A stretch of DNA of 64,000 bases from a virus: the IMG/VR virus record IMGVR_UViG_3300031372_000005, positions 15,545 to 79,544 of that record; one strand, 5' to 3'. A program made the position numbers and the translations under genes. Below, piece by piece: positions 1-64,000 of this stretch; within the stretch, counting starts at the first letter, position 1, and the number at the start of each line of letters is the position of its first letter. The notes under the pieces are model-generated. The model made no database searches and was not told the DNA's origin. It worked only from the letters and a program-made list of their open reading frames with translations.

Positions 1-82
1 ACAGTAAAGCTTAAGTTCTTATGCATAGATTACTATGGTGTTTGCTGGTTTAGGATTAAAGATAAATAATTTCTATTAACTC

Positions 83-111
83 TTGACTTTCAATTATTAA
101 TTTGATATTCT
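83..111 (+). promoter_or_regulatory. sigma70-like promoter
   Basis: TTGACT-N17-TATTCT upstream of the ORF at 141. Confidence 0.7.
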
Positions 112-140
112 TACTCCATCAACTACAAGAGGCTCTTTAA

Positions 141-326
141 ATGGAAGAGAATCAAAGCTCTCTGTTTGGGAGCCAATTGCAAGAAATCATAGAAGATCAA
201 GAATTTCCAGATGTTGTTATTCTTGAAGAGGGTGGTAAAAGCTTTGTCTGGGAGCGAGCTTTTGAAAGTATCACAGAAAGAGGCAGAACACAGTTTTGGA
301 CTATTCTTTCAGACGATTATGATTAA
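141..326 (+). CDS. hypothetical acidic protein, 61 aa
   Basis: ORF with GAGG RBS downstream of a promoter; no recognisable motif. Confidence 0.6.
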   Translation: MEENQSSLFGSQLQEIIEDQEFPDVVILEEGGKSFVWERAFESITERGRTQFWTILSDDYD

Positions 327-339
327 ATAGTATAAAAGC

Positions 340-369
340 TTGACATAAATCAAATTATGTGTCTATAAT
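340..369 (+). promoter_or_regulatory. near-consensus sigma70 promoter driving the non-coding RNA locus
   Basis: TTGACA (340-345)-N18-TATAAT (364-369); the ORF track shows no ORF until 1592. Confidence 0.8.
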
Positions 370-375
370 AGTATG

Positions 376-1050
376 ACTAAAACAAGAAAGTTTTAGGTTA
401 ATTGCAACACGGATATTACGTTTATACGCGGCGTAATACGTTGACGAGCAGACCAGTGTGTTCAACCACGATGCAGCATTCAAGGGCCGACTACGTGAGC
501 GGTACAAGTTTTGTAGTTCTGCGAAATAAAAAGACTTCTGATCCCTAGTTTTAGGTTGTCTTCCCTACCTGCAACAAGGTTGAGCCGGTGTGCCAATAAA
601 GGGTTTAATTATCTAGTAGGCTCTTGAAGCACTTAAATACAGAAGCTGGCAGACGTGCTGGTAAGTCCTCGGAATTGCAACACTTCTCATAGAAGGGAAG
701 ATTTAGCATTAATGACTATAATGCTGAGTTGTTGTTGAACTTAGGGTATAGTTTACATGGCATACGGGGCAAAAATTAACCAAAACTTCTACGGGAAAAT
801 TTATTGTCCGCACCAAGAGGTTTCTTTGTTCACAAGTCAGAATGCGAACTACCCGTGAGGGTGTTCTGTCTGAAAGCTGATCGCCCTCCGTCAGTGATTA
901 AGATACGTTAGAGTTCTGATAAGCCGTCTTGAAGTAAACAGTCAAAGCTCTCTCCTACTAAAATCTTTGATATGAACTTCATGGTGCAAGACAGGCCACA
1001 GTAACCCGAAATAGTGGGGAATGTCGTCAGCCCGCACAAGCGGGGCATTA
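376..1050 (+). ncRNA. candidate large structured ncRNA (RNA1)
   Basis: Own promoter and no ORF; 15-bp long-range helix 388-403/774-788; many nested hairpins, including a GNRA-capped one (GAACUACCC-GUGA-GGGUGUUC); ends just before tRNA-His. Confidence 0.65.
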
Positions 1051-1055
1051 ATTCA

Positions 1056-1130
1056 GTGGGGCTAGTTCAACGGTAAGAACGTAGGGATGTGACCCCTAAA
1101 ATGAAAGTTCAATTCTTTCGCCTCACCCCA
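1056..1130 (+). tRNA. tRNA-His: tRNA-His (GUG)
   Basis: Cloverleaf: acceptor GTGGGGC/GCCTCAC, D stem GTTC/GAAC, anticodon stem TAGGG/CCCTA with loop ATGTGAC, T stem GAAAG/CTTTC with TTCAATT, C73 and encoded CCA. Confidence 0.93.
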
Positions 1131-1139
1131 AACATATAG

Positions 1140-1446
1140 ACTCACTAACGACACGTTTTAGTAACGTGTGCTAATTTTAGTGATTAGAGTACATGACACA
1201 ATTCTGATAAGAATTCACCACCACAAACTAAGTAAAACCTTCTCCCCAGAAATTGTGGTGTCTCCCCGCCGATCAGTACACGATGTACATTCTCCTCTCG
1301 GCAATTAAAGCGGCTCATCCTCTCCTATGAGTTTTGCTTTGCATTCTTGGTAGCTGCCCTCTCCCGGTTGCCAAGAATGATTTCTAAATAATCTTGTTGT
1401 TTATAAACGATAATGCAAGTGATCTTGTCAGGATTATTTAGAAATT
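1140..1446 (+). ncRNA. structured non-coding segment with repeated UCUCC motifs
   Basis: Consecutive hairpins (1218-1260, 1268-1302, 1314-1331, 1343-1379, 1380-1446); TCTCC at 1241, 1261, 1291, 1321, 1360; G-U pairs favour the + strand. Confidence 0.6.
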
Positions 1447-1465
1447 TATTTCTCATGAATATTTA

Positions 1466-1555
1466 CTTGGTCTCATGGGTTCGTCTATTGGTTAAGACTC
1501 CAACACCATTTACGGTGTATAATTGGAAAAAGTTGGTTCGATTCCAACATCAAGA
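1466..1555 (+). ncRNA. degenerate tRNA-like element with insertions
   Basis: D arm GTC-TATTGGTTAA-GAC, T arm GTTGG-TTCGATT-CCAAC, anticodon stem TCCAA/TTGGA enclosing 19 nt, acceptor-like CTTGGT/ATCAAG, no CCA. Confidence 0.5.
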
Positions 1556-1591
1556 AGTATTCAGCAGAAATAAATTTAGAGGAAATTAGGC

Positions 1592-2002
1592 ATGACAGGT
1601 CTTCCAAAAGATAAGCAAACTAAAAAACAGAAAGAAACTCAGTTCCAAGGCGAGCGCTCAAACCGGAACACGAAGTCAAACTCCAAGGTTCGAATCCAAA
1701 AGTCAAAGCTTCGTGCCACTGCCGAAAAGCTTCGTGAGATTGAAAGCACAGCCCTTGAGAATATCAAGAATAGTGTTGAAGGTAGAGAAGTTGAATCAAA
1801 GCAACTTGATTCTTCAAAGTGGGTTATCAATTCGCTGATTAGTTTAGATCGCGCTGCCTCACAAGAGGAGGCTTCTCTTACTAAGATCCGTCTTGAAGGT
1901 AAACGTTCAGACGATGATGAAGATGAGCAAGAAGTTGCTGAGATTGTAAAACTTGTACCTCGCCTCAAGCTGACATTCGATGAGCCGGAAAATAAGGAAT
2001 AA
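1592..2002 (+). CDS. hypothetical protein, possible terminase small subunit
   Basis: GAGG RBS; basic N-terminus with KETQFQG, reminiscent of TerS N-termini; acidic C-terminus; assignment tentative. Confidence 0.45.
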   Translation: MTGLPKDKQTKKQKETQFQGERSNRNTKSNSKVRIQKSKLRATAEKLREIESTALENIKNSVEGREVESKQLDSSKWVINSLISLDRAASQEEASLTKIRLEGKRSDDDEDEQEVAEIVKLVPRLKLTFDEPENKE

Positions 2003-2005
2003 TAT

Positions 2006-2167
2006 ATGAACCTGATTCTTCTAATCCTTATCCTCCTTTTGCTATTGCCAGCATTGGGCATCTACACAGTCGCTGTAAGCTTTAGCCTCATTGTAAAAAT
2101 ACTATTGATTATCCTTATCGTAGGCTTGATTGCCAACGTTTGGAGCGGTAATCGTCGCTGGTGGTAA
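2006..2167 (+). CDS. small two-helix membrane protein, 53 aa (not in ORF track)
   Basis: AAGGA RBS; MNLILLILILLLLLPALGIYTVAVSFSLIVKILLIILIVGLIANVWSGNRRWW. Confidence 0.75.
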   Translation: MNLILLILILLLLLPALGIYTVAVSFSLIVKILLIILIVGLIANVWSGNRRWW

Positions 2168-2239
2168 TCCTCAGTCTTGAATAATCAAGAGCATTCTGAA
2201 GAATAGCAATTTTATCTAAATTTGTTAAGGTGTGCTCAT

Positions 2240-3514
2240 ATGATATTCAAAGACAAAACTGATTTTACGTCAGAAGCTTTTACTGTAGAAGATAACAAGA
2301 TATTTGTGACAGTAGCTAACAAAGGCGTGGTGTATCTAGAGGTATTAGAGCAAGATGAAGAGTGGCGTTCATTTCCACAAACCACATTGTTAGGGCCAGT
2401 ATCCAAGTACGTTGCTGTTCCTTCTGAAATGTCTCTTCGTGTTAAAATTCCAACGCTTAATACTGTCTCAGCTTACAAGGCTATTGCTGTAGAGGTTGAA
2501 GAAGAGTTACCAGTAGAGCCTCCTGTCGTAGTTCCTCCGGCAGAGCTTAAGCAATCAGGTCCAAGTTTTGGGATGAATTTTGCTTCAGGTACATTCAGTG
2601 ATCATGACGTCACCAAGCTTCCTGGAATCTACAACACTCACTACACTTATCCTAATAAAGATACTTTCTCTCGCTGGAAAGCTCGTGGCGTAAAACACGT
2701 ACGCTTGCCTATTCGTTGGGAACGTATTCAGCGTACTCTCAATGCACCTTTGGATAGCGTGGAAGCTGCCCGCCTTCTTGCCGTATATGACATTGCAGCT
2801 TCATTGGATATGGTGATTGTCTTAGATCTTCATAACTACATGCAACGCGTTGTGAATGGCGTTAAGTATGACATTGGCACAAGCCAGGTTCCACAGATAG
2901 CTTACAACGATCTGTGGGTTCGTCTGGTAGCTCTTATTGGATCACACAAGGCATCATATGGCTACGGCATTATGAATGAGCCTATGGGCACACAAGGAAG
3001 ATGGGCCACTATTGCCCAAAGTGTTGTCAATGCTATCCGTGCAGTAGATCCTAAGACATACATTTTTGTCAATGGTGATCAGTGGGCCACACCTTTAAAT
3101 TGGGTGGCAGCAAATCCAGGCTTTCCGTTGCAAGGTGAAAATCTTGTTTATGAAGCTCACCTATATTTCGATAAGAATGCTGGTGGTGGCTACACAGATA
3201 TCAACGAGCAGATTGATTCTCAAGTAGGTGTTAATCGTCTTACACCATTTGTAAACTGGCTAAAGAAATATGGTCAGAAAGGTGTAGTGGGTGAAGTGGG
3301 TTGGCCTGCAAATAGTCCTACAGCGTTAGTTGCTGCACGCAACACTTTAACATTCGCTGCATCAAACAATGTGCGTGTATTTGGCTGGATGGCTGGCGAT
3401 TGGCTTGATGCAAGCAATATTCTTTCAATTGAAGTGAACGGTGTTGCTCAGGCACAACTTAATGTCTATCAAGAATTTAATAAGAATATGGTGCAACACG
3501 GCCCAAACGCATAA
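2240..3514 (+). CDS. glycoside hydrolase family 5 (endoglucanase/cellulase-like) with N-terminal extension
   Basis: GH5 motifs RLPIRWERIQ, LDLHNY, IMNEP (acid/base Glu), YEAHLYFD, VVGEVGWP (nucleophile Glu). Confidence 0.88.
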   Translation: MIFKDKTDFTSEAFTVEDNKIFVTVANKGVVYLEVLEQDEEWRSFPQTTLLGPVSKYVAVPSEMSLRVKIPTLNTVSAYKAIAVEVEEELPVEPPVVVPPAELKQSGPSFGMNFASGTFSDHDVTKLPGIYNTHYTYPNKDTFSRWKARGVKHVRLPIRWERIQRTLNAPLDSVEAARLLAVYDIAASLDMVIVLDLHNYMQRVVNGVKYDIGTSQVPQIAYNDLWVRLVALIGSHKASYGYGIMNEPMGTQGRWATIAQSVVNAIRAVDPKTYIFVNGDQWATPLNWVAANPGFPLQGENLVYEAHLYFDKNAGGGYTDINEQIDSQVGVNRLTPFVNWLKKYGQKGVVGEVGWPANSPTALVAARNTLTFAASNNVRVFGWMAGDWLDASNILSIEVNGVAQAQLNVYQEFNKNMVQHGPNA

Positions 3515-3528
3515 AGAGAGAGTCCACT

Positions 3529-3846
3529 ATGCAACACAAAAGGGGAGACAGCATTAGCTGGCTAGCACCAATTCCTGAAATATTTGCTGATGGCTATTTC
3601 GTAGGGTATGAAGTTTCATCACAAATTCGAACTGCTCAGTATGGTCAGCTTATTGCAAACCTTATCTGTGAGTGGGTAGATCCTGCCACGACACGAGAAC
3701 TTTTACTTACCTGTCTGGACACTAAAAGCTTTCCTGTCGGTGAAGCTGAAAATGATATTCAGTTTACTCGTATTTCTGATGGCTTTGTTCAAAGCTCAGA
3801 TACTTTACTCATTTCAATTGTAAGAGATGTGACTAAAGATGAGTGA
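3529..3846 (+). CDS. hypothetical protein, probable fibre anchor/adaptor
   Basis: KRGDS N-terminus, beta-rich; stop overlaps the collagen-like gene start. Confidence 0.5.
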   Translation: MQHKRGDSISWLAPIPEIFADGYFVGYEVSSQIRTAQYGQLIANLICEWVDPATTRELLLTCLDTKSFPVGEAENDIQFTRISDGFVQSSDTLLISIVRDVTKDE

Positions 3847-5587
3847 GACAATACCAATCAGTTTTAAAAACACTAACACTCCATTTCCTGCCCCAACTAT
3901 CACGAATTCCATCAAAGGCGAGAAGGGTGATACAGGTCCGATTGGCCCGCAGGGTATTCAGGGGCTAGTTGGTCCTCAAGGCCCTGCCGGTCAAGATGGC
4001 TTACAAGGACCCCAAGGCATTCAGGGCGAGGATGGAGTTCCTGGTACAAATGGGGCAACAGGTCCTCGTGGCGAACAGGGTCCGCAGGGCATTGCTGGTG
4101 AAGTTGGTCCCAAAGGTGAGGATGGTTTACAAGGTCCAATTGGTTTGACTGGATCACAAGGAGTCCAAGGTCCTAAAGGTGATACTGGTCTAACTGGTCC
4201 CAAAGGCGATACTGGAGCACAGGGCATTGCTGGTCCTCAAGGTATTCAAGGACTAACTGGGCCAGCAGGATCTGACGGCGCTGTAGGACCAAAAGGTGAC
4301 ACAGGTGCGCAAGGTCCAATCGGTCTTACAGGTCCTAAAGGAGATACCGGTAATCAGGGCATTCAAGGGTTGCAAGGTGTGCAGGGACCACAGGGAGTTA
4401 AAGGTGATACGGGCGCTACAGGTCCACAGGGTCCTACCGGAGCAGCGGGCAGTTCAGCGCCCAACGGTGCATTGGTTCTCACAGGACCTTACACTTTTAC
4501 TGATGTTGATCACAAAAAGCTTGTCCTAGTAGATTCTGCTAATGCTACAACATTGACATTTCCTCAGACGCTAACAGATGGTTTTAATGTAACTGTTTGG
4601 CAAATTGGTGTTGGTCAAATAGTATTTGAAATTGCTGGTCGTGTTGTACGAAGCAATGCATCGCGTATTGCTACGACCTATGCTGGAGACACAGTTAACG
4701 TTACAGTTACAAGCTCTTCGGTTGTTGCTACAGAATTTGCAACACCTCTTACTACGCAATACCAAAGCAATAGCGCAGCATTATCCTATACAAGCTCAAC
4801 AGCAGCGTCGTGGGCAACTACATTCCCAGCATTGATACTAGAAGCTGGTGGTGTGTATGAGATTGATTACAGAGTAGTATTTCAAACTGACAACACCGCA
4901 GCCTCTGTAAAGCTAAGCTTTCCAAATAATACCGGTTTGAGTAACGTTCAGCTTGATTACAAAATCCAACAAGCTGCCCCAGGTACAGCAGCTTTTAGAA
5001 TTGGATCTTTGTCAGCCAACACTTCAATGAATGCTGCTGGTACAGTTTCTGTTGCTAGCACGCCCTTGCTAGGACATTTGACCGGTAGGATCACTGTAGG
5101 TGCAAACACATTAACATTGGTTCCACAGCTTAGTGGTATTGGAGCTACGGGGACAGTTTCTGTAGCTGTTGGTGCTGCTACAATTATGGTCCGTAAAGTT
5201 TACGGGGCTCCTATGGTGTCTGTAGCCTATGGCCCTGAAAGGGTGATGGGTCTTGACACATCAGCATGGACTAAGACTTCCGGTGTAACTGTTAGCGGAA
5301 CTAAAATTACGGCTGTAAATGGCGGTAATATGATCTTCCGCGAAGGTGTGTTGACAGCAGGTAAAACCTATAAGGTTGAACTTGACATGACATTTACTTC
5401 AGGTGCAGAGGTCAGACTTATTACCACAAGTCCAGGCTCTGATGAGACAGGCCGTATCCGTTGGGCTGTTGTCAACGGTCACTTGACAGGCACATTCGTT
5501 GCTACGGGCACGTGGCTAGGTCTGGAAGCACGTAACGCTACATTCTCTGGTACAATTGATAATTGGACTGTGAAAGAAGTGCTCTGA
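3839..5587 (+). CDS. collagen-like fibre protein
   Basis: About 60 consecutive Gly-X-Y triplets (GPQGIQG, GPKGDTG) followed by beta-rich domains. Confidence 0.85.
   Translation: MSETIPISFKNTNTPFPAPTITNSIKGEKGDTGPIGPQGIQGLVGPQGPAGQDGLQGPQGIQGEDGVPGTNGATGPRGEQGPQGIAGEVGPKGEDGLQGPIGLTGSQGVQGPKGDTGLTGPKGDTGAQGIAGPQGIQGLTGPAGSDGAVGPKGDTGAQGPIGLTGPKGDTGNQGIQGLQGVQGPQGVKGDTGATGPQGPTGAAGSSAPNGALVLTGPYTFTDVDHKKLVLVDSANATTLTFPQTLTDGFNVTVWQIGVGQIVFEIAGRVVRSNASRIATTYAGDTVNVTVTSSSVVATEFATPLTTQYQSNSAALSYTSSTAASWATTFPALILEAGGVYEIDYRVVFQTDNTAASVKLSFPNNTGLSNVQLDYKIQQAAPGTAAFRIGSLSANTSMNAAGTVSVASTPLLGHLTGRITVGANTLTLVPQLSGIGATGTVSVAVGAATIMVRKVYGAPMVSVAYGPERVMGLDTSAWTKTSGVTVSGTKITAVNGGNMIFREGVLTAGKTYKVELDMTFTSGAEVRLITTSPGSDETGRIRWAVVNGHLTGTFVATGTWLGLEARNATFSGTIDNWTVKEVL
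3925..4452 (+). repeat. Gly-X-Y coding repeat
   Basis: GGN at every third codon. Confidence 0.9.
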
Positions 5588-5792
5588 TATTATGTTAGAG
5601 AAAAGAATCAAGCTAGCGCTTGGTATTGGGACTTTGCCTAGTTCCTTGGAGGGAACAGTAAACCAACTACTGTAAACCCTCCCCTAATTTTAAACAGATA
5701 GAGGCTGTTGATCCTTAAGCCGTATTTGTCTGTTACGGCTATAAATACCTCTGAAAAGACGCCTTATAATAAATATAAAAAGAGGTGTTAGC

Positions 5793-6083
5793 GTGGCTGA
5801 TACAATTCCCGATTTAACTTTGGTTAGTGGTGTTTGGCTGGATGTTTATACGGCTTCCGGCATTGCCCCACAAAGTGATCTTATAATTAAGAATAAAAGC
5901 AGTAATGCTATTTATATTCAAGTAAGAGCAAGTACACCAACATCTGCATCGATTGATGGATGGCAACTAAACGGTATTGGTACTGCTGCTGGTGGTGAGT
6001 GGACCACAATTACAAAAGTACCTGCTGGCTCAAGAGTTTGGGCTAAAGGTAATGGTAAACTGTTTGTTCAACTTTTTGATTGA
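5793..6083 (+). CDS. hypothetical virion-associated protein
   Basis: GAGG RBS, GTG start, beta-rich, lies between fibre genes. Confidence 0.6.
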   Translation: MADTIPDLTLVSGVWLDVYTASGIAPQSDLIIKNKSSNAIYIQVRASTPTSASIDGWQLNGIGTAAGGEWTTITKVPAGSRVWAKGNGKLFVQLFD

Positions 6084-6093
6084 GGGATAACTC

Positions 6094-8175
6094 ATGTCGA
6101 TTATTCCTAGCAAAAATGAAGTAACTGTTATCACGGGCGACAGTGGAATCAACTTAGACAACTTACAAGTCTATGAAGTACCATATAAGGCGCCTGATGG
6201 AACACTTCAAAGCTCTGGCTTGAGAATGCTTACAAGTGGATCATTGCTAGCACCTGTAGGTTTTTCGGTGGAGTCTGGCTCAGTTGATTTTGGAGACGTG
6301 ATTAGGCTATCTGAGTCAGCAGGCTTTCTTGCATTTGAAAACATGGTTGATAAAGGAAAGTATCAACTAGTTGACTATGCAGTTCCTCGCACAGGTGCAT
6401 CATCAAAACCATACTACTTCAAGTTGATAGAGGCTGAGAAAGTCTTCCAAGCAACTTCTGGAAATTCAAATTTAACCACTAATCCCCTTACATTTGAGTA
6501 CAAAACCCAGTTAACAGCAAGAACTAATGCCCTGACATTTAATGCAACAGCTAGGATGTCAAATGTAAGGTTGAGAATCACAGATAAGTCTTCTGGTGTT
6601 GCTGTAAAGTATTTTCCAAGTAAATCTTCTTGGATTACTGGTCAAGGTGGAACTACTTTTGAATCCGGTAATAACACTCTAGATTTTCAAGACACAGCTT
6701 TGATTTTACAAGCCGGCACCACACTAGTTTTTGATATTCAAGCCGACTCAATTTCCTTATCGGGTTCAAACGGTATTCCTGCTTTTAGCGGCACTGTTCA
6801 ACAAGGTATTTTTATTGGTGTAGCAGACACTAATGATCTTGCAAACCTTCAAAATCAAATTGACTCTGTAACAACACCTTTTTCTGGTCAGTATCAAGAT
6901 TTAAAAGGTATCCCATCGAGCTTTACTCCAGCTGCACACACGCATAGTATTTCAGAAATAAGTGGTTTAGGTGGTCAATTATCTGTACTAACAAATAGCA
7001 TTCAAAGTGCAAATAGTGCATTGACTGGGCTTTCAACTGTTGCTAGTTCAGGAAGCTACCAAGACCTTGTAAACAAGCCCGTATTGTTCTCTGGAGCTTA
7101 TGCTGATTTATCAGGCAAACCTGTTCTGTTCTCAGGCAGTTATAGTGATTTAACTAATAAACCAACTATTCCAGTAGCTATTACAAAAACATCTCAGCTT
7201 GAGAATGATAGTGGATATGTTAGCAACATCACCTACCCAGTTGTCTCAGTAAACTCAAAGACTGGTGCAGTGCTTTTGAATGCAGCAGATGTAGGGGCAG
7301 CAGCATCTTCACATACCCACTCTATTGTAGATATTACGGGACTTCAGAATAGTTTAGACAGTAAAGCCTCTACTGCGTCTTTGAGTGGTTATGCAACAGC
7401 AGACAGTGTCAACAGTGCATTGGGAAATTACACCAATACTCAAACACTGACAAACCTTTTAAATGGTAAGCTTAATGTACCAACAGGAACTGCTAGTCAA
7501 TACTTAAGAGGCGACGGCACAACAGCTGCATTCCCAACCATACCTGCTCCTCAAGTACAAAGCGATTGGAATGCAACATCTGGTGCTGCATTTATCCTGA
7601 ATAAGCCATCATTATTTTCAGGCTCATATACAGACCTTACAAATAAGCCAACTTTGTTTAGCGGAAGTTATGCCGACCTAGCTAATAAACCTGCATTGTT
7701 TGATGGAACATACGCAAGTTTGACAAGTAAGCCTACAACTTTCACACCTTCAGCACATACACAAGCTTGGTCAACCATTACATCAACACCTACCACCCTT
7801 GCTGGTTACGGAATTACAGACGCTGTTAGTTCTGCAAGTCTTCCTAACTACAGAAGGGTTGACAACTCCGTAGTAGCAGCCCCAATCAAGGTTAAGTATT
7901 ATACAGCAACAAGTGACGCTAATTCTGTTTGGACAGTGAGTTTGGGTACAGACTTTACAGAAGTCCTGGATGTTCAAGTACAACCTGTAAGTGTTGCCAG
8001 TACAATTGCTGGCGTGAGAAGTGCAAGCCTAAACGCTTATACTTCTACATCAACAAGTGTTTCTGGGGTAACTTATGGCAACAACGTTCTGACTACTGTT
8101 TTGATTGGGGTTGGGGCCAACACTCTGGCTCTCGCTGCGTCAACCGTAGTCCGGGTAAGGGTAGAAGGTAAGTAG
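6094..8175 (+). CDS. fibre/appendage protein with tandem peptide repeats
   Basis: About seven 13-aa repeats LFSGSYxDLxNKP; HTHSI(S/V)(E/D)IxGL repeats; PTTLAGYGITDA fibre motif. Confidence 0.75.
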   Translation: MSIIPSKNEVTVITGDSGINLDNLQVYEVPYKAPDGTLQSSGLRMLTSGSLLAPVGFSVESGSVDFGDVIRLSESAGFLAFENMVDKGKYQLVDYAVPRTGASSKPYYFKLIEAEKVFQATSGNSNLTTNPLTFEYKTQLTARTNALTFNATARMSNVRLRITDKSSGVAVKYFPSKSSWITGQGGTTFESGNNTLDFQDTALILQAGTTLVFDIQADSISLSGSNGIPAFSGTVQQGIFIGVADTNDLANLQNQIDSVTTPFSGQYQDLKGIPSSFTPAAHTHSISEISGLGGQLSVLTNSIQSANSALTGLSTVASSGSYQDLVNKPVLFSGAYADLSGKPVLFSGSYSDLTNKPTIPVAITKTSQLENDSGYVSNITYPVVSVNSKTGAVLLNAADVGAAASSHTHSIVDITGLQNSLDSKASTASLSGYATADSVNSALGNYTNTQTLTNLLNGKLNVPTGTASQYLRGDGTTAAFPTIPAPQVQSDWNATSGAAFILNKPSLFSGSYTDLTNKPTLFSGSYADLANKPALFDGTYASLTSKPTTFTPSAHTQAWSTITSTPTTLAGYGITDAVSSASLPNYRRVDNSVVAAPIKVKYYTATSDANSVWTVSLGTDFTEVLDVQVQPVSVASTIAGVRSASLNAYTSTSTSVSGVTYGNNVLTTVLIGVGANTLALAASTVVRVRVEGK

Positions 8176-8250
8176 TTTGACATATAGCTCTTGAAATATA
8201 GAGCTATACAATCAGACTATTAAAATAGTTGAAAATATTTACTTTAGCTA

Positions 8251-8279
8251 TTGACATTTATAATATTTTAGCGTAATAT
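8251..8279 (+). promoter_or_regulatory. sigma70-like promoter
   Basis: TTGACA-N17-TAATAT. Confidence 0.75.
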
Positions 8280-8304
8280 CTCTTTTATGAACTTAGGAGA
8301 GAAT

Positions 8305-8655
8305 ATGAACACTTACAAAATTCAGCTTAAAGCCAAAGATTCTCATGGGATCGGCTTTATCGAGCAAGTAGTACGGTTTGCCAATATGGGCGCCACAATT
8401 GATACAGCTTTTCCTACCAAGAACACCTTCCCAAACCAGATTATGCTACACCTAGAGACTGAAGAGTTTCTAGAGGATGATATGGCTAAAGGCGTTCAAG
8501 TGCATCCTGTTGAATTGCAATATGGTCGAGAATATCTTGAGACATTGACTATTCAAGAGCTTCGTCCACTTGTGAAGGAAAGGGGCGTGACAGGCAGGGA
8601 CTGCAATCAAATGATTCGTGAATATTTGCTTACGTTTGAGAAAGAAGAAGTTTAA
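8305..8655 (+). CDS. hypothetical protein
   Basis: AGGAGA RBS before ATG 8305; short C-terminal helical motif LTIQELRPLVKERGVTG. Confidence 0.65.
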   Translation: MNTYKIQLKAKDSHGIGFIEQVVRFANMGATIDTAFPTKNTFPNQIMLHLETEEFLEDDMAKGVQVHPVELQYGREYLETLTIQELRPLVKERGVTGRDCNQMIREYLLTFEKEEV

Positions 8656-8665
8656 GTAATACAAT

Positions 8666-8742
8666 GAGAGCGAACGGGATTGCAAGCCCTTCTACTGCTG
8701 ATTCAGTAGATAGTTCTCGCCTATTAAATACCTAATCAGAGG
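8666..8742 (+). promoter_or_regulatory. structured leader upstream of HNH gene
   Basis: Three-way junction GAGAGC/GTTCTC, GGG/CCC, TCTACTG/CAGTAGA; loop CTGATT complementary to AATCAG abutting the GAGG RBS. Confidence 0.5.
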
Positions 8743-8751
8743 TTTAAAGTT

Positions 8752-9861
8752 TTGAATTACAAAAAGATTTATAATTCACTTGTAGAAAAAGCTAAAGTTC
8801 GTGGTCTTGATAAGAGTCAACATGAAGGTTACTTTGAAATTCACCACATTATTCCTAGATGTTTAGGCGGTAGTGATGACAAAGATAATCTTGTTATGTT
8901 TACTGGCCGTGAGCATTTCATAGCCCATATGCTTTTGTGGAAAGCTTACCCCGGAAATGTAAGTTTAATGCGTGCTGCTTTTCTCATGAGTAGTCGTTGG
9001 AAAACAGATCAAATAGAAGATAATTCAAAAGTAGTTAACTCTAAGACTTATGAGAAACTACGCTTTGAGTACGCTATTGCAGTCAGTGAGCAAGTATCGG
9101 GTGAAAATAATCCTTTTTATGGTAAGACTCATACTGAAGAAACTCGCACAAAGTTAAAAGCTTGGCATGTAGCAAATCCTGACTTTGCAAGAAATAATAT
9201 GCTTGGTAAAAAGCACTCTGAAGAAGCAATTGCTAAGATGAGGGAATACCAACGAAATCGCCCAGCTATGACTGAAGAAACTAAAAAGAAGATTGGTGAT
9301 TTCCATCGAGGGAAACCTAAAAATCCTGACGCCATTGAGAAGACTAGACAAGCTAACATCGGCCGTAAGAAGTCAGATGAAGAAAGGAAAAAGATTTCCG
9401 ATGCCCTTACTGGAAAACCTTGGTCAGAAGCACAACGTGCCGGAATAATGGCCTCCTTGAAGTATGGTGAGGATCATCATTCTTTTGGTATTCCTAAATC
9501 AGAAGAACAAAAGAAAAAGATTTCAATAGCCTTAAAAGCTAAGAACCAGAGGCCTTGGGAAAATCCAACCTGTCAAAATTTTACAGACTTGTCTAAATGG
9601 GCACTTGCCGACTATTATTTTGATATTTGGTGTTATTTTGATAAACCTGGCCTAAAGAAGCTTAAAAAGATTTACGATTTCATTAACAATGATGACATTA
9701 CTTTGTCTTTACTTGCTATCATGAGGATTAACTTCAGCAAAGGTTGGGTTCCTATGGAAGATGAGGAATGGATTACTTTTTCTGAGGATTATTTAAATGA
9801 AAGAAACACAATTTGCACCATGCTCCCGCCCTCAAGCAATGTTCTTGAACTCTACGGCTGA
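8752..9861 (+). CDS. free-standing HNH homing endonuclease with NUMOD3-like repeats
   Basis: EIHHIIPRCLGG...NLV...EHFIAH; repeats GKTHTEETR, GKKHSEEAIAKM; overlaps terL start. Confidence 0.88.
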   Translation: MNYKKIYNSLVEKAKVRGLDKSQHEGYFEIHHIIPRCLGGSDDKDNLVMFTGREHFIAHMLLWKAYPGNVSLMRAAFLMSSRWKTDQIEDNSKVVNSKTYEKLRFEYAIAVSEQVSGENNPFYGKTHTEETRTKLKAWHVANPDFARNNMLGKKHSEEAIAKMREYQRNRPAMTEETKKKIGDFHRGKPKNPDAIEKTRQANIGRKKSDEERKKISDALTGKPWSEAQRAGIMASLKYGEDHHSFGIPKSEEQKKKISIALKAKNQRPWENPTCQNFTDLSKWALADYYFDIWCYFDKPGLKKLKKIYDFINNDDITLSLLAIMRINFSKGWVPMEDEEWITFSEDYLNERNTICTMLPPSSNVLELYG

Positions 9862-11239
9862 CATATGCTTCTACGGGGGCCAAGCCGGGGGTGGGAAGAC
9901 CTTTTGCGCACTTTTACACCACCTTAAGCATCATGAAGATAAGAACTATCGTGGATTGATCCTTCGCCGGACAACCCCCATGATGATGAAGCCCGGTGCG
10001 ATTTGGGATGAAGCTAAAAGCCTCTATAAAGATTTTGATCCAAAATGCCAAATAAAAATTAAAGACTTAAAAGTTATTTTAAGTTCAGGTGCTGAGATTG
10101 CATTTTCTCACTTTGAACGTGTAGACGATACCGATAACTTTCAGGGTGCTCAAATCAGTAGTGTATTTTTTGACGAACTTTGTCAATTTGAAGAGAGTCA
10201 ATTTTTATATCTACTATCCCGTCTTCGTACTAAAGCAAACATGAAGCCTAACGCACGGGCGGCAATGAACCCAGATCCAGATTCGTTCGCACGTAAGTGG
10301 GTTGACTGGTATCTTTTTCCGCAAGGTCATCCACAGTTTGGGCGACCTGACCCAGAAAAACAAGGTGTGGTTCGTTGGTTCGTGCGAATTGATAATAATA
10401 TGATTTGGGGGGATTCTGCTGAAGAGCTTATAGAATCTTTTCCTAACTCAACCCCACTTTCTTTTCAATATATTAGCGCGTCAGTATATGATAACCCCCA
10501 CATCGAAAAAAGTTATATTGCATTTCTTGAAGGTTTAGGTCAGATCGAAAAAGAGCGTCTTCTCTACGGAAACTGGGAAGCTCGTGCTGAATCTTCTGGA
10601 TTCTGGAAGCGGCAATGGTGTGAAGAATTAAACATGCCTCCACCCACTCAGGACTTTACTAAAATTGTTCGTTGCTGGGATATCGCTGGAGAATTAAAAA
10701 GTTCTCAAAATCCAGATCCAGATTACTCTGTTGGTGTAAAGATGGGTCGAATGAAAGATGGGACTTATGTAATTCTTGAAGTTGTACGGATGCGTTGTAG
10801 GTTTGGAGACTTGATTAATAAGATTATCGAAATCGCACATCAAGATGGCGTTGATGTCGATGTAATGATCCCGCAAGACCCAAACGCCAGTGCTAAAGCT
10901 GCATGTAAAATGATGGTTCAGCAAGTCATTGATGCTGGATTCTATGCTAAAGCCCGGCCAACAAACAAAAGTAAAGTTGATAGATTTAGGCCATTTGGGG
11001 CAGCTACTGAAAATGGTTATGTCAAGATCGTTAAGAATTGCAGCGATGATTTAGAGAATAAAATCTTTAATGATAACAGCTTCGTTTACACCGAGCTTGA
11101 GAAATTTAATGGTGGTCGATCAGGCCACGATGATATCTGTGACTCAGCAAGTGATTGTTTTTTGACGCTGGCACAAAGTCGCAACATCCCCTCTTTTGCT
11201 GTACCAGTGTTTACAAAATCAAATGAATTTCGTTTGTAA
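9797..11239 (+). CDS. terL: terminase large subunit
   Basis: Walker A GGQAGGGKT, Walker B VFFDE, nuclease residues WDIA and HDDICD; precedes portal. Confidence 0.95.
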   Translation: MKETQFAPCSRPQAMFLNSTADICFYGGQAGGGKTFCALLHHLKHHEDKNYRGLILRRTTPMMMKPGAIWDEAKSLYKDFDPKCQIKIKDLKVILSSGAEIAFSHFERVDDTDNFQGAQISSVFFDELCQFEESQFLYLLSRLRTKANMKPNARAAMNPDPDSFARKWVDWYLFPQGHPQFGRPDPEKQGVVRWFVRIDNNMIWGDSAEELIESFPNSTPLSFQYISASVYDNPHIEKSYIAFLEGLGQIEKERLLYGNWEARAESSGFWKRQWCEELNMPPPTQDFTKIVRCWDIAGELKSSQNPDPDYSVGVKMGRMKDGTYVILEVVRMRCRFGDLINKIIEIAHQDGVDVDVMIPQDPNASAKAACKMMVQQVIDAGFYAKARPTNKSKVDRFRPFGAATENGYVKIVKNCSDDLENKIFNDNSFVYTELEKFNGGRSGHDDICDSASDCFLTLAQSRNIPSFAVPVFTKSNEFRL

Positions 11240-11290
11240 CCAAGCGAGCTTATATAAGGAGGCACATACGGATGCCTATTGGTGATGCCT

Positions 11291-12775
11291 ATGGCACGTA
11301 TTAAGAAAGCTGAAAGCCTAGACCTCTCCACTGGTTCTGAAAGTGTGCCGCGTATTCCTTACAGTGAAACGGGTGGAATTGGTCTAAAACAAATCAACGG
11401 AATGATTCTCGAAGAGTCTCGCAGAGAGCTTCAGTATCCACAAGCTGCCAAGACATTCAAGACAATGAGTCGAGATGCAACTATCGCTTCTGGCCTTGAT
11501 TTGTTTCAGATGATGATGAGCCGCGTTAAGTGGTCAGTTCATGTTCCGCAAGATGCTTCGGAAGATATCAAGAAGAAAGCAGTGTTCCTAAAGCAAGTTC
11601 AAGAGGACATGGAACATTCTTGGTATGCTTTTATGAAAGAGGCCGTCAGCTTCTATACTTATGGTTTTGCCCCACATGAGATTGTTCTGCGTAAGCGTTT
11701 AAAAATTAACGGCTCAAAATATGATGATGGATTAGTTGGTGTTCGCAAGCTTCCCATTCGTTCACAAGACACTATCAGCCGTTGCGAGTTTTCAGAAGAT
11801 GGCCGTACATTTTTAGGATTCTGGCAAAACCCAAAAGGTATTCTAGATTTCTATGGCGGGTTCAATGGTGGTAGAGCATCAAGTATGGATGAAGTATTCT
11901 TGCGTAAAAACAAGATTCTAAACTTTACTTGTGACTCTAACCGTGGAAACCCGCTGGGGACAAGCCCTCTGCTTAAATGTTATTATGCTTGGAAATATCG
12001 TACCAAAATTGAAGAGCATGAGGCAATTAGCCTTTCTCGTGATTTGAACGGTATCCCTCACTTTATGATTCCTTCTGAATATCTATCAGAGGGTGCTAGT
12101 GATGACAAGAAAGCTGCGGCGGAAGCTTACATGCAGATTGGACGTAACATTCAATCAAATGAGCAAGCATCTCTCACCACGCCGTCTGATAGAGACGAAA
12201 AGGGTAATCTTCTTTTTGATTTCAGTCTTGTAAGCTCTGGTGGATCTAATAGGTTTGATACGAACTCTATTATTGGTCGGTATAATAGTATTATCCTGCA
12301 ATCACTATGGGCAGACATCCTTCAAATGGGTCAAAGCTCAGTAGGCTCATTTAGTCTTTCAGATACTAAACGTGGTCTTGTTATCATGGCAGTTGAAGAT
12401 AAGCTTATGGGTATGCAAGAGACTCTTAAGGAGCTTCGTGACCTTTTGTTTAAGATGAATGGTTGGGATCTTCAAGGTGAACTGCCCTATTGGCAGTATG
12501 AGGAAGTTCAAGAAACTGATCTTGATGTTCTTTCTAAGGCTGTACAGCGTTATGCTGCAACAGGCGCAATAGAGCTTGATCGTGAAGTCTTGAATATCAC
12601 CCGTCAGTCTATTGGTGCTAAACCCCATGCTATTGATGAAGAACCCTTGAAAGAATACCTGCCAGAGAAAACTACCACAAGCGGCCAGGGAATGGAAGAG
12701 GGAATGAATAACGGAGTTGGTGGATCTACAGGATCTTCCGGTGATAGCTCAACATCTAACAGTGAGAATACTTAG
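11291..12775 (+). CDS. portal protein
   Basis: Position after terL, ~495 aa, GFAPHEIV and NPLGTSPLLKCY portal-like segments. Confidence 0.88.
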   Translation: MARIKKAESLDLSTGSESVPRIPYSETGGIGLKQINGMILEESRRELQYPQAAKTFKTMSRDATIASGLDLFQMMMSRVKWSVHVPQDASEDIKKKAVFLKQVQEDMEHSWYAFMKEAVSFYTYGFAPHEIVLRKRLKINGSKYDDGLVGVRKLPIRSQDTISRCEFSEDGRTFLGFWQNPKGILDFYGGFNGGRASSMDEVFLRKNKILNFTCDSNRGNPLGTSPLLKCYYAWKYRTKIEEHEAISLSRDLNGIPHFMIPSEYLSEGASDDKKAAAEAYMQIGRNIQSNEQASLTTPSDRDEKGNLLFDFSLVSSGGSNRFDTNSIIGRYNSIILQSLWADILQMGQSSVGSFSLSDTKRGLVIMAVEDKLMGMQETLKELRDLLFKMNGWDLQGELPYWQYEEVQETDLDVLSKAVQRYAATGAIELDREVLNITRQSIGAKPHAIDEEPLKEYLPEKTTTSGQGMEEGMNNGVGGSTGSSGDSSTSNSENT

Positions 12776-12776
12776 A

Positions 12777-13226
12777 ATGGATAAAGCAGAAAAGCTTTAC
12801 GAACTGCTTGAGAAGTTCTTCGGCGGATCAAAAGAACACGAACCTGTTGTAGAGGTCACCAAAGCGGTTGATATTGAGCAGCGAAGGGCACTTTTTGTAG
12901 TTCTTGAACCTGACACTGTTGATTTGCATGGCGACATCTATTCTGCTGAAGAGGTTGAAAAGGCTTGTATTAACTTCAACACTCATTGCAATAAAGCAAA
13001 CTTGTTTCACCAAGTTCAGATTGAAACTGCAAAGATTGAGCAATCATTTATCTCGCCATCAGACTTTCTGTTGGATGATGGACGTATGATTAAAAAGGGT
13101 ACTTGGCTACAGTGGTTTTACTTCCCTGAAGGGAATGATGATTCTGATAAACTGTGGAAGCAAGTTAAATCTGGTGATATTTGCGGAGTTAGTATTGGCT
13201 GCCGCGCTTCTGTGGAAGAACTCTAA
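12777..13226 (+). CDS. prohead protease (XkdF-like)
   Basis: VDLHGD...FH...KGTW...W..VKSGDICGVSIG pattern; follows portal. Confidence 0.75.
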   Translation: MDKAEKLYELLEKFFGGSKEHEPVVEVTKAVDIEQRRALFVVLEPDTVDLHGDIYSAEEVEKACINFNTHCNKANLFHQVQIETAKIEQSFISPSDFLLDDGRMIKKGTWLQWFYFPEGNDDSDKLWKQVKSGDICGVSIGCRASVEEL

Positions 13227-14203
13227 TGACAGAACAAGCTCGTAAGCGGTTATCTAACTTCAATTTTGAAGGAGAAGGTAGCCACGTGGCCTTGGTCGGT
13301 AAACATCAAGGCGGCCCCGCAAACGGTGTAACCACTTTGCTGACTAAAGCTACAAATAAAATCACTGATGAACAAGTAGATAAAGCAACAATGGTTCAAG
13401 TTGAAATGAACATTGTAGACTTTCTGACTACGTTCTTTGATCTGTGGTATGAAGATGCAATCATCCTTGCCAAGATTATGGGATTGGATACTGAATCAGA
13501 GCTTGAAGAGGATACTGTTGATTGGTGGGAAAAGTACATCAATGAGAAAGTAGAAGCGGTAACTCTGATGAAATCCTTGGTTATGGACAAAAGTGAAGCT
13601 GAAGTTAACAAAGCTATCGCCTGCCTTAAACCAGAAGAATTGCTCTTGCTTCTTGAAACTCAAAAGAAGTTCGAACAAGCATTGTCCTCGCAAGAGGGCG
13701 TAACTGCACTGAAAGGTGCAAAGTCTCCCTCAGTGGAAAAGTCCAATAATAAAGGTAAAGAAATGTCTGAGTTCGTAACTAAAGCAGTTCACGAAGAACA
13801 GGTTAGTAAGGCAGTTGAAGAAGCTGTTGCTAAGGCTGTTAAAGAACAAGAAGGTAAATTTGTAGCTAAACAAGCTGAACTTGATGCTGCTCTAGAAGTG
13901 GTAAAAGGCTTGGAAGCTAAAGAGAAAGAATCTGTTGAGAAAGGCCGTAAGGCACTGCTTAAAGATGCTGGTCATTCCGATGAAGAAGTAGACGCTCTCT
14001 ACAAATCTACAGAGGCATTGCCCACCGAAGCTTTTGAAGTTGTTGCTAAAGCACTAGCTAAAGAAAAGAAAGTTGCTGCTGAAAGTGACCTTTTCAAAGA
14101 AAACGGTGTTTCTGGTGAAACTGTCACCATTGTTGAAGAAGACGGTGTTGCTGCTCTTACCAAATCCTACAAAGAAAAATTCCAACAAAAGGAAGCTAAA
14201 TAA
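13226..14203 (+). CDS. head scaffolding protein
   Basis: TAATG coupling to protease; C-terminal Ala/Glu/Lys coiled coil; likely internal start at 13763. Confidence 0.65.
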   Translation: MTEQARKRLSNFNFEGEGSHVALVGKHQGGPANGVTTLLTKATNKITDEQVDKATMVQVEMNIVDFLTTFFDLWYEDAIILAKIMGLDTESELEEDTVDWWEKYINEKVEAVTLMKSLVMDKSEAEVNKAIACLKPEELLLLLETQKKFEQALSSQEGVTALKGAKSPSVEKSNNKGKEMSEFVTKAVHEEQVSKAVEEAVAKAVKEQEGKFVAKQAELDAALEVVKGLEAKEKESVEKGRKALLKDAGHSDEEVDALYKSTEALPTEAFEVVAKALAKEKKVAAESDLFKENGVSGETVTIVEEDGVAALTKSYKEKFQQKEAK

Positions 14204-14604
14204 TGCCTCTAGTAAATTTTAATATTCGCACCCTTGGCGATCTGGTTGTACGTGAATTCTCACCCGCTGATGGCTATTGCCGTGAAGAAGTAACCCTTCC
14301 TGCTGGCACCTACCCTCTGGGTACTCTGGTTGTTGGTACTGGTCTGGGCGCAACTTTCGCCAAGTATGTTGCTGGTGCTGCTATTCCTGCCGGTTCAATG
14401 CTTGCCATTGTTCTGGGTGATCACTACGATGTTCGTGAAACCTTCACCCTCACTGCTAACGCTTTGGGTCTGGTTATGTATCGTGGTCCTGCTCAAGTTA
14501 GTGACTTCCTGCTCAAATCTGTGAACGGTATTTCTACTGCTCAGATGGCTGCCGTAACTACCCAACTCAATGCCCAAGGTATTGATGTTCTGGTAGCTGT
14601 TTAA
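14203..14604 (+). CDS. head decoration protein
   Basis: 133 aa, directly upstream of capsid gene, YPLGTLV motif typical of decoration proteins. Confidence 0.7.
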   Translation: MPLVNFNIRTLGDLVVREFSPADGYCREEVTLPAGTYPLGTLVVGTGLGATFAKYVAGAAIPAGSMLAIVLGDHYDVRETFTLTANALGLVMYRGPAQVSDFLLKSVNGISTAQMAAVTTQLNAQGIDVLVAV

Positions 14605-14627
14605 TATTAATCTAAAGGAAAATAACA

Positions 14628-15731
14628 ATGTCTGAGCAATTCCTAAGCAAAGCCCTTGCTTTTGATCCGGCTAACGCTAACCGCCGTATTGAAATCACAA
14701 ACCCTATTAACATCATTCCTAACCGTTACTTCCTAATGGACCAGCTGGGTCTGTTCGAAGATGTATACCTGACCCAGAAACATGCCCTGGTTCCTGTGTA
14801 TAACGAAGTGTTGAGTGGTGCTCTTCAAGATTACAACTGGGGTGAGAAATCACAAACCCTGACTCCTGATCAAAAGCGCTACATGCGTATTGACGTTCCT
14901 CACTTCCCAGCATCCTATGCCATCACCCCACAAGATGTAGAAGGTATTGCTGCTTGGGCACAGATTTACCAAGGTAATGATCTGGAAACCATCGAGGCAG
15001 TACGAGCCCGTAAACTTGCAAAAGCCCGTAAAGCTCACGCATGGGTTCGTGAAGTGTCTCGTTTTAACCTCATCACCACAGGTAGTGTATATGCCCCTCG
15101 TGGCACTGTAGCTCAGAATTTCTATCAAGAGTTCCAAGTACAGCGTACTCAGATTTCAACTGATCTGACTACCTCCACTACTCCTGATGCGATGATCAAC
15201 AATGTTGTTGCTGGTCTGCAAGACAACCTTCAGTCTGGTGAAATTGTAAATCGTTTCATTGCTCTGTGCTCCCCAAGCTACTTCCAAGCACTGATCAACA
15301 ACGCTTATATCACCGACATTCTGAAAGCTCAGCTGGCTGGTGGCACTTCTAACCTGCTGCTGAATCGTCAAGTTGGTGGTCTGGTTCCAGGTGCTGAAGG
15401 TGTTCTGTACCGTAACTTTGAATACCAAGGCGTTACTTTTTACGAAGTTCGTCCTCAAGCTGGCACCACATTTATTCCAGAAGGTCAGGCATACTTCCTG
15501 CCACTAGGTGTAGATGATCTTTTCACCACCTACTACGCAACTCCTAACAAGTTTAGCACTGTTAATAACGTTGCTCAAGCTTCATATGCGTGGGAATTCC
15601 GTGATCCTAAAGATGAAATCATTGAAGTCGAAACCGAGACTAACCTCTTGAACTTCGTCTCTCGTCCGCAGGAAATCGTTGTTGCTTACCTGCCAAGTGG
15701 TACTGTTCCAGTTCAGCCTTACACTCCGTAA
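14628..15731 (+). CDS. major capsid protein
   Basis: 367 aa, strong RBS and codon bias, gpE-like C-terminus IEVETETNLLNFVSRPQ. Confidence 0.9.
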   Translation: MSEQFLSKALAFDPANANRRIEITNPINIIPNRYFLMDQLGLFEDVYLTQKHALVPVYNEVLSGALQDYNWGEKSQTLTPDQKRYMRIDVPHFPASYAITPQDVEGIAAWAQIYQGNDLETIEAVRARKLAKARKAHAWVREVSRFNLITTGSVYAPRGTVAQNFYQEFQVQRTQISTDLTTSTTPDAMINNVVAGLQDNLQSGEIVNRFIALCSPSYFQALINNAYITDILKAQLAGGTSNLLLNRQVGGLVPGAEGVLYRNFEYQGVTFYEVRPQAGTTFIPEGQAYFLPLGVDDLFTTYYATPNKFSTVNNVAQASYAWEFRDPKDEIIEVETETNLLNFVSRPQEIVVAYLPSGTVPVQPYTP

Positions 15732-15744
15732 GTCTTGATCATAT

Positions 15745-15770
15745 AGAGGGGTGTAAGAGCCCCTCTTATT
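15745..15770 (+). terminator. probable intrinsic terminator after capsid gene
   Basis: AGAGGGG-N8-CCCCTCT-TATT; weak U tract. Confidence 0.55.
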
Positions 15771-15788
15771 CAGAATAAGAGGTAATGT

Positions 15789-15986
15789 ATGAGTTTTGAA
15801 TTTACACAAGATGATCTTCGTGCAGGTCAGCGTCAGATGATTGAAAAGCTTGTTACTCATGTTAACACTATGAGTGGTGAGTCTAAGGATTTTAGCAAGA
15901 TTGAGCCATTGGATACTGATGGTAAGCTCACAGTCAAAGAAGTAGCAGAAGCTTTTAATAGCCTTCTTAAAGCTCTTCAAGAATAA
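15789..15986 (+). CDS. hypothetical protein
   Basis: GAGG RBS, 65 aa. Confidence 0.65.
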   Translation: MSFEFTQDDLRAGQRQMIEKLVTHVNTMSGESKDFSKIEPLDTDGKLTVKEVAEAFNSLLKALQE

Positions 15987-15988
15987 TG

Positions 15989-16010
15989 AAGGCGTTGCTG
16001 CCTTATTTTA
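15989..16010 (+). terminator. intrinsic terminator
   Basis: AAGGC-GTTGCT-GCCTT-ATTTTT. Confidence 0.55.
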
Positions 16011-16026
16011 CATAAGGAGTTAAGCC

Positions 16027-16503
16027 TTGAGTTACACAAATAATCCCGCAACAAATGCAATTGACAGAGTTCGTCTTTTAGTGGGTGATGTATTCTCAGA
16101 CTTTGAGATACTTGATGACAACACTTACCAATATTTTATAGATAAATATGATGGTGACGAAATGCTAGCGGCTATTGCTGCTGCAAAAGTCATTAAGTTC
16201 CAGATTGCTAAAACCCCCACTAGAGAAAAAGCAGGTCACTACGAAGTTTGGAGTGACTTTGCAACTCTATATGCAGCCGCTCTTGATGATCTAATTGATA
16301 AGGGCGAGACATCCCTTTATGTGGGTATGCCATATGCTGGAGGCATTTCAAGGCGTGATATGCTGGTAAACAACAGCAACCCAAATGTTGTTAGGTTGTG
16401 CCTTCCAAGGATTAGTAATTGTCCTTATGACCATTTTCTCTGGAATAATGAATCTTACGATTTCTATGTTGACGGTGGATTCAATAGGGGTCAGTGGTTA
16501 TGA
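16027..16503 (+). CDS. head-tail adaptor
   Basis: IDRVRLLVGD...LDDNTYQYF and YAGGIS pattern; position. Confidence 0.65.
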   Translation: MSYTNNPATNAIDRVRLLVGDVFSDFEILDDNTYQYFIDKYDGDEMLAAIAAAKVIKFQIAKTPTREKAGHYEVWSDFATLYAAALDDLIDKGETSLYVGMPYAGGISRRDMLVNNSNPNVVRLCLPRISNCPYDHFLWNNESYDFYVDGGFNRGQWL

Positions 16504-16868
16504 CCATAGCTCAGTTTTCTCTTGTAAAGAAAGTCCCTGTTGCAATTCTTCGTCATTCTGAAGGAGAGTTTGTGGATGGGGATTGGGTAGAGGGTGCGGA
16601 ACGGCAAGTAATTATCCAAGCTAATATCCACCCTTTCTCAGATTACCAAGTTAGCATTCTTCCTGAATCAGATAGAACACGAAGCTGGGTTTGGCTATTT
16701 ACATCCAGTCTTATCAGACAGAAGAAAGAAGGTGCTCAAGGACATGGAGCAGATAGATTTGAGTGGGATGGTGATTTGTACGAAGTGATGAAGGTACAAA
16801 ATTATCGAATGGGTGTAGTCGATCATCGCGAAGCGAAGTGTGCCCGCATAGAGTTAACCCCAAACTAA
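16500..16868 (+). CDS. head closure/stopper protein
   Basis: GEFVDGDWVEG...ADRFEWDGDLYEV; position in neck module. Confidence 0.6.
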   Translation: MTIAQFSLVKKVPVAILRHSEGEFVDGDWVEGAERQVIIQANIHPFSDYQVSILPESDRTRSWVWLFTSSLIRQKKEGAQGHGADRFEWDGDLYEVMKVQNYRMGVVDHREAKCARIELTPN

Positions 16869-16879
16869 GGAATCTTATC

Positions 16880-17362
16880 ATGTCTTTTAAGCTTCATGTT
16901 GATAAGAGTGTTTGGAATAACTTGAGAAAGGAATTACTCAAAGGGTCTTCTACAGAGCTTCAGGTTGGTATTGTAAACCCTGTAAATTATGGTCCTGATA
17001 ACGATAATCTTTCAGTAGCTCAGGTCTGGCAGTGGCAAGAGGAAGGGGTTCCCTCCCAGAACATCCCAACTCGCCCAGCCATACGTGTAGGCTTTATGGC
17101 CCCTATCAAAAAAGGTTTATACGACAGCTACTTTATTGAAAGTATGCAACGTATTGCCCAAGGAAAAAGCACCTTTAAACAAGAGTACGAAAGTCTTGGT
17201 AGGGTAGCTCAAAGTGATTTGAAAGAGGCTGTGGAGAAGTGGGATACACCACCAAACGCACCTTTTACAGTAGATGAAAAAGGATTCAACAATCCTCTTA
17301 TTAACACAGGACTTCTTTATGAGTCTATTGATTATAAAGTAGCCAAAAGAGGGGATGTTTAA
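16880..17362 (+). CDS. neck/tail completion protein
   Basis: IPTRPAIR...PPNAPFT...KGFNNPLINTGLL motifs. Confidence 0.7.
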   Translation: MSFKLHVDKSVWNNLRKELLKGSSTELQVGIVNPVNYGPDNDNLSVAQVWQWQEEGVPSQNIPTRPAIRVGFMAPIKKGLYDSYFIESMQRIAQGKSTFKQEYESLGRVAQSDLKEAVEKWDTPPNAPFTVDEKGFNNPLINTGLLYESIDYKVAKRGDV

Positions 17363-17902
17363 TTGAGTCTTTATTCTGATGTAAGAACAGCTATCCGCAA
17401 AGTCTGTTTAACAGCTTTGTCCGAGTACACAAAACCTCAAGTGATTTTTAGTCACGGCAATGGTACAGAACCTGCTGAAAGCTACGCCGTAATAAACATC
17501 TTAAGTATTGAACAGCAAGGCCATCACAGCACATCAACACTGACTAAAGAAACAGAACAAACATTGAGCATACAAGTTCCATATGAGGTGTTTGTTCAAG
17601 TAAGTTTTGTTGGAAGTCTTAGTGGTGAGATGAGTCAAAGTTTTTCCCAAAGAATTAACAACAATTTTAAAGTATTTGAAGACCTTTCAAGAAACAAGCT
17701 TGGCGTGATGCGAAAGAGTCAAATACGAAGAGCACCACAAAAACGTGATACGAAGTGGGTTGAATATCATAATATTGATGTCACATTCTCGTATACAGGT
17801 TTGACAAGAGACTCTGTTGATCTGATCGAAGCCGTTGTGGTGGAGAACGTTGCAGCAGATAACACCTTTAGAGTGCCGGAAGGCCCTATTCCAAATTTCT
17901 AA
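17363..17902 (+). CDS. tail terminator/neck protein
   Basis: Position before sheath; 179 aa. Confidence 0.55.
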   Translation: MSLYSDVRTAIRKVCLTALSEYTKPQVIFSHGNGTEPAESYAVINILSIEQQGHHSTSTLTKETEQTLSIQVPYEVFVQVSFVGSLSGEMSQSFSQRINNNFKVFEDLSRNKLGVMRKSQIRRAPQKRDTKWVEYHNIDVTFSYTGLTRDSVDLIEAVVVENVAADNTFRVPEGPIPNF

Positions 17903-17914
17903 CAGAGGTAGTAT

Positions 17915-18703
17915 ATGGAAGAAATACACTATCTCTATAAGATAACAAATAAAGTGAACGGCAAGCTTTATATTGGGATGACAAAAGACTGTACGTTAAG
18001 AAAAAGACAGCACTTAACTAAGACTACCACAAGCAGTTTAGTTTGTAGGGCCGTGAAAAAATATGGAAAGGAAAACTTCTCTTTTGATATTTTATGTGTA
18101 GGCCCTAAAGACTACATTGCTGATCTAGAAATAAAAGCAATCCAAGCTTATGAAAGTAATGCTGTTTCAGGCTATGGTTATAATTTAGCAGAAGGCGGTA
18201 TTGGTGGTACTAGGCCAGTTAGATCTAAAGTTAAATACAGGAAAGATGATAATCCTAAGTTTGTAGCAGGCTTTTGGTTCCCTAATAAAAGGGTTGCGCT
18301 TACTTCTTTAAATTGGACATTAAGTAAATACAGATATAGAGAGAAAAACAAAACCCTCTCAAATTTAGTTTTGAATTCCTATGAAGGTCTTTATAAAAAC
18401 AAACTTCTTGATGAACCTTGTTACTACAGGGGTTTTTGGTTTCCTAGTATATCTAAAGCTTGTTCGCTATATAATATTCATATGGAAAGCTTGAGAAAAG
18501 ATATAAAAATGCGTAGGTTTGAAGAAAGCCTTGCAATTCAAAACTTTTCTGTTGTTCGAAGGTATCTAGTACACGGTAGCGTGTATAAAAGTCTTAAAGA
18601 AGCTTCAGATTCCTTAGGAATTTCTGAGATTGCTTTGAGAGGAAGATACACCCGCAAGAAAGATCCAGTTAACTATACCTACACTTATATAAAAGAGACC
18701 TGA
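17915..18703 (+). CDS. GIY-YIG homing endonuclease
   Basis: YLYKITNKVNGKLYIGMT...RKRQH...YGKENFSF...GYN; repeated GFWFP modules. Confidence 0.85.
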   Translation: MEEIHYLYKITNKVNGKLYIGMTKDCTLRKRQHLTKTTTSSLVCRAVKKYGKENFSFDILCVGPKDYIADLEIKAIQAYESNAVSGYGYNLAEGGIGGTRPVRSKVKYRKDDNPKFVAGFWFPNKRVALTSLNWTLSKYRYREKNKTLSNLVLNSYEGLYKNKLLDEPCYYRGFWFPSISKACSLYNIHMESLRKDIKMRRFEESLAIQNFSVVRRYLVHGSVYKSLKEASDSLGISEIALRGRYTRKKDPVNYTYTYIKET

Positions 18704-18706
18704 AAA

Positions 18707-19993
18707 ATGGCAGAAATCGACTCAATTGTACAAATCACTTTGACGCGGGAATCAACTGCCGTAGCAGTTGCCTCGTTCCAGATCCCCTTGATTCTTGCAG
18801 CATTTACTAACTTCTCTGAACGTACTCGCACCTACACTGATATGGATGCTGTTGCATCTGATTTTGATTCAAGTGATAGTGTTTACGTCATGGCTCAAAA
18901 GCTGTTTGGTCAATCAACTGTTGGTGCTGTTCCTCCAAGCATTGTAGTTGGTCGTCGTCAAGTGGCATCTGCTACCATTACTCCAACTGTTTCAAATAAC
19001 ACCACCTACACCGTCACTGTAAATGGTGTGGCTCATTCCTACACATCTGATGCCTCAGCCACTGCTGAAGAAATCGTAGATGGTTTGATTGCATCTATTG
19101 GCACTGTTGATGGTGTGACTATTACTGATGCTGTAGGCACCTTCACTGTAGGCTCAACCAATCCTCTGGCAGCTTGGAGTGTAAATACTTCAGCTAATCT
19201 GACCAAGGTTGATGCAGCTTCCACAGAGGCTTGGGCTGATGCTTTAGACGCTGTTCGTGAAGACAATGATACTTGGTATGCCCTGACTGCTGAAACCCAC
19301 ACACAAGCTGACGTAGTGGCTCTGAGCGATGCTATCGGTGCCCTGCGTAAGATTTATGGCACTTCTTCACAAGATCCTGCTGTAATCACCACTGGTACTA
19401 CCGATGTAGCTGCTGTGCTGAGTGCTAAGTCTGCCGGTCGTACTTTTGGTGTGTATCTTCCAACTGCTGACACTGAATATCCTGAAGCTGCATGGATTGG
19501 TAGCCAGCTTGCTTACACTCCAGGCTCAAATGACTGGGACTTCAAGCGTGCATCTGGGGTAACTGTAGGTAAGGTCAACGACACCGCTCGTGTGAATCTT
19601 CGTGCTAAAGACATGAACATGTACACTTCTGTTGGTGGTGTGAATGTGTTCCAAGATGGTAACATGTTTGATGGTACGCCGATTGACCAAGTGATTGGGG
19701 AGGACTGGCTTTATGCCCGCCTGCAAGAGCAAATTTATTTCCGCCTAATTAATACTCTTAAAGTTCCAATGACCAATCAAGGTCTTGTTATTATTGAGAA
19801 TGAAATCCGCAGCGTCCTTTCACAAGCACAGGCTAATGGTCTGATTGATCGGGGATGGAGCGTTGTGGTCCCGGATATTTTGGACGTACCCGTCACTCTA
19901 AGGGCAGCCCGAACTGCTGGTGTTTTCCAATTCCGTGTGCGGTTGGCAGGCTCCGTAAGACGCGTAATCATCAACGGGTTTTTGAGTGTGTAG
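18707..19993 (+). CDS. tail sheath protein (DUF3383-like)
   Basis: 428 aa; W-D-F-K...GVT and DWLYARLQEQI motifs; strong codon bias. Confidence 0.85.
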   Translation: MAEIDSIVQITLTRESTAVAVASFQIPLILAAFTNFSERTRTYTDMDAVASDFDSSDSVYVMAQKLFGQSTVGAVPPSIVVGRRQVASATITPTVSNNTTYTVTVNGVAHSYTSDASATAEEIVDGLIASIGTVDGVTITDAVGTFTVGSTNPLAAWSVNTSANLTKVDAASTEAWADALDAVREDNDTWYALTAETHTQADVVALSDAIGALRKIYGTSSQDPAVITTGTTDVAAVLSAKSAGRTFGVYLPTADTEYPEAAWIGSQLAYTPGSNDWDFKRASGVTVGKVNDTARVNLRAKDMNMYTSVGGVNVFQDGNMFDGTPIDQVIGEDWLYARLQEQIYFRLINTLKVPMTNQGLVIIENEIRSVLSQAQANGLIDRGWSVVVPDILDVPVTLRAARTAGVFQFRVRLAGSVRRVIINGFLSV

Positions 19994-20006
19994 GACGGAA
20001 TAATAG

Positions 20007-20062
20007 TTGTATAGCAAACCCCTTTGTGTTAGAATCATTGCCTAACTTAAAAAGGGGTTTGT
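20007..20062 (+). promoter_or_regulatory. promoter nested in RBS-sequestering hairpin
   Basis: TTGTAT-N17-TAGAAT with extended TG; CAAACCCCTTT (20015-25) pairs with AAAGGGGTTTG (20052-62). Confidence 0.65.
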
Positions 20063-20065
20063 AAA

Positions 20066-20944
20066 ATGTTTTATCTTTATAAAATAGTTAATAGCAAGAA
20101 TGACAAAGTTTACGTAGGTGTTACTTCTCGACCTAAACTTAGATTTAAAGAGCATATGTCAAAAAGCTCTTCTTGCACAAAGTTGCGTCGTGCTATATCT
20201 AAATACGGAAAAGAAAACTTTCGAATGGAAATTCTCTGCCTTGGAGAAGAGCAGTATATCCTTGATTTAGAACCAAAGGCTATTCACCTTTATGATTCTG
20301 TGAAGAATGGCTATAATCTAATGGATAAACACCCCAATGAAAACTTTATCGTTCATAGCCAAGAATCTAGAGCTAATATCTCTAAGGCCCTGAATAACTA
20401 CTACGCTAATAATACAAGTAAGAACCTAGGTGCTACAAGAGTATCTAAACATGACACCCCTACTTATATATCTGGATTTTGGTTCCCTGCTGTAAGGTTC
20501 GCTTTACCACTGCTGCGCATGAATGTAAAAACATTTTATAAACGTATAAAAGATAATACATTAGGCGAAGTTTTTATACCCTCGGGAAAAATTAAATATT
20601 TTAACCCTGTTTATGTGTTTGGATTTTGGTTCGATTCCAGTCTAACAGCTTCAGACAAGACAGGTAGGAAGCTTGAAGATATTCAACACAGAGTCAGAGT
20701 TGGGGATGTGGAACAAGAGCTTAAATTTGTCGGCTCAAAACCACGGACTAAACAAAAAGGTATTAACTTTGGTGTAAACCAGCGGGAAAACGGGAATTTC
20801 AGATCTGTGTTTTATCACAATAAAGTTAAAGTTTTTGATAAAACATTCAAAAGTTTACAAGAAGCTCTGAGTGCTTATGATGACTGCTATGAAGAAATTT
20901 ATAACTCTCGTCCAAATAAAACAGTAAAGGGAGTGATCCCATAA
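20066..20944 (+). CDS. GIY-YIG homing endonuclease with C-terminal AP2-like domain
   Basis: YLYKIVNSKNDKVYVGVT...RFKEH...GYN; C-terminal GVNQRENGNF...FKSLQEALSAYD. Confidence 0.85.
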   Translation: MFYLYKIVNSKNDKVYVGVTSRPKLRFKEHMSKSSSCTKLRRAISKYGKENFRMEILCLGEEQYILDLEPKAIHLYDSVKNGYNLMDKHPNENFIVHSQESRANISKALNNYYANNTSKNLGATRVSKHDTPTYISGFWFPAVRFALPLLRMNVKTFYKRIKDNTLGEVFIPSGKIKYFNPVYVFGFWFDSSLTASDKTGRKLEDIQHRVRVGDVEQELKFVGSKPRTKQKGINFGVNQRENGNFRSVFYHNKVKVFDKTFKSLQEALSAYDDCYEEIYNSRPNKTVKGVIP

Positions 20945-20965
20945 TTAAAATAAGGTATACAAATT

Positions 20966-21502
20966 ATGGCAGCTGGCGATAGCCTTCTTGGCAGTTACAG
21001 TCCTGAAAGCATGGTTATTGTCTTGAGTAAGGGTGATTTTGTTCACACTATTCAAGGCTATGCCGATGGGACATTTTTAAACATTTCTCGTCTAACTCCC
21101 GCTTCTGAACTTTATGTTGGGAGTGACCTTTCCGCAGGACGGGTTAAACGTCGCAATAAAGCGTCAACTATTACAATTACGCTACATCAGTTCAGCCCAT
21201 CCAACGCTGTACTCCAAGCCCTTCAACGGGCGGATGAAGAAGATGATCGTGATGAATGGGTTTTTGCCATCACAATTAAAGATTTGTCTGGTACAGGTGT
21301 TTGGTCTAGCCGTGCTGCATTTGTAGCAACCAACCCAGATACTACTTTTTCAAACACCACTGAAACCCGTGATTGGATGATCCAAGCAATTAGCCTTAGT
21401 GCTAATATTGGCAGTAATACCTACTTCGACCCTGCTGAAGTTGCTGCCATGGCTGCTCTTGATGCTGAAGTACCTGCTCGTTGGCAGTTGGGTGCTCAGT
21501 AA
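20966..21502 (+). CDS. tail tube protein (DUF3277-like)
   Basis: YSPES...GYADGTF...TITITLHQFSPSN...IKDLSG pattern; follows sheath. Confidence 0.8.
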   Translation: MAAGDSLLGSYSPESMVIVLSKGDFVHTIQGYADGTFLNISRLTPASELYVGSDLSAGRVKRRNKASTITITLHQFSPSNAVLQALQRADEEDDRDEWVFAITIKDLSGTGVWSSRAAFVATNPDTTFSNTTETRDWMIQAISLSANIGSNTYFDPAEVAAMAALDAEVPARWQLGAQ

Positions 21503-21510
21503 GACTGAAT

Positions 21511-21538
21511 AGGGGAGGATTTTCTTCCCCTTTAATTT
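21511..21538 (+). terminator. intrinsic terminator after tube gene
   Basis: AGGGGAGG-ATTT-TCTTCCCCT-TTAATTT. Confidence 0.6.
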
Positions 21539-21549
21539 GAGGAATATGT

Positions 21550-22047
21550 ATGGAATTAGCAAATTATATTCCTGAATCAGTTAATGTTGTGGTGGCAGGG
21601 TTCCCTTTAAATGGATTTGTAACAGATACATTTATTACAGTCACCAAGGATATCTTGCCATTTACAGCAACCAGAACCCCTGATGGTACTGTAGCAAGGC
21701 TTTATAATAATGACCAAACTTATACAATCACCATTACACTTTATGGTGGTAGTGATTCAAATGATTTTCTTACAAAGCTTTGGCAATTCGATGAGATTAC
21801 TCAAAGAGGGAAGTTTGCCCTATTCATTAAAGACGGCAGTGGCAGCGATTTGTTCTTCTCTTCTACAACATGGATTGAAACTCCATCCTCTTTAATCAAA
21901 AGTAATAATTTTGAGCCTAAGACTTGGGTGCTTCGATCATCACAAGCTGTTATCAACATTGGTGGTAACGGTGATGCTTCATCTATCCTCAGAGACTTGG
22001 TGAATATTGCAACATCCTCTCTACCTATTCTAGAAGGTATTATTTAA
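21550..22047 (+). CDS. tail tube paralog / tube initiator
   Basis: Shares Y-x-P, TITITL, S-x-SN and KD-x-SG motifs with the tube protein. Confidence 0.65.
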   Translation: MELANYIPESVNVVVAGFPLNGFVTDTFITVTKDILPFTATRTPDGTVARLYNNDQTYTITITLYGGSDSNDFLTKLWQFDEITQRGKFALFIKDGSGSDLFFSSTTWIETPSSLIKSNNFEPKTWVLRSSQAVINIGGNGDASSILRDLVNIATSSLPILEGII

Positions 22048-22547
22048 TGTCTAATACCTTTACAGTGAATACCTATAGCCCAAGTGATGTCACCTTGATT
22101 GTTGGTGGCTATCAGATTAGTGGCTGGCAAAGTATAAGCATTAGACGGACAATCAAAACGTATGCAACTGTTCGTGGTATTCGAGGTAAGCATACTCGCG
22201 TAAACTCTCGCGATAGCTCTGCAAGTTTGATTGTACCAATCCTTATGACCAGTCAAAGTAATGAAGTTCTTTCTGCTATACATACTGAAGATTCAATTCA
22301 GGATACGGGAAGACTTACCATTACACTTAAAGACAAGTCTGGTAAAAGCGTATTCTCATCTAATGAGGCATACATTACAGGATTTCCAAGTGTAGTTTTT
22401 TCAGGTCAGTTTGAATACAGAGCTTGGGAGATATTCTGTCAGACTACTGATTCATTCTCAATGGCTGGTAACAGCAGACCTTCTACATCCATCTTTGATG
22501 GTGCCTTGAACGAAGCTACAAGTTTTGTTAAAGGATTGTTTAACTAG
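22047..22547 (+). CDS. tail tube paralog / tube initiator
   Basis: YSPSDV...SQSNEVL...LKDKSG...SS motifs shared with the two preceding ORFs. Confidence 0.65.
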   Translation: MSNTFTVNTYSPSDVTLIVGGYQISGWQSISIRRTIKTYATVRGIRGKHTRVNSRDSSASLIVPILMTSQSNEVLSAIHTEDSIQDTGRLTITLKDKSGKSVFSSNEAYITGFPSVVFSGQFEYRAWEIFCQTTDSFSMAGNSRPSTSIFDGALNEATSFVKGLFN

Positions 22548-22566
22548 TTAATTTCTGAGAAAATAA

Positions 22567-22881
22567 ATGGCAAATTTAATCTCTACCCCGCAAGAAATTG
22601 TCACCGTTGATGGTGAAGAATATTTGATTACAGCAATGCCTGCAACCAAAGGCCTGATGTTCATGGAAAAGAATCAGGCAGCTATTGATTCTGGTAAAAG
22701 TGATCTAGCTCTAATGAAGCAGACCATTTGTCAATGGGCTACCAAAGATAATATGGTGATTGATGAGAAGAAGTTTGATATCCTTTTTGCTCGTAAATAT
22801 GGTCACTTGATGAATGTTTACAATGCAATTCTTAACTATAACTTTGCTGAAGTTTTTCAGGAAGCCGGTTCAGAAGAGTAA
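22567..22881 (+). CDS. tail assembly chaperone (G)
   Basis: Position upstream of tape measure; 104 aa. Confidence 0.7.
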   Translation: MANLISTPQEIVTVDGEEYLITAMPATKGLMFMEKNQAAIDSGKSDLALMKQTICQWATKDNMVIDEKKFDILFARKYGHLMNVYNAILNYNFAEVFQEAGSEE

Positions 22882-23117
22882 GAAGCCAGTCTGAGTCGGT
22901 AGGAAGAACATCTATTGAGAAGAGCATTGACGAGAACTTCTCTCAAAGTTGGCTAATCTACAGAATTGCAATGCATGAAAAAGGCGGTCAGCAGCTGGCT
23001 GCTGATATGGATACAAAATATAGCACGAAGCAATTATATGACATAATTGAAAGGCTTGATGTTTATGATGAGTTTGCAAATCAAGCTAAAGAACGTTCTA
23101 AAAAGAAATCTAAATAA
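22851..23117 (+). CDS. tail assembly chaperone frameshift extension (GT), -1 frame
   Basis: -1 frame open from 22851 (after TGA 22848) to TAA 23117; encodes ...SWLIYRIAMHEKGG...LYDIIERLDVYDE...KKKSK; no own RBS/start seen. Confidence 0.6.
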   Translation, partial: SFSGSRFRRVRSQSESVGRTSIEKSIDENFSQSWLIYRIAMHEKGGQQLAADMDTKYSTKQLYDIIERLDVYDEFANQAKERSKKKSK

Positions 23118-23129
23118 AAGGACACTCCC

Positions 23130-25250
23130 TTGCAAATTGCCAATTATTTTGCCAGTATCGGCTTCGGTGTTGATGCTAAGAGTGTCCGCAAGGTTGACTC
23201 TGTTATTGATCAAATAGAAGCAAAGCTTAGAAAGCTCAGTTCGGCTAATAGACCTATTGTCTTGCAAGTTTCAAACTTTGACGTTGATCAAAAAAAGCTT
23301 AACATCGCACTGGGTAATGCTCTAGATATTGCAAGCACTCGTGCAGTTTTTCAGGTGTCAAGGTTTAACATTGATCAAACACACCTAAACGCTGCTATGA
23401 TCACAGCGATGGGTACAGCAGCCCGTACAGCCTCTCAGGTGACTACATTACGACCTAATGTTAAGGCGGAGGGTCGATCTTTACCGTATTCAGAAAGAGA
23501 GTCTGTAAGACGTTCTGCAAGAAGTGGTGGGATGATAGGTGGAGGTCTTTCAAGACTGTATGCGCCTGCCATTGCATTAGGTTTGGGTGGTTACGGCCTT
23601 GGTGCTTTAAACCAACGTAACCAGCAAGTAGTGAGTGCTCAGCTTCAGTCACAGGCTGTAGTACAACAAGCTGGCGGCACTGCTGAACAAGGTGCAGACT
23701 CTTTTCAATACCTAAGACAGCAATCAAATAGGATTGGTTTTAACTACCTTGATGCATCTGGTGATTACAATAAGCTCTTGTCAGGTCTTACAGGATCGGG
23801 AGTAAGTCTGCAAGAAAGCCAAAAGGTTTTCACAGGATTTGCTGAACTTGCCCGTGTAAACAAGCTTGATAAGACTACACAGAACAGATTGTTTCGAGCT
23901 TTGTCTCAGGTAGCTGGTAAAGGAAAGTTGCAGGCAGAAGAATTAACTGGCCAGATCGCGGAAGCACTACCTGGTGGTACAGCACTTTTTGCCCAAGCAT
24001 ATCAAAGACAAATTGGTGGAAGTAAGACAGGTCAGGAAGCTATACAAGCCTTATTAGCTGACATGAAAAAAGGTAAGGTGACTAGCGAGATTCTTACTTA
24101 TGCAGGTGCTGCTGCTTCAGACAGAGCTAATGCTGGTGGTGCTTTATCTTCAGCGTCCACTGCCTCTCAAGCTGAACAAGCTCGCTATCAGAACTCAGTA
24201 AACGATTTAGCTGTAGTCGCATCCAATGCAGGTGTTGAAGAAGGCTTTGCCCGTATTTTTCGTACATTGAATGCTGGACTTTCAGAATCCAACAGCTTAG
24301 TGGAATACCTTTCAGAAGGATTCAACAACGCTACAAAATGGGCTGACGATTTAGCTCTTTGGCCACAATCATTTATTCGTGCTCTTGAAGGTAAAGACAG
24401 TCTGGTTGGTGATTGGCTTGGTGTTGGTAAAACTGAGCAGTTAAAGAAAGATTGGGCGGATGTTAAAGTTCTTTGGGAACAGATTAGCCAGATAAAGCCT
24501 ACTGACTTGTTTGGTGATTTTCTTCCAACCCTGCAAGCTACAACCCGTGAAATGGCTGCTATTCTAAACACCCTTGCAGAGTTTAGGAAGTGGAAAGACG
24601 GAAAAGGAACCACTGAAGAGTCCACGGACGTTTCAACACCATGGGCTGCGTTCAAAAGCTTTGTTAGTAACACAGGGTTGAATATTGATAAAGCACAAAA
24701 GAGGGGGGAAGCTGTTTACGGAAATCCCAACTCTCCTTACTTTAAAGATCCTGAAGGTTACGACAGAGACATGGCCCAGGGTAATAATCCTTATGATCCT
24801 GTCAACCAGCAGAACCAGCTTCAAGATAGTTGGAAAGCTGCTGAGGATTGGGACAACCCGCAAGCTATTAAAACAAGTGTTATTCCAAAGCTTTCTTTTG
24901 ACAAAGTATTGAACCTTAAAGATCAATATTCTGCACTTACTCCTACGAGTGCTTTAGGTGTTTTTGATAATCCTAATTGGATCAACCCTTACGAGGATCT
25001 TTCAGAGTATGCTCCTAAGACTCCTAAAGAGCAAGAAGAGTGGAATAAAGAAGCTGCAATGGCTGCTGCTCAAAATTCTGAGACAAACAACACGCAGAAC
25101 AATGAGTTTAACATAGAAATTAATGTTGATGCTGCCACATTAGGTAATCTTGATCTTGAAAGCCAAGCGCAAGCAATGGCTGAAGCTTTCAGTAGCCAGC
25201 TTGGTACAATGTTCGAACAAGTGCAAGTTAACTTTCCCACCAAAGAGTAA
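23130..25250 (+). CDS. tape measure protein
   Basis: 706 aa, Ala/Gly-rich helical; ALSQVAGKGKLQAEELTGQIAEALPG tape-measure motif. Confidence 0.88.
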   Translation: MQIANYFASIGFGVDAKSVRKVDSVIDQIEAKLRKLSSANRPIVLQVSNFDVDQKKLNIALGNALDIASTRAVFQVSRFNIDQTHLNAAMITAMGTAARTASQVTTLRPNVKAEGRSLPYSERESVRRSARSGGMIGGGLSRLYAPAIALGLGGYGLGALNQRNQQVVSAQLQSQAVVQQAGGTAEQGADSFQYLRQQSNRIGFNYLDASGDYNKLLSGLTGSGVSLQESQKVFTGFAELARVNKLDKTTQNRLFRALSQVAGKGKLQAEELTGQIAEALPGGTALFAQAYQRQIGGSKTGQEAIQALLADMKKGKVTSEILTYAGAAASDRANAGGALSSASTASQAEQARYQNSVNDLAVVASNAGVEEGFARIFRTLNAGLSESNSLVEYLSEGFNNATKWADDLALWPQSFIRALEGKDSLVGDWLGVGKTEQLKKDWADVKVLWEQISQIKPTDLFGDFLPTLQATTREMAAILNTLAEFRKWKDGKGTTEESTDVSTPWAAFKSFVSNTGLNIDKAQKRGEAVYGNPNSPYFKDPEGYDRDMAQGNNPYDPVNQQNQLQDSWKAAEDWDNPQAIKTSVIPKLSFDKVLNLKDQYSALTPTSALGVFDNPNWINPYEDLSEYAPKTPKEQEEWNKEAAMAAAQNSETNNTQNNEFNIEINVDAATLGNLDLESQAQAMAEAFSSQLGTMFEQVQVNFPTKE

Positions 25251-25262
25251 GGAATCTACAAT

Positions 25263-26048
25263 ATGTCTCTTGCTATTCGCTGGGGTGATGATACAGAGGA
25301 AGGTGGTGGCTTCATCTTTTTTGATGCTGTCACAGCCTACACAAGAAGTGATCGTGGTCAGGTAACAAAACATCCTATTGCTTTAGGGTCAACAGTCACT
25401 GACCACTTTATTAAAAGCAATCCTACCATTACTTTATCAGCAGTGATATCAGGCGCTGATATCTCAACCAACACTTATTTGGTTCAAGATAGTTTAGGAT
25501 ACACCCCTTACAACAGCCAGCAACCACCTACAGCAGTTTCTGTTAATTCAAGTGATTTGAGTGTACTGCAAAAGTTTTTACCAGACAGCATAGGTCAGTT
25601 TCTTCCTGATTCATCACCAGATATTTCCATGGATGTGGCTCGTGATGATCTTATGGAAAATATTAGAGAGTCGCTTGTTAACCTCAACTCTGGTGTAAAA
25701 TATAACGAGAAGACTTCCCAGTTTGATCCAAATATTGAACTGGTACGGTTGTTTGAATATGATAACATTTCTTTGCGAAAAATTATCAACAACCTTGTAG
25801 TTACAAATATATCTTTTAAAGAAACTCCTGATGGCGGTTATGGTTTGTATTTTGATATGACGCTAGAGCAGGTCAGCTTTGCGTTGTTGAAGAAAACGGT
25901 TATTCCTAAAGATGTGGTTAGCAGTCTTAAAAAGAAAGCAGCTACTAAAGCAGACAAGGGTAAAGTTGATAGTACACCACAGGTTGATGGATCATCTGAT
26001 TCTTCACCTAAAGATACTGACCCACTAAGGGAGGCTCGTGCTAACTAA
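25263..26048 (+). CDS. baseplate/distal tail protein
   Basis: VTKHPIALGSTVTDH motif; follows tape measure. Confidence 0.65.
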   Translation: MSLAIRWGDDTEEGGGFIFFDAVTAYTRSDRGQVTKHPIALGSTVTDHFIKSNPTITLSAVISGADISTNTYLVQDSLGYTPYNSQQPPTAVSVNSSDLSVLQKFLPDSIGQFLPDSSPDISMDVARDDLMENIRESLVNLNSGVKYNEKTSQFDPNIELVRLFEYDNISLRKIINNLVVTNISFKETPDGGYGLYFDMTLEQVSFALLKKTVIPKDVVSSLKKKAATKADKGKVDSTPQVDGSSDSSPKDTDPLREARAN

Positions 26049-26380
26049 TGACTGATTATTATGTCTCACTTCCCTTATATGATGATGCTTTCTACTCTTA
26101 CGCTATATCCTTAGAAGGTAACTCTTATATTCTAGAGTTTACATATAATGAACGGTGTCAATTATACTTTCTCTCGCTCTTTACAGCAGATAAAGAACCA
26201 ATCCTCCTAGGTCATGCTTTAACGCCTAATTACCCCATGTTGAAAGATTATGCGCTTATAGATTTAAGTGGATTTTTTTGGATGGAAGAGAAAGCTGATA
26301 TTATTAGTGAACCTTATAAAGTTTATCCTGATAAGATTGATCAGTATTACAACTTATTTTATCTGTGGTCTGAGGATTAA
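26048..26380 (+). CDS. baseplate component
   Basis: ISLEGNSYILEFTYNER pattern; TAATG coupling. Confidence 0.6.
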   Translation: MTDYYVSLPLYDDAFYSYAISLEGNSYILEFTYNERCQLYFLSLFTADKEPILLGHALTPNYPMLKDYALIDLSGFFWMEEKADIISEPYKVYPDKIDQYYNLFYLWSED

Positions 26381-26382
26381 CA

Positions 26383-27270
26383 ATGGATGGATTTCAAAGA
26401 AACAGGGTTTACTCTTTAATCATAGGGGACTCTAAAACAACGGAAGCATTTGAAATCCACGATCTTCAAGTAACATTTGATATTAGTAAGAGTACGGATA
26501 ATAAGAAAAGAACGAACTCTGCTGCTATTGAAATCTACAATCTTGCACCCGAACACCTAAAGCTTCTTGATACAGACTATCCAGCCGCTGTTTTCTCAGC
26601 AGGCTATAAAGACACAGGGGGTGTCAAGAGATTGTTTTCAGGTCAAGTTAATCACATCACAACCCGTAAAAGTGGGACAGACCTTGTTACCCAATTACAG
26701 CTTGGTGATGGTTATGTTGAATTAAATCATCAAGTATTGTCTGAACTTGTTCCTCCTGGTAAGAATGTTAAGGCTGTAACGGATAGACTGATTAAAGCTA
26801 TCGGGGCAGATAGGGGCGTTTACAACGGCACTAATCTTAACAATGAGATTATCTATGGCTACCCCCTGTCAGGCACTCCTAAAGACATGCTTGATGAGGT
26901 GTGTGACAAGTATGATTGCAATTGGCAGCTTGACGATGGAACTCTGTATGTACACGATAATGATCGTGGCAACAGTGAGAAGTTTCAAGAAGCTTATGTA
27001 ATCTCAGCCTACACAGGATTGATCGAGAACGCTTATCGTGAAAGTGGTAATAGAAAACGTTCCAAGAAAGATAAAGCCAAAAAGCCTGGTATTCAATTTA
27101 AGATTCTATTGAACTCGGATATCAAGGCAGGTGACATTATCAAGCTTGAGGATACACTAATCACTGGCTGGTATAAAGTTGAATCTCTAAGACACACAGG
27201 CGGCTGGCGTTCTAGTGGCTGGTATACAGAAATCAAAGCTTCAGTTATTCAAAAGGTAGTTCAATCATGA
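26383..27270 (+). CDS. baseplate hub protein
   Basis: ISKSTDNKK...IEIYNL...LFSGQV...LGDG; position. Confidence 0.7.
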   Translation: MDGFQRNRVYSLIIGDSKTTEAFEIHDLQVTFDISKSTDNKKRTNSAAIEIYNLAPEHLKLLDTDYPAAVFSAGYKDTGGVKRLFSGQVNHITTRKSGTDLVTQLQLGDGYVELNHQVLSELVPPGKNVKAVTDRLIKAIGADRGVYNGTNLNNEIIYGYPLSGTPKDMLDEVCDKYDCNWQLDDGTLYVHDNDRGNSEKFQEAYVISAYTGLIENAYRESGNRKRSKKDKAKKPGIQFKILLNSDIKAGDIIKLEDTLITGWYKVESLRHTGGWRSSGWYTEIKASVIQKVVQS

Positions 27271-28004
27271 GTGTTGATGTAATTCAAGATGCTATGATGT
27301 CTGCTTTTGAATCCCAGATGGGTAATGTCTATACAGCAATGCCTTGTGTTGTAGTAGCTATTAGAGATAGCTTACAAGGTCAGATGGTGGATATACAGCC
27401 AAGCTTGAATCAGAAGTTTAAAGATGGCTCTGTCCAAGAGAGGCCTGTTATCTTAGGTGTTCCAGTGTCGTTCCAAGTATCAAAGACAGCAGGCTTCACG
27501 TTCCCCATAAATGTAGGCGATACAGGGACCGCTATTTTCTCCATGAGAAATATGGATACTTGGAAGTCTGGTAATGGTAGACCAACAAGCCCTGCCAATG
27601 CTGCAAAAATGGATAAGTCCGATGCTATATTTTTTCCAGGTATTCAGCCTCCAAGTGTTGCAGTAAATAATCCTGGCAAGCATATTCTTGCTCACAATAC
27701 ACAAGATACCGTAGTTTTTGCCAACCTTGGTGGCGCTGAGAGTGAGGTCAGACTAAAAGCTGATGGTAGTGTAGAGGTAAACACTTCTAATAAGCCTGTC
27801 ATAATCAATTGCTCAGATGCTACGGTTAATGCGTCAACATCAATTAATTTGAATTCCCCCACTATGACAGTGGATGTTGCTAACACACTCTGGATAGGCA
27901 ATATCAACCACACTGGTAACTATACAGGTGTTGGTGTGCAGACCTTCAACGGCGTTGTCTTCAGCACCCACCGCCACGGTACTTCCCCCCCTCCATCAAA
28001 TTAA
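27267..28004 (+). CDS. baseplate central spike (Gp138-like N-terminus)
   Basis: VDIQPSL...GVPV...FP...GD pattern; C-terminal THRH metal-binding motif. Confidence 0.8.
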   Translation: MSVDVIQDAMMSAFESQMGNVYTAMPCVVVAIRDSLQGQMVDIQPSLNQKFKDGSVQERPVILGVPVSFQVSKTAGFTFPINVGDTGTAIFSMRNMDTWKSGNGRPTSPANAAKMDKSDAIFFPGIQPPSVAVNNPGKHILAHNTQDTVVFANLGGAESEVRLKADGSVEVNTSNKPVIINCSDATVNASTSINLNSPTMTVDVANTLWIGNINHTGNYTGVGVQTFNGVVFSTHRHGTSPPPSN

Positions 28005-28012
28005 GGTTTTAT

Positions 28013-28384
28013 ATGGATTTCAAATTGGACTCAAAAGGGGATCTGATCTGGCGTAATGGTCCCCTTCTTAAATCTGATACCACTCAACCTTATACAGAGA
28101 ATGTAGCGCAAAGACTTTACATTAAGCTTCGTACATTCCAAGGTGAGTGGTTTATTGATACAACCTATGGTGTACCTTATTGGCAACGCATTCTTGGGAT
28201 CAAGCAGCGTGGTAAAGCGGCTATCGACCTTATTATGCAAACGGCTATTCTTGAAGAGGTTGGTGTTAAAGAGATTGTAAGCTTTAATTCAACTTTCAAT
28301 AACAGACAATATTCTTTGGAATTTCAAGTACGTGTTGTAGATGGAAGTATTACCAATCCAATCGTAGTTGACCCAATCTCTTAA
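28013..28384 (+). CDS. baseplate wedge subunit
   Basis: QRLYIKLRTFQGEWFIDTTYGVPYW motif. Confidence 0.7.
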   Translation: MDFKLDSKGDLIWRNGPLLKSDTTQPYTENVAQRLYIKLRTFQGEWFIDTTYGVPYWQRILGIKQRGKAAIDLIMQTAILEEVGVKEIVSFNSTFNNRQYSLEFQVRVVDGSITNPIVVDPIS

Positions 28385-28395
28385 AAGGAAATAAA

Positions 28396-29835
28396 ATGGC
28401 GGGTATTTCTGACCAAGGCTTTACAACAAAAAGAATGACGGAAATCCTGTCTGACCTTAGAGCAGAAGCTACAGCGCTCCTACAAGATCAAGTAAGTCCA
28501 GGAGATGTTGTAGATGTATCTGATAGTTCCGCTTTAGGTCGTCTTATTGCAATTGTAAGCCCTAGCATCACTGATCTTTGGGAAGCAGCTCAACAAAACT
28601 ATGCAGCGTTTGATCCTAATACTGCAACAGGTGTTGCTTTAGATAATCTGGTGGCCCTAGGCGGCATTATCAGGCAAGCACAGACCTTTGCTGTGGCTCA
28701 AGTTATCTTGACAGGGGATACGGGTACTACGGTTGTTCTAGGAGCCACAGTAGGCAGTTCTGTAAGCAGTTCTCAATGGACTTTAATTGCACCGGTAACA
28801 CTGAATTCTGTAGGTGTAAGCGGAGGTTCTTTTACTCCTTTGGTTGTTTCTAACAACACCGCCTATACTATCAGCTATCAAACCAATACTACAACCAATA
28901 CTATTACATATACATCAGGAACTAACGCTACTGCTACAAATATTGTTGCTGGGCTTTCTTCTGTGATTAGCTTAAGTCACCCGTCTTTTACATCAAACAT
29001 CAATGGAAATATTCTGACCATCTCAAGGGTTGACCCTTTTAGTACAGTTAATATTACTACATCATCAAATCTTGGTCAAACCAAATCGCAAAAAGTTGGA
29101 GAAGTTAGGTCTGTTAATGCAGGGCCTGTTAGCTCCGAAGTTAATACCATCACAAATATTTTAACTCCTCAACTTGGTTTTGATTCTGTGACCAACCCGC
29201 TGCCTGCATCAGGCGGTGTCGATATGGAGACTGATGAGGAGCTTCGTACAAGATTTCGTGAAACAAAATTTGAACGGGCTGCCTCAACAGTAGATAGTAT
29301 CTATTCAGCCCTGATTGATTTATCTACTGTTGAACAAGTTGTTGTTTATGAAAATGATACCAATGCAACAGATGACAAAGGAATTCCTGCCCACAGTTTT
29401 ATGCCGATTGTGCTAGGTGGTGTTTCTGAAGAAATTGCTCAAGCAATATGGGAAAACAAACCTGTAGGTATCAGAAGTTTTGGTGATACATCTGTTCTAA
29501 TTTATGATACACAAGGCTTTGCACACAATGTTGCATTCAAACGTCCAGAACCTGTTCCTATTTATATCACATTGAATTTGACCAAAGAAGATACTTATCC
29601 TGGTTCAGGTGATGATGATATCAGAAATGCTATTATTCAGTTCTTTGAGGACAATCAAGGTATTGGTGATGATGTGGTCTACAGCCGTCTCTATACGCCA
29701 ATCAATACAGTACCTGAACATTTTGTTAATAGTCTAAGAATAGGAACGTCCCCTAATCCAACAGGAATGACGAATATCCTCATTGATTTTGACCAGATTG
29801 CTACTATTTCAAGCGCAAATATTCTAATCAATTAA
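28396..29835 (+). CDS. baseplate J-like protein
   Basis: ATGVALDNL, GVDMETDEELRTRF and PAHSF motifs. Confidence 0.85.
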   Translation: MAGISDQGFTTKRMTEILSDLRAEATALLQDQVSPGDVVDVSDSSALGRLIAIVSPSITDLWEAAQQNYAAFDPNTATGVALDNLVALGGIIRQAQTFAVAQVILTGDTGTTVVLGATVGSSVSSSQWTLIAPVTLNSVGVSGGSFTPLVVSNNTAYTISYQTNTTTNTITYTSGTNATATNIVAGLSSVISLSHPSFTSNINGNILTISRVDPFSTVNITTSSNLGQTKSQKVGEVRSVNAGPVSSEVNTITNILTPQLGFDSVTNPLPASGGVDMETDEELRTRFRETKFERAASTVDSIYSALIDLSTVEQVVVYENDTNATDDKGIPAHSFMPIVLGGVSEEIAQAIWENKPVGIRSFGDTSVLIYDTQGFAHNVAFKRPEPVPIYITLNLTKEDTYPGSGDDDIRNAIIQFFEDNQGIGDDVVYSRLYTPINTVPEHFVNSLRIGTSPNPTGMTNILIDFDQIATISSANILIN

Positions 29836-29846
29836 GGAGTGAGAAT

Positions 29847-30632
29847 ATGGCTATCACACCTTTTTTTGAGGAGCAGTATTTAGAGGTTGCTCGGACCAGA
29901 GTAACAGAGCAATTTAAAGATAAGGTTATCTTTGATAAATATTTGCAACTTCTTTTAACTGCTCAAATTGAGATTCAGAAAACCTTCAAAGACCTTATGC
30001 AGCTTCGTTCGTTAGATACGGCTACAGGCGAACAGTTAAATATCATCGGTAGAATTGTTGGGCAAGATAGGGTTCTATTAAATTCTGATCTTTATAATTT
30101 CTTTGGATTTGAGGGTGCTCTAAAAGCAGGCTCAATGGGAACGCTATCTAATCCCGCTGTAGGCAGCATATTCTATTCTTTGGGTGAGCCATTAGGTGGA
30201 AACATTGAGCTTGATGATGAAACCTATAGACTTTTTATACGAGCAAAGATTCTTAAAAACACTACCGCATCTACTTCGGAAGAGTTTATCAGAAGTGTAA
30301 ATCTTATATTTGGTGATAGTAATGTTATCGCGATTGAGGATACTACCTCTGCAAATATAATGGTTTTGTTTAATAGACCTCTATCTGATTTTGAAAAAGG
30401 ACTTCTGCTTTATGTAGATTCTAGTGCTGGTTATCCATCAGGTCTTATTCCTAAGACTATCGGTGTAAATATAAGGTATGGAGAATACACACGAACGGAT
30501 ACACCGATAAGCTGGTCATTTACTTACAGTAATGACGGTTCATGGGCATACAATACCCCCTACAATTATAACCCAGTGCCTACATACGCTGATAAATTTG
30601 ATGAATCAAACATCGAAATTACTTTATACTAA
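29847..30632 (+). CDS. baseplate wedge protein (DUF2612-like)
   Basis: LDTATGEQLNIIGRIVG...FFGF...DDETYRLFIRAKILKN. Confidence 0.75.
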   Translation: MAITPFFEEQYLEVARTRVTEQFKDKVIFDKYLQLLLTAQIEIQKTFKDLMQLRSLDTATGEQLNIIGRIVGQDRVLLNSDLYNFFGFEGALKAGSMGTLSNPAVGSIFYSLGEPLGGNIELDDETYRLFIRAKILKNTTASTSEEFIRSVNLIFGDSNVIAIEDTTSANIMVLFNRPLSDFEKGLLLYVDSSAGYPSGLIPKTIGVNIRYGEYTRTDTPISWSFTYSNDGSWAYNTPYNYNPVPTYADKFDESNIEITLY

Positions 30633-30641
30633 AGGAAGTTT

Positions 30642-32597
30642 ATGGCTAACTTAACTGAGAGTCCTATTTATGAATCAGGGATTTTCCAACTAGAGAAACT
30701 TACCCCACCTCTTGGTGGTGCTCCAGTTATTGACAATGGCGTACCCAGCGCTGGTCATGCGAACGTTCAAGGGCTTCAACTTGCTAATCGTACAGCTTGG
30801 CTAAAAGATCAAGTTACCAGCCTTCAATCTCAAGCAACATTTGATCCAGCAGCAGGAAAAGTCCCAAAAGCTAGGGATACAGGTTATGTTGATTATACAT
30901 GGCTATCTCCTATAAATAATCAACGTCCAGAAGTTATTCTTTACAAAGCAACTTTGGTTCCGGATGCTGTTTATTTTAGGCAATTTGGCGCTATTGGTGA
31001 CGGTGCTAGTCATCCACTGTCAGAAAGATTTTCTACACTAACCGCAGCCCAAGCTGTGTACCCACACGCAACATCCTTATCTGATGAAACTGATTGGGCT
31101 GCCATACAACTTGCATGTAACAGCAATAGCAAAGTTTTATGGGGAGGAAGTGGGGTCTTCATTTCCAACAAAAAGATTTTAGTCAAGAATAAAGACAAAT
31201 CCATTTTTGGAGACGGTGAATCAGTATGTGAAATTCGGTTCACTGCGCAAGTAGACTTTGGTGTACGTTTTGAACAAAATGGTCCTTATGCCTCAAACTT
31301 TGCAGGTATCTTTGTTTCTACAAATCTTCTAAATACCGGTACAGGCCTTAGTGCAAGCTATGTTGGGTATACCGGAATCTATGACAGAAATAAAAGGTTC
31401 TTAAACTTCTCTAAAAACAGGGTATCCGGCACCGACTATTTTCAATTTGGTTGGGTGATTGGCGTACTTACAGATGAAGTTACTTTACCTATATTCTCAG
31501 AAAACTTTGTTGTAGGTAGACGTAATACAGCAGCAACCTCAAAAACACCTGCGATGTGGTGGCCTTGGACCCAATATGGTTACTATTACACTTCCAGTAC
31601 AAACTTAGAACCAACTGACGCAATCTATGAGTCATGTGATTGCCGCTATGCAGCCACAGCCTACTATAACAAAGGTACTCTTGAGGGTGTAAGGTACATA
31701 AAGTGTTTGGCAGTGGCTTGTGAGTGGGGTATCGATGATGACCGCCGCGCTGTATCTGGCGATAGTACAATCAACCCATGGCTGGGTGTCACGGAATGTC
31801 ACCTGAACTGTGCTGCTGGTGGTATCAGGTCTAGGTACGCATACCAAGGTTTTATTAGTGATAACTTGATTTATCAGTTTGATCAGGTCGATGAAGCATT
31901 TCTTGGTATTACGCTTGAAACAGGCAATAACTGGAAAGTTCATAGTAATCATATTACAATGGTTGCCACTAGCGCCTTTTCTACTGCCGGTATTAGGCTG
32001 CAACAAAACAATAAATCTTTCGTACATGACAATGATATGGAGTTTGGGGATTTTGGTGTAGTTATTTCTGGTACTAATGGCATTGTTGGTACGAGAGTTT
32101 ACGATAACCGTGCAACAGGGCGTGATGGTAAAGAGATACTTCAGGTAACCTATATAAATGGTGCTGATAAGTATTTGAACCCGTCTGCCATCCTTGGTGG
32201 GATAGTCTCTGAGAATGCCAATAGTGCTACTGTAGCTATTGCATCGGGGGGCGTAAATACCATTTCAACGTTCAGTTTGGATGATTACCCCGCAGGCTCT
32301 ATTTTTAAAATTTACTCTATCTGTCAAGTTACTAAAGGTGGAACTGCTGGCACTACAAAACTTTATGTTGAAAAAACAGCCGGAACTGCAAATGTTCTTT
32401 ATATGTTTAACTCTACAGGTCTTGGTGTGCAAAATGATTCCCATGTTGCTGGTACTAACTGGCAAGCTAATTTGGCAGGAATAATTAAAAAGACTAGTGC
32501 AGGAACATTATCCTTGAAGTTGGCCGTTTCAAGTGGGGGATCGAATGCCTCTGTGGCGGCAGGTGATGGTCAGTATGTACTTGAAAGGATATTATAA
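30642..32597 (+). CDS. tailspike with beta-helix (putative depolymerase)
   Basis: N-terminal attachment (QGLQLANRTAWLKDQ); QFGAIGDG...DWAAIQ pectin-lyase-like start; beta-rich repeats. Confidence 0.75.
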   Translation: MANLTESPIYESGIFQLEKLTPPLGGAPVIDNGVPSAGHANVQGLQLANRTAWLKDQVTSLQSQATFDPAAGKVPKARDTGYVDYTWLSPINNQRPEVILYKATLVPDAVYFRQFGAIGDGASHPLSERFSTLTAAQAVYPHATSLSDETDWAAIQLACNSNSKVLWGGSGVFISNKKILVKNKDKSIFGDGESVCEIRFTAQVDFGVRFEQNGPYASNFAGIFVSTNLLNTGTGLSASYVGYTGIYDRNKRFLNFSKNRVSGTDYFQFGWVIGVLTDEVTLPIFSENFVVGRRNTAATSKTPAMWWPWTQYGYYYTSSTNLEPTDAIYESCDCRYAATAYYNKGTLEGVRYIKCLAVACEWGIDDDRRAVSGDSTINPWLGVTECHLNCAAGGIRSRYAYQGFISDNLIYQFDQVDEAFLGITLETGNNWKVHSNHITMVATSAFSTAGIRLQQNNKSFVHDNDMEFGDFGVVISGTNGIVGTRVYDNRATGRDGKEILQVTYINGADKYLNPSAILGGIVSENANSATVAIASGGVNTISTFSLDDYPAGSIFKIYSICQVTKGGTAGTTKLYVEKTAGTANVLYMFNSTGLGVQNDSHVAGTNWQANLAGIIKKTSAGTLSLKLAVSSGGSNASVAAGDGQYVLERIL

Positions 32598-33628
32598 TGC
32601 CTAATATTTCCAAACCTAGTGATATTAATAATGTTTGGGCAGCTACGGGTGATATTGTAGCACCCTCTAGCGACTATGTTCAAAACGGGTGGGAAGCTAT
32701 TATTCCTCCCCGTGAGTATTTCAACTGGCTTGATAATCGCCAAGATCGATTCAATGCCCATGTAAACCAGCATGGTATTCCTGTGTGGGATGCTACCACA
32801 GAGTATCAAGCAAACCTGAGCTATACCAAGGGCAGTGATGGTCTTATTTACAAAGCTCTTAAAGTTAATTCTAACGTAGATCCAGTAAGCGATACAACAG
32901 GCGCCTGGATGTTATATGCGTCTAGAGGAGCTTTGCTACGTACTACCATTTATACCAGAAGTGGAAGCACACAGCTTGTTTCTGTAGATGGTAGTACGCC
33001 AGGAATTACAGGTGCTGGTACATTCACCCCACTACCTTATAGCCGAATCATGAGAGTAAAGGTGCAAGGTGCTGGTGGTGGTGGGGGCGGCAGTGCCACC
33101 ACTGATTCAGACACCTTGTCTGCGTCTGGTGGTGGTGGTGCAGGAGCCTATGGTGAAGGGTATTTTAACCCTGTACAAAGGACTGTCATTGTAGGTGGTG
33201 GTGGTGCTGGTGGTGCTGCTAACTCGTCGGCTTTTGCCGGAACAGGTGGGACAAGCTCTGTAACAGGCCTAATTTCAGCGCCCGGCGGTATTGGGGGCCA
33301 GTCACAACCATCTTCTGCAACAAGGGCTGGTGTATATGGCGGCACAAACAATAGCTCTCAGCCATCTGGAGCAAACCTTCTATCACAACGTGGAGGTGGT
33401 GGTGTGTATGGCCTTCAAATGGCTGGCCTTTCTCCAACACAAGTTGGTGGTAAAGGAGGTGCATCATACTTTGGCGAGGGTGCTCAAGGTCCGGATGTTA
33501 CTGGTCCAGGCCGTTTAGGTGCTAACTACGGTAGCGGTGGTAGTGGTGCAGCTTCTACGATAAACAGTGCTGGACAAATTGGTGGCGCTGGTGCAGCTGG
33601 TATTATAATCATTGAAGAATACGCATAA
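32597..33628 (+). CDS. tail fibre protein with Gly-rich C-terminal domain
   Basis: WAATGD...GW...PPREYFNWL N-terminus; GAGGGGGG...GAAGIIIIEEY C-terminus. Confidence 0.75.
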   Translation: MPNISKPSDINNVWAATGDIVAPSSDYVQNGWEAIIPPREYFNWLDNRQDRFNAHVNQHGIPVWDATTEYQANLSYTKGSDGLIYKALKVNSNVDPVSDTTGAWMLYASRGALLRTTIYTRSGSTQLVSVDGSTPGITGAGTFTPLPYSRIMRVKVQGAGGGGGGSATTDSDTLSASGGGGAGAYGEGYFNPVQRTVIVGGGGAGGAANSSAFAGTGGTSSVTGLISAPGGIGGQSQPSSATRAGVYGGTNNSSQPSGANLLSQRGGGGVYGLQMAGLSPTQVGGKGGASYFGEGAQGPDVTGPGRLGANYGSGGSGAASTINSAGQIGGAGAAGIIIIEEYA

Positions 33629-33672
33629 AACCAATAGGCACAAGGACGTGCTTTATCCACAGGAAATGAATT

Positions 33673-33789
33673 ATGAAAATATCCGAAAAAGGACTGTCCC
33701 TTATCAAGTCATTTGAGGGACTAGAACTTAAGGCTTATAAAGATTCTGTTGGTGTGATTACTATTGGTTTGACATCCCTCTTAATGTAG
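33673..33789 (+). pseudogene. truncated GH24 (T4/P21-type) lysozyme
   Basis: AGGA RBS; MKISEKGLSLIKSFEGLELKAYKDSVGVITIG with E15/D24/T30 spaced like T4 lysozyme E11/D20/T26; unrelated sequence and stop after codon 32. Confidence 0.85.
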
Positions 33790-33797
33790 TATAAAAT
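33769..33797 (+). promoter_or_regulatory. sigma70 promoter at the lysozyme breakpoint
   Basis: TTGACA-N17-TAAAAT beginning at the first base after lysozyme codon 32; ACCTCA/TGAGGT hairpin covers the downstream RBS. Confidence 0.8.
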
Positions 33798-33830
33798 AGT
33801 ACCTCATTAATTAAGCTGAGGTAATTATAA

Positions 33831-34391
33831 ATGTGCAAAGAATTTTTAGCAATACAGGATCCAACACGGAAAGCGAGTCTTATTCGTAGACTTGGAGAAA
33901 AAACTTTATTTAATCCGGTTAATGGTTGTTTAGAGTGGGTTGCTAAGGCTGTCAATAACGGGGGCTATGGCAACATCTCCGCTGGAAGATCTTTCGTGGG
34001 TATGCGTGCTCACCGCCTTGCTTGGGTTCTTTTGACAGAGAAGCCTATCCCGGAAGGTATTTATGTAATGCACTCTTGTGATAATCCTAAGTGTTGTAAT
34101 ATTGAGCATCTTTCTTTAGGCACCCCTAAAGACAATATGGACGATAAAATGTCTAAAGGTCGTGGTACACCTCCACCGAATTATACAGGTAACGACCACC
34201 CTCTAAGAAAGAATCCTGAACTTGCTAGTCGAGGTAGCTCCAACGGAAACTCAAAACTGACTGATGAGATAGTTAAAGAAATATTACTATCTGAAGATGG
34301 TTTGAGTGTACTAGCTAGTAAATATTTAGTTAATAAGGCCACTATTTCCAGCATTAGAAATAGAAAGACGTGGAAGCACGTGGAGGTTTAA
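33831..34391 (+). CDS. HNH homing endonuclease
   Basis: GCLEW...GYG...RAHRLAW...VMHSCDNPKCCNIEHLSLGTPKDNMDD; C-terminal SKLT...HTH. Confidence 0.9.
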   Translation: MCKEFLAIQDPTRKASLIRRLGEKTLFNPVNGCLEWVAKAVNNGGYGNISAGRSFVGMRAHRLAWVLLTEKPIPEGIYVMHSCDNPKCCNIEHLSLGTPKDNMDDKMSKGRGTPPPNYTGNDHPLRKNPELASRGSSNGNSKLTDEIVKEILLSEDGLSVLASKYLVNKATISSIRNRKTWKHVEV

Positions 34392-34970
34392 ATGTTAGAT
34401 TATTCAAAAGCTGCAAAGCTCTTGGGTGTGGAGGAGGCAGCCATTAAGGCTGTCGCTTCTGTTGAGAGTGCTGGTGATGGCCTGATAAAAGACGCTGGTG
34501 GTAATAGTGTACCAAAGATTCTTTTTGAACGCCACATCATGTTCAAACGTCTCCGTGATTTTACCCCATTCAAATCGGCAGATTTAATGGCTAAACATCC
34601 TGATATTGTGAATTCATCTCCCGGTGGGTACAAGGGTGGTATTGCTGAGTGGGGCAGACTGAATCAAGCTATTGCTATTGATAAGAAAACGGCTTTAGAA
34701 AGTGCATCTTATGGTGCGTTTCAAATTATGGGTTTTCATTGGCAGCTTCTCGGTTTTAAATCTATTCAAGAGATGGTAGACACTTCCTATACTGAGCAAG
34801 GTCAATTAGACCTATTTGTTTTATTTATCAAGGCAAACCCTAACCTTAAGAATGCATTGTTTCGTAAGGATTGGGCAAGCTTTGCTAAAGGGTATAATGG
34901 TTCAAACTACCATATTAATAAATATGACCTCAAGATGAAAGAAGCTTATGAACGATTCAGTAAAGGTTGA
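34392..34970 (+). CDS. endolysin, N-acetylmuramidase (DUF3380-like)
   Basis: AIKAVASVES...PKILFERHI...SASYGAFQIMGFHW...WASFAKGYNG. Confidence 0.88.
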   Translation: MLDYSKAAKLLGVEEAAIKAVASVESAGDGLIKDAGGNSVPKILFERHIMFKRLRDFTPFKSADLMAKHPDIVNSSPGGYKGGIAEWGRLNQAIAIDKKTALESASYGAFQIMGFHWQLLGFKSIQEMVDTSYTEQGQLDLFVLFIKANPNLKNALFRKDWASFAKGYNGSNYHINKYDLKMKEAYERFSKG

Positions 34971-35283
34971 AGAGCCCATTACACCCCTCACAAAAGAAAC
35001 ATCTGTTGAGGCCAATATAACCTCAACGCTCTCTCCTACACCTACTAAACTAAGTATTGTACCCAATTGGTCTAAAGTGATCCGAACCTACTCCTTTTGG
35101 ATTATGGTTGCATCTGCTTTGTTAAGTCTGGTTGAAGTTATTTTACCGTTCTTCTCACTCCTTGAACCCACCATGTCTGTTGCAGCGTATGGTGTAAGTA
35201 TGTTCCTACTCAACGTCTCTGCTGCTGTGTTCCGACTAATCAAACAACATAAGTTGTGGGTTCCAGAAGAGCCAAGAGAATGA
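34948..35283 (+). CDS. putative holin
   Basis: Two hydrophobic helices; VPNWSKVIRTYSFW and RLIKQ motifs; directly after endolysin. Confidence 0.6.
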   Translation: MNDSVKVEEPITPLTKETSVEANITSTLSPTPTKLSIVPNWSKVIRTYSFWIMVASALLSLVEVILPFFSLLEPTMSVAAYGVSMFLLNVSAAVFRLIKQHKLWVPEEPRE

Positions 35284-35720
35284 TATCTTTCCTTTCAAAC
35301 ATCTCTTGGACCTACTACTTGATTGCAGGGTTAGTACTAGCTCTTTTAGCTTCAGGTTATCTCTTGAGCAACAAGATTGAAGAAGTAGGCTCACTACAGG
35401 CTCAGAATAGCACTTTAACCGAGCAATTAGCCACATCAGAGGCTGATAAGGCACGTTTGAATGCTACCGTAGCTCTTAACGCTCAGACATCCTTAGAAGA
35501 CGCTACAGAGCGTGAAAAGCTTCGTTCTGAGGTTAGTGTCTTAAGCAAGCAAATCACGTCCCTAAAGCGTCTCACTAAGAGCACCCCTTCAGATGTTAAA
35601 TTCAACAATCAAAGCTCTGATGATATTTTTATCTCTGATGATCTTAAGCGCTTGCTCGACGCAGCCTACTGTAATTCAAAAGCCAGTTTATGTCCAGATA
35701 CCAAGCAATCTTCTAAGTGA
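35280..35720 (+). CDS. i-spanin (Rz-like) 1
   Basis: N-terminal TM helix, coiled coil, C-terminal YC..C. Confidence 0.7.
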   Translation: MISFLSNISWTYYLIAGLVLALLASGYLLSNKIEEVGSLQAQNSTLTEQLATSEADKARLNATVALNAQTSLEDATEREKLRSEVSVLSKQITSLKRLTKSTPSDVKFNNQSSDDIFISDDLKRLLDAAYCNSKASLCPDTKQSSK

Positions 35721-35877
35721 ACCTTGCCAAGCAATTGAGGCTGGTGAAACACTGTCAAGCTTGGCTCAAGGGTATGTCAGTAACACTGGATGTATTAGTG
35801 AGTATTCTATTAGGCTTAAGAAATTACGTGAGTGGGATATTGGTCAATCTGAGATTTATGGGTCTAGTCCTAAATAA
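35620..35877 (+). CDS. o-spanin (Rz1-like lipoprotein) 1
   Basis: Lipobox LSAC; Pro-rich; two further Cys; overlaps the i-spanin 3' end in another frame. Confidence 0.75.
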   Translation: MIFLSLMILSACSTQPTVIQKPVYVQIPSNLLSEPCQAIEAGETLSSLAQGYVSNTGCISEYSIRLKKLREWDIGQSEIYGSSPK

Positions 35878-35890
35878 AAGAGAGTTCTTT

Positions 35891-36394
35891 ATGGAAGATA
35901 CAGATAACACACCTTATAAATCAAGGTGGACAAAGTTTGAGGACTGGGCAGTAGAGGGAAATTTGCACATTTGGTATTTGATAATTTCGGCGATGGCCTT
36001 GTGTGTACTTCTTCTGATTATTGAAAAAGAAGCTAATAAGAGTTCAGACTTAGGCAAAAGGATTATTGAACTTCAGGCGCAGGTTCAAAGTAAAGAAGGC
36101 AAGATTCTCAGTCTTCAGGCTGATATGGAAGCACAAAGACAGGCTTATCTTATGCCAAAAGAACTCCCCAAAAAGGCTGACGAGTCTGCTGATAAAGCTG
36201 CTATTAAGGTAAACGAGAAAATCACCAAAGTACAGGATGCTTTGATTGATAAAGTTCAACAGCCTAAAATTATTACCAAAACAGAAACAACCACTGTCAC
36301 CATTCCTGTAAATAAAGAGTTGAACAATATTATGTTTGAGTCTTATTGTTCAACAGTTCCTGATAGTGACCAGTGTAGGAAGATTAAGAAATGA
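35891..36394 (+). CDS. i-spanin-like protein 2
   Basis: TM helix, coiled coil, C-terminal YC...C like the first i-spanin. Confidence 0.55.
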   Translation: MEDTDNTPYKSRWTKFEDWAVEGNLHIWYLIISAMALCVLLLIIEKEANKSSDLGKRIIELQAQVQSKEGKILSLQADMEAQRQAYLMPKELPKKADESADKAAIKVNEKITKVQDALIDKVQQPKIITKTETTTVTIPVNKELNNIMFESYCSTVPDSDQCRKIKK

Positions 36395-36660
36395 AATTTA
36401 CTCTTCTTATTATGATATGCTTATTCATGACAGCTTGTACCAGTAACGTTAAAAGTATTATTATCCTACCTAGCGATAGTATGCTACAAGAGTGTCAGGT
36501 TTCGCCTCCCCCTACTTTGACAGGGAATTCTGAAAAAGACAAGTTGTTGCTGGCCAGTGCTTGGTCTTTGCAAACTGGTAATCTTGGTAAGTGCAATCAA
36601 AAACTAAGAACCCTTAAGACTTGGAAGACTAACACAGCTAAACGTATGGAGGCGCTTTGA
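36391..36660 (+). CDS. o-spanin-like lipoprotein 2
   Basis: Lipobox MTAC; LPSDSMLQECQ..P..C..L..L..W pattern paralleling o-spanin 1. Confidence 0.65.
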   Translation: MKFTLLIMICLFMTACTSNVKSIIILPSDSMLQECQVSPPPTLTGNSEKDKLLLASAWSLQTGNLGKCNQKLRTLKTWKTNTAKRMEAL

Positions 36661-36938
36661 TGCCTAATTCTGAACTAAACGCCTCAAAAGATAAAAGTTT
36701 TGAAACTATTAAAAGCGCTTTGATTGGGCTATTGTTTGTTCTTCTAGGCTGGCAGTACTCTTCTTTTCAAAAACTTGAAGACCGTGTATTTACAATCTCT
36801 ACAACCACTATGACGCAAGATGCGGGTCGGTTGATGGAAGAGCGTTTAAATCGTAGTATGGAGACTAAGTTTTCTGAGATGTACTCTCGTCTGGATCTAA
36901 TTCTTCGCCTTGTTCAACAAAACGATAAAAACAAATAG
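36657..36938 (+). CDS. single-TM membrane protein (possible holin/antiholin)
   Basis: One TM helix plus coiled coil in lysis cassette. Confidence 0.45.
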   Translation: MMPNSELNASKDKSFETIKSALIGLLFVLLGWQYSSFQKLEDRVFTISTTTMTQDAGRLMEERLNRSMETKFSEMYSRLDLILRLVQQNDKNK

Positions 36939-36963
36939 CCCAAAAGCAGTAGAGGCTACCTAA

Positions 36964-37512
36964 ATGTGGTTAAAGGTATTAAATGTACTAGCTCAAATAA
37001 TTATAATAATCCTAGCCTTGGTAGTTGTCTTTACCATGTCAAAAAAGCAAATGATAGACTCCACATTTAGTAGCTTTCAAAAGCGTATTGATGAACAACT
37101 CGCTGAAGACAGAAAGCACTATGATGAGAGGATAGGAATGGTGCAGGATAACCTAAACCGCTATCAACTTAATAGGGAACAGAGGGCTAAGTTTCTCACT
37201 ACACGTATAGATGAATTGTATGATTTATACAAGAAAGATCCTTCTCCCATCTTAAAATCAAATAATCCACCCTTAGAAACATCTTCTCAAGCTCAGCCTG
37301 AAATACCCGTATTTCTTGATAAGAATTTCACATACGTTGAGAATCGACTTAACAAGATTGATGAAAGATTAGATATCAACTACAATAAACTAGAAGGTAG
37401 ATTAAATATACTCGAACAAAGAGTAAACCTTTTAAACTCAAATAAAGCCAGCGGTGTAAAAGTTATCCAAAACAACATGAATAACCAGACAATTACTGGA
37501 ACAGTACAATAA
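36964..37512 (+). CDS. membrane-anchored coiled-coil protein
   Basis: N-terminal hydrophobic helix and two coiled-coil stretches. Confidence 0.55.
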   Translation: MWLKVLNVLAQIIIIILALVVVFTMSKKQMIDSTFSSFQKRIDEQLAEDRKHYDERIGMVQDNLNRYQLNREQRAKFLTTRIDELYDLYKKDPSPILKSNNPPLETSSQAQPEIPVFLDKNFTYVENRLNKIDERLDINYNKLEGRLNILEQRVNLLNSNKASGVKVIQNNMNNQTITGTVQ

Positions 37513-37566
37513 AAATAATAAGGTCGAAAGACCAATTTAGGGACGCCATTCCCTACCTCAGACTTT

Positions 37567-37601
37567 AAGCTCCCCTCCTTCCGGTCGGGAGCTTTTTCTT
37601 T
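37567..37601 (+). terminator. intrinsic terminator ending the late operon
   Basis: AAGCTCCC-N12-GGGAGCTT-TTTCTTT at the strand switch. Confidence 0.8.
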
Positions 37602-37610
37602 GTCTGTTGA

Positions 37611-38213
37611 TTAATCAGTTATTTCTATCTTCCATCCCATCATAGCTTCATACACCCTAGGATCTAATTGGGCTTTCCAGAGAACAGCCTTACTCCTAAT
37701 AAAAATTTCTTTTGCATTTTTATAGGCAGCAAAGGCTAATTCAACCGTTGGATAAGAGCCAATATGTTGACTCAAACTACGATCACCTTGTCTGAGAGAT
37801 GCAACATAGTTTTTATTAACCGGGTGTTGATATACGCCAAGTGGGTACTTCCCCCGGTTAATTCTGTTGTTAATAAAAAGAATATTTACTTCTTGAGGAA
37901 CAAAACAACAAGTTTCTGGTGAATACAGTTTGTTACCTTTACTTAGAATATCTTTATCAAGACACCAACCAACTTGCTTATATTCTACAGAGTGCCACCA
38001 CTCAGCAAAACATTGGTAGTCAAACCATTCATCACAAACGATTGCTTTTTCTCTAAGATACGCCGCATTCTTCACATTCTCTTTCCTTTCAAAATTATTG
38101 CATCTTTCATGCATTGAATTCCAAGTATTACTTTCAGGATAACCTCGTTTTGTCTCGCTATTAAACCTGGGCCAACCACCCTTTTTACGAGCTTTTGAGT
38201 TGTAAGGCTTCAT
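37611..38213 (-). CDS. HNH-like homing endonuclease
   Basis: WNSMHERC...CDEWFDYQCFAEW...LDKDIL...YSPETCCFVPQEVN; AP2-like C-terminus. Confidence 0.75.
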   Translation of the reverse strand: MKPYNSKARKKGGWPRFNSETKRGYPESNTWNSMHERCNNFERKENVKNAAYLREKAIVCDEWFDYQCFAEWWHSVEYKQVGWCLDKDILSKGNKLYSPETCCFVPQEVNILFINNRINRGKYPLGVYQHPVNKNYVASLRQGDRSLSQHIGSYPTVELAFAAYKNAKEIFIRSKAVLWKAQLDPRVYEAMMGWKIEITD

Positions 38214-38214
38214 A

Positions 38215-38388
38215 TCACTTCTCCACGCACCCTGCACCAACACTGCTTCCAAGCAAACTAGGCACCACTACAAAGAAGTATTTACCATCAAGCTCTTTAC
38301 ATTGAGAACTGACTTCTTTTAAGTTTACTTTGGAAGAACAGCCATATAGCATAAGTGCAGCAAGAATCATTGCGTACTTTATATTCAT
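38215..38388 (-). CDS. small lipoprotein
   Basis: Signal peptide with lipobox LYGC. Confidence 0.6.
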   Translation of the reverse strand: MNIKYAMILAALMLYGCSSKVNLKEVSSQCKELDGKYFFVVVPSLLGSSVGAGCVEK

Positions 38389-39047
38389 TAATCCCACCAA
38401 CTCCTAACCTTTCGTTCAAACATCTTTGCGGCTAACTGTAGCTGCTGTTTTTGAACACTTGCCTCAATTTTATAGAACGTCTTACGATGTTTATAGTTGG
38501 GCAGGGTGTTAGGTTTTTGAACATGTTTCCAACCACCAAACAAACCCTTCTTACCAGTTTCTACAAAGTCAAGTCTGTCTTGTGCCCATGAATCCTCACG
38601 AATCCTGTTAAGAAGTTCTGCCCAGATAATAAGCTCTTTTGCAGTGTCTTGAGCTTTCATCAAGTGACCATGATTTTTGTGGCAATCAGACATATCCCGT
38701 GCAGCTGTCTCCATCAAGTAGAGCAAACCACTATGATCCCAAGAGCGGTATTTCCAAAGAGCATGTTTGAACTTCCAAAAAGTTCTGAAAAACTTCCACA
38801 AAGGAGCTACACGGATAGTGTAAATCAAGTCTGGAATAAATAGCCAGATGTTTTGTAATTTGTTGAAACCTTCATCCGTTAGCCAGTGAATTATTGGTGA
38901 AGTTTTATTGCAAAACTCTTCATGCTCATTCCAACCTTCAATAGTGCTGTACTTGGGACTTGTCAGCCTAAACTTGCCTCTAATGTAGAGTGAAAGTTTA
39001 CTAGAAGACCAGTAAGACCCTCGTGAGCGGTGTGTAATTAGGCGCAT
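38388..39047 (-). CDS. hypothetical protein (Trp-rich)
   Basis: 219-aa ORF, GGAG RBS, TAATG coupling to next ORF. Confidence 0.7.
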   Translation of the reverse strand: MRLITHRSRGSYWSSSKLSLYIRGKFRLTSPKYSTIEGWNEHEEFCNKTSPIIHWLTDEGFNKLQNIWLFIPDLIYTIRVAPLWKFFRTFWKFKHALWKYRSWDHSGLLYLMETAARDMSDCHKNHGHLMKAQDTAKELIIWAELLNRIREDSWAQDRLDFVETGKKGLFGGWKHVQKPNTLPNYKHRKTFYKIEASVQKQQLQLAAKMFERKVRSWWD

Positions 39048-39049
39048 AA

Positions 39050-39184
39050 TTACTCTCCAAAATTCTTTTCAATATAAGAAGAAATCATCTGCCCATAATC
39101 ACCAATTGCAAAGTAAACAGCTACGCTCGCCCAACCAACATATCCAAAAACTGCCAGAAATACGAAAGCTGTGTTCAAAACCAT
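39050..39184 (-). CDS. small membrane protein (not in ORF track)
   Basis: MVLNTAFVFLAVFGYVGWASVAVYFAIGDYGQMISSYIEKNFGE fills the intergenic gap. Confidence 0.5.
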   Translation of the reverse strand: MVLNTAFVFLAVFGYVGWASVAVYFAIGDYGQMISSYIEKNFGE

Positions 39185-39203
39185 CCAAAACCAAAATGCC
39201 TTA

Positions 39204-39590
39204 TTACTCACCTTTCATCTCCTTGATTCGTTTAATAGATTTCTTGAACACATTTTCACCCGCTTTAAGACCAACAAGACCAGCACTCTCAAACTGAGCT
39301 TTAAGTTGGTTCGCAGCATAAGAACAGGCTACCACATTACCACGAACATAACCCTTTGTGCAATCAATTCGATCAATAGTCAAATCGTTAGCTTTCTGGG
39401 CACCCGCATCTGGCTTACTGAGAACAATACCTGTGTAGTAGCATTTGTTAGCTGACAGCAAATTCTTCATAGCTTGAAATGAGAGATTGAATTCAATACC
39501 ACGATCTTTCGCGTTGTTGGCTTTAGCATTAAGCTTTCGTGCCACATAGCAATCCCACTGTGAAGCTGACATTCCTTCAGGCCGAGCCAT
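39204..39590 (-). CDS. His-Me finger-like putative nuclease
   Basis: RGIEFNLS...CYYTG...TIDRID...GYVRGNVVAC...N. Confidence 0.6.
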   Translation of the reverse strand: MARPEGMSASQWDCYVARKLNAKANNAKDRGIEFNLSFQAMKNLLSANKCYYTGIVLSKPDAGAQKANDLTIDRIDCTKGYVRGNVVACSYAANQLKAQFESAGLVGLKAGENVFKKSIKRIKEMKGE

Positions 39591-39595
39591 AGTAA

Positions 39596-39805
39596 TTACT
39601 CCGTGTGTTTAGCTGCACTTTCAAATGTAGGTTTATACTGAATCTGAGCCTTCTTGTCAACAACATCTTTCTTAACATTAGTTCTCAAATCATATTGCCC
39701 ATTTAAGTCAGCCACTTTATCAGCCTTATACGAAATCCATGCATGACCTAAGACAAGCACTACAATTAGCAAGAACAGTACAGCTAGCATATCAATGAAT
39801 TTCAT
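39596..39805 (-). CDS. hypothetical membrane protein
   Basis: N-terminal TM helix. Confidence 0.6.
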   Translation of the reverse strand: MKFIDMLAVLFLLIVVLVLGHAWISYKADKVADLNGQYDLRTNVKKDVVDKKAQIQYKPTFESAAKHTE

Positions 39806-40014
39806 AGCGATGCCATCAATTCTTTTTGCTTATCTTCAGGAAACTGGTTGAATTCCTCCACAAGCTTGTCAATGTGTTCCAGCAAAGAATTTGGCTGCAC
39901 CTCTTGCAAGGTTCTCTTGAGCACATATTTGTCGTCCACAATACCATTTCTCAAGAACTCCAAACGTTCAGTTGGGTCCATACGGCCATAGTCTACGCGA
40001 AGTGTTGTTTTCAT
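39802..40014 (-). CDS. hypothetical protein
   Basis: GGAG RBS; overlaps neighbour. Confidence 0.6.
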   Translation of the reverse strand: MKTTLRVDYGRMDPTERLEFLRNGIVDDKYVLKRTLQEVQPNSLLEHIDKLVEEFNQFPEDKQKELMASL

Positions 40015-40050
40015 TTTTGTATCTCCAATTTGTTTGTGTGTAAACCAATC

Positions 40051-40308
40051 TTAGGCTACAGACAGATTGCTGTCAAGAGATTTGTTGAATTTTTCTTTGA
40101 AAGCATCAGCAACACTCTTAGCCTCGTCTTGAAGCTCTTTGTAGTCGTCTTGCCCAATAATTCCCTGCATCACTGCAAAGGATGCTTGGCCTAGGGCATA
40201 TCCGTAGCGAAAGTCCATGTGGGTGAGGTTAAAGGATTGCTCAATAAGGCGAATGCTCATGCGAATGTGAGCGAGAGTCTCAGAGGTTGTCAAGGTTATT
40301 TCTCCCAA
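40051..40308 (-). CDS. hypothetical protein
   Basis: ORF in - strand operon. Confidence 0.55.
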   Translation of the reverse strand: MGEITLTTSETLAHIRMSIRLIEQSFNLTHMDFRYGYALGQASFAVMQGIIGQDDYKELQDEAKSVADAFKEKFNKSLDSNLSVA

Positions 40309-40363
40309 GTGTGAATGAGGATAAAGATGAATAGTACGAAAGCTGGGATTAGGAGTAGGAGGA

Positions 40364-40516
40364 TCATAGAATGAAGCTCATCAGATCTTCTGGTTGAACG
40401 TCGAACCATACACCACCAACTTTCTTCTGAAGGACAAGCAAGCTTCTTCCTCGTACTGGTTCTCGATAAACTTTAAATTGATACTCGCCCGTTGATAGTA
40501 ATTCTTTGATGTTCAT
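40364..40516 (-). CDS. hypothetical protein
   Basis: AGGAG RBS before ATG 40516. Confidence 0.6.
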   Translation of the reverse strand: MNIKELLSTGEYQFKVYREPVRGRSLLVLQKKVGGVWFDVQPEDLMSFIL

Positions 40517-40532
40517 TGTGTTTCTCCTAGGT

Positions 40533-40600
40533 AAAGAAAAGGACACCGAAGCATGCCTGCCTCATGTGTCCTAGGATAACACAGCCCAAAAGGATGTCAA
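40533..40600 (-). terminator. terminator of nrd operon overlapped by downstream promoter
   Basis: GGACAC...GTGTCC-TTTTCTTT; TTGACA-N16-TATCCT with extended TG places the start in the 5' arm. Confidence 0.65.
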
Positions 40601-40608
40601 ATTTTATT

Positions 40609-41580
40609 TTAAGCTTGTTGGTACATATCATAAGCTGTTGAAAAGCTGCCTGCCAAATTAGCTTTGGCATACTCAACAATACTTCGTTCAAAGAATGAAC
40701 CAAACGTCTTACCCATCATCGCATCAATCCAAGGTAGTGGATTTTCTTTTACGTTCCAATTCTTCTTGAAACCCAACTGCTGAAGACGGTAATCAGCTAC
40801 ATACCGCACATACTTTTTAACGTCCTCTTTCAAGAGATTACTAACTCCACCCATTTTAAAGATGCGGTCAACAAACGCATCTTCGAGTTTCACCAACTCT
40901 CGTGCAGAAGAGTAAATATCCTTTTTAAACTCATCCGTAACGATGCGGGGGTGCTCGTCCAGGAAGATACGGAATAGTGCTGTATTACCTTCCACATGGA
41001 TTGACTCATCTACCATGCTCCACCGAACAATATCACACATTCCAGGCAACTTGCCCAACCGATCAAAGTTCAGCAGGATAGCAAAGGATGCAAAAAGACT
41101 CACACCTTCCATCAATGTCTGTTTAGCTAAATATTTTGCAAAGTCTGTGTGACTCTTACCAATATTCTCAATCATGTACTCATGCTTTTCTTTCATCTCT
41201 GCATAATCAAGAAACTCATGGTAAAAGCTTTGTCCAAAACCCATTGTATCTGAGAACAAAGCATACGCTCGCGTATGTGTCCCCTCCCTTGCAGCGAAGC
41301 TCCCCAACATTGCACGAGCTTCATTATTCTTGATGTAAGGAATAATCTTATCGTAGTAGCCTTGACCAACGTTCACATCTGATTGAGTGAACAGACGGAA
41401 GATGTTAGATGTAAGATTCTTCTCTTCAGGTAAAATCTTACCATTCTTCCACTGTTCAACATCAGTGTTAAGCTTTGCTTCGTGCTCATACCAATGCACT
41501 TTTTCATGCTTGATATTAATCTCTACCAAGCTGTGGTATTTAGGCGAATAAATCTCGCTGTATTCTGTGAGGCTCATCAT
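40609..41580 (-). CDS. nrdB: ribonucleotide reductase class Ia beta subunit
   Basis: FAAREGTHTRAY, EGVSLFASF, DESIH di-iron ligands; FFER...Y C-terminus. Confidence 0.95.
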   Translation of the reverse strand: MMSLTEYSEIYSPKYHSLVEINIKHEKVHWYEHEAKLNTDVEQWKNGKILPEEKNLTSNIFRLFTQSDVNVGQGYYDKIIPYIKNNEARAMLGSFAAREGTHTRAYALFSDTMGFGQSFYHEFLDYAEMKEKHEYMIENIGKSHTDFAKYLAKQTLMEGVSLFASFAILLNFDRLGKLPGMCDIVRWSMVDESIHVEGNTALFRIFLDEHPRIVTDEFKKDIYSSARELVKLEDAFVDRIFKMGGVSNLLKEDVKKYVRYVADYRLQQLGFKKNWNVKENPLPWIDAMMGKTFGSFFERSIVEYAKANLAGSFSTAYDMYQQA

Positions 41581-41597
41581 CTCTCCTTAATTAAGTT

Positions 41598-43460
41598 TCA
41601 GCCACTGCACGCTGCACATTCCTCACCAACCTCTGGTGTCCAGTCCGTGATAGCCTTGCGTTCAATCTCTTTAGCAACGTCAGCATTGATACCGCGTTCC
41701 ATGCGAGCATAGTACATACTTTTAGAGTACGGTGCAAGCAAGAATTTCAGGTGTACAGAGTTAAAGTAGCCGCGATCACAACCAGCAGGATAGAAAGTGT
41801 TCAAGCTCTGGCTTTGGCAGACATATTGGGCACGAGCATCTGATTGCTCGATAATCCAATGTTGGTCAATCTCGGCACCTGTCTTAAACACAAGCTTGTC
41901 TTTATCAGACATATACTCAAGACTTTGCACACTGCCGTTGTCCTTAGCAATAAACTTCCACTGGTCTTCTACCCAACCTCCAACCTTATCTGCTGCAATA
42001 CCAAGCTTCTGAGCATACTCTGCCAACTTCTTACCCAAATGCGGATTCTTTACAGTGAATGTCCCAGCGCGGGTTGAGTGACTGTAGGCATTACCACTTA
42101 CAGGTTCAATACTTGGACTTTCACCTAAGATAACAGCGTTGTTACTATTAGGGGCAATAGCCATTAATGCAGAGTTACGAAGGCCGGAGCCAATCATGTC
42201 TGAAGGCTCACCACGCTCCACTGCAAGCTTACGGCTCTCAGATAAGGCTTTGTCTTTAATCAACTTATAAATCTTATGCGTCTCTTGAATAGCACTACCA
42301 AATCCACCACCTTCCATTGGAATGCCTTTGGACTGGAGATAGTAGTGCCAAGAGAGTGTCCCGATCCCAATTGCTCGTTCCATCTTAGCTGAATAAACAG
42401 CTTTCTTTAGCTCTCCTGGTGCATTGTCAATAAAGTATTGAAGCACGTTGTCAAGGAAACGCGTCAAGTCTTCTACCAAAGTAGTGTCTTTCCATGCATC
42501 ATATTTAGCAAGGTTTAGGCTACTAAGGCAGCATACAAAGGTTCGCTCTTCATTTGTAGGCAGTGACACTTCAATACAGATGTTGCTTCCCTGGATCTTA
42601 AGCCCTTTATCCTTTTGTGTTTGTGGCAAAGTACGATTTGCAGCATCGATCTTGAACAGATACGGTTCACCTTGCAATGCACGAGCCTCAAGAATTTCTT
42701 CCCAAATCATCCGCGCTTTAACAACATCTTTTACTTCTTTTGTGTGAGGACACACCAACTCAAAATCATCATCTGCCAAAACAGCTTGTGTGAACTTATC
42801 TGTAATATTTACAGCGTGGTGGAACTGAACACGGTTATCTGCCTTACGAGCACTGTCACCACCTGATGGGATACGGAACTTAATATGCTCAATAATATCA
42901 GGGTGGCTCACGTCCATATAGTATGCACAAGCACCACGACGTGTTTTACCTTGCTTGTAGTATCCAATAATGGCGTCCATAGTCTTCATGTAAGGAATTG
43001 GACCGGGTGCTTTATCAGTAGTTGCACGAATACTATTATGAAGCCCTACGCCACCACCAGCTACAGACAGCGCAGCAAGCTCTACGTTAGCTTCCATTTG
43101 TCCCTTAATGCTATCTGGCACTTCAAGAGCAAAGCAGCTAATAGGCATTGCAGGAGAAACTTCACCTTCCCACATCCATTTATGATTCCATTGGGTGTTG
43201 TCCCCAAAAACATCTCCAATGTAGCTCCACTTACCAACAGGTGCATTACTCAGGACTGGGCTTGCGAACATGAACCAGCCTTTGTGGGCCGCTTCGTAGA
43301 TACGCTGTGCTAATTCATAGTCACCATAGCAAAAAGCTTCTGAGGCTCGTGCGATTGCATCATTGAATGTCTCTCCTTGTTTGAGGTAAAAACCATCAAG
43401 CAAAGCATTTGAGAAATCATTGATATATGATGGCTGATCTTCAAACTTTTTAATACCCAC
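41598..43460 (-). CDS. nrdA: ribonucleotide reductase class I alpha subunit
   Basis: FASPVLSN, SCF, GGGVG, SNICIE (NxCxE), AIAPN, QSQSLN, C-terminal CAAC. Confidence 0.95.
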   Translation of the reverse strand: MGIKKFEDQPSYINDFSNALLDGFYLKQGETFNDAIARASEAFCYGDYELAQRIYEAAHKGWFMFASPVLSNAPVGKWSYIGDVFGDNTQWNHKWMWEGEVSPAMPISCFALEVPDSIKGQMEANVELAALSVAGGGVGLHNSIRATTDKAPGPIPYMKTMDAIIGYYKQGKTRRGACAYYMDVSHPDIIEHIKFRIPSGGDSARKADNRVQFHHAVNITDKFTQAVLADDDFELVCPHTKEVKDVVKARMIWEEILEARALQGEPYLFKIDAANRTLPQTQKDKGLKIQGSNICIEVSLPTNEERTFVCCLSSLNLAKYDAWKDTTLVEDLTRFLDNVLQYFIDNAPGELKKAVYSAKMERAIGIGTLSWHYYLQSKGIPMEGGGFGSAIQETHKIYKLIKDKALSESRKLAVERGEPSDMIGSGLRNSALMAIAPNSNNAVILGESPSIEPVSGNAYSHSTRAGTFTVKNPHLGKKLAEYAQKLGIAADKVGGWVEDQWKFIAKDNGSVQSLEYMSDKDKLVFKTGAEIDQHWIIEQSDARAQYVCQSQSLNTFYPAGCDRGYFNSVHLKFLLAPYSKSMYYARMERGINADVAKEIERKAITDWTPEVGEECAACSG

Positions 43461-43470
43461 TTAATTCCCC

Positions 43471-43833
43471 TTATTTATTTGCGTGCTTCTGAAGTTCAGA
43501 GCAAATATGCTCGCTATTACTATAATTACGACCCATTGTCTTAAGCTGAATTCGAAGGTCTAAGTCACAGGATTCTACCACCGCTTCCCATGATGCAGCC
43601 CCACTTGTCAGCCAACTACGATCTTGACGTTCCTCGCCTACATAACGCTCACAACTAACGATGTTACCACGAAGATTACGATGCTTAGAATATTCCAATG
43701 TATACGGTTCAGCAACATCTAGTCCGTTCTCAAAAAGAATCTTTTCAATTGCGACTTTATCGTTGTTGCCAAAAGCAGTTTTAAAATTATCAATTAGTAG
43801 AAGATCACTAATACTTAATGTGTGCCCAATCAT
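43471..43833 (-). CDS. hypothetical protein
   Basis: 120-aa ORF in operon. Confidence 0.65.
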   Translation of the reverse strand: MIGHTLSISDLLLIDNFKTAFGNNDKVAIEKILFENGLDVAEPYTLEYSKHRNLRGNIVSCERYVGEERQDRSWLTSGAASWEAVVESCDLDLRIQLKTMGRNYSNSEHICSELQKHANK

Positions 43834-43834
43834 A

Positions 43835-44029
43835 TCAATTCACCCACGTCATAGTATCTTCAATAAAAGCTTCTTGTACGCCTACATCAAGGTCATACAA
43901 AGAGAGAAACTCATCAGCAGCATCTAGCACATACTTACGAGCCTGATCACCATTCATATCTGTTCGGGCTTTGTAAAGTAGGACAAGTTCATTCAAGTAT
44001 TCGCCGCGTGTCATGTTGACTGTGTTCAT
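43835..44029 (-). CDS. hypothetical protein
   Basis: GGAG RBS, 64 aa. Confidence 0.6.
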   Translation of the reverse strand: MNTVNMTRGEYLNELVLLYKARTDMNGDQARKYVLDAADEFLSLYDLDVGVQEAFIEDTMTWVN

Positions 44030-44030
44030 T

Positions 44031-44693
44031 TTATTTCTCCATTACTTCTTTTAGAAACGGAAAGTATTTTACCACTTCTGCTTTGCATTTGACAGCTAAG
44101 TCTTGATGTTCAAGCTGGCTTCCGTTGGCCTCGCGTAAGCTCACATAGTGCAGCCAACTACGAACCGTACCATTCATATACATCTTACTCATTGTAAGAC
44201 CTTCTGGCAAGATAACACGAGCTACTTCCTTAGCAATACCCATCTGAAGTGCAGCAACATATAAGTCCTCAATTAGGTTGAGTGTATCTTGTTGTGCAGC
44301 ATCCCACCAAGATTTAACATCTTCATCGTCAATTTTAATGCTGTTCTGACGATTCTTCAAATCCTGCATTCGGCATTCACGCTTTACAAAGTCTGTACTC
44401 TCCGCATAGCGCTGACTGAACTCTTGAAAACTAAAACTACGATGCCGCAATACTTGTCGTGCAATGTCTCGTGGACACTCAATTTCCATTGTAATGTTAC
44501 ATGTTTCAAACACTGAATAGTGTTGATGTTCTACACAATACTTAAGAAGCTTTGCTGCTGTATCAAAATTACTCTGGTTCTGGGGAGATGAAACTCGGGC
44601 TGAATATGAGATAATACCTTCACTATCTGGGATATCTTCTACTACAGGTTGAGTTACACCGATCACACGGCACTTGATAAAGTCAAAGCTCAT
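44031..44693 (-). CDS. thyX: flavin-dependent thymidylate synthase
   Basis: RHRSFSFQEFSQRY (RHRx7S) signature; AKEVARVILP. Confidence 0.95.
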   Translation of the reverse strand: MSFDFIKCRVIGVTQPVVEDIPDSEGIISYSARVSSPQNQSNFDTAAKLLKYCVEHQHYSVFETCNITMEIECPRDIARQVLRHRSFSFQEFSQRYAESTDFVKRECRMQDLKNRQNSIKIDDEDVKSWWDAAQQDTLNLIEDLYVAALQMGIAKEVARVILPEGLTMSKMYMNGTVRSWLHYVSLREANGSQLEHQDLAVKCKAEVVKYFPFLKEVMEK

Positions 44694-45175
44694 TTAGGTA
44701 CAAACTCCTTTAGCTCTACAGACTTGAAATTGACAGGCTTCAACGTCTTACCCTTACTATTCTTTACACTGTAAAAAGGAACACCATTCACTACAGAAGT
44801 CTCAATAAACACTTCATCTTCAAACTTCTTCTCAAGCATCTCCTTAGTCTCTACAGCAAGGTAGTAGCTATCGTAGTGCTTAGTGGCGTTGTTGTCGCAG
44901 ACAGCTTGTAGGGCACCTTGTACATCAAACCCTGCCTTCTCCAGCATAGCAGCTTTCCAGGCCCATACAAAGAATTCATCACAAACAGCATCAAGACTTT
45001 CAACTGAATCATTGATCTTTGCGGCTTCCAAGCCTTCATTACTTTCTTCTACCATTAAGTTTGATTGGTTCTCCATTGCTCGCCACCAATCTAGTGTGTC
45101 AAACTCTTGGAACTTATTTCCAACCTTTTGATTGAATTCTTTTACGTTGTTGTAAAACTCTACCAAGCTTTTCAA
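44690..45175 (-). CDS. MazG-like NTP pyrophosphohydrolase
   Basis: EESNE...ESLDAVCD (EExxE...ExxD); NNATK; GKTLKP. Confidence 0.7.
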   Translation of the reverse strand: MKSLVEFYNNVKEFNQKVGNKFQEFDTLDWWRAMENQSNLMVEESNEGLEAAKINDSVESLDAVCDEFFVWAWKAAMLEKAGFDVQGALQAVCDNNATKHYDSYYLAVETKEMLEKKFEDEVFIETSVVNGVPFYSVKNSKGKTLKPVNFKSVELKEFVPK

Positions 45176-45201
45176 AGTCTCTCCTAATTTTCTATTTTAA
45201 T

Positions 45202-45567
45202 TTATGCTGCAACTAAGGCATTGTACACAGGACTGTCTAAACACTCAACATATGTGATTGGAATTCCTTTGCTTTTTGCATATTGAATCTCAAACTGCAC
45301 GCCAATAGACTCTTTCCAACCTTCCATCATCAGCACATACATTTGATCACAACTATCAATGTACAAGCAATCTAAATCTTTCCAGAAATCGAATGTACAA
45401 GGCATGTTTGCCGCTAGAGACATTGGATGAGAATGTACAATGGGCGAAAACACAGGCAAACCTTTTAGCGTAAATTCAATCGACTTCATCAATGCGTATT
45501 CATAGCGTTCTTGCCTGAGTTGTGCATCTGCATTGATTGAGTAGGGGGAAGCTATGTAAATTGTCAT
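45202..45567 (-). CDS. DUF1937-family (nucleoside deoxyribosyltransferase-like fold)
   Basis: IYIASPYS...FSPIVHSH...W...D...GWKESIGVQFEIQYAKSKGIPI. Confidence 0.7.
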   Translation of the reverse strand: MTIYIASPYSINADAQLRQERYEYALMKSIEFTLKGLPVFSPIVHSHPMSLAANMPCTFDFWKDLDCLYIDSCDQMYVLMMEGWKESIGVQFEIQYAKSKGIPITYVECLDSPVYNALVAA

Positions 45568-46202
45568 AAGGCTTGCCCTTTAGGTTTGTTTTTACCTCTA
45601 TTCTTCAATTTAGGCGTTTTTAAAGCTTGTTCATAGGACATACCTAGTTTATATACTCTATGGCTTATCATTTGAATACTTTTTCCAAAAACTTCACACC
45701 ACTCGCTTAGGGTTTTAGTTTCACCATCAAGCTCTAAAACAATGTTAGTTCTCCTATTATTGGATTGTGTTTTCCTATCTGCCCAACGACAATTTTCTTT
45801 ATAGTAATCATCATTCACATCAATCCGGTCCAAAGACATTTCGTTTGAGGGGCGATAACCCATATCCTCTAAAAAGTTTTCAAAACCAAATTCTAGATTA
45901 TTCCAACGCTCTTTTACCTTAATTCCACGTCCACCGTAGTTTTTATATGCATGGTGCCAATCAAAATTACAACGTTTTCTCATAGACGACCAAGTTGTTT
46001 TACTAAGCCTATGTTTTGAAGACCCAATAGCTAGTAGTAATAAACAACCACAGGATTGGGTCTTTCCAAAATCACCAACTTTTATTGTCTTACACTGACC
46101 GCACTCACATGTACAATGAAGAAACCAGATATTATTAATATTCTCCTCAGAAACACATGTAAGTAAGTTTCTTGTCTCCCCTACTCTAGTTTTTCTTGCC
46201 AT
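45564..46202 (-). CDS. HNH homing endonuclease
   Basis: WFLHCTCECG...SCGC...WSSMRKRC...YGGRGIKV...SLDRIDVNDDYYKENCRWA...N. Confidence 0.88.
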   Translation of the reverse strand: MARKTRVGETRNLLTCVSEENINNIWFLHCTCECGQCKTIKVGDFGKTQSCGCLLLLAIGSSKHRLSKTTWSSMRKRCNFDWHHAYKNYGGRGIKVKERWNNLEFGFENFLEDMGYRPSNEMSLDRIDVNDDYYKENCRWADRKTQSNNRRTNIVLELDGETKTLSEWCEVFGKSIQMISHRVYKLGMSYEQALKTPKLKNRGKNKPKGQAL

Positions 46203-46435
46203 TGTTTAATCACCTCATCAATATAATACTGACCTTTTTCCAAATCTTCAAGACCATTTTTTAGCATAAACCGCAAAAAATATTGCATAGCTTCTTTGTA
46301 GCATGAGCTTTGAAAATGGCTGAAAGCCACATCACTTTTTTCGATACGATCTAGCAAAAGTTTCATCAGATCTTTTACTTCAAAACCATCAACAAGCATG
46401 TAATGTTTTGGTGAATTTACTACGTCATTTTCCAT
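46181..46435 (-). CDS. DUF3310-family protein
   Basis: DVVNSPKHY...KNGLEDLEKGQYYI. Confidence 0.8.
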   Translation of the reverse strand: MENDVVNSPKHYMLVDGFEVKDLMKLLLDRIEKSDVAFSHFQSSCYKEAMQYFLRFMLKNGLEDLEKGQYYIDEVIKQWQEKLE

Positions 46436-46495
46436 TTATACGTCCTCTATTAATTGAGTTCAGGCTAAAAATAATAGCATCCTTGCTTAATGCTG

Positions 46496-47419
46496 TCAAC
46501 TTGCAATGTTAGACAATAAACTGTCACGCTTTTCTTTAGGCAGCAAGTTTACACGAGAACGGCGTTGAACACCAGTAATTTTATTACGGTAGCGTTGATA
46601 CTTGCCGACATTGGAATAGTGGAAACCATCTTTCTCCCACACGTCCATGTCAAGAATCTCATCTACATACACATCAAAGTTGGGTAGGGTGTTGTCCCAA
46701 CTACTGAGCAGATCGTACAACTCTTCAAGGCTGAGTACATCATTCACATTATATAACTTCATCTCGGCCCAAGCTTCTGGGTTATTCTTCATACACTCGG
46801 CCCAGAGGTGGTGTCCTGCAAACTTACCGTGCTCAAGCTTCTTATGCGTAGTGCAGAGTTTATCTGTTAAGTAGGCCAAGCGGTTTGAGGTGAAACCAAA
46901 CTGAGCCTTGGCAATATTAAGTGTATCAATTTGACGGTAGGTGCTGGGTTTAGGGTAACCATTCAATACTAGACGGGCTGCAATTTTCTTGGTATCAAAC
47001 CTTTTGCTGTTTTGACCAACAACCACATCAGCTTCATTCAGCAACTTCCAGAGATTACCAAGAAGCTTACTGTCGTCTTCAAAATCGTCCGAGCCTTGAA
47101 GGTCTTCATAGATTACTTCATCAGACCCTTTCCATTTGCAGCAGTATGACAATATTGACCAGTCCTCTTGAATCTGATTGAGTCCAACATTCTGATCAAA
47201 CAGCCGCCAAACATGAGCAAGGATAGGCTTTGTCTCAATGTCGATAAAGAGAATCTTAGGGCCTTTAACATCAGGAGCGTGCAAATTTAAGTCTTGTTTT
47301 TTAACTTTACTAAATAGATCATTAATAGTAGATTTCCCCTTACCAAGCATCTTACCAATTGCTCGTGAGGAAAGCCCTTGTTCCTTCAATAGATATGCAT
47401 CATTATGCCAATCACTCAT
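46496..47419 (-). CDS. DnaQ/RNase H-like 3'-5' exonuclease with N-terminal HTH
   Basis: FIDIET, GQNSKRFD, YNVNDV (DEDDy pattern). Confidence 0.75.
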   Translation of the reverse strand: MSDWHNDAYLLKEQGLSSRAIGKMLGKGKSTINDLFSKVKKQDLNLHAPDVKGPKILFIDIETKPILAHVWRLFDQNVGLNQIQEDWSILSYCCKWKGSDEVIYEDLQGSDDFEDDSKLLGNLWKLLNEADVVVGQNSKRFDTKKIAARLVLNGYPKPSTYRQIDTLNIAKAQFGFTSNRLAYLTDKLCTTHKKLEHGKFAGHHLWAECMKNNPEAWAEMKLYNVNDVLSLEELYDLLSSWDNTLPNFDVYVDEILDMDVWEKDGFHYSNVGKYQRYRNKITGVQRRSRVNLLPKEKRDSLLSNIAS

Positions 47420-47643
47420 ACACTCTTCCCCAATTGTTTGCGCAAATCAATGATCATCTCATACATCGTATCAGACATGCTCAGCACTTCATCCATAATC
47501 ACTTGTTTCTTGTGTGCGTCGTACAGACTAAACTCCTGAGATATCTTTTCATTCTTACCTTTCCACCATTCTAAATCCATTGTAGACATGTTGGCAGATG
47601 TATTTGAGACAGCAGCTTTAGGAAACATAACTACATTAGTCAT
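47416..47643 (-). CDS. hypothetical protein
   Basis: ATG 47643 after GGGGA; overlaps next gene. Confidence 0.55.
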   Translation of the reverse strand: MTNVVMFPKAAVSNTSANMSTMDLEWWKGKNEKISQEFSLYDAHKKQVIMDEVLSMSDTMYEMIIDLRKQLGKSV

Positions 47644-47745
47644 CACAGCAATCCCCACTGTTTTAGTGCAACATAAAAGAACGTGTAGTATTGAGCAATA
47701 TGACCAAGCTCATAAGCGAGCTGAGTTGCTGTGTAAATGTAGATT

Positions 47746-48003
47746 TTATTTAGTGTCATCTTCAAATGCTGAAGCCTCATTATACTCTCCAATACGTTTC
47801 AGGTAGTCTTTATAAGATTCATTTGGCCATTGTAGAGGCTTATCGTCAAGGTAATCAATATCCCCACTTAATTTTACCATGGTAGGTTTGAAAAGAATAT
47901 TTTGATTGAGCTTAATATGTCCCACTTCCTCACGCAAAAGTTTTAGTTCCCTGTCCACTTCAATGAATTTTTGATAAAGTTGTGTAATATCAAAATCACT
48001 CAT
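47746..48003 (-). CDS. hypothetical protein
   Basis: Overlaps upstream gene stop. Confidence 0.6.
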   Translation of the reverse strand: MSDFDITQLYQKFIEVDRELKLLREEVGHIKLNQNILFKPTMVKLSGDIDYLDDKPLQWPNESYKDYLKRIGEYNEASAFEDDTK

Positions 48004-48532
48004 TCTTTAATACCTCGATTATTTGCAATCTGCGTTTAGCTTGGCTTGACTGTGGTACGATACCACGATCTTTTAACCACTGCAAGTCCTTTTTATCCTT
48101 CTGCAAAGCAATCGCTTTCTTTTCTCTGACAGATTCTTCAAAAGATAGACCCATCTTGTCAGCATGGCTTAAGGCTGAGTTGCACCCTTTACAGATTAGC
48201 CTAAGATCATCCTCAGTAACATACAGTAGACGCTCTACGAATCCTTGTATATCACTTGTCTTGCGAAGGCTACCGGCAGGGTTGATGTGGTCTACTTGGC
48301 CCTCAGAGAGTACGTATGTGCCTCCACATAGCTCACAGTCAAACCCAAACACTGTTGCTTTCTTCCCCTTGGGATTTGGGTTAGGGATTTGGTAGCGTTT
48401 CTTTTTAATCAGATTATGCTTCACTGGTGAATTGGACCAGGCCTTTCGTAAACATCCACGCAAGTATGTAAACCATGCAACAGAGTTCTTCCAGATTTCC
48501 GGGTGGGATAACCATGGTGATTTATCACTCAT
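47996..48532 (-). CDS. HNH endonuclease
   Basis: CELCGG...QVDHINPAG...LRLICKGCN...H. Confidence 0.75.
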   Translation of the reverse strand: MSDKSPWLSHPEIWKNSVAWFTYLRGCLRKAWSNSPVKHNLIKKKRYQIPNPNPKGKKATVFGFDCELCGGTYVLSEGQVDHINPAGSLRKTSDIQGFVERLLYVTEDDLRLICKGCNSALSHADKMGLSFEESVREKKAIALQKDKKDLQWLKDRGIVPQSSQAKRRLQIIEVLKNE

Positions 48533-48710
48533 CTTCAGTCCTAACCATGGCGTAAAGAGAGCGAACACAATCAGGACAAATTATAATGTTCATACCTCTG
48601 TTTGCAGATGAATACCAGAACACAGCTTTGTCTTCTTGTTTTGTTAGTTGACTATCACAAATTCTACACCAACAGTTTCGTTCAGCTAGTCGATAGATTG
48701 GCTCACTCAT
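48525..48710 (-). CDS. small Zn-finger protein
   Basis: CRIC...CPDC. Confidence 0.6.
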   Translation of the reverse strand: MSEPIYRLAERNCWCRICDSQLTKQEDKAVFWYSSANRGMNIIICPDCVRSLYAMVRTEDE

Positions 48711-49701
48711 ACTTCACCCCATATTCATCCATCATATCATAAGCATTAATCTGCTCACCGGCAATCTTCACCATATTCGCCATCATGAAACACTCATTCA
48801 GCACATAATCCCATGTGAGGGAGATTTCATCTCCACGCCAGCCTAAAACAGTCTTTTGCTCAGGATAAAGATATTGGAAAATACCCTTAAGCTTTTGCCA
48901 AGCCTCAGTGTCTGTCTTGCAATCTACAAGCGCTTTGTAGGCTGATTTATCACCCCACTTAGTGTTAGAAAAACAATTAGCTTTGTAATTGTCTGTATCA
49001 TCTTGACTAGCAACTTGGAAAAGGAGAAAGATTCTACCCTCACCTCTCACTTTACTCTTGGTATCTAAAAATAGATGTCCAAACTTATCACAATTAACAA
49101 TACCGCGTTCTTGCTGGTTCCGGTCCCACACGTTGATTGGACATCCCCAGAAATCTTTATCTTCAATCATTGCAAAGTTTGAAGGTTTCTTGTAGCACTC
49201 CATCACAACAGCATCATCACACTCAATCTCTGTGACAACTTCTGCCTTAAACTTCTTTTCAAGATAATCTGTCACTTCAGCAAGAGCGAGCGGTTTTAGC
49301 AAATGTTCTCTGTCTTTGTACTTAAGGAGCGTAGAAAGTTCAACACGAAAGCTTTCTCCTTTCCCTAGGAATGCTTTATATTTCTTAGCACCACTTGCAG
49401 CTAAATCTTTTTCAACCATAAGCTTTGCAGTGTGAAGAATATTTTCAATTGGTTCTGGACGCTGAATATCATTGTAGCTGAACTCATCCCATAAAAAAGG
49501 ACTTGTACGCCCTTCGTTAATTACAGCAAGAGCACCACCTTCTTTCTTACGCCAATCTCCATAAAATTCAGTACGTGTTTTATACTCCTTTTCTCTACCG
49601 GAGGCTTTATGTGTAACTAGGACCGAACGTTTCTCACCGGCTGCTGCTGCATGATATTTATAGAGGTCTAGGTCAAGAACTCCTGTTGTTGGTGTTTTCA
49701 T
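48703..49701 (-). CDS. 5'-3' exonuclease (T7 gp6/FEN-like)
   Basis: LDLD, FRVEL...YK, ECDD, EDKD, DDTDNY motifs. Confidence 0.8.
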   Translation of the reverse strand: MKTPTTGVLDLDLYKYHAAAAGEKRSVLVTHKASGREKEYKTRTEFYGDWRKKEGGALAVINEGRTSPFLWDEFSYNDIQRPEPIENILHTAKLMVEKDLAASGAKKYKAFLGKGESFRVELSTLLKYKDREHLLKPLALAEVTDYLEKKFKAEVVTEIECDDAVVMECYKKPSNFAMIEDKDFWGCPINVWDRNQQERGIVNCDKFGHLFLDTKSKVRGEGRIFLLFQVASQDDTDNYKANCFSNTKWGDKSAYKALVDCKTDTEAWQKLKGIFQYLYPEQKTVLGWRGDEISLTWDYVLNECFMMANMVKIAGEQINAYDMMDEYGVKYE

Positions 49702-49711
49702 TATCACCTCT

Positions 49712-49734
49712 TAAAAGAAAGCCCCTTTCGGGGC
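49712..49734 (-). terminator. intrinsic terminator
   Basis: GCCCC-GAAA-GGGGC-TTTCTTTT on - strand. Confidence 0.8.
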
Positions 49735-49741
49735 AATCAAA

Positions 49742-49993
49742 TCACTTAGAATACATATCCTGCAATTCTTGCAGTTTATTTAATTCTTCAGCTTTACCTT
49801 TAAGATCGTCCTGTTTGACTTTCGCCTTAGCTGCTTTCATCAGATCACTAACTTCTTCTTTAGGGAAGCCATCAAAATTGTATTCTTTTTCGTAAGTGAA
49901 CTCAGACTTCAATTCTTTCAAGTCTTCTTGCAGAACCAAAATTTCTTGCTCAAGTTGATAAGCGCGGTCGAATAGTGCTTGTTTCTCTTTCAT
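49742..49993 (-). CDS. small helical DNA-binding protein (T4 DsbA/GapR-like)
   Basis: LEQEILVLQEDLKELKSE...GF pattern and 83-aa size; resemblance by eye only. Confidence 0.45.
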   Translation of the reverse strand: MKEKQALFDRAYQLEQEILVLQEDLKELKSEFTYEKEYNFDGFPKEEVSDLMKAAKAKVKQDDLKGKAEELNKLQELQDMYSK

Positions 49994-50502
49994 GTTAAGT
50001 TCTCCACTTCATTTTGTTTGTCGGGATCACGTCCCAGTTCATTTAAGCGTTTATGTTCTTTACCATGACAACTTGTACAGAGCCAGATAACGTCAAGCCA
50101 GTGTTCAGGTAAGTAAGACCAGTGATGACCTTGGATTTTCTTTTCAGAAGTTCCGCAGTGTTCGCAAGCATCTAATTTAGTTATTTTACCGTCCCTAACA
50201 GCGTTCTTACATGTCCATTGTGCTTTACGTTTATCTTGATTTCTATCTGCCCAAGCTTTCTTTGTATCTTGAATTTTTTGCCTGAATTCAGGATCTTCTG
50301 AATAACCTTTATTTATACGTTCTATATTTTTCTGATTTCGTTCTGCCTGATTAGGCCGATTACGATCATACTCCATATAGTACTCTTTATTTTCTTCCCT
50401 GTTCTGACTTACAGCAAGTTTCACACATTCCTTGCATTTAGACTTGTTGCTTGTATAGAAAAGAGAAGGGTCTTTTTCAAGACCACAACTCTTACACTTC
50501 AT
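49990..50502 (-). CDS. HNH-type endonuclease with Zn ribbons
   Basis: CKSC...CKEC; CEHC...GHH...WLCTSCHGKEH. Confidence 0.75.
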   Translation of the reverse strand: MKCKSCGLEKDPSLFYTSNKSKCKECVKLAVSQNREENKEYYMEYDRNRPNQAERNQKNIERINKGYSEDPEFRQKIQDTKKAWADRNQDKRKAQWTCKNAVRDGKITKLDACEHCGTSEKKIQGHHWSYLPEHWLDVIWLCTSCHGKEHKRLNELGRDPDKQNEVENLT

Positions 50503-50510
50503 ATACTACC

Positions 50511-51221
50511 TCAGAAAGGAATATTTTCATCAAAGCTGTCAAAGTCTTGTGCTGGTTGTGGAGAAGCTTTAGCTTTTGTTTTAGCTACTGGAGTTGGAAC
50601 TTCTTCTTTCTCCTCAACAGGCTTAGCTTCGACCTTTTTCACTTTGTAGCTACCCAACACATCATCAACTACTTCGTCAGAAGAGCCCTTACCCTCATAA
50701 GGGACGTGTTCAACCACTTGAACAGTATCCAAAGTAACAGTCAGTTGCCCTTCCGGGTTACGGTAGCCAAACAGCTTCAGAGTACAGACAGAGCCATTAC
50801 CAATGTCTTGTGTGAACGCTTGACCTTCTTTGTCAATTACATTCACAGTCATGGCATTGCCCTTTTTCGAGAACTCAGGCTTAGCCAGACCAAAACCATA
50901 CATACCCTCTACAACATCGTAGTTGGTCTTACCTTCCTCAACTTGCGAAGACAAAGGGTATTTCACCCGACGTGGCGGCTTGGTTGTCTTGTCCTTACCT
51001 ACAAGAGCAAAGCCTTTATTCAACATGACCTCATCCAGCAATTTATCCTTAGTCGCCTCGTCAACAAACGCTGTCAGGCTGAACTCCTTATCTGTGCTTT
51101 GGTACTTTGTCTTTGGAGTATGTACAGCAGCGTAGAACACAGGGGCATTCAGTACATAAACGTTGAAGGTTTCCAGAGTGCCGGACTTAGGAAGCTGCTT
51201 TACAATTACAGAAGTAGTCAT
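50511..51221 (-). CDS. single-stranded DNA-binding protein (T7 gp2.5-like)
   Basis: IGNGSVC motif; acidic tail ending DFDSFDENIPF. Confidence 0.75.
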   Translation of the reverse strand: MTTSVIVKQLPKSGTLETFNVYVLNAPVFYAAVHTPKTKYQSTDKEFSLTAFVDEATKDKLLDEVMLNKGFALVGKDKTTKPPRRVKYPLSSQVEEGKTNYDVVEGMYGFGLAKPEFSKKGNAMTVNVIDKEGQAFTQDIGNGSVCTLKLFGYRNPEGQLTVTLDTVQVVEHVPYEGKGSSDEVVDDVLGSYKVKKVEAKPVEEKEEVPTPVAKTKAKASPQPAQDFDSFDENIPF

Positions 51222-51355
51222 TTAATTTTCTCTATTAAGTTGTGTATAAAGTTCAGTCACAATATTTGTTGAGACTATTTGTTGCAGGCATTATTGCCTA
51301 TTCGTTTTTAGCGAATTCTTCAAGGACAAAGATAATACACTATCCATATCCAATG

Positions 51356-51598
51356 TCAATGCTTTGTTTCTTTCTTCTTAACAGCAGCGTCCATAATACT
51401 TGCAATATTATCCTTCAAAGGATCTTCATCGAAATCTTCTGGAACACTGACGTTAAAAATATTACTGATATTGTTCACAAGAGCTTGTTGTTTATCGCTT
51501 TCCCACTTCTGAAAATCCTCAAACGATGAAAACTCGTAAGTGGTTGTGTACGACATTTCACCAAGAAGCTCTGTTGATGTAACTTTGACTGAAGGCAT
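51356..51598 (-). CDS. hypothetical protein
   Basis: TAATG coupling to upstream ORF. Confidence 0.6.
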   Translation of the reverse strand: MPSVKVTSTELLGEMSYTTTYEFSSFEDFQKWESDKQQALVNNISNIFNVSVPEDFDEDPLKDNIASIMDAAVKKKETKH

Positions 51599-51777
51599 TA
51601 TCGCACCTGCTGTGTATAGACATGCTGATAACGTGATTGAAGAATAATAGCATCTTCACCAACTTCTTTCCATCCACGCTTCTCAGTGCGTGCTGATTCT
51701 CGGTCAGAGAAGATGTTATAGACTTTGCCAGTTTCACGGTTCATTACGGTGTAAGTGAGTTTTACATTCTTGCTCAT
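51598..51777 (-). CDS. hypothetical protein, 59 aa (not in ORF track)
   Basis: GGAG RBS; MSKNVKLTYTVMNRETGKVYNIFSDRESARTEKRGW... Confidence 0.7.
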   Translation of the reverse strand: MSKNVKLTYTVMNRETGKVYNIFSDRESARTEKRGWKEVGEDAIILQSRYQHVYTQQVR

Positions 51778-51792
51778 TATTGTTTCTCCAGG

Positions 51793-51993
51793 TTATTTAA
51801 AGTTTTTGATACGATCTTTTAGGGCAAAGCTATACTGCTGCATACAATGACGCTGATAGATTAGACGACCACATTCATCAGGATCATTTACAATTTCATC
51901 AAATTTATCTGATGAAATAAAAGTATGAAGTTTATCTAGCTTTTCTTCAAGCTCAAATAGTTCGTCTACAACTCGTTGTTGATGCGGCTGCAT
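51793..51993 (-). CDS. small helical phage protein
   Basis: HQQRVVDE..EL.EKL.KL..FI...Q...M..Y...L..RI pattern; GAGGAG RBS. Confidence 0.7.
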   Translation of the reverse strand: MQPHQQRVVDELFELEEKLDKLHTFISSDKFDEIVNDPDECGRLIYQRHCMQQYSFALKDRIKNFK

Positions 51994-52049
51994 TTCATTC
52001 TCTCCTCAGTTTATTTCAGTGTGTAGTATTGCATGATTGGGGTGGGGCG

Positions 52050-52985
52050 TCAAGTGGTTTCTCGGATTTCTTTAGTAGCTTGTGCCCATGATGCTCCACG
52101 TTTAATCGCTGAAACTTGACTTTGAATCAGGTCAAATTTAGCAGCAATTTCTTTCTGTGTCAACACGCCTTCGTGAGCTAAAATGTAAATTTCTACAGCT
52201 TGTTCTTCTGTGATTACGGCATTCTTGAAATTCGAGCCGGTGGCTTTAAAGCTAATACCGTTGGCAATACCATCTAATCTCTCTTTCACAAGAATTAAAG
52301 TTTCATCCTCAGCAGGGTCTGTTTTATTGGGTCGATCACCATAAATAATTTCAGAGGCATCATCATAAGCTTTGGCTGCAATTTCCTCAGTCAAATAACT
52401 TCCAAGATAAACATTTCTACCGTCGCGTTTAATTCTAGCGCCAATACTATCACACTTATTGTCTACACGTACACCTAGATATTTATTATTTGACCCTTTA
52501 GACTTACGTTGATTATGATTTTGAAGATTTGCTGGTGCCCATCGGCAATTCTCTTTTGAGTAACCAATCTCGTTATCAATACGATCAAGAGTTAAATGAG
52601 CCTCATATGTTTCTTTCATATCTTCCCAGAAAGATTCAAAGAAAGTCCATGATTCTTCATAACCAATACCCCGACCACCATATTCAGGATACCATTTATG
52701 CTTGACGTTATCGCACCGGGTTTTCATATCTGCCCAAGTCTGGTACTGACGTGTATTGTGCATACCATGAGTACTGATCCGCTCAAGATTATAACACCCA
52801 CACGACTTAGTATTGCCATTTTTCATCGCCGCAAGAACATAAATACCTATTTTCCCACATTCACAAGTGGCTTCTACTTGTCTCTTTCGTCCACTGGCGA
52901 ATACCTTATGGGGTGCTTCTCCAGTAATTGTTAAACGATTAAATTTCTGTCCAATAATACTATTCTGAATCTGAGACTCTTTCAC
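52050..52985 (-). CDS. HNH homing endonuclease with AP2 domain
   Basis: CECG...SCGC...WADMKTRC...YGGRGI...LDRIDN..GYSKENCRWA; YLGV...YLGSY..EEIAAKAYD. Confidence 0.88.
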   Translation of the reverse strand: MKESQIQNSIIGQKFNRLTITGEAPHKVFASGRKRQVEATCECGKIGIYVLAAMKNGNTKSCGCYNLERISTHGMHNTRQYQTWADMKTRCDNVKHKWYPEYGGRGIGYEESWTFFESFWEDMKETYEAHLTLDRIDNEIGYSKENCRWAPANLQNHNQRKSKGSNNKYLGVRVDNKCDSIGARIKRDGRNVYLGSYLTEEIAAKAYDDASEIIYGDRPNKTDPAEDETLILVKERLDGIANGISFKATGSNFKNAVITEEQAVEIYILAHEGVLTQKEIAAKFDLIQSQVSAIKRGASWAQATKEIRETT

Positions 52986-55140
52986 AATTCTTACCTTGTT
53001 TGTCAGTTACATCCTCCGAAACAGCTTCAATAAGTTTAGCTGCCTGATTAATGTAATATTTATAGTCAACTCCCCAAGAGAAGTCATTAATGTTGTTGCA
53101 CGTTTTTACATTCCAGTCTGCATCAATACCTAATCTGCGAATGTCTCCACCCTCAACCAGTGGTGGCATAAGCTTAATTAATTTACCACCTTCTTTGGCT
53201 GGATAATACCGGCAGATATTCTGCTGTGGTACATCCTCACCATCCTCCACAATTACCAAACTACTACTTCTCGGGACTTTCGTTCTTAGCATAAAGTCAA
53301 ACTTATTCTCATGCAGACGAATAAATTCTTCATGATCAACACCATCAACCAGCTGAGCTTTCACAGCCATTGGAATAACCATAGCTGAATGATTTTTATG
53401 CCATCCAAGCTTATCAAAGTCCATGTATTCATAGGCTCCTTTAAGCTTGATCTTACCCGACTCTGTAATGCTGATGTAATTATTCACATCACGGATAAAC
53501 ATTTTACTGTAAGAATCGCCTTCCATTTGAAGCTTGGTCAAATCCTCCCACCACTTTACCCATTTATCAGCCTCATCAAACTTATCAACATCAACAATGT
53601 ACTCAAAGCCGTCCGTGTTGCACATAATAATGCGAGCATTGCATTTGTCAATCAACTTTTCCATGAGCATACACAAAGATAGCTGCCCACCAATTGTGAT
53701 TGCCATTGTATAGGCTGGATCAAGCAAGGGGCTGAACTCATTGTTGCTATCACCATATACGCCGTTCAACGCAAGCTTTAGAGCGGCGTTTGCTGCTGAG
53801 CCTTTAGGTGTTGCCTTACGCTGCTCATACAGATCAGAATACACCTTACAGAACGTTTTACCCAAATGCTTAGGGTATATCTCATTAGCAATTGCCATGT
53901 TCGGGTAATAACTGGCAACGTCGAGCGTTCGTATTTTTCGAGTATCAGTGCTTCGAATGGTTCCCTGTGTTGCTCCATGAATACCACCCACACCATAGTC
54001 ATAACGAAAACCATTAATCAAGACATTCAGCGTCTCAGCTACATTCCAACACCAATAATAACTCTTGGCTCCTTTCGGACTTTTAAGTTCTTTTTCTTCA
54101 AGCCATCCCAAAGGTTGTTCTTTACGGCGTTCCGCAATTACAGCTTCAGAAGGTACATATCGCTTATTCTTTTTATCAATAGGATCAGAGAGTTTCTTTT
54201 TCTTTACAACCATTTCAGCATAATTAGCTACATCTCCAAGTTGATGTTCCATCAAATCACTGAATACTCCTTTAGTCTCGGTGATGACTTGAGTCTGAAA
54301 CCACTTATGTACAGCTTGAAACTCAGGGCGATCAAACTTGATATAAGGGAACAGACAATCATTAATGATGATTTTATCACGCTTAGTCTGGCGTACTTCA
54401 CGACCATACTCAGTTTTTAGGTAACAGCTTCCCGGCGCTTCTTTTTCAAGAGTACGGATAAATAGCTCTTTGCCAATTTTTGTGTCGTTAAAATTGGTGC
54501 AATCAAAACCAAACTGTTCAGTCAAATCAGCACGAAGCTTTAGGTTTTCATAAGAATACCAATAGAACTTAAGTGTCTCCATGACATCATGTTTGTTGTA
54601 TTTGATCAAATTATCTTTTTCAGCATCAGACAAAGTAGCACCTACTGGATAAGGTAGGTCTTCAATGTTGCTTGAACGCATATTATATTCAAGCATCTTC
54701 AAAGATGTTGAGCGAGCCTTGTTATCAAAGTGGTGAATCTTGAACAAATCCACTTGTGGGATAATCACATCCTTTTCTTTGATAGCAGACCCAAACTTAT
54801 TATCCTTGTTTGAGTTGATAGTTTTCTGCGCTACATCAAACAACTCTTTGGCTGTGATCTTAAGCTTCTTATCTATACCATGAACCTTACGAGCCTTCTG
54901 CAAGATATGGTGAATGACAGGATAGTCAAAGTTTAGATTGTTAAATCCTACAAGTTTATGGCCCGAGGATTTAACTTTTCGAAGAAACTCTAACAATTCC
55001 TCAACTTCGTTCTTTCTGTCACTGATCTCAAAAGCTCGCATCCCCTTACCATTTGAGTAGACGACAGCGAATGTGAATGTATTTGGAAAAGTCTCAATAT
55101 CAAAGCACCACATTCCTTCAAACCACTTCTTCTCTTGCAT
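52960..55140 (-). CDS. DNA polymerase, family B
   Basis: Exo motifs FDIET and GFNNLNFDY; pol motifs DVASYYP, KLALNGVYG, CNTDG. Confidence 0.9.
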   Translation of the reverse strand: MQEKKWFEGMWCFDIETFPNTFTFAVVYSNGKGMRAFEISDRKNEVEELLEFLRKVKSSGHKLVGFNNLNFDYPVIHHILQKARKVHGIDKKLKITAKELFDVAQKTINSNKDNKFGSAIKEKDVIIPQVDLFKIHHFDNKARSTSLKMLEYNMRSSNIEDLPYPVGATLSDAEKDNLIKYNKHDVMETLKFYWYSYENLKLRADLTEQFGFDCTNFNDTKIGKELFIRTLEKEAPGSCYLKTEYGREVRQTKRDKIIINDCLFPYIKFDRPEFQAVHKWFQTQVITETKGVFSDLMEHQLGDVANYAEMVVKKKKLSDPIDKKNKRYVPSEAVIAERRKEQPLGWLEEKELKSPKGAKSYYWCWNVAETLNVLINGFRYDYGVGGIHGATQGTIRSTDTRKIRTLDVASYYPNMAIANEIYPKHLGKTFCKVYSDLYEQRKATPKGSAANAALKLALNGVYGDSNNEFSPLLDPAYTMAITIGGQLSLCMLMEKLIDKCNARIIMCNTDGFEYIVDVDKFDEADKWVKWWEDLTKLQMEGDSYSKMFIRDVNNYISITESGKIKLKGAYEYMDFDKLGWHKNHSAMVIPMAVKAQLVDGVDHEEFIRLHENKFDFMLRTKVPRSSSLVIVEDGEDVPQQNICRYYPAKEGGKLIKLMPPLVEGGDIRRLGIDADWNVKTCNNINDFSWGVDYKYYINQAAKLIEAVSEDVTDKQGKNCERVSDSE

Positions 55141-55735
55141 TCACAATCTCCTTACAGATTTCGTAAAGGATATCATCACTGACTTCTCCTTTCATAAGAT
55201 TGTATTGCCAAATAACAAGTCTAACATTTGACTTCAAATAACCTATAGAAGAATCTATTCGGTCAATTGATGGTGCAAAAGGGTTGCATTTATATTCTTC
55301 TACACTATTAAAATCAAATGCGATTCCAGTAACTGAGCATGTGTCTTGTGATTGGAGCATATCAAAGATGTACTCATCGGTCAAGTCAGTTTCACTATCA
55401 AATTTAGAAGACCTTCTTTTTGCAGTCTTCATCATTGATTTAGCTCTACCCCATTTTGATTTGTAATAATCCCTTAATCGTAAGGTGTTTATCTCTCGAT
55501 TATCTTCAGCATATTTCCTTTGTCGCTTAAGTCTAGAAGATCTTTTCTTTTCATCCATACTATCTAGACGATTCTGTTCGAGTACACAGTCTCGGCATCG
55601 TTTACCCATAGGACTTCCGTTGTCCCTAAGATAATACTCACTATAATCTTTTTCTATTTCACATATAGAGCAGATTCGTTTACCGTCCTCAGAATGCCAT
55701 TTTCTTTGTCCCCCTTTACCACTCAAAGTAATCAC
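55118..55735 (-). CDS. putative homing endonuclease (His-Me finger-like)
   Basis: CSIC...CRDC; CSVTG...PSIDRIDSSIGYLKSNVRLV..QYN..K. Confidence 0.75.
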   Translation of the reverse strand: MITLSGKGGQRKWHSEDGKRICSICEIEKDYSEYYLRDNGSPMGKRCRDCVLEQNRLDSMDEKKRSSRLKRQRKYAEDNREINTLRLRDYYKSKWGRAKSMMKTAKRRSSKFDSETDLTDEYIFDMLQSQDTCSVTGIAFDFNSVEEYKCNPFAPSIDRIDSSIGYLKSNVRLVIWQYNLMKGEVSDDILYEICKEIVNAREEVV

Positions 55736-55751
55736 TCCTTATTTTAATATT

Positions 55752-57506
55752 TTAAAAGTCAACCATGTGTGCGGGTACTTCTAGATTCTCAACTAAAGGC
55801 AACTCAAGACTAAGTGTTTCTTCTGCATAAGGATCAGATGTTGCAAACAAATGCGTTGTATTGTGATCATATCGCAACCATCCAGCTTCACCCGTATTAC
55901 CTGTGCGGCGACATTTTACCAATTGAAGCTTAGTAGCTGATTTTTTAATCGGGCATTCATTCATTTTATCCCGACTCAAAAGAATTGTATTAAATGCAAT
56001 TTGATTCAGACTTGAAGAACCCATGAGTGAATATTCAGTAACAGCGTGTGGATTCTCATCAGATGGCTTACGCATATGGCTTACTGCAATAACGCAAGTA
56101 TCTGTTTCTTTTGCAAATTTCAAAAGCGTATCCATAAATTCAATGATCGCACCATTGTCACTACTGTTAACACCGGCCTGAACAGGATCAATAATGATTA
56201 CATCACAATTCTCAGCCTTGGCAAGATAACTCAACTTATCAAAAATCTCAGCGGTTGAAATGCTACCTTGATGATCAACATACACGAACTGATCTTTCTT
56301 TGCAAGATTTTCAAAGAAGCGACTCTTGAGCGCATTAATATCTACGTTATCTCGATTGACTGTGCGCAGATTCATGCCGGAGTCAAGTGAGAGGAGATCA
56401 CGAACCACCTCACGTTTAGTGCCTTCGAGATACATTGCCCCCACTTTAAAACGTGTGTTTTCAATCAGGTGAAAAACGACGTTGTTGATAATCGAACTCT
56501 TACCGATTGAGGTCAAGGCCCCAACTAGAGTAATTTCACCCTTTTCCATTCCACCATTCATCATTTCGTTAAGATGTGACCATGATGCGGGAAAAGGAAT
56601 TTTTACGTTGTTGTCTTCAGACTCAAAGTCTTCCCACATTTGACTAAGGTGTAAAACATCCACTCGACTAAACGGAACAGCTTTCCAAAACAATTGCTTA
56701 AGTTCAGATGCTCGGTTAGCCTTAAGCATGTCTGATGCATCTTTAATTCCTTGTGGAAACTTTGCAATGAATGCCTTGCCCGGAGTTAATAGACGTGCAG
56801 CTTCTTCTACGTACTTTTGTGCTGATTCATCTCCGTCAAAGGCCAACACTACTTTAGAAAAACTATTGATATATTCAAAATTCGCTTTAAATTGTTTGAT
56901 AATACTGCCATCACCACAAGTTACACTCACAACTGGTGTCCAATATTCCACACCATCTTTTTTTGAATACAAGGTTTGTGCAAACGCGAGGGCGTCTTCT
57001 TCTCCGGTTACCACAACAAGATATTTTTGACCAGCCTCAAATACTGATTGACCAAATAGCTCATTTGTTGCTTTGGTGCTTCCAATCCCTACAAAATCCT
57101 TTGGTGCCAAACGTTTTTTGAATCCTACAATTTTACCATCAGATGTAGATGGGTAGTATCGGGCTTTTACATCAAATTCATTTTCAATTTCTGTATGAAC
57201 ACCGTATTTAGCAGATACTGGTTGACCAATACCACGTTCTTTCCATCCCCGAAAAGGGATAGTTTGAATCTCTGAAAAATCTACGACTTCTGACACCTTG
57301 TTTCTCCCCTCTTTAATTTTAATTCCAACTTCCTCAAGTTCTGCATGACTAAAGTAATTAGTACACACGAAACAATAGGCATCGTTTACTTTTTCACCAT
57401 CAATCTCCTTCTGATACACTGCCATCCCGTCTGAAGATGTGCAATCATCTCCAATGCAGGCAGCGTGATACAAAAGCTCTCCATCAGGCATCTTAGATCT
57501 ACTCAA
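55752..57506 (-). CDS. primase-helicase (T7 gp4-like)
   Basis: N-terminal Zn finger, TOPRIM (TGEEDA, AFDGDE), Walker A GALTSIGKS, IIIDP, KCRRTG. Confidence 0.92.
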   Translation of the reverse strand: MSRSKMPDGELLYHAACIGDDCTSSDGMAVYQKEIDGEKVNDAYCFVCTNYFSHAELEEVGIKIKEGRNKVSEVVDFSEIQTIPFRGWKERGIGQPVSAKYGVHTEIENEFDVKARYYPSTSDGKIVGFKKRLAPKDFVGIGSTKATNELFGQSVFEAGQKYLVVVTGEEDALAFAQTLYSKKDGVEYWTPVVSVTCGDGSIIKQFKANFEYINSFSKVVLAFDGDESAQKYVEEAARLLTPGKAFIAKFPQGIKDASDMLKANRASELKQLFWKAVPFSRVDVLHLSQMWEDFESEDNNVKIPFPASWSHLNEMMNGGMEKGEITLVGALTSIGKSSIINNVVFHLIENTRFKVGAMYLEGTKREVVRDLLSLDSGMNLRTVNRDNVDINALKSRFFENLAKKDQFVYVDHQGSISTAEIFDKLSYLAKAENCDVIIIDPVQAGVNSSDNGAIIEFMDTLLKFAKETDTCVIAVSHMRKPSDENPHAVTEYSLMGSSSLNQIAFNTILLSRDKMNECPIKKSATKLQLVKCRRTGNTGEAGWLRYDHNTTHLFATSDPYAEETLSLELPLVENLEVPAHMVDF

Positions 57507-57523
57507 AACAATCCCCTCCCAAT

Positions 57524-57706
57524 CTACTTACTAACCACTTCCTCAATCGTCTGAGCAAAGAATCCACACTCACTCTTCACAGGTATAGCCACAGCCTCCA
57601 CAATCCACGCCTGATTCTTCGCTTTTGGTTCTGCGAGGAATCTTACACAAGATTGTTTTCTATTGCAACCTGTTCCCTTACAAAGACAGATGTCAGGAAT
57701 TGTCAT
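57524..57706 (-). CDS. small Cys-rich protein
   Basis: DICLC.GTGC.RK.SC.RF. Confidence 0.6.
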   Translation of the reverse strand: MTIPDICLCKGTGCNRKQSCVRFLAEPKAKNQAWIVEAVAIPVKSECGFFAQTIEEVVSK

Positions 57707-57881
57707 AAGGAAATCTTGTAGGCGAGACTATCTTAGCAGAATCAATCTCAAGCATATCAATAATAATTTCAACCAATGTCACAAGTTTATCTACATCATA
57801 ACCACCACCTCTTTCTGTGGCTTTCTTTGACTTTTCTAAAGACTTCTCTAATAGATTCTTTACTTGTTGATTATTCATCAC
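57693..57881 (-). CDS. hypothetical protein
   Basis: GGAG RBS; coupled overlaps. Confidence 0.55.
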   Translation of the reverse strand: MMNNQQVKNLLEKSLEKSKKATERGGGYDVDKLVTLVEIIIDMLEIDSAKIVSPTRFPYDNS

Positions 57882-58054
57882 TTTTCTCCCATTTTAGGCT
57901 TAGCATACAATTCACACGTAACATTTCGTGGCAAATTCTTCTCACATTCACTGATAGCTTTCTTGGCAGCATCAAGTGTTGGTTTTGGAGTCAACCCAAG
58001 AATCCCAACCAGTAGGAACCACCCAACTACCACACCCGCTAAAAAGTTTGCCAT
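57878..58054 (-). CDS. membrane-anchored protein, 58 aa (not in ORF track)
   Basis: MANFLAGVVVGWFLLVGILG...ECEKNLPRNVTC; ATGA coupling. Confidence 0.7.
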   Translation of the reverse strand: MANFLAGVVVGWFLLVGILGLTPKPTLDAAKKAISECEKNLPRNVTCELYAKPKMGEK

Positions 58055-58305
58055 CACCGCATCCCCTCAATCAGTGAAATAGCCTCAGAAATAGAGCTAC
58101 GACTCCCCTCATCAATGCCCTCTTGGTATGCCTCAGCTTTCTCCTCTTCGTGCGTATTAAGCATCTCTACGCTCGGATAAGAGGCTATTTTGTCCACTAA
58201 ATCTGACAGGCAATAGCTGCCTGCATAAAGTAGCCCAGAATTTGCGTAGTCTATAAGTTCTTCGGCTGAATAATGTACAAAACGGTTTTGTACATCAATA
58301 ATCAT
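58054..58305 (-). CDS. hypothetical protein
   Basis: Coupled overlaps on both sides. Confidence 0.65.
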   Translation of the reverse strand: MIIDVQNRFVHYSAEELIDYANSGLLYAGSYCLSDLVDKIASYPSVEMLNTHEEEKAEAYQEGIDEGSRSSISEAISLIEGMR

Positions 58306-58460
58306 TTTAGTTTCTTTTCAATAGTAGAAATTGTATCTTTGATATCCCAATAGATATCAGCATGTTCATCCTCATTTGGACTTTTATCAAAATAGTCGAA
58401 GTAATCTAAACTGTCCTCTAGCAAAGATTTAATGGTTTCTAGGGCTTCTGATTTGGTCAT
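58302..58460 (-). CDS. hypothetical protein, 52 aa (not in ORF track)
   Basis: GAGGAG RBS; MTKSEALETIKSLLEDSLDY... Confidence 0.65.
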   Translation of the reverse strand: MTKSEALETIKSLLEDSLDYFDYFDKSPNEDEHADIYWDIKDTISTIEKKLK

Positions 58461-58639
58461 TACTTATTCTCCTCTTTTCGAATTACGCGATAACTAACGC
58501 CATTCCTATACTCAGGATTTTCAACAGTGACCCAACCAATACTTGTCTTACACTGGACCACATACTTCTTATTTTTAGCAATTGACAGAAAGTCCTCTGA
58601 CATTCTCTCGTCTTCAGCACAAAGCTCTGTTAGGTGCAT
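58460..58639 (-). CDS. hypothetical protein, 59 aa (not in ORF track)
   Basis: AGGAG RBS; MHLTELCAEDERMSEDF... Confidence 0.65.
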   Translation of the reverse strand: MHLTELCAEDERMSEDFLSIAKNKKYVVQCKTSIGWVTVENPEYRNGVSYRVIRKEENK

Positions 58640-58679
58640 CTTTTCTCTCCTAAATTAATTTCTATTAAACCTTCTCAAG

Positions 58680-58987
58680 ATCGTACCACATCAGAAGGTG
58701 GTGTCAAGGGTTTCCTTACCAAAAATTTCGTTCAAATCGTCTTCAACTGCTTTAATGTAGCCTTGTTTCCATTTCTCAGACTGGTTAGCATCATAGCCAA
58801 ATTCCTCCATGTATGCTTTGTAGCCAAGCTCGTAGTCATTCATCTCATCCCCTCTTCCGTTATACACATTTGCTTTCGATGTGCCAAGATTAGCATTGCT
58901 GAGAGGGGTAGTCAAGGGGAATTTTCAAAGAATTTTTGAGAAAGGTGTGAGGAAGAGGTTGACAGAGAGGTATGTGGGATGTAAAGT
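58680..58987. promoter_or_regulatory. divergent promoter cluster at strand switch
   Basis: - strand TTGACA-N16-TACGAT (58707-58680) and TTGACT-N17-TAATCT (about 58916-58888); + strand TTGACA-N17-TAAAGT (58959-58987). Confidence 0.75.
58691..58843 (-). CDS. hypothetical protein
   Basis: GAGGGG RBS; MNDYELGYKAYMEEFG...WKQGY. Confidence 0.6.
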   Translation of the reverse strand: MNDYELGYKAYMEEFGYDANQSEKWKQGYIKAVEDDLNEIFGKETLDTTF

Positions 58988-59013
58988 GGGGGAAATTAAT
59001 GAGGAGAAACACC

Positions 59014-59148
59014 ATGAGAGTCTACATTCTGTGTTCGGTTGCTGGTCACTATAAAGGTGTGTTTAAGACACGTAAGGAAGCTGAAGAGCATGCTGTCAAT
59101 GAGGAGATGCTTGGGTATGAAGTCTTTTTGGATGTGCTGAATAAATGA
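59014..59148 (+). CDS. early hypothetical protein, 44 aa (not in ORF track)
   Basis: GAGGAG RBS; MRVYILCSVAGHYKGVFKTRKEAEE. Confidence 0.7.
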   Translation: MRVYILCSVAGHYKGVFKTRKEAEEHAVNEEMLGYEVFLDVLNK

Positions 59149-59348
59149 AAATCTTTAAACACATTCCACACAAATGCTGTTACAGAGTCTCAGGAAACAA
59201 CGGATTGACACACAGTCCTTGTGAGAAGACTTGCATTTTGTGTGGGGAATCTATTCACTTGCCTTGGGGTGGTTTCTTAAAGGATAATGCTAAGTGGTTG
59301 GATGGGAAATTTCCTTGGAGAACAAAATTAAAAAGAAATTTAAGATAA
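59145..59348 (+). CDS. early Cys-rich hypothetical protein
   Basis: ATGA coupling; HKCC...CILCG. Confidence 0.55.
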   Translation: MKIFKHIPHKCCYRVSGNNGLTHSPCEKTCILCGESIHLPWGGFLKDNAKWLDGKFPWRTKLKRNLR

Positions 59349-59521
59349 TCGACGCATCAACTGGTCATAAATTCAAGCTGACAATTGGACAGATGATTAT
59401 TATGAATTCTGATGGTGTGTTTATGTTGGTTGGTGGCATGAATGACTATTATCTGAGCATTAAGAAGCTTTCTGATGTCTGTCCGAGATATGATGTCGTC
59501 TGGTTGGGAGAAGATAAATGA
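59294..59521 (+). CDS. early hypothetical protein
   Basis: ORF fills operon gap; start uncertain. Confidence 0.5.
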   Translation: MVGWEISLENKIKKKFKIIDASTGHKFKLTIGQMIIMNSDGVFMLVGGMNDYYLSIKKLSDVCPRYDVVWLGEDK

Positions 59522-59802
59522 ACAACCTTAAAGCTTGGTACGTTACACACTTGCATTCAGGGAAGAAGTGGTCTTCTGTTGTTCTAAGTAAATCACGCTA
59601 TCTTGCCAGTACATATGTTCAAGGTGAGGTGCTGAATGTAGAGGAATCTTGGGGTAAGTCTGTTAGAGAAGGTGGAATTCTGTCTAGTAGTGGTTGGGCT
59701 ATTGGATTCTTTGACAATGAGAATAAAAAAGATTATGAAGTGAGTGAAGAGTGGAGGCAGTATTTGATTCGTAGGCATTTTGATGATGGGATTGAGGATT
59801 GA
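59518..59802 (+). CDS. early hypothetical protein
   Basis: ATGA coupling. Confidence 0.65.
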   Translation: MNNLKAWYVTHLHSGKKWSSVVLSKSRYLASTYVQGEVLNVEESWGKSVREGGILSSSGWAIGFFDNENKKDYEVSEEWRQYLIRRHFDDGIED

Positions 59803-59805
59803 TTA

Positions 59806-60018
59806 ATGAAAAGATCACGATGGTGGAAAGGCTTCTTACGGGCTGAAACAGAAGTCAAATCTGGTGTATCTAGAATATCTATTGAAATTGATCACGTAAC
59901 ATTCCACTATCTTGAGGGTGGTTCTTCTGGTTACGCTGGTGAGGACGGTCAATACCTCCGTGGCATGAAAGATTACGTAAAGCAATATGAAACTGTAATC
60001 AAGGAGGTTTTGGTATGA
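59806..60018 (+). CDS. early hypothetical protein
   Basis: GAGG RBS. Confidence 0.65.
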   Translation: MKRSRWWKGFLRAETEVKSGVSRISIEIDHVTFHYLEGGSSGYAGEDGQYLRGMKDYVKQYETVIKEVLV

Positions 60019-60407
60019 TCGAAGCAATCGTAGAAGTATGGTGTTCACCTCTTCGCCAAGAAGATTATTCCATAAAAATAATCCCTCTGTGTGCTGGAGA
60101 TTTGCTTAATGTAGAGGATGACATTATAGATTATATCCAATGGGACTTCTATCTAAACACCTTTGGTGTTGACTACCTTGAAGTTAAAGGTTTATGGAAA
60201 GTGGTGTTCAAGATTTCTGTAGCATACACCGCAGTCTGGACATATGATGGGCCTGATGACGATGTAGATATTGGACAAGAAGTGTTGTTCAAAGGTCAGT
60301 GCCAAGAATGGACAGAAATGAAATACATTTGGCTTGAGTTGAATGGGAAGATTGAAGATTATTTCAGAAAGCCTTGGAAGAAACATTTGGGGTTGTATAA
60401 GGATTGA
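60015..60407 (+). CDS. early hypothetical protein
   Basis: GGAGG RBS, ATGA coupling. Confidence 0.7.
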   Translation: MIEAIVEVWCSPLRQEDYSIKIIPLCAGDLLNVEDDIIDYIQWDFYLNTFGVDYLEVKGLWKVVFKISVAYTAVWTYDGPDDDVDIGQEVLFKGQCQEWTEMKYIWLELNGKIEDYFRKPWKKHLGLYKD

Positions 60408-60462
60408 TTCAATTTAGGTATCAATAAACCCCAATAGATAAAAACTTAACATCAATAAAAGC

Positions 60463-60497
60463 TTGCAATATCGACCATTATTTTGCTATAGTGGTCG
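60463..60497 (+). promoter_or_regulatory. promoter with inverted repeat over the -10 box
   Basis: TTGCAA-N18-TATAGT with TG; CGACCATTAT/ATAGTGGTCG palindrome. Confidence 0.65.
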
Positions 60498-60960
60498 TTC
60501 AGTTCTTCTAACGGCAACGAAATTAGAATTGATCGTACAGAGTTTGTCGGGACTACAACGCTTGGCTCTGTATTAAAACGTGTAAAAGGAATGGTACTAG
60601 ACACAGCCGTAGCTCGTAATCTGGAATCGGCGTACTGGCTCCCGCACAAGGGGAGAATGACAGATAAGAAAGACAGCTTGCCCTGATTCTTTCTCCAGCA
60701 CAATATTCTACCTATGGTGTATTGTGAGTTGCCTACACGCAACTATCTAACCTCGTCTGAATTAGGAAGGGACAGCAATGTCTTTTCATAGGGCAGTGAA
60801 GGAAGGGTCGGATGTGAGCCTATATGTTCTCTAAGCAGTGTTAGCCGAAGGGTTAACAGAAGATGATGTTTATCTTTTAACTGTATGGGAATATATAGGG
60901 TAGCTCTATCCAGATTTCTTCCTGAACTGATTAGGAAGTATAAAACTTATAAGTATAAAT
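60497..60960 (+). ncRNA. candidate large structured ncRNA (RNA2)
   Basis: No credible ORF; consecutive helices with G-U pairs on + strand; GCAA tetraloops; multibranch closed by CTATATGTTCTC/GGGAATATATAG; possible 5'-3' pairing 60499-505/60924-930. Confidence 0.55.
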
Positions 60961-61044
60961 AGTTAAGTAACACAACAACACACCAGTGACCGTAGCAACA
61001 ATCTTAGATCTGGAGTAAAACCATAAATAATCCAGAGAAAAGAA

Positions 61045-61436
61045 ATGAAATTATCGAAGCAAGAGATGGAAGAGTTATTTAAGCTCAATGGATATTACGT
61101 ATATATCTGTTACGTCAACGAAGAGCCTGTGTATGTAGGGAAGGGTAAAGGAAAAAGACTCCTACACTGTACATCAGGAAGAAGTCATAATAAAAATTAA
61201 ATACTGCATTGTCAGATTATGGACCTAAAGCCTTTTCAGTGCACATAGTCTACAGAGGACTTGATGAACGAAAGTCTTTAGAAGAAGAAAGAAAACTTAT
61301 AAAATACTTCCTTGTGCAAGGTTACGAACTGTATAACTGTGACCCCGGAACACTGTGGTTTGACCCCCAAGTAAACTACTCTAATATAATAGATTATGAA
61401 AACATTCCTGAGTGGGTCACAGAAAAGATTGAGTAA
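61045..61436 (+). pseudogene. frameshifted small GIY-YIG nuclease
   Basis: YYVYIC...VYVGKGKGKR to TAA 61200; -1 frame continues KLNTALSDYG...EEERKLI...LYN; break lies in an A5 run. Confidence 0.65.
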
Positions 61437-61446
61437 TTTTTTACAC

Positions 61447-61482
61447 AAGCGCCTTGACGGGCGCTTTTCTTTGGGCTAGACT
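61447..61482 (+). terminator. terminator overlapped by promoter
   Basis: AAGCGCC-TTGACG-GGCGCTT-TTCTTT; TTGACG-N17-TAGACT. Confidence 0.7.
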
Positions 61483-61589
61483 TTGATTCAGCTACACAAA
61501 GCGCTTCAATTCCACATTACCCGTTCCAGTTGGTGCAGCTTGGAAAGAAGCAGATGGCACTATCATGCAACGTAAAATGAGTGTATGAA

Positions 61590-61673
61590 ATGAACATTGA
61601 CTTCTACGCAGGATTCATCTGAGGCTTTATTTGCCTATACTTGACACAACGTTATCTTTGGATTAAGAAATAA
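61590..61673 (+). pseudogene. small membrane ORF with in-frame TGA
   Basis: MNIDFYAGFI*GFICLYLTQRYLWIKK; final TAA overlaps next ATG. Confidence 0.4.
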
Positions 61674-61765
61674 TGTTCTTTCTACTATGTTTTCTATTGT
61701 ATCCAACTATGATTCTGTGCATAATGATGACAACCAACGATAAACACGATCCACGAAGGAATTAA
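61673..61765 (+). CDS. small hydrophobic peptide, 30 aa
   Basis: TAATG coupling; MFFLLCFLLYPTMILCIMM... Confidence 0.4.
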   Translation: MFFLLCFLLYPTMILCIMMTTNDKHDPRRN

Positions 61766-61766
61766 A

Positions 61767-61967
61767 ATGAATAAATCATACGGCTTCACGCTAGATGCTG
61801 ACAACTTCATCCAAGTTGATGACACACGCTTCTTTGATATTAAGGCTGATAAAGAATCTTTAGGTCGTTTCATCAAAGACCTTGAATTATTTAAAAAACT
61901 AGAAGAAGCTGGTCTAGGATATTGGGTGCAAGATGAATTTATTATTGAAAAAGATGAGGAGTTTTAA
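61767..61967 (+). CDS. early hypothetical protein
   Basis: AAGGA RBS. Confidence 0.65.
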   Translation: MNKSYGFTLDADNFIQVDDTRFFDIKADKESLGRFIKDLELFKKLEEAGLGYWVQDEFIIEKDEEF

Positions 61968-62150
61968 ATGATCACTAAAGAACGTAAAGAAGAAATCATA
62001 GCTGAGATTGCCTATTCAGTTAACCGTTGTATTGATAAACAATCAACTCTTTCTGTCTGCTTGGAAGACCTTCTGAGTAAAGATGAGCAAGATTGGTTTC
62101 AAGAAAATTGTTTTTGTAGTTACATCATAGAATGTGGAGATATAAAATGA
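61968..62150 (+). CDS. early hypothetical protein
   Basis: GAGGAG RBS. Confidence 0.65.
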   Translation: MITKERKEEIIAEIAYSVNRCIDKQSTLSVCLEDLLSKDEQDWFQENCFCSYIIECGDIK

Positions 62151-62365
62151 GCCGTCAATTTTATGAAACAAGTGTATATGTCATTCGGCACGTATCTACA
62201 GGTAAGTTGATTAAGTTCGGAAGTAAATGTGGATGGGCAGGTACGGGGGCAGCTAAAAATGCATTCAATCTGCATATGCACACCTATTTTGGACGTACCT
62301 ACCTTGACAGCAGTAAAGGATTATATGATGCCCAAGATGAATTTGTGATTGAGGAGGTTGGATAA
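62147..62365 (+). CDS. early hypothetical protein
   Basis: GGAG RBS before ATG 62147. Confidence 0.65.
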   Translation: MSRQFYETSVYVIRHVSTGKLIKFGSKCGWAGTGAAKNAFNLHMHTYFGRTYLDSSKGLYDAQDEFVIEEVG

Positions 62366-62556
62366 TGAAAGTTGTAGAGTTTATAAAATGGCTTGAGCAA
62401 CAGAATCAAAATCTTGAAGTGTGTGTTATTCAAGTGGGTGAGGGGTATGATGCAGAGGGTGAATACTATAAAGAGCCTTTTTCTGTATGCTTTGATGATC
62501 CAAAAGCTCAATCTAGGCAAACAAACCTATCGCTAATTTTAGGGCTAGACAGATGA
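62365..62556 (+). CDS. early hypothetical protein
   Basis: GAGG RBS; MKVVEFIKWLEQQNQNLEV. Confidence 0.65.
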   Translation: MKVVEFIKWLEQQNQNLEVCVIQVGEGYDAEGEYYKEPFSVCFDDPKAQSRQTNLSLILGLDR

Positions 62557-62699
62557 ATAATATCGACGAGAAAGCACTGAAAGCAGCTACAGAAATCATG
62601 CAGCTTCTCACACCACCTATGCCTGAAAGTCAATTGAAGGCTAAGATTCAGTGTGTTATTGTAAAGTTATTGGAGAGTAGTGCTAATGCTAAAAATTAA
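62553..62699 (+). CDS. early hypothetical protein, 48 aa (not in ORF track)
   Basis: ATGA coupling; MNNIDEKALKAATEIMQLL... Confidence 0.6.
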   Translation: MNNIDEKALKAATEIMQLLTPPMPESQLKAKIQCVIVKLLESSANAKN

Positions 62700-62889
62700 A
62701 GATTTGAAAATTCGTCAACGTTTTTATGCAATGGATAGTCAAGGAGAACCTTATGGTTTCACAACGTACGGTTCACCTGCCGAAATCAATGGTGTTTGGA
62801 CTGTTGACTGCACAGACGATGGTGATTACTGCTTTACATTTACAGAAGAAGACGAAGCTATTTTATTTCTGACAGATAGTTTGGAGTAA
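62686..62889 (+). CDS. early hypothetical protein
   Basis: GGAG RBS. Confidence 0.6.
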   Translation: MLKIKDLKIRQRFYAMDSQGEPYGFTTYGSPAEINGVWTVDCTDDGDYCFTFTEEDEAILFLTDSLE

Positions 62890-62895
62890 CAAGAA

Positions 62896-63165
62896 ATGAC
62901 TATTGCATTTGAAAATTACAGCGATTTTGATGAATGGTGTGGCAAAAATGGTTACGACCCAGAACAAGAGATAGATATGGAGGAAGAAAGCTGTAAGCGA
63001 GATGTCTTGCGTACCTTCTACCTTGAGAACTCTGTCGATGGAAGCTATGCCTCTGTGTCTGTGGTAGTCAGTGATGACTGGGGATGGACAGATATCAGTG
63101 TTGACGAAGGCTTTGAGAGGAAGACGATTATCACCACAAAAAATGTCTACACCCTTAAAAAATAG
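62896..63165 (+). CDS. early acidic hypothetical protein
   Basis: GGAG RBS. Confidence 0.65.
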   Translation: MTIAFENYSDFDEWCGKNGYDPEQEIDMEEESCKRDVLRTFYLENSVDGSYASVSVVVSDDWGWTDISVDEGFERKTIITTKNVYTLKK

Positions 63166-63176
63166 AAAATTCCTAT

Positions 63177-63229
63177 AGCCACCTAGCGAAGGTATTGAAA
63201 AATACTATTTCCTAGGTGGCTTTTTCTTT
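63177..63229 (+). terminator. intrinsic terminator
   Basis: AGCCACCTAG...CTAGGTGGCT-TTTTCTTT. Confidence 0.7.
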
Positions 63230-63274
63230 GCCATAATAATCTCACTGAAGTAAAACAACCTAGAGGATTCCACC

Positions 63275-63415
63275 ATGTACCAAGTCATCAACAAGCAAAC
63301 CCAAGCAATCGTTGGCACCTACAAGACTCGTAACACTGCACGAAATGCAGCTGATCGTAAAGACATGAAGTATGGTGCATACGTTCACGCTGTTCGCTTT
63401 GTGGAGGTGGTGTGA
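63275..63415 (+). CDS. early hypothetical protein, 46 aa (not in ORF track)
   Basis: GAGGA RBS; MYQVINKQTQAIVGTYKTRNTARNAADRKD. Confidence 0.7.
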   Translation: MYQVINKQTQAIVGTYKTRNTARNAADRKDMKYGAYVHAVRFVEVV

Positions 63416-63648
63416 TGGCTCATAATCCTTTTGGTAGAATCTTGTGCCCAATGTGTGAATATTTCGTAGATGGGAGTGATTGTGCTAAGTGTGGTTGGGA
63501 GCAAGAGGAATATCTTGAAGACCCTGTAGACAAGTTAATAGGCTTGGTTCAGGTAGGTATTGATGACTTGTATGCAACGGGTGCAGTTTGCTTATCTGGG
63601 GAGCTTAAAGCTCGACTTGAGAAATTAATTGAGGATAATAAGCTATGA
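63415..63648 (+). CDS. small Zn-finger protein
   Basis: CPMC...CAKC; GGAGG RBS. Confidence 0.65.
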   Translation: MAHNPFGRILCPMCEYFVDGSDCAKCGWEQEEYLEDPVDKLIGLVQVGIDDLYATGAVCLSGELKARLEKLIEDNKL

Positions 63649-63839
63649 AAGACGGACAAGGGTTGTCACCTAAATACTAGATGGGCCACCACAAGCAGAA
63701 TGACGATGTGATGCTGTTCAGCGCCCATAAAAGCAAACAAGGCTGCTGTGAGTTGTTGGAAGAGGCTTATGGTGAGGATTGGTTTTTGGATGATAATTTC
63801 GAAGTAATTCTTGTAGAAATAAAACAGGTGAAATTGTGA
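63645..63839 (+). pseudogene. small ORF with in-frame TAG
   Basis: GAGG RBS; MKDGQGLSPKY*MGHHKQ...EIKQVKL; TAG at 63678. Confidence 0.45.
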
Positions 63840-64000
63840 ATCACACCTTCGCAAGCCACATCAAAAATACCTTGACATCAGCAGGCTATTCTGTCACAAA
63901 GAACACACAAGAGAAGTCGTGGGAATTAACAGATTCTGGTAAAGTAATCATGTACAATACATCCTTAGGTGTTCTTATGTACAAGGCGTCAAGGGAATTT
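63836..64000 (+). CDS. hypothetical protein, truncated by window end
   Basis: GTG start overlapping upstream TGA; open to the end of the window. Confidence 0.5.
   Translation, partial: MNHTFASHIKNTLTSAGYSVTKNTQEKSWELTDSGKVIMYNTSLGVLMYKASREF

What the first reader, a model, noticed from the sequence alone, without database searches (positions are those of the whole stretch)
60463..60960. Second large structured RNA candidate (~460 nt) in the early region, directly upstream of a GIY-YIG gene
Seen: a promoter with a palindrome over its -10, then ~550 nt without a credible ORF among tightly packed early genes. Helices include TTCTAA/TTAGAA with CG-GCAA-CG, TACAGAG/CTCTGTA, GCCG/CGGC, CTCCC/GGGAG, AGAAAGA/TCTTTCT, CACAATA/TATTGTG, GTTGC/GCAAC, GACA-GCAA-TGTC, a multibranch closed by CTATATGTTCTC/GGGAATATATAG with GTTAGCC-GAAG-GGTTAAC and AGAAGAT/ATCTTTT, and CTTCCTGA/TTAGGAAG. 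Several G-U pairs fix the + strand, and 60499-505 can pair with 60924-930. Known: some compact nucleases act with an adjacent structured RNA (OMEGA systems), but I know of no such case for a small GIY-YIG protein. Inference: a new ncRNA, possibly an RNA-nuclease module; alternatively an origin-priming RNA, since an AT-rich tract with repeated AAGTATAAA follows.
Basis: partly seen in the sequence, partly recalled or inferred. Interest (0 to 1): 0.75.

Follow-up and report, generated by a model that had tools for sequence, protein, structure and literature searches.

The report
Phage structured RNA beside homing endonuclease
The gene-free stretch is a real, about 440-base folded non-coding RNA gene with its own promoter, from an uncatalogued family in Pseudomonas-type phages, and the nuclease gene behind it (broken here) looks like an interchangeable selfish neighbour, not a partner.

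Summary
Window 60503-60945 (+) is a strongly folded, ORF-free RNA behind a sigma-70 promoter, and it matches no Rfam 15 family. The same RNA ("type A") is 94-97% identical in other phage contigs, and that identity stops sharply at both ends. Its few substitutions lie in loops or keep base pairs.

The same cassette frame recurs: promoter, 5' GNRA hairpin, AUCG, second hairpin, UUAAA, RNA body, nuclease gene, terminator. It carries two other RNA bodies:
- Type B has 25 compensated pairs plus a pseudoknot.
- Type C has 34 compensated pairs and includes cultured Pseudomonas phages phiPsa374 and vB_PpS_SYP.

The gene after the RNA varies: a mini GIY-YIG, a wHTH-GIY-YIG fusion, a CapR/T5orf172 nuclease, or in phiPsa374 no nuclease. 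In this window the nuclease gene is frameshifted. RNA type does not follow nuclease phylogeny, and five near-complete relatives lack the whole cassette.

My reading is an independent early ncRNA gene that serves as a docking site or cargo for free-standing homing endonucleases, as in T4 segB and its tRNA region. The RNA-guided nuclease and origin-primer ideas are not supported.

One feature is unexplained. Every lineage carries an 8-12-nt word twice, flanking the 3' rod, and both copies change together.

This scan found related RNAs before on other DNA (e1-3484891, e1-3297416).

The parts
60463..60492 (+). Sigma-70 promoter: -35 TTGCAA, 18-nt spacer with an extended -10 TGc, -10 TATAGT. A palindrome (60472-60497) overlaps the -10.
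   Evidence: The -35 hexamer and about 30 nt upstream are shared with L012, L015, L021-L026, L029, L034 and L035. The palindrome occurs only in the window and L012.
60503..60531 (+). 5' hairpin H1, capped by a 2-bp stem with a GNRA tetraloop (CG-GCAA-CG), followed by the conserved AUCG.
   Evidence: The mini-stem covaries while the loop stays GNRA: GC-GAGA-GC in L015, L021 and L029; CA-GCGA-UG in L035 and the X16 loose end. The outer stem covaries in type B.
60536..60572 (+). Hairpin H2 (TACAGAG/CTCTGTA), followed by UUAAA.
   Evidence: 60536/60572 changes from U-A to C-G in X12, and 60568 from C to U pairs with G. The same stem sequence is present in type C. In phiPsa374 and SYP seven of the eight predicted pairs covary. 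Type B has an equivalent hairpin followed by UUAAA.
60532..60945 (+). Type A RNA body, a block that is 94-97% identical in other phage contigs.
   Evidence: L012 95%, L015 95% (60503-60951), L013 94% (60642-60961). Contigs of runs X16 and X10 match 60532-60966 with unlike flanks, and X12 matches 60503-60846. No Rfam match.
60757..60769 (+). Twin word, internal copy (CUGAAUUAGGAAG).
   Evidence: The 9-mer AUUAGGAAG occurs exactly twice in the locus. Analogous twin words occur in types B and C, phiPsa374 and SYP, and both copies change together in L035 and L037.
60794..60929 (+). 3' rod domain. Its tip is a three-way junction (60820-60898) carrying the GAAG hairpin (60840-60857) and the 60858-60878 hairpin.
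   Evidence: z -5.5. Folds. Compensations at 60841/56 and 60842/55; G-U-compatible changes at 60826 and 60890.
60927..60938 (+). Twin word, 3'-terminal copy (CUGAUUAGGAAG).
60946..61044 (+). AT-rich spacer that varies between relatives. It contains TATAAATA (60954-60961) and a weak RBS for the nuclease gene.
   Evidence: Conservation with L013, L015 and X16 ends at 60951-60966. A TATAAATA-like motif recurs after the RNA in most loci.
61045..61436 (+). Mini GIY-YIG endonuclease gene, broken by a 1-nt deletion in the A-run at 61192-61196 (A5 here, A6 in L012).
   Evidence: ORFs 61045-61200 and 61209-61436. The intact 130-aa homologue P0002 is 93% identical. GIY...YIG, Arg, Glu and Asn columns are conserved. 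phrog_314 homing endonuclease, E 2e-8.
61447..61474 (+). Intrinsic terminator that closes the cassette.
   Evidence: About 80% conserved after the nuclease gene in L021-L024, L035 and L037.
61475..61675 (+). Conserved right flank. A promoter-like site, TTGACG-N17-TAGACT (61454-61482), overlaps the terminator and is followed by a leader.
   Evidence: 93% identical to L012 out to 61675 and 88% to L037 for 61448-61593. No covariation.

Best explanation
Window 60503-60945 is an independent non-coding RNA gene. It belongs to an uncatalogued family of about 330-450-nt, tertiary-structured RNAs found in the early regions of Pseudomonas-type phages.

Shown:
- The RNA has its own sigma-70 promoter and a 5' GNRA-capped hairpin.
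- The fold is maintained by selection.
- The gene sits at the head of a small cassette that ends in an intrinsic terminator.
- The gene between RNA and terminator is a free-standing homing-type endonuclease of the GIY-YIG superfamily. It is interchangeable between loci and is a pseudogene in this window.

Inferred:
- The RNA is the functional, selected gene.
- The endonucleases use its conserved DNA as a long-term docking site, and their double-strand-break repair carries RNA alleles between phages. That would produce the sharp 95%-identity block, the mosaics and the presence/absence pattern.
- The RNA is released from the co-transcript in the AU-rich spacer.
- It acts in trans through a compact fold that presents two identical, lineage-specific words to a partner that occurs in two copies or as a dimer. 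An accessory host-takeover or anti-defence role is my guess.
For: RNA reality:
- Fold z -5.0 on the + strand against -2.5 on the - strand.
- Promoter.
- Type A substitutions are in loops or keep pairs: 20 of 21 sites, with 3 full compensations.
- Type B has 25 compensated pairs and a pseudoknot in which each helix shows a double change in L035.
- Type C with phiPsa374 and SYP has 34 compensated pairs.

Independence from the nuclease. The downstream gene is one of the following:
- A mini GIY-YIG.
- A wHTH-GIY-YIG fusion in L035.
- A CapR/T5orf172 nuclease in L029-L033, L034, L037 and SYP.
- No nuclease in phiPsa374 and 13 sister records.

Further points against a partnership:
- The window's nuclease gene is frameshifted while the RNA is intact.
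- Type A RNA sits with GIY-YIG proteins only 46-56% identical to each other.
- L015's GIY-YIG is 75% identical to one linked to type B.
- Remoter GIY-YIG homologues in isolate phages have no upstream gap.

Mobility:
- The cassette 60404-61675 is 94% identical to L012 in a different gene context.
- Five 100%-complete relatives lack types A, B and C and the right flank.
- L037 is a type B/C mosaic.

Precedent: T4 SegB in the tRNA and stable-RNA region (PMC2330249, PMC13096335), and nuclease genes at recombination boundaries (PMC10448857).
Against: - No direct evidence of a discrete, stable transcript. The RNA-library contig (X18) cannot show transcription.
- No terminator lies between the RNA and the nuclease gene, so the RNA could remain a 5' leader.
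- Almost every locus has a nuclease gene next to the RNA. phiPsa374 is the only exception, and it carries a small Zn-ribbon ORF there. That is tighter linkage than mere docking requires.
- Sampling is biased, because most loci were found through the GIY-YIG protein.
- The mini GIY-YIG has no DNA-binding domain of its own, which leaves room for an RNA or protein partner.
- The trans function and its target are pure inference.
- Types A, B and C are not demonstrably homologous beyond the 5' modules.
Confidence: 0.6

Rival explanations
1. The RNA is a cis-acting leader. The structured 5' UTR keeps the toxic endonuclease barely translated in early transcripts, and a downstream TATAAATA-like promoter gives translatable late transcripts, as for I-TevI in T4.
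For: The RNA and the nuclease gene are co-transcribed, with no terminator until 61447. The nuclease genes have weak RBSs. A TATAAATA motif is conserved between RNA and nuclease. Earlier scan notes describe structured leaders on other HEG cassettes (e1-5354317; not checked here).
Against: - About 440 nt with a pseudoknot and GNRA hairpins is far more than a translational mask needs.
- The spacer and RBS region is the least conserved part.
- The same RNA type precedes unrelated nuclease genes with different 5' ends.
- phiPsa374 keeps the RNA without a nuclease.
- The window keeps the RNA with a dead nuclease gene.
- I found no consistent pairing between the RNA and the RBS.
Confidence: 0.13
2. 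The RNA and the nuclease form an RNP. The RNA supplies target recognition, for example through its twin words, or scaffolding for the mini GIY-YIG, which lacks a DNA-binding domain. This would be an OMEGA-like system.
For: The RNA is linked to a nuclease gene in nearly all loci. The mini GIY-YIG (118-130 aa) is only a catalytic domain plus a conserved C-terminal IPxWVTEEI tail, and that tail is absent in P0006, the homologue without an RNA. The twin words are lineage-specific and change in concert.
Against: - Two other nuclease architectures with their own DNA-binding domains follow the same RNA types.
- RNA type does not follow GIY-YIG phylogeny.
- The nuclease is broken here and absent in phiPsa374.
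- No significant complementarity exists between the RNA and cassette-less relatives.
- No GIY-YIG enzyme is known to be RNA-guided (established knowledge).
Confidence: 0.08
3. The RNA is an origin-priming transcript: a structured RNA that forms a primer or R-loop at the AT-rich tract downstream, as ColE1 RNA II and the T4 oriF/oriG transcripts do.
For: A strong promoter is followed by an AT-rich tract. Nucleases of the T5orf172/CapR type can be origin-directed in ICP1 (PMC8263062).
Against: - Five near-complete relatives lack the element.
- The AT-rich tract and the AAGTATAAA repeat are not conserved.
- There are no iterons.
- The cassette sits in varying gene contexts.
Confidence: 0.04
4. The RNA is a self-splicing intron or other ribozyme remnant, that is, a group I-like RNA that carries a homing endonuclease.
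For: Phage group I introns carry GIY-YIG genes. The family has GNRA loops, a CCUAAG...UAUGG receptor-like motif in types B and C, and in type B a pseudoknot whose strand order resembles P3-P7-P3'-P8-P7'.
Against: - There are no exons. A promoter lies immediately upstream, a terminator immediately follows the nuclease gene, and the flanking genes are complete.
- No Rfam group I, group II, GIR1 or small-ribozyme match even at E 10.
- No P4-P6 equivalent lies between the pseudoknot strands.
Confidence: 0.04

Closest known systems
T4/T6 SegB, a free-standing GIY-YIG homing endonuclease inside the tRNA and stable-RNA gene cluster (PMC2330249, PMC13096335)
   Same: A free-standing GIY-YIG-family nuclease gene sits beside conserved phage RNA genes. 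The unit shows presence/absence between related phages, and the flanking RNA genes are expected to be co-converted.
   Different: The neighbour here is one large ornate RNA, not tRNAs. Three nuclease architectures alternate at the same site. Cleavage and homing have not been tested.
Large ornate phage and prophage RNAs of unknown function: GOLLD (RF01998) and ROOL (RF03087)
   Same: These are also large, promoter-driven, multi-helix RNAs with tertiary motifs, phage-borne and accessory. In phiPsa374 the RNA lies next to a tRNA cluster.
   Different: No sequence or structure match. This RNA is smaller (330-450 nt against about 600-800). It comes in several non-alignable body types within one cassette frame, and it has twin words.
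Translational control of T4 intron-encoded and free-standing endonucleases (I-TevI and relatives)
   Same: A structured RNA lies upstream of a weakly translated endonuclease gene, and a TATAAATA-like motif lies just upstream of that gene.
   Different: In T4 a short hairpin masks the RBS. Here a 440-nt RNA is conserved independently of the nuclease and persists without it.
OMEGA systems (IscB with HEARO omega-RNA, TnpB)
   Same: A compact nuclease gene lies adjacent to a long structured RNA inside a mobile unit.
   Different: OMEGA nucleases are RuvC/HNH enzymes, each bound to one conserved scaffold with a variable guide. Here the nuclease family varies, the RNA body varies by type, and the 5' end is the conserved part. 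No guide-target match was found.

Membership tests
Any Rfam 15 family (including group I RF00028, group II, GIR1, GOLLD, ROOL, HEARO, RNase P, tmRNA, 6S) | Covariance-model match at or near the gathering score | tested here: not met
   Only tRNA-His reaches gathering score in the window. Scans at E<=10 over 60300-61600 and 60495-60970 give only noise. Types B and C, phiPsa374 and SYP also give nothing in the RNA gaps.
Group I intron carrying a homing endonuclease | Inserted in a host gene whose exons flank the RNA and are joined by splicing | tested here: not met
   The upstream 130-aa gene is complete compared with its homologues. A promoter abuts the RNA and a terminator follows the nuclease gene. 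The flanks differ between loci.
GIY-YIG nuclease superfamily (the ORF at 61045-61436) | GIY and YIG motifs plus conserved Arg, Glu and Asn in a domain of about 95 aa | tested here: met
   Invariant Y18 V19 Y20, Y30 G32, R38, E81 and N97 across 16 homologues. phrog_314 homing endonuclease, E 2e-8. Weak profile matches to the UvrC N-terminal domain and T4 endonuclease II. No Pfam hit.
GIY-YIG nuclease superfamily (the ORF at 61045-61436) | Intact reading frame | tested here: not met
   A5 in the window against A6 in L012 at 61192-96 splits the ORF in two. A sequencing error cannot be excluded.
Free-standing homing endonuclease cassette (seg/mob type) | Present or absent between close relatives, beside a conserved gene, at boundaries of genetic exchange | tested here: met
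   The cassette is absent from five complete relatives. It is 94% identical to L012 in a different context. The identity block has sharp edges. L037 is a mosaic.
Free-standing homing endonuclease cassette (seg/mob type) | Site-specific cleavage of the nuclease-less allele and unidirectional gene conversion | not testable with these tools
   This needs in vitro cleavage assays and co-infection crosses.
OMEGA-type RNA-guided nuclease module | One nuclease family constantly paired with one conserved RNA scaffold that carries a variable guide matching targets | tested here: not met
   Three nuclease architectures, or none, follow the RNA. RNA bodies differ by type while the 5' end is conserved. 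No significant match of the RNA to relatives' genomes.
Type III toxin-antitoxin (ToxIN-like) | Tandem short RNA repeats upstream of an endoribonuclease toxin | tested here: not met
   No tandem repeats in the sequence. The only repeats are two 8-12-nt words about 110-170 nt apart. The protein is a DNA-nuclease fold.

The most novel reading that the evidence does not exclude
The two identical, lineage-specific words flank the 3' rod and change in concert: AGUUGAAU to AAUUGGAU in L035, and ACAGAA to ACACAA in L037. They may be programmable recognition elements. The RNA would then be a trans-acting adaptor that base-pairs with two copies of a target, in the host, a competing phage or DNA. The RNA 'types' would be specificity alleles exchanged by endonuclease-driven recombination, possibly even directing the domain-less mini GIY-YIG.
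Probability: 0.1. Interest if true: 0.85.

Novelty: new variant of a known kind. Interest (0 to 1): 0.58.

Why it matters
Large tertiary-structured RNAs in phages are few, and their functions are unsolved. This family is not in Rfam. Type A turned up in contigs from wastewater, freshwater and phyllosphere runs, and other members are present but unannotated in cultured, genetically tractable Pseudomonas phages (phiPsa374 group, vB_PpS_SYP). Its function can therefore be tested directly.

The cassette also gives a clear natural case of homing endonucleases from several architectures sharing one RNA gene as a landing pad and shuffling RNA alleles. The twin-word feature is a concrete handle for finding the RNA's partner.

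Tried and rejected
- **Rfam.** Gathering and E-value scans of the window and of type B, type C, phiPsa374 and SYP loci gave nothing in the RNA regions.
- **blastn against GenBank phages.** Types A and B gave no match.
- **Metagenome and GTDB pattern scans.** These returned only L015's contig again, or nothing.
- **L016.** Its 22/23-nt match lies inside a clamp-loader-like ORF of a GC-rich 420-kb contig, so it is chance.
- **Antisense 96-aa ORF as a protein handle.** No homologues.
- **Covariance model R1.** Built from the type B 5' domain, it did not find type A or C. Homology of the bodies is therefore unproven.
- **Cis complement of the twin words.** None found within each locus.
- **Right flank 61484-61600.** Conserved, but without covariation.
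- **Runs.** X18, an RNA library, holds a 191-nt contig at 60599-60789. Contigs cannot show transcription, ends or level, so this is no evidence of expression.
- **Group I mapping by eye.** The type B pseudoknot has a P3/P7-like strand order but no P4-P6 equivalent and no J8/7, so I rejected it.
- **Papers.** Searches found no description of this RNA.

Full report
**What is there**

The window belongs to an 83-kb IMG/VR phage record. Its DNA polymerase is 55-58% identical to those of Pseudomonas phages vB_PpS_SYP and phiPMW.

Between the complete 130-aa gene that ends at 60407 and the ATG at 61045 there is no credible ORF. A sigma-70 promoter sits at 60463-60492: TTGCAA, an 18-nt spacer with TGc, then TATAGT. 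The only intrinsic terminator in the region lies at 61447-61466, after the nuclease gene.

The + strand of 60463-60960 folds at -159 kcal/mol with z -5.0. The - strand gives -123 with z -2.5. The best local window is 60775-60924, z -5.5. GC content rises to 0.47 inside the region. No Rfam 15 family matches, even at E 10.

**Conservation of this RNA (type A)**

- The block 60404-61675 is 94% identical to a JGI phage contig (L012), where it follows a different upstream gene.
- IMG/VR contig L015 matches only 60503-60951, at 95%. Its promoter spacer and its GIY-YIG gene are about 70% identical or less.
- L013 matches 60642-60961 at 94%, but its GIY-YIG protein is 53% identical to the window's.
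- Contigs of laid runs X16 and X10 match 60532-60966 and then run on into unlike sequence. X12 matches 60503-60846.

The conserved unit is therefore about 60503-60945, with sharp edges. Of 21 variable sites in the body, 10 are unpaired (mostly hairpin loops), 10 keep a standard pair and 1 breaks a pair. Three pairs are fully compensated: 60536/60572, 60841/60856 and 60842/60855. The mini-stem of the 5' hairpin reads CG-GCAA-CG, GC-GAGA-GC or CA-GCGA-UG, and the loop is always GNRA.

**A wider family in one cassette frame**

I searched with L015's GIY-YIG and found 17 homologues at 47-89% identity. Every context recovered with enough upstream sequence has a 565-645-nt gene-free gap upstream. 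In L027 and L028 the contig begins inside the gap. blastn finds no similarity between these gaps and type A.

Read directly, though, the gaps all share a frame:
- the promoter region;
- the 5' hairpin;
- AUCG;
- a second hairpin followed by UUAAA;
- a 3' flank of the form TAAATCTAATA..TAAATA.

Between these shared parts lie different bodies:
- **Type B** (L021-23, L025-28, L034, L035) has 25 pairs with compensatory double changes. It also has a pseudoknot in which each of the two crossing helices carries its own double change in L035.
- **Type C** (L024, L029-33, L037) aligns with unannotated gaps of cultured phages phiPsa374 (and 13 sister records) and vB_PpS_SYP. That alignment gives 34 compensated pairs.

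A model built from the type B 5' domain does not detect types A or C. The bodies are therefore either very diverged or replaced. L037 is a mosaic: the type B second hairpin is followed by a type C body.

**The gene behind the RNA**

- In the window it is a mini GIY-YIG gene split by a 1-nt deletion, A5 against A6 in L012. The catalytic motif columns are conserved across the family, and it matches phrog_314.
- In L035 the same domain is fused to an N-terminal winged helix.
- In L029-L033, L034, L037 and SYP the gene is a 324-330-aa protein with CapR homology domains. In L029 it also has weak T5orf172/MUG113 matches and matches phrog_681 endonuclease.
- In phiPsa374 only a small Zn-ribbon ORF follows, then a tRNA cluster.

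RNA type does not follow nuclease relatedness. Type A is linked to GIY-YIG proteins that are 46-56% identical to each other. L015's protein is 75% identical to one linked to type B and 71% to one linked to type C. More distant GIY-YIG homologues in isolate phages are packed tightly between genes, with no gap, as is P0006 in L014.

Five relatives rated 100% complete carry the upstream 130-aa gene but lack types A, B and C and the right flank.

**Interpretation**

The constant element is the RNA, and the nuclease is interchangeable, dispensable or dead. This matches free-standing homing endonucleases that park beside conserved genes and sit at boundaries of genetic exchange (PMC10448857). The closest precedent is T4 SegB in the tRNA and stable-RNA cluster (PMC2330249, PMC13096335).

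The sharp 95% block, set beside nuclease proteins only about 46-56% identical, fits recombinational spread of RNA alleles through the conserved flanks.

- An intron is excluded, because a promoter lies on one side and a terminator on the other, with no exons.
- An origin primer is unlikely, because the element is accessory and the AT-rich repeat is not conserved.
- An RNA-guided nuclease is not supported, but the mini GIY-YIG's lack of a DNA-binding domain keeps it from being excluded.
- A purely cis-acting leader is possible but does not fit well. The RNA is large, the RNA-to-RBS spacer is variable, and the RNA persists without a nuclease.

**Unexplained feature**

Each lineage has an 8-12-nt word present exactly twice in its locus. 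One copy is internal, about +294 from the -35 in both types A and B. The other is at the 3' end. Together they bracket the 3' rod, usually after a CUSA(A) prefix.

| Lineage | Twin word |
|---|---|
| Type A | AUUAGGAAG (60761-69 and 60930-38) |
| Type B | AGUUGAAU |
| Type C | AACAGAAU |
| phiPsa374 | GCGUCAUGAG |
| SYP | AGUGAGACRUUA |

In L035 both copies read AAUUGGAU, and in L037 both read AACACAAU. I found no complement in cis. Concerted change in two lineages argues that the copies must stay identical, which suggests a common trans partner.

**Relation to earlier notes of this scan**

e1-3484891 describes a relative of type B next to an HNH gene. e1-3297416 describes a 460-nt RNA beside interchangeable endonucleases. 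Both reached the same kind of reading on other DNA. I did not re-examine their loci.

**Limits**

- There is no direct evidence of expression or of the RNA's ends.
- Most loci were found through the nuclease gene, which biases the sample.
- Secondary structures outside the covarying helices are predictions.
- The RNA's function is inferred.

Noticed in passing
window 61192-61196: The GIY-YIG gene is split by a missing A in an A-run (A5 here, A6 in the intact 93%-identical L012 gene). This is either a pseudogene or an assembly error.
   Followed up: yes
window 61448-61593 (to 61675 against L012): A conserved non-coding right flank. A promoter-like TTGACG-N17-TAGACT overlaps the terminator and is followed by a leader of about 110 nt with tiny ORFs. 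It is 88% identical in L037 behind a different nuclease and absent from cassette-less relatives. No covariation.
   Followed up: partly
L037:1440-1870 (-): A mosaic RNA gene: the 5' hairpin, the type B second hairpin with UUAAAG, an extra GAAAGA-loop hairpin, then a complete type C body. It reads as a recombination footprint at the hairpin/UUAAA junction.
   Followed up: partly
L035:667-1314 (-) and L014:643-1526: The same GIY-YIG domain occurs fused to an N-terminal winged helix (216 aa, L035). In L014 it occurs as a separate gene directly after a DUF6945/HTH protein. This may be a fused and a split version of one nuclease.
   Followed up: partly
L038 (phiPsa374 NC_023601.2, 24187-25032): An 846-nt unannotated gap in a cultured phage. 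It holds a type C-like RNA with its own promoter and an unannotated Zn-ribbon ORF of about 64 aa. Rfam also finds tRNAs at L038 2817-2890 and 3500-3573 that are not in the feature table shown.
   Followed up: partly
L039 (vB_PpS_SYP) 1702-1947: The annotated 81-aa hypothetical protein vBPpSSYP_113 overlies the RNA homologue and is probably a spurious ORF. The next gene (330 aa) has CapR homology domains.
   Followed up: partly
window 60954-60961 and the equivalent place in relatives: TATAAATA, the T4 late-promoter-like word, recurs between the RNA and the nuclease gene in most loci. It may be a separate promoter for the nuclease.
   Followed up: no
phiPMW KU862660.1 88137-90762: The DNA polymerase homologue of phage phiPMW matches in two pieces, with hypothetical proteins and promoters annotated in between. 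This may be an insertion (intein, intron or HEG) in the polymerase gene.
   Followed up: no
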